Source: a virus
Taxonomy: Duplodnaviria > Heunggongvirae > Uroviricota > Caudoviricetes
Strand: one strand, 5' to 3'
Length of the DNA: 30,612 bases
Virus record (IMG/VR): IMGVR_UViG_2859827302_000008
Every line of letters starts with the position of its first letter. Position 1 is the stretch's first letter. Below are positions 1-30,612 of this stretch, in pieces. The translations under genes were made by a program, and so were the position numbers. A model generated the notes under the pieces. The model had not been told where the DNA came from. It saw nothing but the letters and a program-made list of their open reading frames with translations, and did no database searches.

Positions 1-660
<660 letters not shown>

Positions 661-663
661 CAC

Positions 664-1302
664 GCCAGAGTTTTATTTGAGATCGCAAACAGGGAGGTGG
701 CTTATTACAACATAAGGCAGGAGTTTAATTACTCAACTGAAATTACTGATTTCATGAAAGCGGTATATTTCCTGTATCTCAATCGTCACGGTTACCGTGG
801 TTTATGTCGCTATAACAAGAGCGGGCATTTCAACATTCCCTACGGCAATTATAAAAATCCGTATTTCCCTGAAAAAGAAATTCGCGCATTTGCAGAAAAA
901 GCCCAGCGAGCAACGTTTATCTGCGCCAGCTTTGATGAAACGCTGGCGATGTTGAAGGCGGGGGATGTGGTGTATTGCGATCCACCGTATGACGGTACGT
1001 TTTCCGGCTATCACACTGATGGTTTCACTGAAGATGACCAGTATCACCTAGCATCCGTTCTTGAACATCGGTCATCAGAAGGACATCCGGTCATTGTTTC
1101 TAACAGTGACACATCCCTGATCCGTTCGCTGTATTGCAATTTTACTCACCACTATATCAAGGTAAAACGCAGCATCGGTGTGGCAGCTGGCGAGGGTAAA
1201 TCAGCAACAGAAATCATTGCTGTTTCCGGGCCGCGCTGCTGGGTGGGATTTGATTATTCGCGTGGCGTGGATAGTTCTGCCGTGTACGGAGTACGTGCAT
1301 GA
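664..1302 (+). pseudogene. Dam-family N6-adenine DNA methyltransferase, 5'-truncated
   Basis: Translation aligns with the C-terminal two thirds of Dam (…[16 protein letters not shown]…, catalytic DPPY in VYCDPPYDG). The N-terminal SAM-binding region is absent. The stop overlaps the gene A start (ATGA at 1299..1302). Confidence 0.8.
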
Positions 1303-2823
1303 GCCATGCCGATATGAACAACTGCTGCGGCTTTAACGAGGCTGCCGCAGCGTTCTCATGGAACAGCCCGAAAAAGGCCATTAACCCTTATCTGGACCCG
1401 GCGGAAGTTGCGCCGGTTTCTGCGCTTTCAAACCTGATCACTCTGTACGCTGCCGATAACGAGCAGGAACAGTTGCGCCGCGAGGCACTGAGTGATCAGG
1501 TCTGGGAGCGTTATTTTTTTTATGAATCACGTGATCCTGTCCAGCACGAAATGGAGCAGGATAAGCTCATTAGCCGGGCAAAGCTGGCGCATGAGCAGCA
1601 GCGTTTTAATCCGGATATGGTCATTCTGGCGGACGTCAACGCCCAGCCTTCCCATATCAGCAAGCCGCTGATGCAACGTATTGAATACTTCAGCAGCCTA
1701 GGCAGGCCAAAGGCTTATTCCCGCTATTTACGTGAGACGATTAAGCCATGTCTGGAACGACTGGAGCATGTACGCGACAGCCAGCTATCTGCATCTTTTC
1801 GTTTTATGGCAAGCCATGTAGGGCTGGACGGCCTGCTGATTCTGCCTGAAATGAGTCAGGATCAGGTGAAACGCCTGTCTACCCTTGTCGCTGCGCATAT
1901 GAGCATGTGCCTTGATGCAGCTTGTGGTGATTTGTATGCCACCGATGACGTTAAGCCAGAAGAAATCCGCAAGACATGGGAAAAGGTGGCAGCGGAAACC
2001 CTGCGTCTGGATGTCATCCCGCCTGCGTTTGAGCTACTCCGTCGGAAAAGAAACCGCCGTAAACCCGTGCCCTATGAACTCATTCCGGGTTCGCTGGCGC
2101 GTATGTTGTGCGCCGACTGGTGGTACCGGAAATTATGGAAAATGCGTTGCGAATGGCGGGAAGAGCAGTTGCGTGCTGTCTGCCTGGTCAGCAAAAAAGC
2201 ATCTCCCTATGTCAGCTATGAAGCCGTGATGCATAAACGTGAGCAGCGCCGCAAGTCATTGGAGTTTTTCCGTTCTCATGAACTGGTGAACGAAGAGGGC
2301 GACACGCTGGATATGGAAGACGTGGTAAACGCCAGCAGCAGCAACCCGGCGCACCGCCGCAATGAGATGATGGCCTGTGTTAAAGGTCTGGAGCTTATCG
2401 CGGAAATGCGCGGTGACTGCGCCGTTTTCTACACCATTACCTGTCCGTCACGTTTCCATTCCACGCTCAATAACGGCAGACCAAACCCAACCTGGACAAA
2501 TGCGACGGTAAGACAAAGCAGCGATTATCTGGTCGGCATGTTTGCTGCATTTCGTAAGGCGATGCACAAAGCCGGGTTGCGCTGGTATGGCGTGCGGGTG
2601 GCTGAGCCGCATCATGACGGTACAGTTCACTGGCACCTGTTGTGTTTTATGCGCAAAAAAGACCGCCGCGCCATTACTGCATTGTTGCGTAAGTTTGCCA
2701 TCCGTGAAGACCGCGAGGAACTGGGTAATAACACTGGTCCACGCTTTAAATATGAGCTGATAAACCCGCGCAAAGGAACGCCGACAAGCTACATCGCGAA
2801 ATACATCAGTAAGAACATTGACG
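1299..2823 (+). pseudogene. A: P2-type replication initiation gene A, 5' part, interrupted by IS66-family element
   Basis: Translation carries rolling-circle initiator motifs (…[10 protein letters not shown]…, …[13 protein letters not shown]…, …[12 protein letters not shown]). The frame runs into the IS terminus at 2824. Confidence 0.85.
2816..2823. repeat. Target-site duplication CATTGACG, left copy
   Basis: Identical 8-mer immediately flanks both ends of the IS66-family element (2816..2823 and 5265..5272). Confidence 0.8.
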
Positions 2824-2915
2824 GTAAGCGTACAGCCTGAACCGTCTGGTCAGAATCTGACGAATTAGACAAAGTGGTGTCCACCAAATAAGTAGTGGGA
2901 ACCAAAGTGTCAGAT

Positions 2916-3296
2916 ATGCAGAAAAATGTGAATCCCGGCAGGCGAAAAGGCTGCCCTAATTATCCTCCCGAATTTAAACAGCAGCTCGTTGCTGCCTCCT
3001 GTGAACCCGGGATATCCATCTCAAAACTTGCTCTTGAAAATGGCATTAACGCCAATCTGTTGTTCAAATGGCGACAACAATGGCGCGAGGGAAAGCTGCT
3101 ATTACCTTCTTCAGAGAGCCCCCAGCTACTTCCTGTGACTCTCGATGCAGCTGCCGAACAGCCAGAATCGCTCGCAGAGGATCCGGAAACCCTCAGTATC
3201 AGCTGTGAGGTAACGTTCCGGCACGGGACGCTCCGCTTCAATGGCAATGTCAGCGAAAAGCTCCTGACTCTGCTGATACAGGAACTGAAGCGATGA
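2916..3296 (+). CDS. tnpA: IS66-family accessory protein TnpA
   Basis: First ORF inside the IS; start taken as ATG 2916 (ORF track uses GTG 2895). Stop overlaps the tnpB start (ATGA). Confidence 0.65.
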   Translation: MQKNVNPGRRKGCPNYPPEFKQQLVAASCEPGISISKLALENGINANLLFKWRQQWREGKLLLPSSESPQLLPVTLDAAAEQPESLAEDPETLSISCEVTFRHGTLRFNGNVSEKLLTLLIQELKR

Positions 3297-3640
3297 TCCC
3301 GTTACCTTCCGGGACCAAAATTTGGCTGGTTGCCGGTATCACCGATATGAGAAATGGCTTCAACGGCCTGGCGGCAAAGGTGCAGACGACGCTGAAAGAC
3401 GATCCGATGTCAGGTCACGTTTTTATCTTCCGTGGGCGTTATGGCAGTCAGGTAAAGCTCCTCTGGTCTACCGGCGATGGACTGTGTCTGCTGACCAAAC
3501 GGCTGGAGCGCGGCCGCTTCGCCTGGCCGTCAGCCCGGGATGGCAAAGTGTTCCTCACACCGGCACAGCTGGCGATGCTCCTTGAAGGTATCGACTGGCG
3601 GCAGCCTAAAAGACTGCTTACGTCCCTGACTATGTTGTAA
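3293..3640 (+). CDS. tnpB: IS66-family Orf2 (TnpB)
   Basis: 115-aa ORF in the conserved middle position of IS66 elements, translationally coupled to tnpA. Confidence 0.7.
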   Translation: MIPLPSGTKIWLVAGITDMRNGFNGLAAKVQTTLKDDPMSGHVFIFRGRYGSQVKLLWSTGDGLCLLTKRLERGRFAWPSARDGKVFLTPAQLAMLLEGIDWRQPKRLLTSLTML

Positions 3641-3688
3641 GCCTCTTTATCCTGGTCGACGCTGAATGAGCCTGGTAATATACCCGGT

Positions 3689-5227
3689 ATGAGCAGCTCA
3701 CTTCCTGACGATATCAATGCACTGAAACGTCTCCTTGCCGAACAGGAGGCGCTGAACCGTGCCCTGCTGGAAAAGCTGAACGAGCGTGAACGCGAAATAG
3801 ACCATCTGCAGGCACAGCTGGATAAGCTGCGCCGGATGAACTTCGGCAGCCGCTCCGAAAAAGTCTCCCGTCGTATCGCACAGATGGAAGCTGACCTGAA
3901 GGCACTTCAGAAAGAAAGTGATACCCTTACCGGTCGGGTTGACGACCCGGCCGTGCAGCGCCCGCTGCGTCAAACCCGCACCCGCAAACCGTTCCCCGAA
4001 TCACTCCCCCGCGATGAAAAACGGCTGCTGCCGGCAGCGTCATGCTGCCCGGAATGTGGAGGCTCACTGAGCTATCCGGGTGAGGATGCCGCCGAACAGC
4101 TGGAGTTGATGCGCAGCGTCTTCCGGGTTATCCGGACTGTACGTGAAAAGCATGCCTGTACTCAGTGCGATGCCATCGTGCAGGCCCCCGCGCCTTCACG
4201 GCCCATCGAGCGGGGTATCGCAGGACCGGGGCTGCTGGCCCGCGTGCTGATCTCAAAGTATGCAGAGCACACCCCGCTGTACCGCCAGTCTGAAATGTAC
4301 GGCCGCCAGGGCGTGGAGCTGAGTCGTTCACTGCTGTCGGGCTGGGTGGATGCATGCTGCCGGCTACTGTCACCGCTGGAAGAAGCGCTTCAGGATTATG
4401 TGCTGACTGACGGTAAGCTCCATGCTGATGACACGCCTGTCCCGGTGCTGTTGCCAGGCAATAAGAAAACGAAGACCGGGCGGTTATGGACCTACGTTCG
4501 TGACGACCGTAACGCCGGGTCAACGCTGGCGCCGGCGGTGTGGTTCGCTTACAGCCCGGACAGAAAAGGCATCCATCCGCAGACCCATCTTGCGGGGTTC
4601 AGTGGTGTACTGCAGGCGGATGCATACGCCGGGTTCAACGAGCTGTACCGGGATGGCCGGATAACGGAAGCCGCCTGTTGGGCTCACGCCCGCCGTAAAA
4701 TCCACGATGTGCACGTTCGCACCCCGTCAGCCCTGACGGAGGAAGCGCTGAAACGGATCGGCGAACTGTACGCCATCGAGGCAGAGATAAGGGGAATGAC
4801 GGCGGAGCAGCGCCTTGCCGAACGTCAGTTGAAAACGAAACCGCTGCTGAAATCCCTGGAAAGCTGGCTGCGTGAAAAGATGAAAACCCTGTCGCGACAC
4901 TCAGAACTGGCGAAAGCGTTCGCATACGCCCTGAACCAGTGGCCGGCGCTGACGTACTATGCAGATGATGGCTGGGCTGAGGCGGACAATAACATCGCTG
5001 AAAATGCGTTGCGGATGGTCAGTCTGGGCCGCAAAAACTACCTGTTCTTCGGTTCGGATCATGGAGGAGAGCGGGGAGCGCTGCTGTACAGCCTGATCGG
5101 GACGTGCAAACTGAACGGAGTGGAGCCAGAAAGCTACCTCCGCTATGTCCTTGACGTCATAGCCGACTGGCCGATAAACCGGGTCGGCGAACTGCTCCCC
5201 TGGCGCGTAGCACTGCCGACTGAATAA
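3689..5227 (+). CDS. tnpC: IS66-family transposase TnpC
   Basis: 512-aa ORF with N-terminal coiled-coil, CxxC…CxxC zinc-finger-like motif (CCPECGG…CTQCD) and DDE-type core, ending just inside the right inverted repeat. Confidence 0.85.
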
Positions 5228-5264
5228 CACATCCCCGTCAATACGGTTCTTGCTGCACGCTTAC

Positions 5265-5272
5265 CATTGACG
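5265..5272. repeat. Target-site duplication CATTGACG, right copy
   Basis: Exact copy of 2816..2823 immediately after the IS right end. Confidence 0.8.
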
Positions 5273-6162
5273 GGCGTGGTCTGGCTGGCGAGATCAGCAA
5301 GGAAACGGGTAAATCCCTGCGTGATAACGCTGAATACGTTAATCCCTGGGCGTCTCTGCATCGTGTTCAGCAATTCCGCTTCTTTGGTATTCCAGGGCGT
5401 CAGGCTTACCGTGAACTGCGGTTGTTGGCTGGTCAGGCGGCAAGGCAGCAGGGTGACAAAAAAGCAGGTGCGCCGGTACTGGATAACCCGCGCCTTGATG
5501 CCATCCTGGCTGCTGCTGATGCTGGCTGTTTTGCCACCTACATTATGAGGCAGGGCGGCGTGCTGGTTCCTCGCAAATATCACTTGATCAGAACCGCTTA
5601 TGAAATCAATGAAGAGCCGACCGCCTATGGCGATCACGGTATTCGTATTTATGGCATCTGGTCACCCATTGCAGAAGGCAAGATCTGCACTCATGCAGTG
5701 AAGTGGAAAATGGTTCGTAAAGCCGTTGACGTTCAGGAGGCGGCAGCCGACCAGGGCGCTTGCGCCCCTTGGACTCGTGGCAATAACTGTCCCCTTGCTG
5801 AAAATTTGAACCAACAGGAGAAAGATAAATCAGCTGATGGGAACCCCAGAACGGACATTACCAGCATGGATGACAAGGAGTTGCACGATTACCTGCACAG
5901 TATGAGCAAAAAAGAGCGCCGGGAACTGGCAGCAAGGTTACGCCTGGTGAAACCGAAACGGCGTAAAGACTACAAACAGCGAATTACAGACCATCAGCGA
6001 CTGCAGCTCGTGTATGAGCTGAAGTCCAGAGGATTTGATGGCAGCGAGAAAGAGGTCGATTTACTCCTTCGCGGAGGCAGTATTCCGTCAGGAGCAGGCC
6101 TGCGTATCTTCTATCGGAACCAGCGTTTGCAGGAAGATGATCAGTGGCGGAACCTATATTAA
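5273..6162 (+). pseudogene. A: P2-type replication initiation gene A, 3' part
   Basis: Joining 2823 to 5273 restores a continuous frame (…KNIDG|[25 protein letters not shown]…); downstream ORF to 6162 continues gpA-like sequence. Confidence 0.8.
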
Positions 6163-6253
6163 TTACGCGGGTTAACAATTCGTGCTCTTAATAATACCAG
6201 GCATATCAGGCTGATGAACGTAAAAAACGTTTTACATCAGTAAGATTATTATA

Positions 6254-6273
6254 TACTGTAAATATAAACAGTG
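6254..6273. promoter_or_regulatory. LexA (SOS) box-like operator TACTGTAAATATAAACAGTG
   Basis: CTGT-N8-ACAG palindrome matching the recalled E. coli LexA consensus TACTGTATATATATACAGTA at 17 of 20 positions; sits about 40 bp upstream of the ATG at 6315. Confidence 0.55.
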
Positions 6274-6314
6274 GTTATGCATGCAGTATTGCGTGTGGTG
6301 TCATAGGAGGAAAG

Positions 6315-6503
6315 ATGCAGGACTATTTTTTGGAGTCTTTGAAGCTCCAGCGCATTGATTTTTTTCTTAAGCTTGTAGCGGCTAGTGAGTGTAGTGATGA
6401 AGAGAAGGGGCTGGCTCTGCAGTGGGTTTCTGAATTGACTGATGAACTCATGGCAAAAATCAGAACCCACGAATACAACCGCTCAATGGATGTCATCAGC
6501 TGA
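6315..6503 (+). CDS. Hypothetical small protein (62 aa), first gene of the putative SOS-regulated operon
   Basis: ORF preceded by a strong AGGAGG ribosome-binding site (6302..6307). No motif recognised. Confidence 0.5.
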   Translation: MQDYFLESLKLQRIDFFLKLVAASECSDEEKGLALQWVSELTDELMAKIRTHEYNRSMDVIS

Positions 6504-6513
6504 GGTGACTTTT

Positions 6514-6747
6514 ATGCGCATTGAAATAATGATCGATAAAGAGCAGAAGATTAGCCAGTCTACCCTGGACGCTCTTGAATCCGAGCTTTACCGCAATCTG
6601 CGCCCTCTGTATCCCAAAACGGTAATTCGTATCCGCAAAGGTAGCTCTAACGGTGTGGAACTTACCGGATTGCAACTGGACGAAGAAAGAAAACAAGTGA
6701 TGAAAATTATGCAGAAGGTGTGGGAAGACGACAGCTGGCTGCATTAA
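6514..6747 (+). CDS. dinI: DinI-family protein (damage-inducible protein I-like)
   Basis: Translation MRIEIMIDKEQKISQSTLDALESELYRNL…KIMQKVWEDDSWLH resembles E. coli DinI in length (77 aa) and conserved positions. GAGGTGA ribosome-binding site 6 nt upstream of ATG 6514; the ORF track's upstream start at 6442 is in the same frame. Confidence 0.8.
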   Translation: MRIEIMIDKEQKISQSTLDALESELYRNLRPLYPKTVIRIRKGSSNGVELTGLQLDEERKQVMKIMQKVWEDDSWLH

Positions 6748-6882
6748 GAAACGTTGCTGGCGTCTGAACTAGCTTCTGGCGTCAGCAAGGTTGAACAACG
6801 AGCCCTTGCGAGGCGTTAGCTCTGTAGTGCATGTCTATGCTGCATGAGATCGCATGATCGTTTGAGGATCGTTTTTGCTAAG

Positions 6883-6908
6883 GCCCGCCAGAACTGGCGG
6901 GCTTTTGC
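6883..6908 (+). terminator. Rho-independent terminator after the dinI-like operon
   Basis: GC-rich hairpin GCCCGCC-agaact-GGCGGGC followed by TTTTG. Confidence 0.55.
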
Positions 6909-6969
6909 GTAGATCATGCAGGTGCATGAAAACCACTACATAAAGCGGGCAGGCGTGGCGGGGATACGA

Positions 6970-6997
6970 TTGCGCGCTAGGTATAAGTGTGTAAAAT
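6970..6997 (+). promoter_or_regulatory. Possible sigma70 promoter of the ATPase/HNH operon (-35 TTGCGC, -10 TAAAAT, 16-bp spacer)
   Basis: Hexamers read by eye about 45 bp upstream of ATG 7040; not supported by any other evidence. Confidence 0.25.
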
Positions 6998-7039
6998 AAT
7001 TCCAAAATAAATCATCACTAATGAAGTGAGAGGGTAATA

Positions 7040-8689
7040 ATGTTAGTCAAGAAAAATAAAAATTATAGTTTATATTTTTTAATTACAAATAATCAACAGA
7101 TATCTGATTCTGGTAATTATATAAAAATAGTCCCATCAAGAAGCGATTGGAATGATTTTGGATATTTGAGTAGAGTCGAAATATCTATTTTTAATAAAAA
7201 AGAGTGTAAGGATATAATTTCACTGAATGGTTATATTGGTTTTTTGAATTCAGAGGAGGAACGAAATGGAAAAGCAGAACTGATAAGGCGAGTGAAAAAA
7301 AAGGAAGAATCTAATTTAAAGGATGAGGGGTTTAATGATTATTTTGTCATGCTTCAGGATATGAATAATTATCGAAGACTAGTAAGATTTTTTGGGGTGA
7401 ATGAATCCAAATATATATTAAATTTCATTAATGATGTTGTTTCTAAGAAAAGTGACGCTAGTGCAGAGAATTTGAGGAAAAAAGCAATCTCTTCTGATAT
7501 CTTTAATAAATCTTTCATTAGAGAGTCTGAGTCGTATTTTACTTTCAAAAATGCAGGAACAGTTCTTTCCGGTATTCAATATGAGGAGTTGGGTAATTTA
7601 TCACAGCACATCAAGATTAGCTATTCGAATAAAGTTAATGAAGAAGATGTATCTTATGTTTTTAATTTTGATCACGAGCATGATTTACCAAAAAGAATTT
7701 CCATAATTATAGGCGAGAATGGTGTAGGAAAAAGCCAAACGCTTAGAGAAATCGCATTGGCTGCGATTAAAGGAAAGGATAATTTGGTGGCTGTAGTTGA
7801 TTCTAACGGTGTGAGCATTGAAGAACGAATTCAAATTAGTAGGCTCATTGCTTTTTCTCCAACAAATGAAAGTAAGTGTTCATTTCCAACCGATAAAAGA
7901 ATAAAATCATTGATATGGTACAAAAGATTGACTTTAAATCGTGAATCAAAATCCAAATTAAACTTGAATGATTTAATAGTGCAACTAGCGAGGAGTAACG
8001 ACGCTATCGGCTATAATCAAAGGTGGAATATATTTGTTGATGCACTGAGTGTTCTAAATAGTAACAACGATTTAGTAATCAAATGTGGCGGTGAAAATTC
8101 ACCATTTGTTAAATTAAATGAGCTTAATTCTCGAGGCGAAGAATCTAGACTATCATTATATTCTGAAATTATTCTCTCTGGCGAGCCTTTGAGGCTTATT
8201 GAAAATAAATGTTACCCTTTGAGTAGTGGGGAAATATCGTTTATTAAGTTTTGTGTACAAGTCTGTTTGTATATTGAGAATGGGACTCTTCTATTAATAG
8301 ATGAGCCAGAAACACATCTCCATCCTTCATTTATTAATAAATTTATGGCATTGCTTGATAATTTATTAGAAAAGACAGGCTCTTCAGCTATCATAGCAAC
8401 GCATTCGGTTTATCTTGTTCGGGAGGTTTTTAAGGAGCAAGTGACAATACTCAGAAGACGAGATGATGGGGTAATTGTTAGCGAAAAACCGAGATTGAGT
8501 ACTTTTGGGGCGAATATAGGAAATATCTCATATTTTGTTTTCGGTGAGAGTGAACCAACTCAAATTTTAAATAAAGTAAAAAACAATATAATTGCAAAGA
8601 ATATGTCTTGGGATGATGTTGAATCTAAATATAGCGAGGACTTATCACTTAATGTATTAACTGCGTTGAGAAATGAAATGGGCAATTGA
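7040..8689 (+). CDS. ABC-type (AAA_15/AAA_21-like) ATPase with unassigned ~220-aa N-terminal domain; candidate defence ATPase (PtuA-like)
   Basis: 549-aa ORF with GAGAGGG ribosome-binding site. Walker A GENGVGKS (aa ~225-232), signature-like LSSGE (~395), Walker B LLLIDEPE (~417-424), H-loop ATHS (~453). Gene is strongly AT-rich. Confidence 0.85.
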   Translation: MLVKKNKNYSLYFLITNNQQISDSGNYIKIVPSRSDWNDFGYLSRVEISIFNKKECKDIISLNGYIGFLNSEEERNGKAELIRRVKKKEESNLKDEGFNDYFVMLQDMNNYRRLVRFFGVNESKYILNFINDVVSKKSDASAENLRKKAISSDIFNKSFIRESESYFTFKNAGTVLSGIQYEELGNLSQHIKISYSNKVNEEDVSYVFNFDHEHDLPKRISIIIGENGVGKSQTLREIALAAIKGKDNLVAVVDSNGVSIEERIQISRLIAFSPTNESKCSFPTDKRIKSLIWYKRLTLNRESKSKLNLNDLIVQLARSNDAIGYNQRWNIFVDALSVLNSNNDLVIKCGGENSPFVKLNELNSRGEESRLSLYSEIILSGEPLRLIENKCYPLSSGEISFIKFCVQVCLYIENGTLLLIDEPETHLHPSFINKFMALLDNLLEKTGSSAIIATHSVYLVREVFKEQVTILRRRDDGVIVSEKPRLSTFGANIGNISYFVFGESEPTQILNKVKNNIIAKNMSWDDVESKYSEDLSLNVLTALRNEMGN

Positions 8690-9554
8690 AATGAATAAAT
8701 TAAAAAGACCTGTTTTTAAAGATTATTCTGCATTTAAAAAACTATCTGCAAATAAGAGATTAAAACATCATTCTGTTCTGAATGGACAGGATACATTTAT
8801 ACTTAATGCATATAGATCGTACATAAAGAATAAAGGGTATCTTAATGTCAATTCTTGTGGCGTATTGAGTAACAATATTGCTGAAGCTTTGAGATATTAT
8901 TATAACAATCCCGCAAAGTGTTTATCTATAATTGATGATATAAGAGCAGCTAATTCTAACTCTCTATGTCCAATGTGTGGTTCAATGCATAGCGGGACTT
9001 TGGATCATGTTTTACCCAAGGAAAACTATCCAGAATTTTCTTTATTCACTAAGAATTTGGTTCCTGCTTGCAAATGTAATACTTTCAAAAGTACTACTAT
9101 AGCTAATTCTGCAGGCCATCGGATGCTGCATCCATATTTTGATAATATATTAAAACAAAGATTAATATGTGCTAATTTTTCTAAATTAGGGCGAACACCT
9201 ACAATTGATGTAAAAATCATAATTGACCCAATGTCACCAGAATATAACAATGTTAAGTATCATCTTGATAATGTTGTTATCAAGAATAATATTAAGGGGT
9301 ATTTGTCTGAACAATGGGAGTCGTTTTACTTATATCCTGAGCTTGTTATTAGAGGACTGAATAAGAGTCTTTCTACTTATAGCGATGTATATGAGTTGTT
9401 GACTCGCGAGTTGTTGCTGTTGGATGAAAAACATAAAGGTAAAAATAATTGGAATTCGGTTTTTGTAGCTGGGTTAATTCGACCTGATGTGATTAGGTGG
9501 ATACTCTGTGAATTACATTTAGGTAACAGAAGTCCAGACGGTCGTCTCATATGA
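8673..9554 (+). CDS. HNH-family nuclease (His-Me finger with Cys4 zinc site); candidate defence effector (PtuB-like)
   Basis: 293-aa ORF overlapping the ATPase stop by 17 nt (alternative start ATG 8691 directly after the stop). Motif CPMCGS…GTLDHVLPKEN…NLVPACKCN…H matches the CxxC…DH…N…CxCN HNH layout. Confidence 0.8.
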   Translation: MKWAIEMNKLKRPVFKDYSAFKKLSANKRLKHHSVLNGQDTFILNAYRSYIKNKGYLNVNSCGVLSNNIAEALRYYYNNPAKCLSIIDDIRAANSNSLCPMCGSMHSGTLDHVLPKENYPEFSLFTKNLVPACKCNTFKSTTIANSAGHRMLHPYFDNILKQRLICANFSKLGRTPTIDVKIIIDPMSPEYNNVKYHLDNVVIKNNIKGYLSEQWESFYLYPELVIRGLNKSLSTYSDVYELLTRELLLLDEKHKGKNNWNSVFVAGLIRPDVIRWILCELHLGNRSPDGRLI

Positions 9555-9564
9555 TTTTTTGCAT

Positions 9565-9590
9565 CTTCAGCGTGTATCTGCACGCTGAAG
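9565..9590. other. Perfect 10-bp inverted repeat (stem-loop) between convergent HNH gene and portal gene
   Basis: CTTCAGCGTG-tatctg-CACGCTGAAG. A T-run precedes it on the plus strand, but no U-tract follows it on either strand, so it is not a canonical terminator. Confidence 0.4.
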
Positions 9591-9661
9591 AAATTCATAA
9601 AAACTGCTGCCTATTAATAAAATTTTTTAGCTGAGTTAAAGAACCTCATTTAGTGATTACG

Positions 9662-10696
9662 TTAAGTAGCTAGTTTATAACTATCAAATTTAACAATGTT
9701 CTCACTTACCAATTTATTTATTTCCATCATTCTTTTTTGTAACGGTATTAACTCGTTACGTACAAACACCAGGCTCGCCTTCTCCACATCCCCAAACCCC
9801 CCGACATTATTAGGCATAATCCCCATCATTTGCGGTGGCACACGATGCGCCGCCATCATGTCATCCCGGCTCACGTTCTTGATGTTCAGAAACTCATCCT
9901 TCGCCGCGACTTCTGACAACGGGATGATCTGAAGCCCGTCCTTTTTGCCGTTAGGCGAGTACATAAACAGATTGCGGAAGTTACCTGGTCCTTTGGCGCT
10001 TTTCATCGCATTGCGGAGGTTGTTCACATCCTCCTGGTTTTGCGCGGCATCGGTCATGTACATGATGAAGCCTGCATGACTGCCGTTAATGTAATACTAT
10101 CGGCGGAACAGCGTGGCGGACTCGTTGAGCAGGGCTGACGGAATGGCAGAAAGGTAACCTGGCAGGCCGTAGATCTCTTGGTTGATGTCCGGTTCCATCA
10201 GATGAAAGATGCTTCCTTTCGTGAACTGATACGGCTGCGTGGTCATGCCGTATTGCACAAACCAGTAGGTATCCAGGTCTAATCCGCGTCGGGTGTATTT
10301 TGCCAGAGCAGGCTCAAGAGCGATGACCTCTCCGAACCGGTTTGTGCGTTTCTCCAGGTAAGCGTTACCAAATACCAGATAATCCTGCACAAAACGTGAA
10401 AAAGCCTGCTGGCTGAGCAGCGGGTGAGGGATGTAGGTACTGATCAGAATGTTGCATTTCACCGCAATTGGTGAACTGTGATGCACGGCGGCGCGGAAGG
10501 TGCGCGCCAGTCCGTCAAAACTCACTGGCGGCTCATACCAGCGATCTGTCTGTACGCATTCCACATAGTCCAGTAGTTCACGGCGGTCCAGAACCGGAAC
10601 GGGATCGCCGAAGCTGAATGCTTCGGCTGAAGTCTGGTTTTTATGCTGGGTCTGTTTCGTCGCCGCAGCGCGGTTCTTCTTACTCTTTCCCATCAA
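9662..10696 (-). pseudogene. Q: P2-type portal protein gene Q with one in-frame amber codon (TAG at 10097..10099)
   Basis: Two minus-strand ORFs (10097..10696 and 9662..10063) share one frame and are separated only by the TAG plus 11 sense codons. Combined length (~344 codons) fits a P2-type portal. Confidence 0.85.
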
Positions 10697-12459
10697 AAAA
10701 TCTCCACAATATTGCTGGTATTGGCGGACTCGCCCTGCAGCGGTTCGTTAAACAGTGCGTGCATTGTTGCCCAGGCCAGATCGGCATGGCTGGCTTCTTC
10801 GCTGCGGCTGGCTTCATAGGTCGGGCGGTTGCCGCTGGCGGTGGTGGCGCGACGGATTGCCATGAATGACTGCGCAATGTCGGTGTGCCCGGCGTCAAAC
10901 TCAAGACGGCGGTGGCTGATAATGTCGTAGGCCTTGAGTACCAGGGCGTTTTTAACGTTGGGGTTGTAGACAAACTCCCGGACGGCAGGAAAAAACGCTT
11001 TCACGTTCTCGTAAACCCCGTGACCAACGCCGGTTGAGTCGATGCCGATATAGGTCACGTTGTACTGTTCAGTCAGTTTTTTGATGGCGTAAGCCTGGGC
11101 GCGAAAGTCCATTCCGCGCCACTGGTGACGCTCAAGAATGCGGAACTTACCGCCTGGCACGGCTGGCGGTGCCACCACCACGCATCCGGCGCTGTCGCCG
11201 TTCTGCGTACCTTTTGCCGGGTCATAACCGATCCACACTTCGCGCCAGCCAAACGGGCGCAGGGCCAGTGCATGAAAGTCGGTCCAGACTTCCCAGCTGT
11301 CCACCATGCACGCCTGCAATTCGCTGAGCGGGAACACGGACGCGAGATCGTCCACGAACTCGCACATCAGCAGGTTCTGGTATTCGTCAGGGCTGTACTC
11401 CATGCGCAACTGGTCAAGGTCGAACAGGTTACAGGCGCCGCGCACCGCATCTTCCACGGTGACTATCTGGCGGTATTGCCCGTCTGCGCACAGCAGGCCG
11501 GGGGCCAGATTGCTGTGGGACAGGTCGATGTCCACCTTGTCAGCTTTGTTGCGCCCACGGTTGAACAGCGCACCGGACCAGAACGGATAAGCACTGTGGG
11601 TCAGACTGGATGGTGTGGAAAAATAGGTCTGCCGCCATTTCTTGTGAATAGCCATACCAGAAGCCACTTTGCGTAGCTCCTGAAATTTCGGTATCCAGAA
11701 ATATTCATCCAGATACAGGTTACCGTGATAACTCTGGGCAGTGCGGGCATTGGTGCCGAGGAAATACAGTGTGGCCCCGTTGGGAAGCACCATCGGATCG
11801 CCTTTCAGCTCCACCTCCACTTCTTTGGCAAAGTCGATGATGTACTGTTTGAAGACGTGGGCCTGTGCCTTACTGGCAGAAAGGAAAATCTGGTTACGTC
11901 CGGTAAGCAGGGCGTCAATCAGGGCTTCACGGGCAAAATAGAAGGTCGCGCCGATCTGGCGTGACTTCAGCAGGTTGCGGATGCGGTTGGTTTTTCCGGC
12001 TTCCCACCAGTGGCGCTGGTAGTTGAACATGGAGGAATGGAAATTTTTTTCCAGCTTCTCAATCTGGTCATCGGTGAAAACATTCTTTTCAGGCTGACGG
12101 CGTGGGCCTTTGTTGCGGTTGGCGACGTTAGGGTTTAAGTCGGCTTCGTTGCCGCCATTGTTAAACTTGCCGATCCGCGCGTGGCGCTCAGACTGGCGCG
12201 CCAGCAGGTCAATATCTTTGAAATCTTTCCCTTCTTTGTGCTCCTTCATGATGAGCTGGCAGTAGCGTGCGGCGGTGGTGAGCTGCATCTGATCCAGAGG
12301 CCCATAGTCACCCCACTTGTCGCGTTTTTTTCAGCTGTAAACGGTTGCAACTTTCTCGCCCAGCATTTCAGCAATGCGGGCTACGCGGTATCCCTGAAAG
12401 TACAGCAGCATGGCCTGCCGACGGGGATCGAGATCTGCGGGTGTCAGTGTGGTGTTCAT
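10693..12459 (-). pseudogene. P: P2-type terminase large (ATPase) subunit gene P with in-frame opal codon (TGA at 12331..12333)
   Basis: ATG at 12459 opens MNTTLTPADLDPRRQAMLLYFQGYRVARIAEMLGEKVATVYS, then TGA, then the same frame continues into the 531-aa ORF 10693..12288. Confidence 0.85.
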
Positions 12460-12505
12460 GGCACAAACCTACAGCCTTGAATGAAGGCTTTCCCCGCCTG
12501 CGGTT

Positions 12506-12523
12506 TGTGTGGTTGTCGGTACA
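12506..12523. promoter_or_regulatory. Ogr/Delta-type late-promoter dyad TGT-N12-ACA between divergent P and O
   Basis: TGTgtggttgtcggtACA in the P-O intergenic region. P2 late promoters are known to carry a TGT-N12-ACA activator site (recalled). Confidence 0.4.
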
Positions 12524-12601
12524 AATACCGCGCATTGTTTCACTGCCCCTATCACCGCAACCATAAGGCTCCAGTAAGTTTTTTCTAACGGAGCACGGCT
12601 C

Positions 12602-13435
12602 ATGACAGTGAAAGCAAAGCGTTTTCGCATCGGGGTGGAAGGTGCCACCACCGACGGACGCGAAATCCAGCGTGAATGGCTGGAACAGATGGCAGCCAGC
12701 TATAACCCGGCGGTGTATACCGCGCTGATTAACCTTGAGCACATCAAGTCTTATCTGCCGGACAGCACCTTTAACCGCTACGGCAAGGTGACGGCGCTGT
12801 TTGCTGAAGAAATCACGGAAGGTCCGCTGGCAGGCAAGATGGCGCTGTATGCTGACGTTGAGCCAACGGAGTCCCTGGTGGAACTGGTGAAAAAAGGCCA
12901 GAAATTATTCACCTCTATGGAAGTCAGCCCGAAGTTCGCTGATACGGGCAAAGCCTACCTGGTCGGCCTGGCTGCCACTGATGACCCTGCCAGTCTGGGC
13001 ACTGAAATGCTGACATTCAGCGCCAGTGCAGCCCATAACCCGCTGGCAAACCGCAAGCAGAATCCCGCCAATCTCTTTACCGCCGCAGAGGAAACGGTGA
13101 TCGAACTGGAAGAAGTCCAGGACGACAAACCGTCCCTGTTTGCCCGCGTCACGGCGCTGTTTACCAAAAAAGAGCAGTCCGATGACGCCCGGTTCTCTGA
13201 TGTGCATAAGGCCGTGGAGCTGGTCGCCACTGAGCAGCAGAACCTGAGCGCACGCACCGAAAAATCCCTGTCTGAGCAGGAAGAACGCCTGTCTGAGCTG
13301 GAGACTGCCCTGCAGGCACAGCAAACCGCCTTTAACGAACTGGTGGACAAGCTGAGTCATGAAGACAGCCGCCAGGACTACCGCCAGCGTGCAACAGGCG
13401 GTAACGCCCCCGCTGACACTCTGACCAATTGCTGA
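12602..13435 (+). CDS. O: Capsid scaffolding protein (gpO-like)
   Basis: 277-aa ORF, first rightward late gene, acidic coiled-coil-rich translation; position and size match P2 gpO. Confidence 0.85.
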   Translation: MTVKAKRFRIGVEGATTDGREIQREWLEQMAASYNPAVYTALINLEHIKSYLPDSTFNRYGKVTALFAEEITEGPLAGKMALYADVEPTESLVELVKKGQKLFTSMEVSPKFADTGKAYLVGLAATDDPASLGTEMLTFSASAAHNPLANRKQNPANLFTAAEETVIELEEVQDDKPSLFARVTALFTKKEQSDDARFSDVHKAVELVATEQQNLSARTEKSLSEQEERLSELETALQAQQTAFNELVDKLSHEDSRQDYRQRATGGNAPADTLTNC

Positions 13436-13451
13436 TGGAGCACAAAACCTG

Positions 13452-14510
13452 ATGAAGAAGAATACCCGCTTTGCTTTTAACGCTTACCTGCAGCAACTGG
13501 CGCGTCTGAACGGTGTGGCAGTTGAAGAACTGTCCAGCAAGTTCACCGTAGAGCCGTCCGTGCAGCAGACGCTGGAAGACCAGATCCAGCAGTCCGCCGC
13601 TTTCCTGACTCTGATTAACGTCACGCCAGTGACTGAGCAGTCCGGTCAGCTGCTGGGGTTGGGAGTTGGCAGCACCATTGCCGGAACCACTGATACCACT
13701 GCGAAAGAGCGTGAACCTGTCGATCCGACGCTGATGGTCGATGTGGAATATAAATGCGAGCAGACCAACTTTGACACGGTGCTGACCTACGCGAAGCTGG
13801 ACCTGTGGGCGAAGTTTCAGGATTTTCAGGTGCGTATCCGTGACGCCATCGTGAAACGTCAGGCACTGGACCGCATCATGATCGGCTTTAATGGCGTGAA
13901 GCGTGCGAAAACCTCCAACCGTAGCGAAAACCCGCTGCTGCAGGATGTGAATAAAGGCTGGCTGCAGAAAATCCGTGAGGATGCACCGGATCACGTCATG
14001 GGCAGCACCACCACGGGCGGTGAAACCACACCGGGCGCAGTGAAAGTCGGGAAAGGTGGCGAATATGCCAACCTGGACGCCGTGGTGATGGATGCCGTCA
14101 ATGAGCTTATCGACGTGGTCTACCAGGACGATGACGATCTGGTGGTGATTTGCGGTCGTGAACTGCTGTCTGACAAGTATTTCCCGCTGGTCAACAAAGA
14201 GCAGGAAAACAGTGAAAAACTGGCTGCCGATATGATCATCAGTCAGAAACGCATGGGTGGCCTGCAGGCCGTGCGTGCGCCGTTCTTCCCGCCGAATGCG
14301 CTGCTGATCACCCGTCTGGATAACCTGTCCATCTACTGGCAGGAAGACACCCGCCGCCGTTCAGTTATCGACAACCCGAAACGTGACCGGATTGAAAACT
14401 TTGAATCCGTTAACGAAGCCTATGTGGTTGAGGACTACCGCTGCGCCGCACTGGTGGAAAACATCCAGATTAGTGATTTCAGCGCCGCCGCAGCCGAAAC
14501 CGGAGCGTAA
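13452..14510 (+). CDS. N: Major capsid protein (gpN-like)
   Basis: 352-aa ORF immediately after O; size and synteny match P2 gpN. Confidence 0.9.
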   Translation: MKKNTRFAFNAYLQQLARLNGVAVEELSSKFTVEPSVQQTLEDQIQQSAAFLTLINVTPVTEQSGQLLGLGVGSTIAGTTDTTAKEREPVDPTLMVDVEYKCEQTNFDTVLTYAKLDLWAKFQDFQVRIRDAIVKRQALDRIMIGFNGVKRAKTSNRSENPLLQDVNKGWLQKIREDAPDHVMGSTTTGGETTPGAVKVGKGGEYANLDAVVMDAVNELIDVVYQDDDDLVVICGRELLSDKYFPLVNKEQENSEKLAADMIISQKRMGGLQAVRAPFFPPNALLITRLDNLSIYWQEDTRRRSVIDNPKRDRIENFESVNEAYVVEDYRCAALVENIQISDFSAAAAETGA

Positions 14511-14513
14511 TCC

Positions 14514-15164
14514 ATGAGCCTGAGTCCCGCACGGCAGCATCGCCTGCGCGTTCAGGCTGAACAGGTCGCCCGTGAGGGTGGCAGTGTTCGCCACGCATCG
14601 GGCTATGACCTGATGCTGCTGCAACTGGCGGAAGACCGCCGCCGTCTCAAGGGCGTTCAGTCCACGGTCAAAAAAGCGGAAATCAAAGTGGAGCTGCTGC
14701 CGAAGTACGCCGCCTGGGCGGAGGGTGTCCTGGCTGCCGGAGGCGCTCAACAGGATGACGTGCTGATGTACGTGATGTTGTGGCGCATTGATGCCGGAGA
14801 TTATGCCGGGGCGCTGGAGATCTGGCGTCATGCCCTGCGTCATGGATGGGTGATGCCGCTGGGCAACCGCAACGTGCAGACCGTGCTGACAGAGGAAATG
14901 GCAGATGCAGCGCAGAGCGCAATGCTTGCCGCCACCGGCTTTGATGCCGATCTGTTGCTGCAGACGCTGGAGCTGACAGACGGTCTGGATATGCCGGACC
15001 AGTCACGGGCACGTCTGCATAAAGCGATTGGCGCGGTCCTGAGTGAAAGCAATCCGGCTTCCGCCCTTAATCATCTCAACCATGCGTTACAGCTCGATCC
15101 CCGCTGTGGCGTGAAAAAAGACAAACAGCAGCTGGAGCGCAGACTGCGCAATGACAGCCGCTGA
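14514..15164 (+). CDS. M: Terminase small (endonuclease) subunit (gpM-like)
   Basis: 216-aa ORF after N; synteny and similarity to P2 gpM. Confidence 0.8.
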   Translation: MSLSPARQHRLRVQAEQVAREGGSVRHASGYDLMLLQLAEDRRRLKGVQSTVKKAEIKVELLPKYAAWAEGVLAAGGAQQDDVLMYVMLWRIDAGDYAGALEIWRHALRHGWVMPLGNRNVQTVLTEEMADAAQSAMLAATGFDADLLLQTLELTDGLDMPDQSRARLHKAIGAVLSESNPASALNHLNHALQLDPRCGVKKDKQQLERRLRNDSR

Positions 15165-15259
15165 CAGAACGTGCCCCCGCGCACGGGCGGCACGGGGTGG
15201 CGAAAGGCACAGCCACATCAAAACCCCGTCCACCGCCCTTTATTTCAGGAGAAAGCAGC

Positions 15260-15706
15260 ATGAAGTTTGTTGCGCCAGAACAGGCACCGGAACAGGCGGA
15301 AATCATTAGAAATACGCCGTTCTGGCCTGATGTGGACCTGTCGGAGTTTCGCAGTGTCATGCGCACTGACGGCACGGTGACGCAGCCGCGTTTAAAGTAG
15401 GTTGCACTGTCGGCAATTTCGGAGGTTAACGCAGAGCTGTATGAGTTTCGCAGACGCCAGCAGATGCTGGGGTATGCGTCGGAACAGCTGGACGGGAAAA
15501 GTGAGCGCATTCAGCACTATTTCAACGCGGTTTACTGCTGGGCTCGCGCCATGCTCAACGAACGTTTCCAGGACTATGACGCCACGGCATCCGGTGCGAA
15601 GCGGGGCGAAGAACTGGCGGAAGCAAGCGGTGATTTGTGGCGTGACGCCCGCTGGGCCATCAGCCGGGTGCAGGACGCGCCGCACTGCACAGTGGAGCTT
15701 ATCTGA
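15260..15706 (+). pseudogene. L: Head completion protein gene L with in-frame amber codon (TAG at 15398..15400)
   Basis: ATG 15260 with AGGAG ribosome-binding site. Translation …NTPFWPDVDLSEFRSVMRTDGTVTQPRLK-stop-VALSAISEVNAELYEF… continues in the same frame to 15706 and resembles P2 gpL on both sides of the stop. Confidence 0.8.
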
Positions 15707-15909
15707 TGAAAGTGCGTGCGCATCAGTATGACACGGTGGACGCGCTTTGCTGGCGTCATTACGGGCGCACGCAGGGTGTCACGGAGCAGGTACTGAAGGC
15801 AAATCCGGGGCTTGCCGAATACGGCCCCTTTGTACCTCACGGGCTGCAGGTGGAGCTGCCGGACATTCCGACCACCACCACCGTGCAGACCGTCCAGCTA
15901 TGGGACTGA
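15706..15909 (+). CDS. X: Tail protein X (gpX-like)
   Basis: 67-aa ORF whose start overlaps the L stop (ATGA); size and position match P2 gpX. Confidence 0.75.
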   Translation: MKVRAHQYDTVDALCWRHYGRTQGVTEQVLKANPGLAEYGPFVPHGLQVELPDIPTTTTVQTVQLWD

Positions 15910-15912
15910 ATT

Positions 15913-16128
15913 ATGACGCTTGAGCGAATCAGCGCCTTTATCACGTATTGCATCGCCGTCGTGCTGGCCTGGCTGGGCGATTTGTCCATCAAGGATGCCT
16001 CAACGCTGGGCGGCCTGATGATTGGTGTGCTGATGCTGGCTATCAACTGGTACTACAAACACAAAGCCTACCAGCTTCTGCGCGACGGGCAGATCTCGCG
16101 GGAGGACTATGAATCCATCAATCGTTAA
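15913..16128 (+). CDS. Y: Holin, small two-TMD type (pinholin-like)
   Basis: 71-aa ORF with two hydrophobic segments and a charged C-terminus, immediately upstream of the endolysin. Confidence 0.65.
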   Translation: MTLERISAFITYCIAVVLAWLGDLSIKDASTLGGLMIGVLMLAINWYYKHKAYQLLRDGQISREDYESINR

Positions 16129-16621
16129 ACGCTGCCTTGTCGGGGCCGTGCTGGCTATTGCTGCCACGCTGCCGGGTTTTCAGCAGCTTCACACCTCCGT
16201 GGAGGGACTGAAACTGATTGCCGATTACGAAGGTTGTCGTCTGCAGCCGTATCAGTGCAGCGCGGGTGTCTGGACCGACGGTATTGGTAATACGTCGGGC
16301 GTCATTCCTGGCAAAACCATTACGGAGCGACAGGCAGCAGAAGGGCTGATCTCCAACGTGCTGCGTGTGGAGCGGGCGCTGGAAAGGTGTGTGAAGCAAC
16401 AGCCGCCGCAGAAGGTGTATGACGCTGCGGTGTCGTTTGCCTTCAACGTGGGTACGGGCAATGCCTGCAGTTCCACGCTGGTGAAATTGCTCAATCAGCG
16501 GCGCTGGGCGGATGCGTGCCGACAGTTGCCGCGCTGGGTTTATGTGAAAGGTGTTTTTAATCAGGGGCTGGATAACCGCCGTGCGCGGGAGATGGCCTGG
16601 TGTTTACAGGGAGCAAACTGA
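16109..16621 (+). CDS. K: Endolysin, T4-lysozyme-like muramidase with N-terminal signal-anchor-release (SAR)-like segment
   Basis: Translation has the E…D…T catalytic arrangement (…DYEGCRLQPYQCSAGVWTDGIGNT…), closely resembling the P1 Lyz-type SAR endolysin as recalled. N-terminal weakly hydrophobic stretch CLVGAVLAIAATLPGF. Confidence 0.85.
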   Translation: MNPSIVKRCLVGAVLAIAATLPGFQQLHTSVEGLKLIADYEGCRLQPYQCSAGVWTDGIGNTSGVIPGKTITERQAAEGLISNVLRVERALERCVKQQPPQKVYDAAVSFAFNVGTGNACSSTLVKLLNQRRWADACRQLPRWVYVKGVFNQGLDNRRAREMAWCLQGAN

Positions 16622-16622
16622 A

Positions 16623-17000
16623 ATGAAAAAGAAATTAATCAGCGGGCTGTTTCTGATGTTATGGATGGCGCTGTTAATCGCAGCAATAGTGTATCCGCAG
16701 GGGATTTTTCCGGTACTGGCAGCGTCCGGCGTTTGGGTAGCCTGTTTACTGACATGGGCGGTAATTCCGGTAGCACTGGCTTCGTTAATTAAGAATGGCC
16801 CGCTCTGGCAGGAGTTGAGGGCATCTTTACTGAAGACAATTACCCGAAAAGAAAACGTATTTATCAGCTGGGTGATACGATTGCTGATTGTCGTCAGTCT
16901 CGCCTGGACGGGGTGGGCCATTACCCTGGTCTTTTATCTGCTGACCGTTATTGCCTTCTGGATCACCCGTAATCAGATGGCGCAACAGGTAGCCGCATGA
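16623..17000 (+). CDS. lysA: LysA-like lysis-timing membrane protein
   Basis: 125-aa ORF from ATG 16623 with about four hydrophobic helices, in the lysis cassette. Confidence 0.6.
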   Translation: MKKKLISGLFLMLWMALLIAAIVYPQGIFPVLAASGVWVACLLTWAVIPVALASLIKNGPLWQELRASLLKTITRKENVFISWVIRLLIVVSLAWTGWAITLVFYLLTVIAFWITRNQMAQQVAA

Positions 17001-17425
17001 ACCGGTTGCTGCTGGTTGTGCTGGCGTTATTATTGGCGGCGCTGGGCTGGCAGACGTGGCGGCTGGCTGATGCCAGCCAGACCATCAGCACGCAGGCAGA
17101 CGAGCTGCAGAGCAAAAGCCAGGCACTGGCAAAGAGCAACAGCCAGCTTATCAGCCTGTCCATTCTGACTGAAACCAATAACCGGGAGCAGGCGCGGCTC
17201 TATGCCGAAGCAGAACAGACCAGTGTACTGCTGAGACAACGACAACGCCGGATTGAGGAACTGAAACGTGAGAACGAGGATTTACGTCGCTGGGCTGATA
17301 CTCCTTTGCCTGCTGACATTATCCGGCTGCGGGAACGTCCGGCACTCACCGGAGGTGCAGCTTACCGTCAGTGGTTGTCCGCGAGTGACGCCGTGTCGGC
17401 TGGAGCAGGCAGCGCCGCGCACTAA
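16997..17425 (+). CDS. lysB: LysB, Rz-like inner-membrane spanin
   Basis: 142-aa ORF with N-terminal TMD and coiled-coil-rich periplasmic part. Confidence 0.7.
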   Translation: MNRLLLVVLALLLAALGWQTWRLADASQTISTQADELQSKSQALAKSNSQLISLSILTETNNREQARLYAEAEQTSVLLRQRQRRIEELKRENEDLRRWADTPLPADIIRLRERPALTGGAAYRQWLSASDAVSAGAGSAAH

Positions 17426-17558
17426 CGGTGATCTGAATGCGTTGCTGGATGAAACGGAGGCCGCCTGGGCGGTCTGTGCAGACAAAGTGGACATGATTAT
17501 TGCGTGTCAGGAGCGAAATAGTGAACAAACCACAATCCCTGCGCCACGCCCTCAATAA
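17268..17558 (+). CDS. lysC: LysC, Rz1-like outer-membrane lipoprotein spanin (overlapping lysB in another frame)
   Basis: Signal peptide with lipobox LTLSGC, proline-rich mature part, overlapping the 3' end of lysB. Confidence 0.6.
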   Translation: MRTRIYVAGLILLCLLTLSGCGNVRHSPEVQLTVSGCPRVTPCRLEQAAPRTNGDLNALLDETEAAWAVCADKVDMIIACQERNSEQTTIPAPRPQ

Positions 17559-17952
17559 AGCAGTGCCTTATGTCCGTAATAACCCGGACAAACTGCATCT
17601 GTTTGTGGATAACGGTTCGCTGGTTGCCTCCGGGGCTAGCTCCATGTCATGGGAGTACCGCTACACCCTGAACGTGGTGATTGAAGATTTCAGCGGCGAC
17701 CAGAATCTGCTGATGGCCCCGGTTTTGCTGTGGCTGCGGGATAACCAGCCCGATGCGATCAATAACCCGGCGTTACGGGAAAAGCTATTCACCTTTGAGG
17801 TGGATATTCTGCGCAACGATGTCTGTGATATCAGCCTTAACCTGCAACTGACGGAGCGTGTGCTGGTCAGCACTGACGGCAGTGTGTCGAACGTTGAAGC
17901 GGTAGCGGAACCTGATGAACCTGAAGAAATGTGGACGGTGAAACGTGGCTGA
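17500..17952 (+). CDS. R: Tail completion protein R
   Basis: 150-aa ORF; size, position and similarity match P2 gpR. Confidence 0.75.
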   Translation: MRVRSEIVNKPQSLRHALNKAVPYVRNNPDKLHLFVDNGSLVASGASSMSWEYRYTLNVVIEDFSGDQNLLMAPVLLWLRDNQPDAINNPALREKLFTFEVDILRNDVCDISLNLQLTERVLVSTDGSVSNVEAVAEPDEPEEMWTVKRG

Positions 17953-18346
17953 ATTGCAGAAGGTGGACGACTGGCTGAGTGCATTATTGGCGAATCTGGA
18001 GCCAGCCGCAAGAAGCCGCATGATGCGCCAGCTGGCGCAGGAACTGCGCCGGACACAGCAGCAGAACATCAGGATGCAGCGCAATCCAGATGGCAGCAGT
18101 TATGAGCCGCGCAGGGTAACAGCACGCAGCAAAAAGGGGCGCATCAAACGTCAGATGTTTACAAAGCTGCGCACCACAAAATACCTGAAAACTGCAGCCA
18201 GCGCCGATTCTGCCAGCGTACAGTTTGAAGGTAGGGTGCAGCGCATTGCCCGTATTCACCATTACGGCTTGAGTGATCGCGTCAGTCGAAAAGGTATTTA
18301 TACCATCTATGCGAAAAGGCAGTTATTAGGTTTTAATGTCCGGTAA
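17945..18346 (+). pseudogene. S: Tail completion protein gene S, 3' end replaced by the IS1 terminus
   Basis: GTG-initiated ORF. The last codons and the stop (TAA 18344..18346) lie at the junction with and inside the IS1 inverted repeat that starts at 18342. Confidence 0.7.
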
Positions 18347-18396
18347 TGCTGCCAACTTACTGATTTAGTGTATGATGGTGATTTTAAGGTGCTTGC

Positions 18397-18672
18397 GTGG
18401 CTTCCATTTCCATCAGATGTCCTTCCTGCTCCGCTATTGAAGGCGTGGTGCGTAACGGCAAAAGCACTGCCGGACATCAGCGCTATCTCTGCTCTCATTG
18501 CCGTAAAACATGGCAATTACAGTTCACTTACACCGCCTCTCAGCCCGGTACGCACCAGAAAATCATTGATATGGCCATGAATGGCGTCGGATGTCGCGCC
18601 AGTGCACGCATTATGGGCGTTGGCCTCAACACGGTTTTACGTCACTTAAAAAACTCAGGCCGCAGTCGGTAA
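18397..18672 (+). CDS. insA: IS1 InsA
   Basis: 91-aa [26 protein letters not shown]… with zinc-finger and HTH regions, characteristic of IS1 InsA. Confidence 0.9.
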
Positions 18673-19094
18673 CCTCGCGCATACAACCGGGCAGTGATGT
18701 GATTGTCTGCGCTGAAATGGACGAACAGTGGGGCTACGTCGGTGCTAAATCACGTCAGCGCTGGCTGTTTTACGCGTATGACAGGATACGGAGGACGGTT
18801 GTGGCGCACGTCTTCGGTGAACGCACTCTGGCCACACTGGAGCGTCTTCTGAGCCTGCTGTCGGCCTTTGAGGTCGTGGTATGGATGACGGATGGCTGGC
18901 CGCTGTATGAATCACGCCTGAAGGGAAAGCTGCACGTTATCAGCAAGCGTTACACTCAGCGCATTGAGCGACATAATCTGAATCTGAGACAACATCTGGC
19001 AAGGCTGGGACGGAAGTCACTGTCGTTCTCAAAATCGGTGGAGCTGCATGACAAGGTCATCGGGCATTATCTGAACATAAAACACTATCAGTAA
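18591..19094 (+). CDS. insB: IS1 InsB reading frame (expressed as InsAB' transposase by -1 frameshift)
   Basis: 167-aa ORF overlapping insA in the -1 frame, ending 15 bp before the right inverted repeat. Confidence 0.85.
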
Positions 19095-19109
19095 GTTGGC
19101 AGCATTACC

Positions 19110-19624
19110 ATGCAGCCCTCACAATATAGTTAAAAGCGACATTTCGTGGGCGTGTTTCATTCGCACCTGCAGGTTTAGTCGTTGCCGCAACAACACCACC
19201 CTCTGTAATAGCCGGGTTGGGAATTGGGTAATTATCGAAGTCAATGGCCGGAGACAGGGGCGTGATTTGTTTTAAAATCGTGGTGCCTGTAAAACTTTCC
19301 AGAGTCTGGTCGTTAGTTCGTGAAGTCCAGATTCCCCAATAGTGGTTATGACTGACAATCGCACCGTCCTGAAGCGTTAATAATCCCCTTCCGTTATCCA
19401 CTCCACGTCCGTCATCCCAGCCACGAATAAACTCACCGCGTAAATCAGGCAATTTATTTGTCGGGTAAGCCTTTGCCAGTTCCGGGTATTCTTCAGCAGA
19501 AAAAGCCGCACCATTGCATTTCAGCCAGCCTGTCGGCGGAGTGGCTGAAGGCCACGGAACAGGCACACCAACAGGTAATGCAGAGCCTTCTCCCAAACCA
19601 ACGTTTAAGAAAATGCAGAGATAA
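19110..19624 (-). pseudogene. Orphan tail-fibre variable C-terminal segment (Sv'-type, inverted orientation), lacking its constant 5' partner
   Basis: Minus-strand translation …PVPWPSATPPTGWLKCNGAAFSAEEYPELAKAYP…ETRPRNVAFNYIVRAAW is typical of invertible-segment tail-fibre tips. The 5' end begins within the gix-like site and the 3' end abuts IS1, which supplies the stop codon. Confidence 0.65.
19599..19624. promoter_or_regulatory. gix/pix-like DNA-invertase crossover site
   Basis: TTCTCCCAAACCAACGTTTAAGAAAA versus recalled gix consensus TTATCCAAAACCTCGGTTTACAGGAA. It lies inside the tail-fibre reading frame, next to the invertase gene. Confidence 0.5.
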
Positions 19625-19668
19625 TGGCTAACTGGCATCATCTCCGGTTTTTATTCAGGGGATTGATC

Positions 19669-20235
19669 ATGCTTATTGGCTATGTACGCGTGTCAACAAA
19701 TGACCAGAACACCGATTTGCAACGTAATGCACTGAACTGCGCGGGATGTGAGCGGATTTTTGAGGATAAAATCAGTGGCACTAAGCCCGACAGACCGGGG
19801 CTTAAAAAACTGCTCAGGACACTATCGGCAGGAGACACGCTGGTTGTCTGGAAGCTGGACAGACTGGGACGCAGTATGCGGCATCTTGTTACGCTGATAG
19901 AAGAGTTGCGCCAGCGTGGTGTGAATTTCCGAAGCCTGACTGACAGTATTGATACCAGTACCCCAATGGGCCGTTTCTTTTTTCACGTCATGGGGGCTCT
20001 GGCTGAAATGGAACGTGAACTGATAGTTGAACGTACCAGAGCAGGGCTGGCTGCAGCTCGTGCCAAAGGCAGAGTAGGTGGACTCCGTCCTAAGTTGACC
20101 ACCGAACAGTGGGCACAGATTGGACGTTTACTCGAGGCCGGAGAATCAAGACAGCGTATTGCACTGATTTTTGATGTGGGCGTTTCTACCATTTATAGAA
20201 AATTTCCGGCGAATGAGAGCAATGAATCGCCCTGA
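19669..20235 (+). CDS. pin: Serine-recombinase DNA invertase (Pin/Gin/Hin/Cin family)
   Basis: Translation MLIGYVRVSTNDQNTDLQRNAL…VVWKLDRLGRSM…GALAEMERELI… carries the catalytic Ser in YVRVST and a C-terminal HTH. Start taken as ATG 19669. Confidence 0.9.
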   Translation: MLIGYVRVSTNDQNTDLQRNALNCAGCERIFEDKISGTKPDRPGLKKLLRTLSAGDTLVVWKLDRLGRSMRHLVTLIEELRQRGVNFRSLTDSIDTSTPMGRFFFHVMGALAEMERELIVERTRAGLAAARAKGRVGGLRPKLTTEQWAQIGRLLEAGESRQRIALIFDVGVSTIYRKFPANESNESP

Positions 20236-20283
20236 GTCAGTATTATTTTGATTTTTCCTGTAAGCGGACAAATACCGTCATTT

Positions 20284-20301
20284 TGTGTGAATAACGACAC
20301 A
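20284..20301. promoter_or_regulatory. Ogr/Delta-type late-promoter dyad TGT-N12-ACA upstream of FI
   Basis: TGTgtgaataacgacACA about 75 bp upstream of the FI start. Confidence 0.4.
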
Positions 20302-20377
20302 ACTGCGCTTAGCTGTTTGTCAGGCACAATCACTTCAACATAGGGCGAAGCCTAATCCAATCAGGAGGTTCGCCACT

Positions 20378-21550
20378 ATGGCTCAGGATTACCACCACGG
20401 GGTGCGCGTTGTTGAAGTCAACGAAGGCACCCGATCCATTACCACGGTGAGCACCGCCATCGTGGGTATGGTCTGCACGGGCGATGATGCCGATGCAAAA
20501 ATGTTTCCTCTTAATAAACCTGTGCTGATCACTGATGTGCTGACCGCCAGCGGTAAAGCGGGTGAGTCTGGCACGCTGGCCCGTTCGCTGGATGCCATCG
20601 CTGACCAGGCAAAACCCGTGACCGTTGTTGTGCGTGTGCCGCAGGGTGAAACGGAAGAAGAAACCACAACCAATATCATTGGCGCAGTGACCGCCGAGGG
20701 TAAAAAAACAGGTATGAAAGCCCTGTTATCTGCCCAGTCACAGCTCGGCGTTAAACCGCGCATTCTCGGCGTGCCAGGTCACGACACGAAGGCGGTAGCT
20801 ACTGAGTTGCTGAGCGTGGCGCAAAGCCTGCGTGGATTTGCTTACCTGTCAGCGTATGGTTGCAAGACGGTGCAGGAAGCAATCACTTACCGTGAAAACT
20901 TCAGTCAGCGTGAAGGAATGCTGATCTGGCCCGACTTTACTGGCTGGGACACGGTGCTGAATGCCGAAGCAACGGCTTATGCCACCGCCCGTGCGCTCGG
21001 TCTGCGCGCTAAAATTGATGAGCAGACCGGATGGCACAAAAGCCTGTCCAACGTGGGCGTGAACGGTGTCACCGGAATTTCTGCTGATGTGTTCTGGGAT
21101 CTGCAGAACCCGGCAACCGATGCAGGTCTGCTTAACCAGAACGATATCACCACGCTTATCCGCAAAGACGGTTTCCGCTTCTGGGGTTCCCGCTGTCTGA
21201 GCGATGATCCGCTCTTTGCCTTCGAAAACTACACCCGCACGGCGCAGGTGCTGATGGACACGATGGCAGAAGCGCACATGTGGGCGGTGGACAAACCGCT
21301 GAACCCGTCGCTGGCCCGCGACATTATCGAAGGTATCCGCGCCAAAATGCGTAGCCTGGTCAGTCAGGGCTATCTCATTGGTGGTGATTGCTGGCTGGAC
21401 GAGTCGGTGAACGATAAAGACACGCTGAAAGCCGGGAAACTCACCATCGATTACGACTACACGCCAGTGCCGCCACTTGAAAACCTGATGCTGCGTCAGC
21501 GCATCACCGATCAGTACCTGGTGAATTTCTCCAGCCAGGTCAGCGCGTAA
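20378..21550 (+). CDS. FI: Tail sheath protein (gpFI-like)
   Basis: 390-aa ORF with AGGAGG ribosome-binding site; size and position match P2 FI. Confidence 0.9.
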
Positions 21551-21559
21551 GGGGACAAC

Positions 21560-22075
21560 ATGGCTTTACCACGCAAATTAAAACACCTGAACCTGTTTAA
21601 CGACGGGAACAACTGGCAGGGGATCGTTGAGTCGCTGACGCTGCCGAAATTCACCCGCAAATATGAGAAGTATCGCGGCGGCGGTATGCCCGGAGCGGTG
21701 GATGTGGATCTGGGACTGGATGACAGTGCACTGGATACAGAATTTTCCATTGGTGGTACTGAACTGCTGCTGTTTAAGCAGATGGGCAAAGCCACGGTGG
21801 ATGGCATCCAGCTGCGCTTTACCGGCTCTATTCAGCGTGATGATACCGGGGAAGTGCAGGCCGTGGAGCTTGTGGTGCGTGGACGTCACAAAGAAGTAGA
21901 TTCCGGCGAGTGGAAGACGGGCGAAAGCAACACTACCAAAGTGACCAGTACCAACAGCTACGCGAAGCTGACCATCAATGGTGAGGTGCTCTATGAAGTG
22001 GACCTGATCAACATGGTGGAAATTGTGGACGGTGTGGACCTGATGGAAGCGCACCGCAACGCCCTCGGCCTCTGA
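21560..22075 (+). CDS. FII: Tail tube protein (gpFII-like)
   Basis: 171-aa ORF directly after FI; matches P2 FII. Confidence 0.9.
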   Translation: MALPRKLKHLNLFNDGNNWQGIVESLTLPKFTRKYEKYRGGGMPGAVDVDLGLDDSALDTEFSIGGTELLLFKQMGKATVDGIQLRFTGSIQRDDTGEVQAVELVVRGRHKEVDSGEWKTGESNTTKVTSTNSYAKLTINGEVLYEVDLINMVEIVDGVDLMEAHRNALGL

Positions 22076-22129
22076 TGTATCTGAACGGCGCGGAATGCCG
22101 CGCCAGAACCTAATTTACAGGACAACAAA

Positions 22130-22432
22130 ATGAGCGATAAGCAGACTGAAAAGACCATTCAACTGGATACTCCCATCATGCGCGGTAAAACAGAAATTAC
22201 CGAAATTGTGTTGCGTAAACCGCAGTCCGGTGCGCTGCGCGGCACACGCCTGCAGGCCATTATGGATATGGATGTGAACGCGATGATGACCGTGATCCCC
22301 CGCATCTCCAGTCCGGCACTGACTGCACAGGAAATTGCAGAGATGGACCCGGCAGATCTCACTGCCATGTCGGTTGAGGTTGTCACTTTTTTGTTGAAGA
22401 AGTCGGTGCTTGCCGGTTTACCGACAGCCTGA
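22130..22432 (+). CDS. E: Tail assembly chaperone E
   Basis: 100-aa ORF between the tube and tape-measure genes, containing the slippery heptamer near its 3' end. Confidence 0.75.
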   Translation: MSDKQTEKTIQLDTPIMRGKTEITEIVLRKPQSGALRGTRLQAIMDMDVNAMMTVIPRISSPALTAQEIAEMDPADLTAMSVEVVTFLLKKSVLAGLPTA

Positions 22433-22566
22433 CGGTTGACGATCTGGTGGCTGATATCGCCACCATCTTTCACTGGCCGCCATCCGTTACTGACGTTATG
22501 CCGCTGACCGAAGTGCTGGAATGGCGGGATAAAGCGATTCAGAGAAGCGGGGCCAGCCATGAGTGA
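22130..22566 (+). CDS. E': E+E' product made by programmed -1 frameshift at T_TTT_TTG (22387..22393)
   Basis: Slippery heptamer is in X_XXY_YYZ phase with the E frame. The -1 frame stays open to TGA 22564..22566 and encodes …SLTVDDLVADIATIFHWPPS…, overlapping the T start. Confidence 0.6.
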
Positions 22567-25500
22567 CAATAACCTGCGTCTGCAGGTGATTCTTAATGCG
22601 GTTGACAAACTCACCCGCCCATTTCGATCCGCGCAGGCCAGTTCAAGAGAACTGGCTGCTGCTGTCAAAAAATCCCGCGATGCAATAAAGCAGCTTGATC
22701 AGGCCGGGAGCAGTCTGGACAGCTTCCGAAAGCTGCAGGCAGAAAATCAGAAATTAGGCGACAGGCTGAACTATGCCCGCCAGCGTGCAAATTTGCTCAG
22801 TCAGGAACTGGGAGCGATGGGGCCGCCTTCGCAACGTCAGGTTGTTGCTCTGGGCCGTCAACGGCTGGCTGTTCAGCGCCTGGAAGAACGCCAGAAAAAG
22901 CTGCAGCAGCAGACGGCGCTTGTGCGTGCAGAACTTTATCGTGCTGGTATTTCAGCTAATGATGGCGCCAGTGCGACGGCCCGCATTACCCGTGAAACGA
23001 TGCGTTATAACAGGCAGCTTTCTGAGCAGGAAGCGAGGTTACGACGTGTCGGGGAGCAACAGCGAAAAATGCACGCCGCCCGGGGGGCTTACGCCAGGCG
23101 TCTTGAGGTAAGGGATCGTATTGCAGGTGCCGGAGCCACCACCACGGCTGCAGGGCTGGCAATGGGCGCACCAGTGATGGCGGCAGTAAAAAGCTATACC
23201 AGCATGGAAGATGCCATGAAAGGTGTGGCAAAGCAGGTCAATGGTCTGCGTGACGATAATGGCAACCGCACTGCGCGTTTTTACGAAATGCAGGGTGCCA
23301 TCAAGGCTGCCAGCGAACAGTTGCCGATGGAAAACGGTGCTGTGGACTTCGCCGCACTGGTTGAAGGTGGTGCGCGCATGAACGTCGCAAACCCTGACGA
23401 CAGCTGGGAAGACCAGAAACGTGACCTGCTGGCCTTCGCCAGCACGGCGGCAAAGGCGGCAACAGCCTTTGAACTGCCAGCGGATGAACTGTCAGAAAGT
23501 CTGGGGAAAATCGCCCAGCTCTACAAAATCCCTACCCGCAATATTGAGCAGCTCGGTGATGCGCTGAACTATCTGGATGATAACGCCATGTCGAAAGGGG
23601 CGGACATCATTGATGTCATGCAACGCCTGGGCGGTGTGGCTGACCGTCTGGATTATCGTAAAGCGGCGGCGCTGGGTTCCACCTTCCTGACACTCGGCGC
23701 TGCGCCTGAGGTTGCAGCCAGTGCAGCAAACGCGATGGTGCGTGAATTGTCCATTGCCACCATGCAAAGCAAGAGTTTCTTTGAAGGGATGAATCTGCTG
23801 AAACTCAATCCAGAAGTGATTGAAAAGCAGATGACGAAGGATGCGATGGGAACTATCCAGCGGGTGCTGGAGAAGGTGAATGCGCTGCCACAGGATAAGC
23901 GCCTGTCTGCCATGACCATGTTGTTTGGTAAAGAGTTTGGCGATGACGCAGCGAAACTGGCAAACAACCTGCCGGAACTTCAGCGCCAGTTAAAACTGAC
24001 TGCGGGCAATGATGCGCTCGGTTCCATGCAGAAAGAATCCGACATCAACAAGGATTCACTTTCTGCTCAGTGGTTGCTGGTCAAAACCGGAGCACAGAAC
24101 ACCTTCAGCAGCCTGGGGGAAACGCTGCGCCAGCCGCTGATGGATATTCTGTACACGGTGAAAAGCGTCACGGGGGCGTTGCGTCGCTGGGTGGAAGCTA
24201 ACCCGGAACTGACGGGCACTCTGATGAAAGTAGCCGCTGTGGTAGCTGCCGTTACCGTGGGCCTCGGCACCTTAGCGGTGGCGCTGGCTGCAGTGCTGGG
24301 GCCGCTGGCAGTCATCCGTCTGGGATTCTCTGTGCTGGGTATCAAAACGTTACCTTCCGTTACGGCAGCAGTAACCCGAACCAGCAACGCGTTGTCCTGG
24401 CTGGCTGGCGCACCACTGGCACTGCTGCGACGCGGGCTTGCTTCATCGGGCAACGCTGCAGGTTTACTTACTGCGCCGTTGTCGTCTTTGCGCCGCACGG
24501 CATCACTGACGGGAAATGTCCTGAAAACTGTAGCAGGTGCGCCGGTTGCACTTTTGCGGTCTGGATTATCCGGTTTACGTGCGGTTGCTGTGATGTTTAT
24601 GAATCCACTGGCGGTACTACGCGGCGGACTGGCTGCCACAGGCACGGTGCTGCGTATGCTCGCATCCGGTCCACTGGCGATGCTGCGCGTTGCCCTGTAT
24701 GCCGTCTCTGGTCTGTTAGGTGCTCTGCTCAGTCTGATAGGTCTTGTGGTTACTGCACTGGCGGGTGTGGCGCTGGTTGTCTGGAAATACTGGCAGCCCA
24801 TCACCACATTTCTCGGTGGCGTGGTGGAAGGATTCAAAGCGGCGGCAGGTCCTGTCAGTGCCGCGTTCGAACCGCTTAAGCCTGTGTTCCAGTGGATTGG
24901 CGACAAAGTACAGGCGCTGTGGGGCTGGTTTACTGATCTGCTGACGCCCGTTAAGTCGACCTCTGCCGAACTGCAGAGTGCAGCGGCAATGGGGCGACGA
25001 TTCGGGGAGGCTCTGGCGGAAGGGCTGAATATGGTCATGCATCCGCTGGACTCCCTGAAATCCGGCGTTTCCTGGTTGCTGGAGAAACTTGGCATTGTCA
25101 GTAAAGAGGCCGCAAAGGCGAAACTGCCGGAAAGCGTGACGCGTCAGCAACCTGCGACGGTGAATGCAGACGGTAAAGTGATGATGCCATCGGGTGGTTT
25201 TCCGTCATGGGGATATGGCTTTGCGGGGATGTATGACAGCGGCGGGTATATCCCGCGCGGGCAGTTTGGCATCGTCGGTGAAAACGGGCCGGAAATTGTT
25301 AACGGCCCGGCAAATGTGACCAGCCGGAGAAATACAGCTGCACTGGCTGCCGTTGTTGCCGGAATGATGGGTGTTGCTGCTACGCCAGCAGAGCTTCCAC
25401 CGTTGCACCCTTTGGCACTTCCCGCGAAAGGCGGTGAAGCGATGGTGAGTCGTGCAGCCACTGTGCCGCCCGTTCAACGGATTGAGGCACCGATGCAGAT

Positions 25501-25636
25501 CATCATTCAAACGCAGCCAGGACAAAGTGCGCAGGATATTGCGCGGGAGGTGGCCCGCCAGCTTGATGAACGTGAACGCAGGCTGAAGGCAAAAGCCAGG
25601 AGTAACTACAGCGATCAGGGGGGATACGACGCATGA
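22559..25636 (+). CDS. T: Tail tape-measure protein (gpT-like)
   Basis: 1025-aa ORF; coiled-coil N-terminal half, Ala/Leu/Gly-rich repetitive hydrophobic middle, located after E/E'. Confidence 0.9.
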   Translation: MSDNNLRLQVILNAVDKLTRPFRSAQASSRELAAAVKKSRDAIKQLDQAGSSLDSFRKLQAENQKLGDRLNYARQRANLLSQELGAMGPPSQRQVVALGRQRLAVQRLEERQKKLQQQTALVRAELYRAGISANDGASATARITRETMRYNRQLSEQEARLRRVGEQQRKMHAARGAYARRLEVRDRIAGAGATTTAAGLAMGAPVMAAVKSYTSMEDAMKGVAKQVNGLRDDNGNRTARFYEMQGAIKAASEQLPMENGAVDFAALVEGGARMNVANPDDSWEDQKRDLLAFASTAAKAATAFELPADELSESLGKIAQLYKIPTRNIEQLGDALNYLDDNAMSKGADIIDVMQRLGGVADRLDYRKAAALGSTFLTLGAAPEVAASAANAMVRELSIATMQSKSFFEGMNLLKLNPEVIEKQMTKDAMGTIQRVLEKVNALPQDKRLSAMTMLFGKEFGDDAAKLANNLPELQRQLKLTAGNDALGSMQKESDINKDSLSAQWLLVKTGAQNTFSSLGETLRQPLMDILYTVKSVTGALRRWVEANPELTGTLMKVAAVVAAVTVGLGTLAVALAAVLGPLAVIRLGFSVLGIKTLPSVTAAVTRTSNALSWLAGAPLALLRRGLASSGNAAGLLTAPLSSLRRTASLTGNVLKTVAGAPVALLRSGLSGLRAVAVMFMNPLAVLRGGLAATGTVLRMLASGPLAMLRVALYAVSGLLGALLSLIGLVVTALAGVALVVWKYWQPITTFLGGVVEGFKAAAGPVSAAFEPLKPVFQWIGDKVQALWGWFTDLLTPVKSTSAELQSAAAMGRRFGEALAEGLNMVMHPLDSLKSGVSWLLEKLGIVSKEAAKAKLPESVTRQQPATVNADGKVMMPSGGFPSWGYGFAGMYDSGGYIPRGQFGIVGENGPEIVNGPANVTSRRNTAALAAVVAGMMGVAATPAELPPLHPLALPAKGGEAMVSRAATVPPVQRIEAPMQIIIQTQPGQSAQDIAREVARQLDERERRLKAKARSNYSDQGGYDA

Positions 25637-26118
25637 TGATGGTGCTGGGATTGTACGTGTTTATGCTGCGCACCGTGCCGTATCAGGAGCTGCAGTATCA
25701 ACGCAGCTGGCGACATGCGGCAAACAGCCGGGTAAACCGACGCCCGTCAACGCAGTTTCTGGGACCGGACAACGACATGCTGACGCTTTCTGGTGTTCTT
25801 ATGCCGGAGGTAACGGGCGGCAGGCTGTCGTTGCTGGCTCTGGAGCAGATGGCAGAACAGGGAAAAGCATGGCCCCTGATTGAAGGCAGCGGCACGATTT
25901 ACGGCATGTATGTGATTGAGGGACTGAATCAGACTAAAACGGAGTTTTTCCGCGACGGTATGCCGCGCCGGATTGAGTTCACCCTGTCGCTAAAACGCGT
26001 GGATGAATCCCTGTCCGATATGTTCGGTGATCTCAGTGCGCAACTGAATAATCTGCAGGGAACGGCAACATCTGCCTTAAGCGATATCAGTAAAACGGTG
26101 GGAGGGCTGCTGTCGTGA
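25633..26118 (+). CDS. U: Tail protein U
   Basis: 161-aa ORF coupled to T (ATGA overlap); size and position match P2 gpU. Confidence 0.8.
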   Translation: MMMVLGLYVFMLRTVPYQELQYQRSWRHAANSRVNRRPSTQFLGPDNDMLTLSGVLMPEVTGGRLSLLALEQMAEQGKAWPLIEGSGTIYGMYVIEGLNQTKTEFFRDGMPRRIEFTLSLKRVDESLSDMFGDLSAQLNNLQGTATSALSDISKTVGGLLS

Positions 26119-27215
26119 ATTTCAGCTCTGAACTGCTTAACAAAGGCAACAAAACTCCGGCATTCAGCATCAGTATTGAAGGCAGGGATATCACCACTGT
26201 GCTGGACAACCGCCTGATGGGGCTGACGCTGACGGATAACCGGGGCTTTGAGGCGGACTAGCTTGATCTGGAGCTGGACGACGCCGATGGAAAAATCGTG
26301 CTGCCGCGCCGTGGGGCTGTCATTACGCTGGCGCTGGGCTGGAAGGGACAGCCGCTTTTCCCGAAAGGGGCATTCACGGTGGACGAGATTGAACACACTG
26401 GCGCACCGGATCGCCTGACTATCCGGGCGCGAAGTGCTGATTTTCGTGAAACGCTGAATACCCGCCGTGAAAAGTCGTGGCACAAGACCACCGTTGGGGA
26501 AGTGGTGAAGGAAATAGCTGCGCGGCACAAACTGAAGATGGCATTGGGTGAAGACTTGTCGGATAAACTCGTGGAGCATATAGACCAGACTAATGAGAGT
26601 GACGGCAGTTTTTTGATGCGGCTGGCGCGCCAGTACGGTGCTATTGCGTCGGTGAAAAATGGCAATCTGTTATTCATCCGGCAGGGGCAGGGTAAAAGCG
26701 CCAGCGGTAAACCACTACCGGTGATCACTATCACACGCAAGGACGGCGACAGTCACCGCTTTACCCTGGCAGATCGCGGAGCTTACACGGGCGTCATTGC
26801 CAGCTGGTTGCATACCCGCGAACCCGCGAAGAAAGAAAGCACCACGGTGAAGCGTAAGCGCAGGACTAAGAAGCAGAAGAAAGAGCCGGAAGCGAAGCAG
26901 GGCGATTACCTGGTGGGTACGGATGAAAACGTGCTGGTACTTAATCGCACTTATGCCAACCGGAGCAACGCCGAACGGGCAGCGAAAATGCAGTGGGAAC
27001 GCCTGCAACGCGGCGTTGCATCATTCTCGCTACAACTGGCGGAAGGGCGGGCAGATCTCTACACAGAAATGCCTGTGAAGGTCAGTGGCTTTAAACAGCC
27101 GATAGATGATGTGGAATGGACCATTACGACTCTGACGCATACTGTCAGCCCGGATAACGGTTTTACGACCAGTCTGGAGCTTGAAGTGAGGATTGATGAT
27201 TTCGAAATGGAATGA
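26115..27215 (+). pseudogene. D: Tail protein gene D with in-frame amber codon (TAG at 26259..26261)
   Basis: GTG 26115 opens VNFSSELLNKGNKTPAFSISIEGRDITTVLDNRLMGLTLTDNRGFEAD, then TAG, then the same frame continues LDLELDDADG… through the 305-aa ORF to 27215. Confidence 0.8.
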
Positions 27216-27305
27216 TTCTTCGCAATGGAGAACTTTTAAGTTTGCAAAATGGAATAATGCGGTATCATTATTGTGAATTTAGCAAAAATGGGGAGAACTC
27301 GAAAA

Positions 27306-27524
27306 ATGATGATTTGCCCACTGTGTGGAAGTGCCGCCCATACTCGCAGCAGTTTTCAGGTATCTTCATTGACCAAAGAGCGTTACAACCAGTGCCAGAA
27401 CATTAACTGCAGCCATACTTTTGTTACCCATGAAACTTTTGTTCGTTCGATTGCAACGCCAAAAGAGTCAAATCCGGTTCAGCCGCATCCAATGAAATCA
27501 GGACAGGTGGCGCTCTCTCTTTGA
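27306..27524 (+). CDS. ogr: Ogr-type zinc-finger late-gene activator
   Basis: Translation MMICPLCGSAAHTRSSFQVSSLTKERYNQCQNINCSHTFVTHE… has the Cys4 pattern CxxC…CxxxxC and the size of P2 Ogr. The ORF track start at 27273 is in the same frame. Confidence 0.85.
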   Translation: MMICPLCGSAAHTRSSFQVSSLTKERYNQCQNINCSHTFVTHETFVRSIATPKESNPVQPHPMKSGQVALSL

Positions 27525-27604
27525 CGCTGCCGCCATTTTGTCGCCATCGTTAAAAAACAGTGCTTCTAACATCATGATTTTAAAAGGCATAAATTTCAGA
27601 CAAC

Positions 27605-27647
27605 AAAAAACCCATCAACCTTGAACCGAAATGGCGGGGTTGATGGG
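27605..27647 (-). terminator. Putative rho-independent terminator downstream of ybjL (minus strand)
   Basis: Inverted repeat CCCATCAACC…GGTTGATGGG (17-nt loop) with A6 on the plus strand, giving a U-tract on the minus-strand transcript. Confidence 0.45.
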
Positions 27648-27759
27648 CTCCACAAAATGGGGACATCAAAGAAAAGCAGTGGCACTAATTAAGACTGATG
27701 CCCTGCGGAAAAGTTCTGCGGTTGTGCAAAAAAATTTCATTTTCAGGGCAACTTCAGTT

Positions 27760-29445
27760 TTATCCTAATCCTGGCCATACCATGACGATGATTGTCCCTG
27801 CCAGCGTCAGCAGGACGTTGGCGATTGCGTAGGTGCCCGCATAGCCCAGCGCAGGGATGTTACTGCGAGCTGTATCACTGATGATCTCCATTGCCGGCGC
27901 GCAGGTGCGTGCGCCCATCATTGCGCCGAACAACAGTGCGCGGTTCATTCGCAATACATAAGCACCGAACAAGAAACAGATAACCACGGGCACAAGACTG
28001 ACAATTAATCCGGCAATCAACATCTGACCGCCAATCGCGGCCAGGCCGTTATTAATACCGCTACCGGCGCTCAGACCAACGCCTGCCATAAACACCATCA
28101 AGCCGAACTCTTTCACCATGCTTAATGCACCTTGCGGAATGTAACCGAAGGTCGGGTGGTTAGCACGCATAAAGCCCAGCATAATTCCGGCGAATAACAA
28201 CCCGGCAGCGTTCCCCATGCCGAAACTGAATGTGCTGAACTGGAAGGTGATCATCCCGATCATCAGCCCAATAACAAAGAAGGCGCAAAATGCCAGCAGG
28301 TCAGTGACCTGGCTGTGAATCGAGATAAAGCCGATGCGATCGGCAATGGTTTTTACGCGACGGGCATCACCGCTGACTTGTAAAACGTCACCTTTGTTAA
28401 GCACGACGTTGTCATCTATCGGCATCTCAATCTGGCTACGAATGACGCGGTTAAGGAAGCAACCGTGATCGGTCAACTTCAGTTGTGCGAGACGTTTACC
28501 TACAGCGTTATGGTTTTTAACGACCACTTCTTCAGTGACGATACGCATGTCGAGAAGGTCACGATCGAAAACTTCTTTACCGTTACGGAAGCTGGGATCG
28601 AGTCGGGCATGGGCGTCGGGATAGCCTACCAACGCTATTTCATCGCCCATTTGTAGCACGGCATCACCGTCTGGATTTGCCAGAATCCCGTTACGTCGAA
28701 TACGTTCAATGTAGCAGCCGGTTTGTCGATAAATACCCAGTTCACGCAGATTTTTGCCGTCGGTCCAGGCCACCAGCTCCGGGCCGACGCGATAGGCGCG
28801 GATCACCGGTAAATAAACCTTACGGTTGGCATCAGTGTCCAGGCCACGTTCGCGGGCGATTTGCTGGGCGCTGGTCTGTAAGTCCTGATGCTGCAATTTC
28901 GGCAAGTAACGCGCACCAACAATCAAACTCACCAGACCGATTAAATAGGTTAAGGCATACCCGAGGCTCAGATTATCCAGTGCCAGTGAGAGCTGCCTGC
29001 TTTCCATGCCGGAATGACGCAGTGTATCGCCAGCACCGACCAGAACCGGTGTCGACGTCATAGAGCCTGCTAACATACCGGCCGTCAGGCCAATATCCCA
29101 GCCAAACAGCTTACCTAACCCTAAGGCGATCACCAGCGCACTGCCAACCATCACCAGTGCTAACATTAGGTAATTTTTCCCATCGCGAAAAAAAATGGAA
29201 AAAAAGTTCGGTCCGGCTTCGACCCCGACGCAGAAAATAAACAGCATAAAGCCAAGATTAAGCGCATCGGTGTTAATGCTGAAATGTTGTTGGCCTAATA
29301 ACAGCGATACGACTAAAACGCCAATGGAATTACCCAGTTGGATCGAACCAAGTCGTAACTTTCCGAGACATAGCCCAAGCGCGAGGACCACAAATAATAA
29401 CAGAATGTAATTCCCATTTAACAATTCGGCGACGTTTATATTCAC
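27760..29445 (-). CDS. ybjL: Putative transport protein YbjL
   Basis: 561-aa ORF: two multi-helix membrane domains flanking cytoplasmic TrkA-C-like regions; translation recognised as E. coli YbjL. Confidence 0.9.
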
Positions 29446-29714
29446 GGAGGCTAACTTCTTGTTTACTAGTAAGCTGTTGAAAGAAATGGTAATTTACGAT
29501 AATGTTTTTTACCAGAATTCAGGGCGCAGATTCATTCAGCGCACCTAAACGATAGTAAAGTAACAATGTATTTTACTAGTGTAATCACATTAGGTATCAA
29601 CGGCTATATGAATTGCGTTGGCCTATATTAGCATGGAATGCGAAGCGGCTTTATCTTACTGAACGCCACACTGGCGAAAAATGTGTTCGATAGACGCAGT
29701 GTCAGGAGGAACGA

Positions 29715-30092
29715 GTGAAACATAAACAACGTTGGGCGGGGGCAATCTGCTGTTTTGTCCTCTTCATTGTGGTGTGCCTTTTTCTGGCGACGTACATGAA
29801 AGGCGCTTTTCGGGCTGCCGGGCATCCTGAAATCGGCTTGCTGTTTTTCATTCTTCCTGGAGCAGTTGCCAGTTTCTTTTCACAGCGTAGAGAAGTCCTG
29901 AAACCTCTATTTGGCGCAATGCTGGCGGCACCCTGTTCAATGCTCATTATGCGGCTGTTTTTTTCACCGACGCGCTCATTCTGGCAAGAGCTGGCATGGT
30001 TACTAAGCGCGGTGTTCTGGTGTGCGCTGGGGGCACTGTGTTTCTTATTTATCAGTAGTTTGTTTAAACCACAGCACAGAAAAAATCAGTAA
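29715..30092 (+). CDS. ybjM: Inner membrane protein YbjM
   Basis: 125-aa hydrophobic ORF, GTG start with AGGAGG ribosome-binding site, in the ybjL-ybjM-grxA arrangement known from E. coli K-12. Confidence 0.8.
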   Translation: MKHKQRWAGAICCFVLFIVVCLFLATYMKGAFRAAGHPEIGLLFFILPGAVASFFSQRREVLKPLFGAMLAAPCSMLIMRLFFSPTRSFWQELAWLLSAVFWCALGALCFLFISSLFKPQHRKNQ

Positions 30093-30093
30093 A

Positions 30094-30110
30094 GCCCTCA
30101 ACGCGAGGGC
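30094..30110. terminator. Weak hairpin between convergent ybjM and grxA, possible bidirectional terminator
   Basis: GCCCTC-aacgc-GAGGGC followed by TT on plus and TTT on minus. Confidence 0.3.
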
Positions 30111-30121
30111 TTGTCAGACGA

Positions 30122-30303
30122 TCAGGCGTCCAGATTTTCTTTCACCCATGCAGCAAAATCGGTATAGCCGCCGATATGTTGCTGATCGACAAAAATCTGC
30201 GGCACGGTTTCTACGGGTTTACCTGCCTTTTGTGGTAGATCTTCTTTAGTGATCCCTTCCGCACGAATATCTACATACTGATACTGAAAATCATCGCGTT
30301 CAT
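30122..30303 (-). pseudogene. grxA: Glutaredoxin 1 gene grxA, 3' fragment (codons ~27 to 85) interrupted by IS1
   Basis: Minus-strand translation ERDDFQYQYVDIRAEGITKEDLPQKAGKPVETVPQIFVDQQHIGGYTDFAAWVKENLDA-stop; the frame runs straight into the IS1 terminus at 30304. This fragment lacks the CPYC active site. Confidence 0.8.
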
Positions 30304-30612
30304 GGTAATGACTCCAACTTACTGATAGTGTTTTATGTTCAGATAATGCCCGATGACCTTGTCATGCAGCTCCACCGATTTTGAGAACGACAGTGACTTC
30401 CGTCCCAGCCTTGCCAGATGTTGTCTCAGATTCAGATTATGTCGCTCAATGCGCTGAGTGTAACGCTTGCTGATAACGTGCAGCTTTCCCTTCAGGCGTG
30501 ATTCATACAGAGGCCAGCCATCCGTCATCCATACCACGACCTCAAAGGCCGACAGCAGGCTCAGAAGACGCTCCAGTGTGGCCAGAGTGCGTTCACCGAA
30601 GACGTGCGCCAC
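30304..30612 (-). mobile_element. IS1, partial (continues beyond window), inverted relative to the first copy
   Basis: Terminus GGTAATGACTCCAACTTACTGAT at 30304 followed by the insB reading frame on the minus strand. Confidence 0.9.
30319..30612 (-). CDS. insB: IS1 InsB, 3' portion (partial at window edge)
   Basis: 97-aa translation identical to the C-terminal part of InsB from the IS1 at 18591..19094. Confidence 0.85.

Follow-up and report, generated by a model that had tools for sequence, protein, structure and literature searches.

The in-frame amber codon (TAG) found at codon 49 of gene D, a gene for a baseplate hub protein of the P2 gpD type, is very probably a recent C>T nonsense mutation in an already wrecked P2-like prophage, i.e. 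a case of ordinary pseudogene decay. It was identified in a window of 30,612 nt, the term window being used here for the whole stretch of DNA that was analysed. The features that define the lesion are as follows (coordinates refer to the window):

26115..27215, plus strand: gene D, encoding a baseplate hub of the P2 gpD type, now a pseudogene (PF05954, ortholog alignment)
26259..26261, plus strand: amber codon TAG, gene D codon 49, the product of a C>T transition at 26259 in CAG (Gln)
26115..26261, plus strand: the 48-codon N-terminal piece that a stop at the amber would leave (ORF listing)
26298..27215, plus strand: the 305-codon residual ORF, starting at the first in-frame GTG 3' of the amber (ORF listing)

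Gene D begins with a GTG at 26115, which overlaps the TGA stop codon of gene U, and ends with a TGA at 27213-27215 (366 codons in total). Read-out of positions 26250-26270 gives GAG GCG GAC TAG CTT GAT CTG. For comparison we used the closest intact orthologue, that of Escherichia coli UPEC-245U (WP_001011770.1), which aligns with gene D without gaps over 1101 nt and differs from it at four positions:

26252: A>G, synonymous
26259: C>T, CAG>TAG, the only one of the four that breaks the frame
27112: C>T, A333V
27143: C>T, synonymous

Both the position of the amber and its codon number, as given in the original prediction, were confirmed by the ORF frame and by the UPEC-245U alignment. The same alignment bore out the further claim that the frame is otherwise intact to 27215: the TAG is the sole internal stop and no indel is present. 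With its full-length reading frame broken at codon 49 of 366, gene D cannot be counted among functional gpD genes. The 305-codon residual ORF lacks the conserved N-terminal 61 residues of gpD, and its product is reported by gene callers as a separate protein. The 48-aa fragment is annotated at NCBI, under several separate accessions, as a hypothetical protein of Shigella dysenteriae.

The TAG is a true, lineage-restricted lesion that is reproduced in independent data. Across the 6147 bases compared, TAG included, the window shows 100% identity to CP026828.1 (GCA_002950015.1), a genome of 4.64 Mb labelled Shigella dysenteriae. This genome clusters with S. boydii genomes (PMC10501659). A literature search for CP026828.1 yielded data-availability lists and the remark on its S. 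boydii grouping, but no mention of the gene D locus. The TAG is also present in the Logan assemblies of runs SRR30464516 (a contig of 11,252 bases) and SRR5005509, in which one other base differs from the window. Since the TAG recurs in independently assembled read sets of the same Shigella lineage, the amber can be regarded as real. A sense codon in the reads had been named as the observation that would speak against it; for this lineage the codon is TAG in at least two independently assembled runs and in the deposited genome.

As regards its spread, the TAG is carried by at least two named runs among the matches listed, while eight and ten further similar places were counted by similarity. 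The exact 305-aa gene D product was found on 9 contigs. The exact 63-mer spanning the TAG occurs in none of 5426 complete E. coli genomes, where even the best of 680 matching records has 2 mismatches. The exact TAG-bearing 36-mer has no match in the GTDB species-representative genomes, among which Shigella probably stands as another E. coli genome, so that this absence is uninformative.

Seven further contigs match the 48-aa fragment and were considered as amber carriers, but they were rejected, as they come from unrelated P2-like prophages and end at codon 48/49. Their base at 26252 is A, their mismatches in the upstream part number about 90 to 1900, and those that extend to the next base have C there. 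One contig of this kind, ending at codon 48/49 and belonging to another P2-like prophage, is common to at least 20 samples. The contig ends at this point of gene D probably reflect the contig selection of the look-up or a common divergence point of co-resident P2-like prophages.

Baseplate hub proteins of the Phage_GPD family are related to T4 gp27 and to the N-terminal part of VgrG. The Phage_GPD profile (PF05954), whose cut-off is 30.1 bits, scores 93.8 bits with the residual 305-aa ORF and 94.3 bits with the intact orthologue. The gene order is also that of a gpD gene, as gene D closes a P2-type late tail operon (FI-FII-E-T-U-D) and is followed by ogr. In a MAFFT alignment, Gln occupies the amber column in the proteins of E. 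coli, Klebsiella phi8.4, Salmonella SopE-phi, Yersinia 42.18, P2 and the Ralstonia peduovirus, and Thr in that of Burkholderia HM387. The Gln that had been given for P2 gpD at this position thus stands, but the surrounding string given for it, EADQLDLELDD, is that of close relatives; P2 itself has EADQLDIELND.

Gene D resembles P2 gpD in its place in the late tail operon (T-U-D-ogr) and in the N-terminal RGFEADQLD motif, which is kept. Unlike P2 gpD, it is broken by the TAG at codon 49 and is a pseudogene, not a working member of the family. It is also nearer to the Klebsiella ST512-KPC3phi13.2-like phages and to SopE-phi than to P2. The nearest phage relatives at the DNA level are Klebsiella Kapieceevirus prophages of the ST512-KPC3phi13.2-like type (95.5% nt identity), and the intact E. 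coli gpD orthologue shares 87% aa identity with the SopE-phi protein and, by tblastn, about 54% identity over its residues 14-366 with P2 gpD.

Gene D is not the only damaged part of this element. A survey of lesions was performed with the intact UPEC-245U prophage, located between rcdA and ybjL, as the reference, and the following were recorded:

1..659, plus strand: end of an IS3-family element, which truncates dam (first 215 nt absent)
2824..5264, plus strand: IS66-family element interrupting replication gene A and flanked by an 8-bp target duplication, CATTGACG, at 2816-2823 and 5265-5272
10097..10099, minus strand: premature TAG in portal gene Q (K199, AAG>TAG), splitting the portal into ORFs of 199 aa and 133 aa
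12331..12333, minus strand: premature TGA in large terminase gene P (W43, TGG>TGA)
15260..15706, plus strand: head completion gene L, with an 18-nt in-frame deletion relative to UPEC-245U
18342..19109, no strand assigned: IS1 copy that replaces the region from the 3' end of S through most of H

The remnant carries at least six inactivating lesions besides the D amber, and the prophage was already dead. At the IS1 copy, the part of the prophage from the 3' end of S onwards has been replaced: a DUF5677 gene, V, W, J and I of the baseplate, most of tail-fibre gene H and the genes for tail-fibre assembly are gone as well. About 6 kb of baseplate, tail-fibre and invertible-segment sequence has been lost. 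The insertion into gene A is a simple transposition event, as indicated by the clean 8-bp duplication CATTGACG. The IS66-family element itself comprises orfA, a TnpB-like orfB and a gene for a 512-aa transposase, all of them intact.

On the left side, the UPEC-245U prophage is joined to int and rcdA. In the source chromosome, genes for a TetR-family regulator, putA and a sodium/solute symporter lie to the left of the IS3-family element (positions 1-9400 of contig L021), and the integrase/immunity region and the left attachment site are absent beside the remnant. The IS3-family junction at window positions 1-659 points to a chromosomal rearrangement or a deletion that an IS brought about in the source genome.

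A second IS1, at 30304-30612, removes or displaces the first 76 nt of grxA. Together with the copy at 18342-19109 it flanks the tail-operon remnant, ybjL and ybjM, and short-read assemblies of related isolates break at both IS1 copies, yielding contigs of about 11.25 kb. Window positions 19110-20235 represent a remnant of the invertible tail-fibre segment. Within it, a 495-nt piece of the C-terminal part of gene H is inverted with respect to the reference and adjoins the gene for a Cin/Gin-type serine invertase (19669-20235), which is intact and carries one R139L change.

The state of the gene can be accounted for by the following course of events. The P2-like (Peduoviridae) prophage remnant, which lies beside ybjL in a Shigella chromosome, would have lost its baseplate and tail-fibre genes by IS1-mediated deletion. 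With these genes already deleted, gene D would have been freed from selection, and a spontaneous C>T change (Gln49>amber) could then have arisen and spread in one sub-lineage. Shigella and E. coli use the standard genetic code, and on this basis, as well as in view of the context, translation would most likely end after 48 residues, which would leave the remaining part of gene D as a pseudogene. The prophage context suggests that the amber is neutral. Such a sequence of events is nothing new in kind and conforms to an already known type of prophage decay.

The order of two of the events is fixed by a sister isolate. The assembly of run SRR8186594 includes a contig of 11,250 bases whose two ends lie in the IS1 copies that also bound window positions 19080-30329 and which differs from this segment at two bases, 26259 (C, hence CAG) and 29474. 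The sister isolate has the IS1 deletion junction but carries CAG, so the baseplate was lost before the amber arose. This order presupposes that the CAG of SRR8186594 is ancestral and does not result from reversion, which is the parsimonious interpretation. A reconstructed gpD with Gln49 and Val333 is present on two Logan contigs, one of which is the SRR8186594 contig. The truncated 531-aa terminase product was found on 21 contigs, compared with the 9 that carry the truncated D product, a difference consistent with a relatively late origin of the D amber among the lesions of the remnant.

Several genes close to gene D have escaped damage, among them its two neighbours:

25633..26118, plus strand: gene U, tail protein, intact and identical to that of UPEC-245U, its stop overlapping the start of D
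27306..27524, plus strand: ogr, late-gene activator, intact and 100% identical to that of the relative, at the right end of the prophage and adjoining ybjL

Overall, FI, FII, E, T, U and ogr around gene D are intact and near-identical to those of the functional relative. This could be read as residual constraint, and recent inactivation fits equally well. Another gene pair, encoding an AAA ATPase (549 aa) and an HNH endonuclease (287 aa), occupies window positions 7040-9554 (plus strand) in the interval between the portal gene and DinI/gene A. By PADLOC the pair matches candidate defence system PDC-M01 (A: 3e-55; B: 1e-33); its matches to Septu PtuA are weaker. Both genes are intact beside the stop-bearing portal and terminase genes, and the pair is also found in the UPEC-245U prophage.

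Among the alternatives to pseudogene decay, it is highly improbable that gene D is still used, with the amber read through by a supE-type tRNA-Gln suppressor or owing to natural leakiness. The supE/glnV suppressor inserts Gln at amber codons, and suppression of this type would exactly repair CAG>TAG. Moreover, the adjacent tail genes are intact and the amber is followed by C; Poole and colleagues are said to have found in 1995 that a stop codon followed by C is a weak termination context in E. coli. A restored hub would, however, have no baseplate or tail fibre left to join, and the remnant also has an opal codon in the terminase gene, a second amber in the portal gene and a gene A split by IS66. 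Programmed recoding would be expected to show a stop codon conserved across orthologues; the TAG is not conserved, and even the sister isolate has CAG. No tRNA genes were found within the 30,612 nt of the window. Since TAG is rare as a stop codon in enterobacteria, it is uninformative that none of the 29 window genes checked for their natural stop ends in TAG.

In this respect the locus can be compared with laboratory amber mutants of P2 tail genes, with which it has in common that a Gln codon of an essential tail gene has become an amber, a kind of change that supE can repair. Unlike those mutations, the amber described here comes from natural and clinical Shigella read sets, and no suppressor could rescue this prophage, given its deleted genes and the opal codon in its terminase gene.

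Re-initiation at the GTG at 26298 or nearby, producing an N-truncated gpD kept for some host function, is very unlikely as well. The truncation would drop the LTLTDNRGFEADQLD block, which is near-invariant across the family, and the partner proteins have been deleted. It is true that the 305-codon ORF remains, that it scores 93.8 bits with Phage_GPD and that gene callers report it; the change is, however, limited to a sub-lineage with a divergence of 2 SNPs per 11 kb and is too recent to show selection.

We find it scarcely credible that the amber was positively selected on the grounds that a useless hub protein, expressed under the control of Ogr, is costly or toxic. Both ogr and the upstream tail operon are intact, and there is a nominal excess of stops. 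In the phage genes that could be compared codon by codon with those of UPEC-245U, the coding differences comprise 12 synonymous changes, 17 non-synonymous changes and 3 stops, i.e. 3 stops among 32, against the 3-4% (about 3.5%) expected under unselected, neutral mutation. This excess is not significant (p = 0.13). Furthermore, the genes for the sheath, the tube and the 1025-aa tape measure, whose expression would be costlier, are untouched, and the sister isolate persists with CAG.

Very little credence can be given to a further possibility, namely that the tail-operon remnant (sheath, tube, E, tape measure, U and ogr) is expressed for the benefit of the host, with D acting as a leaky switch in which near-cognate or suppressor tRNA-Gln, reading the UAG-C stop at the former Gln codon, would allow a small amount of full-length hub protein to be made. 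If this were true, the TAG/CAG polymorphism of the sister isolates would represent a functional on/off difference and not decay.

Finally, the chance that the TAG is a sequencing or assembly error, with C as the true base at 26259 and gene D intact, is practically negligible: the difference does concern a single base, one that is C in the sister isolate, and no complete E. coli genome among the 5426 has the TAG, but it was recovered in the deposited genome and in the independently assembled SRR30464516 and SRR5005509, the site lies outside any homopolymer, and the 48-aa fragment has several separate NCBI S. dysenteriae accessions.

The interpretation of the D amber as a recent nonsense mutation in a dead prophage agrees with the general fate of such elements. 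Defective (“grounded”) prophages of Shigella and E. coli decay by IS insertion, deletion and point mutation (PMC6379469). The remnant analyzed here shares with them IS1, IS3-family and IS66-family elements, an IS-flanked deletion and three premature stops, and it likewise lacks an adjacent attachment-site/integrase side. The locus is a typical example, from a Shigella genome with many insertion sequences. There is no essential difference between them, except that here a sister isolate fixes the order of two events.

Beyond correct annotation, in which gene D should appear as a pseudogene within a P2-like remnant that is not inducible, the finding carries little weight. Two very close sub-lineages of this Shigella clone can be told apart cleanly by the base, C or T, at 26259, and the locus shows the order in which such a prophage decays, with a large IS-mediated deletion followed by point nonsense mutations.
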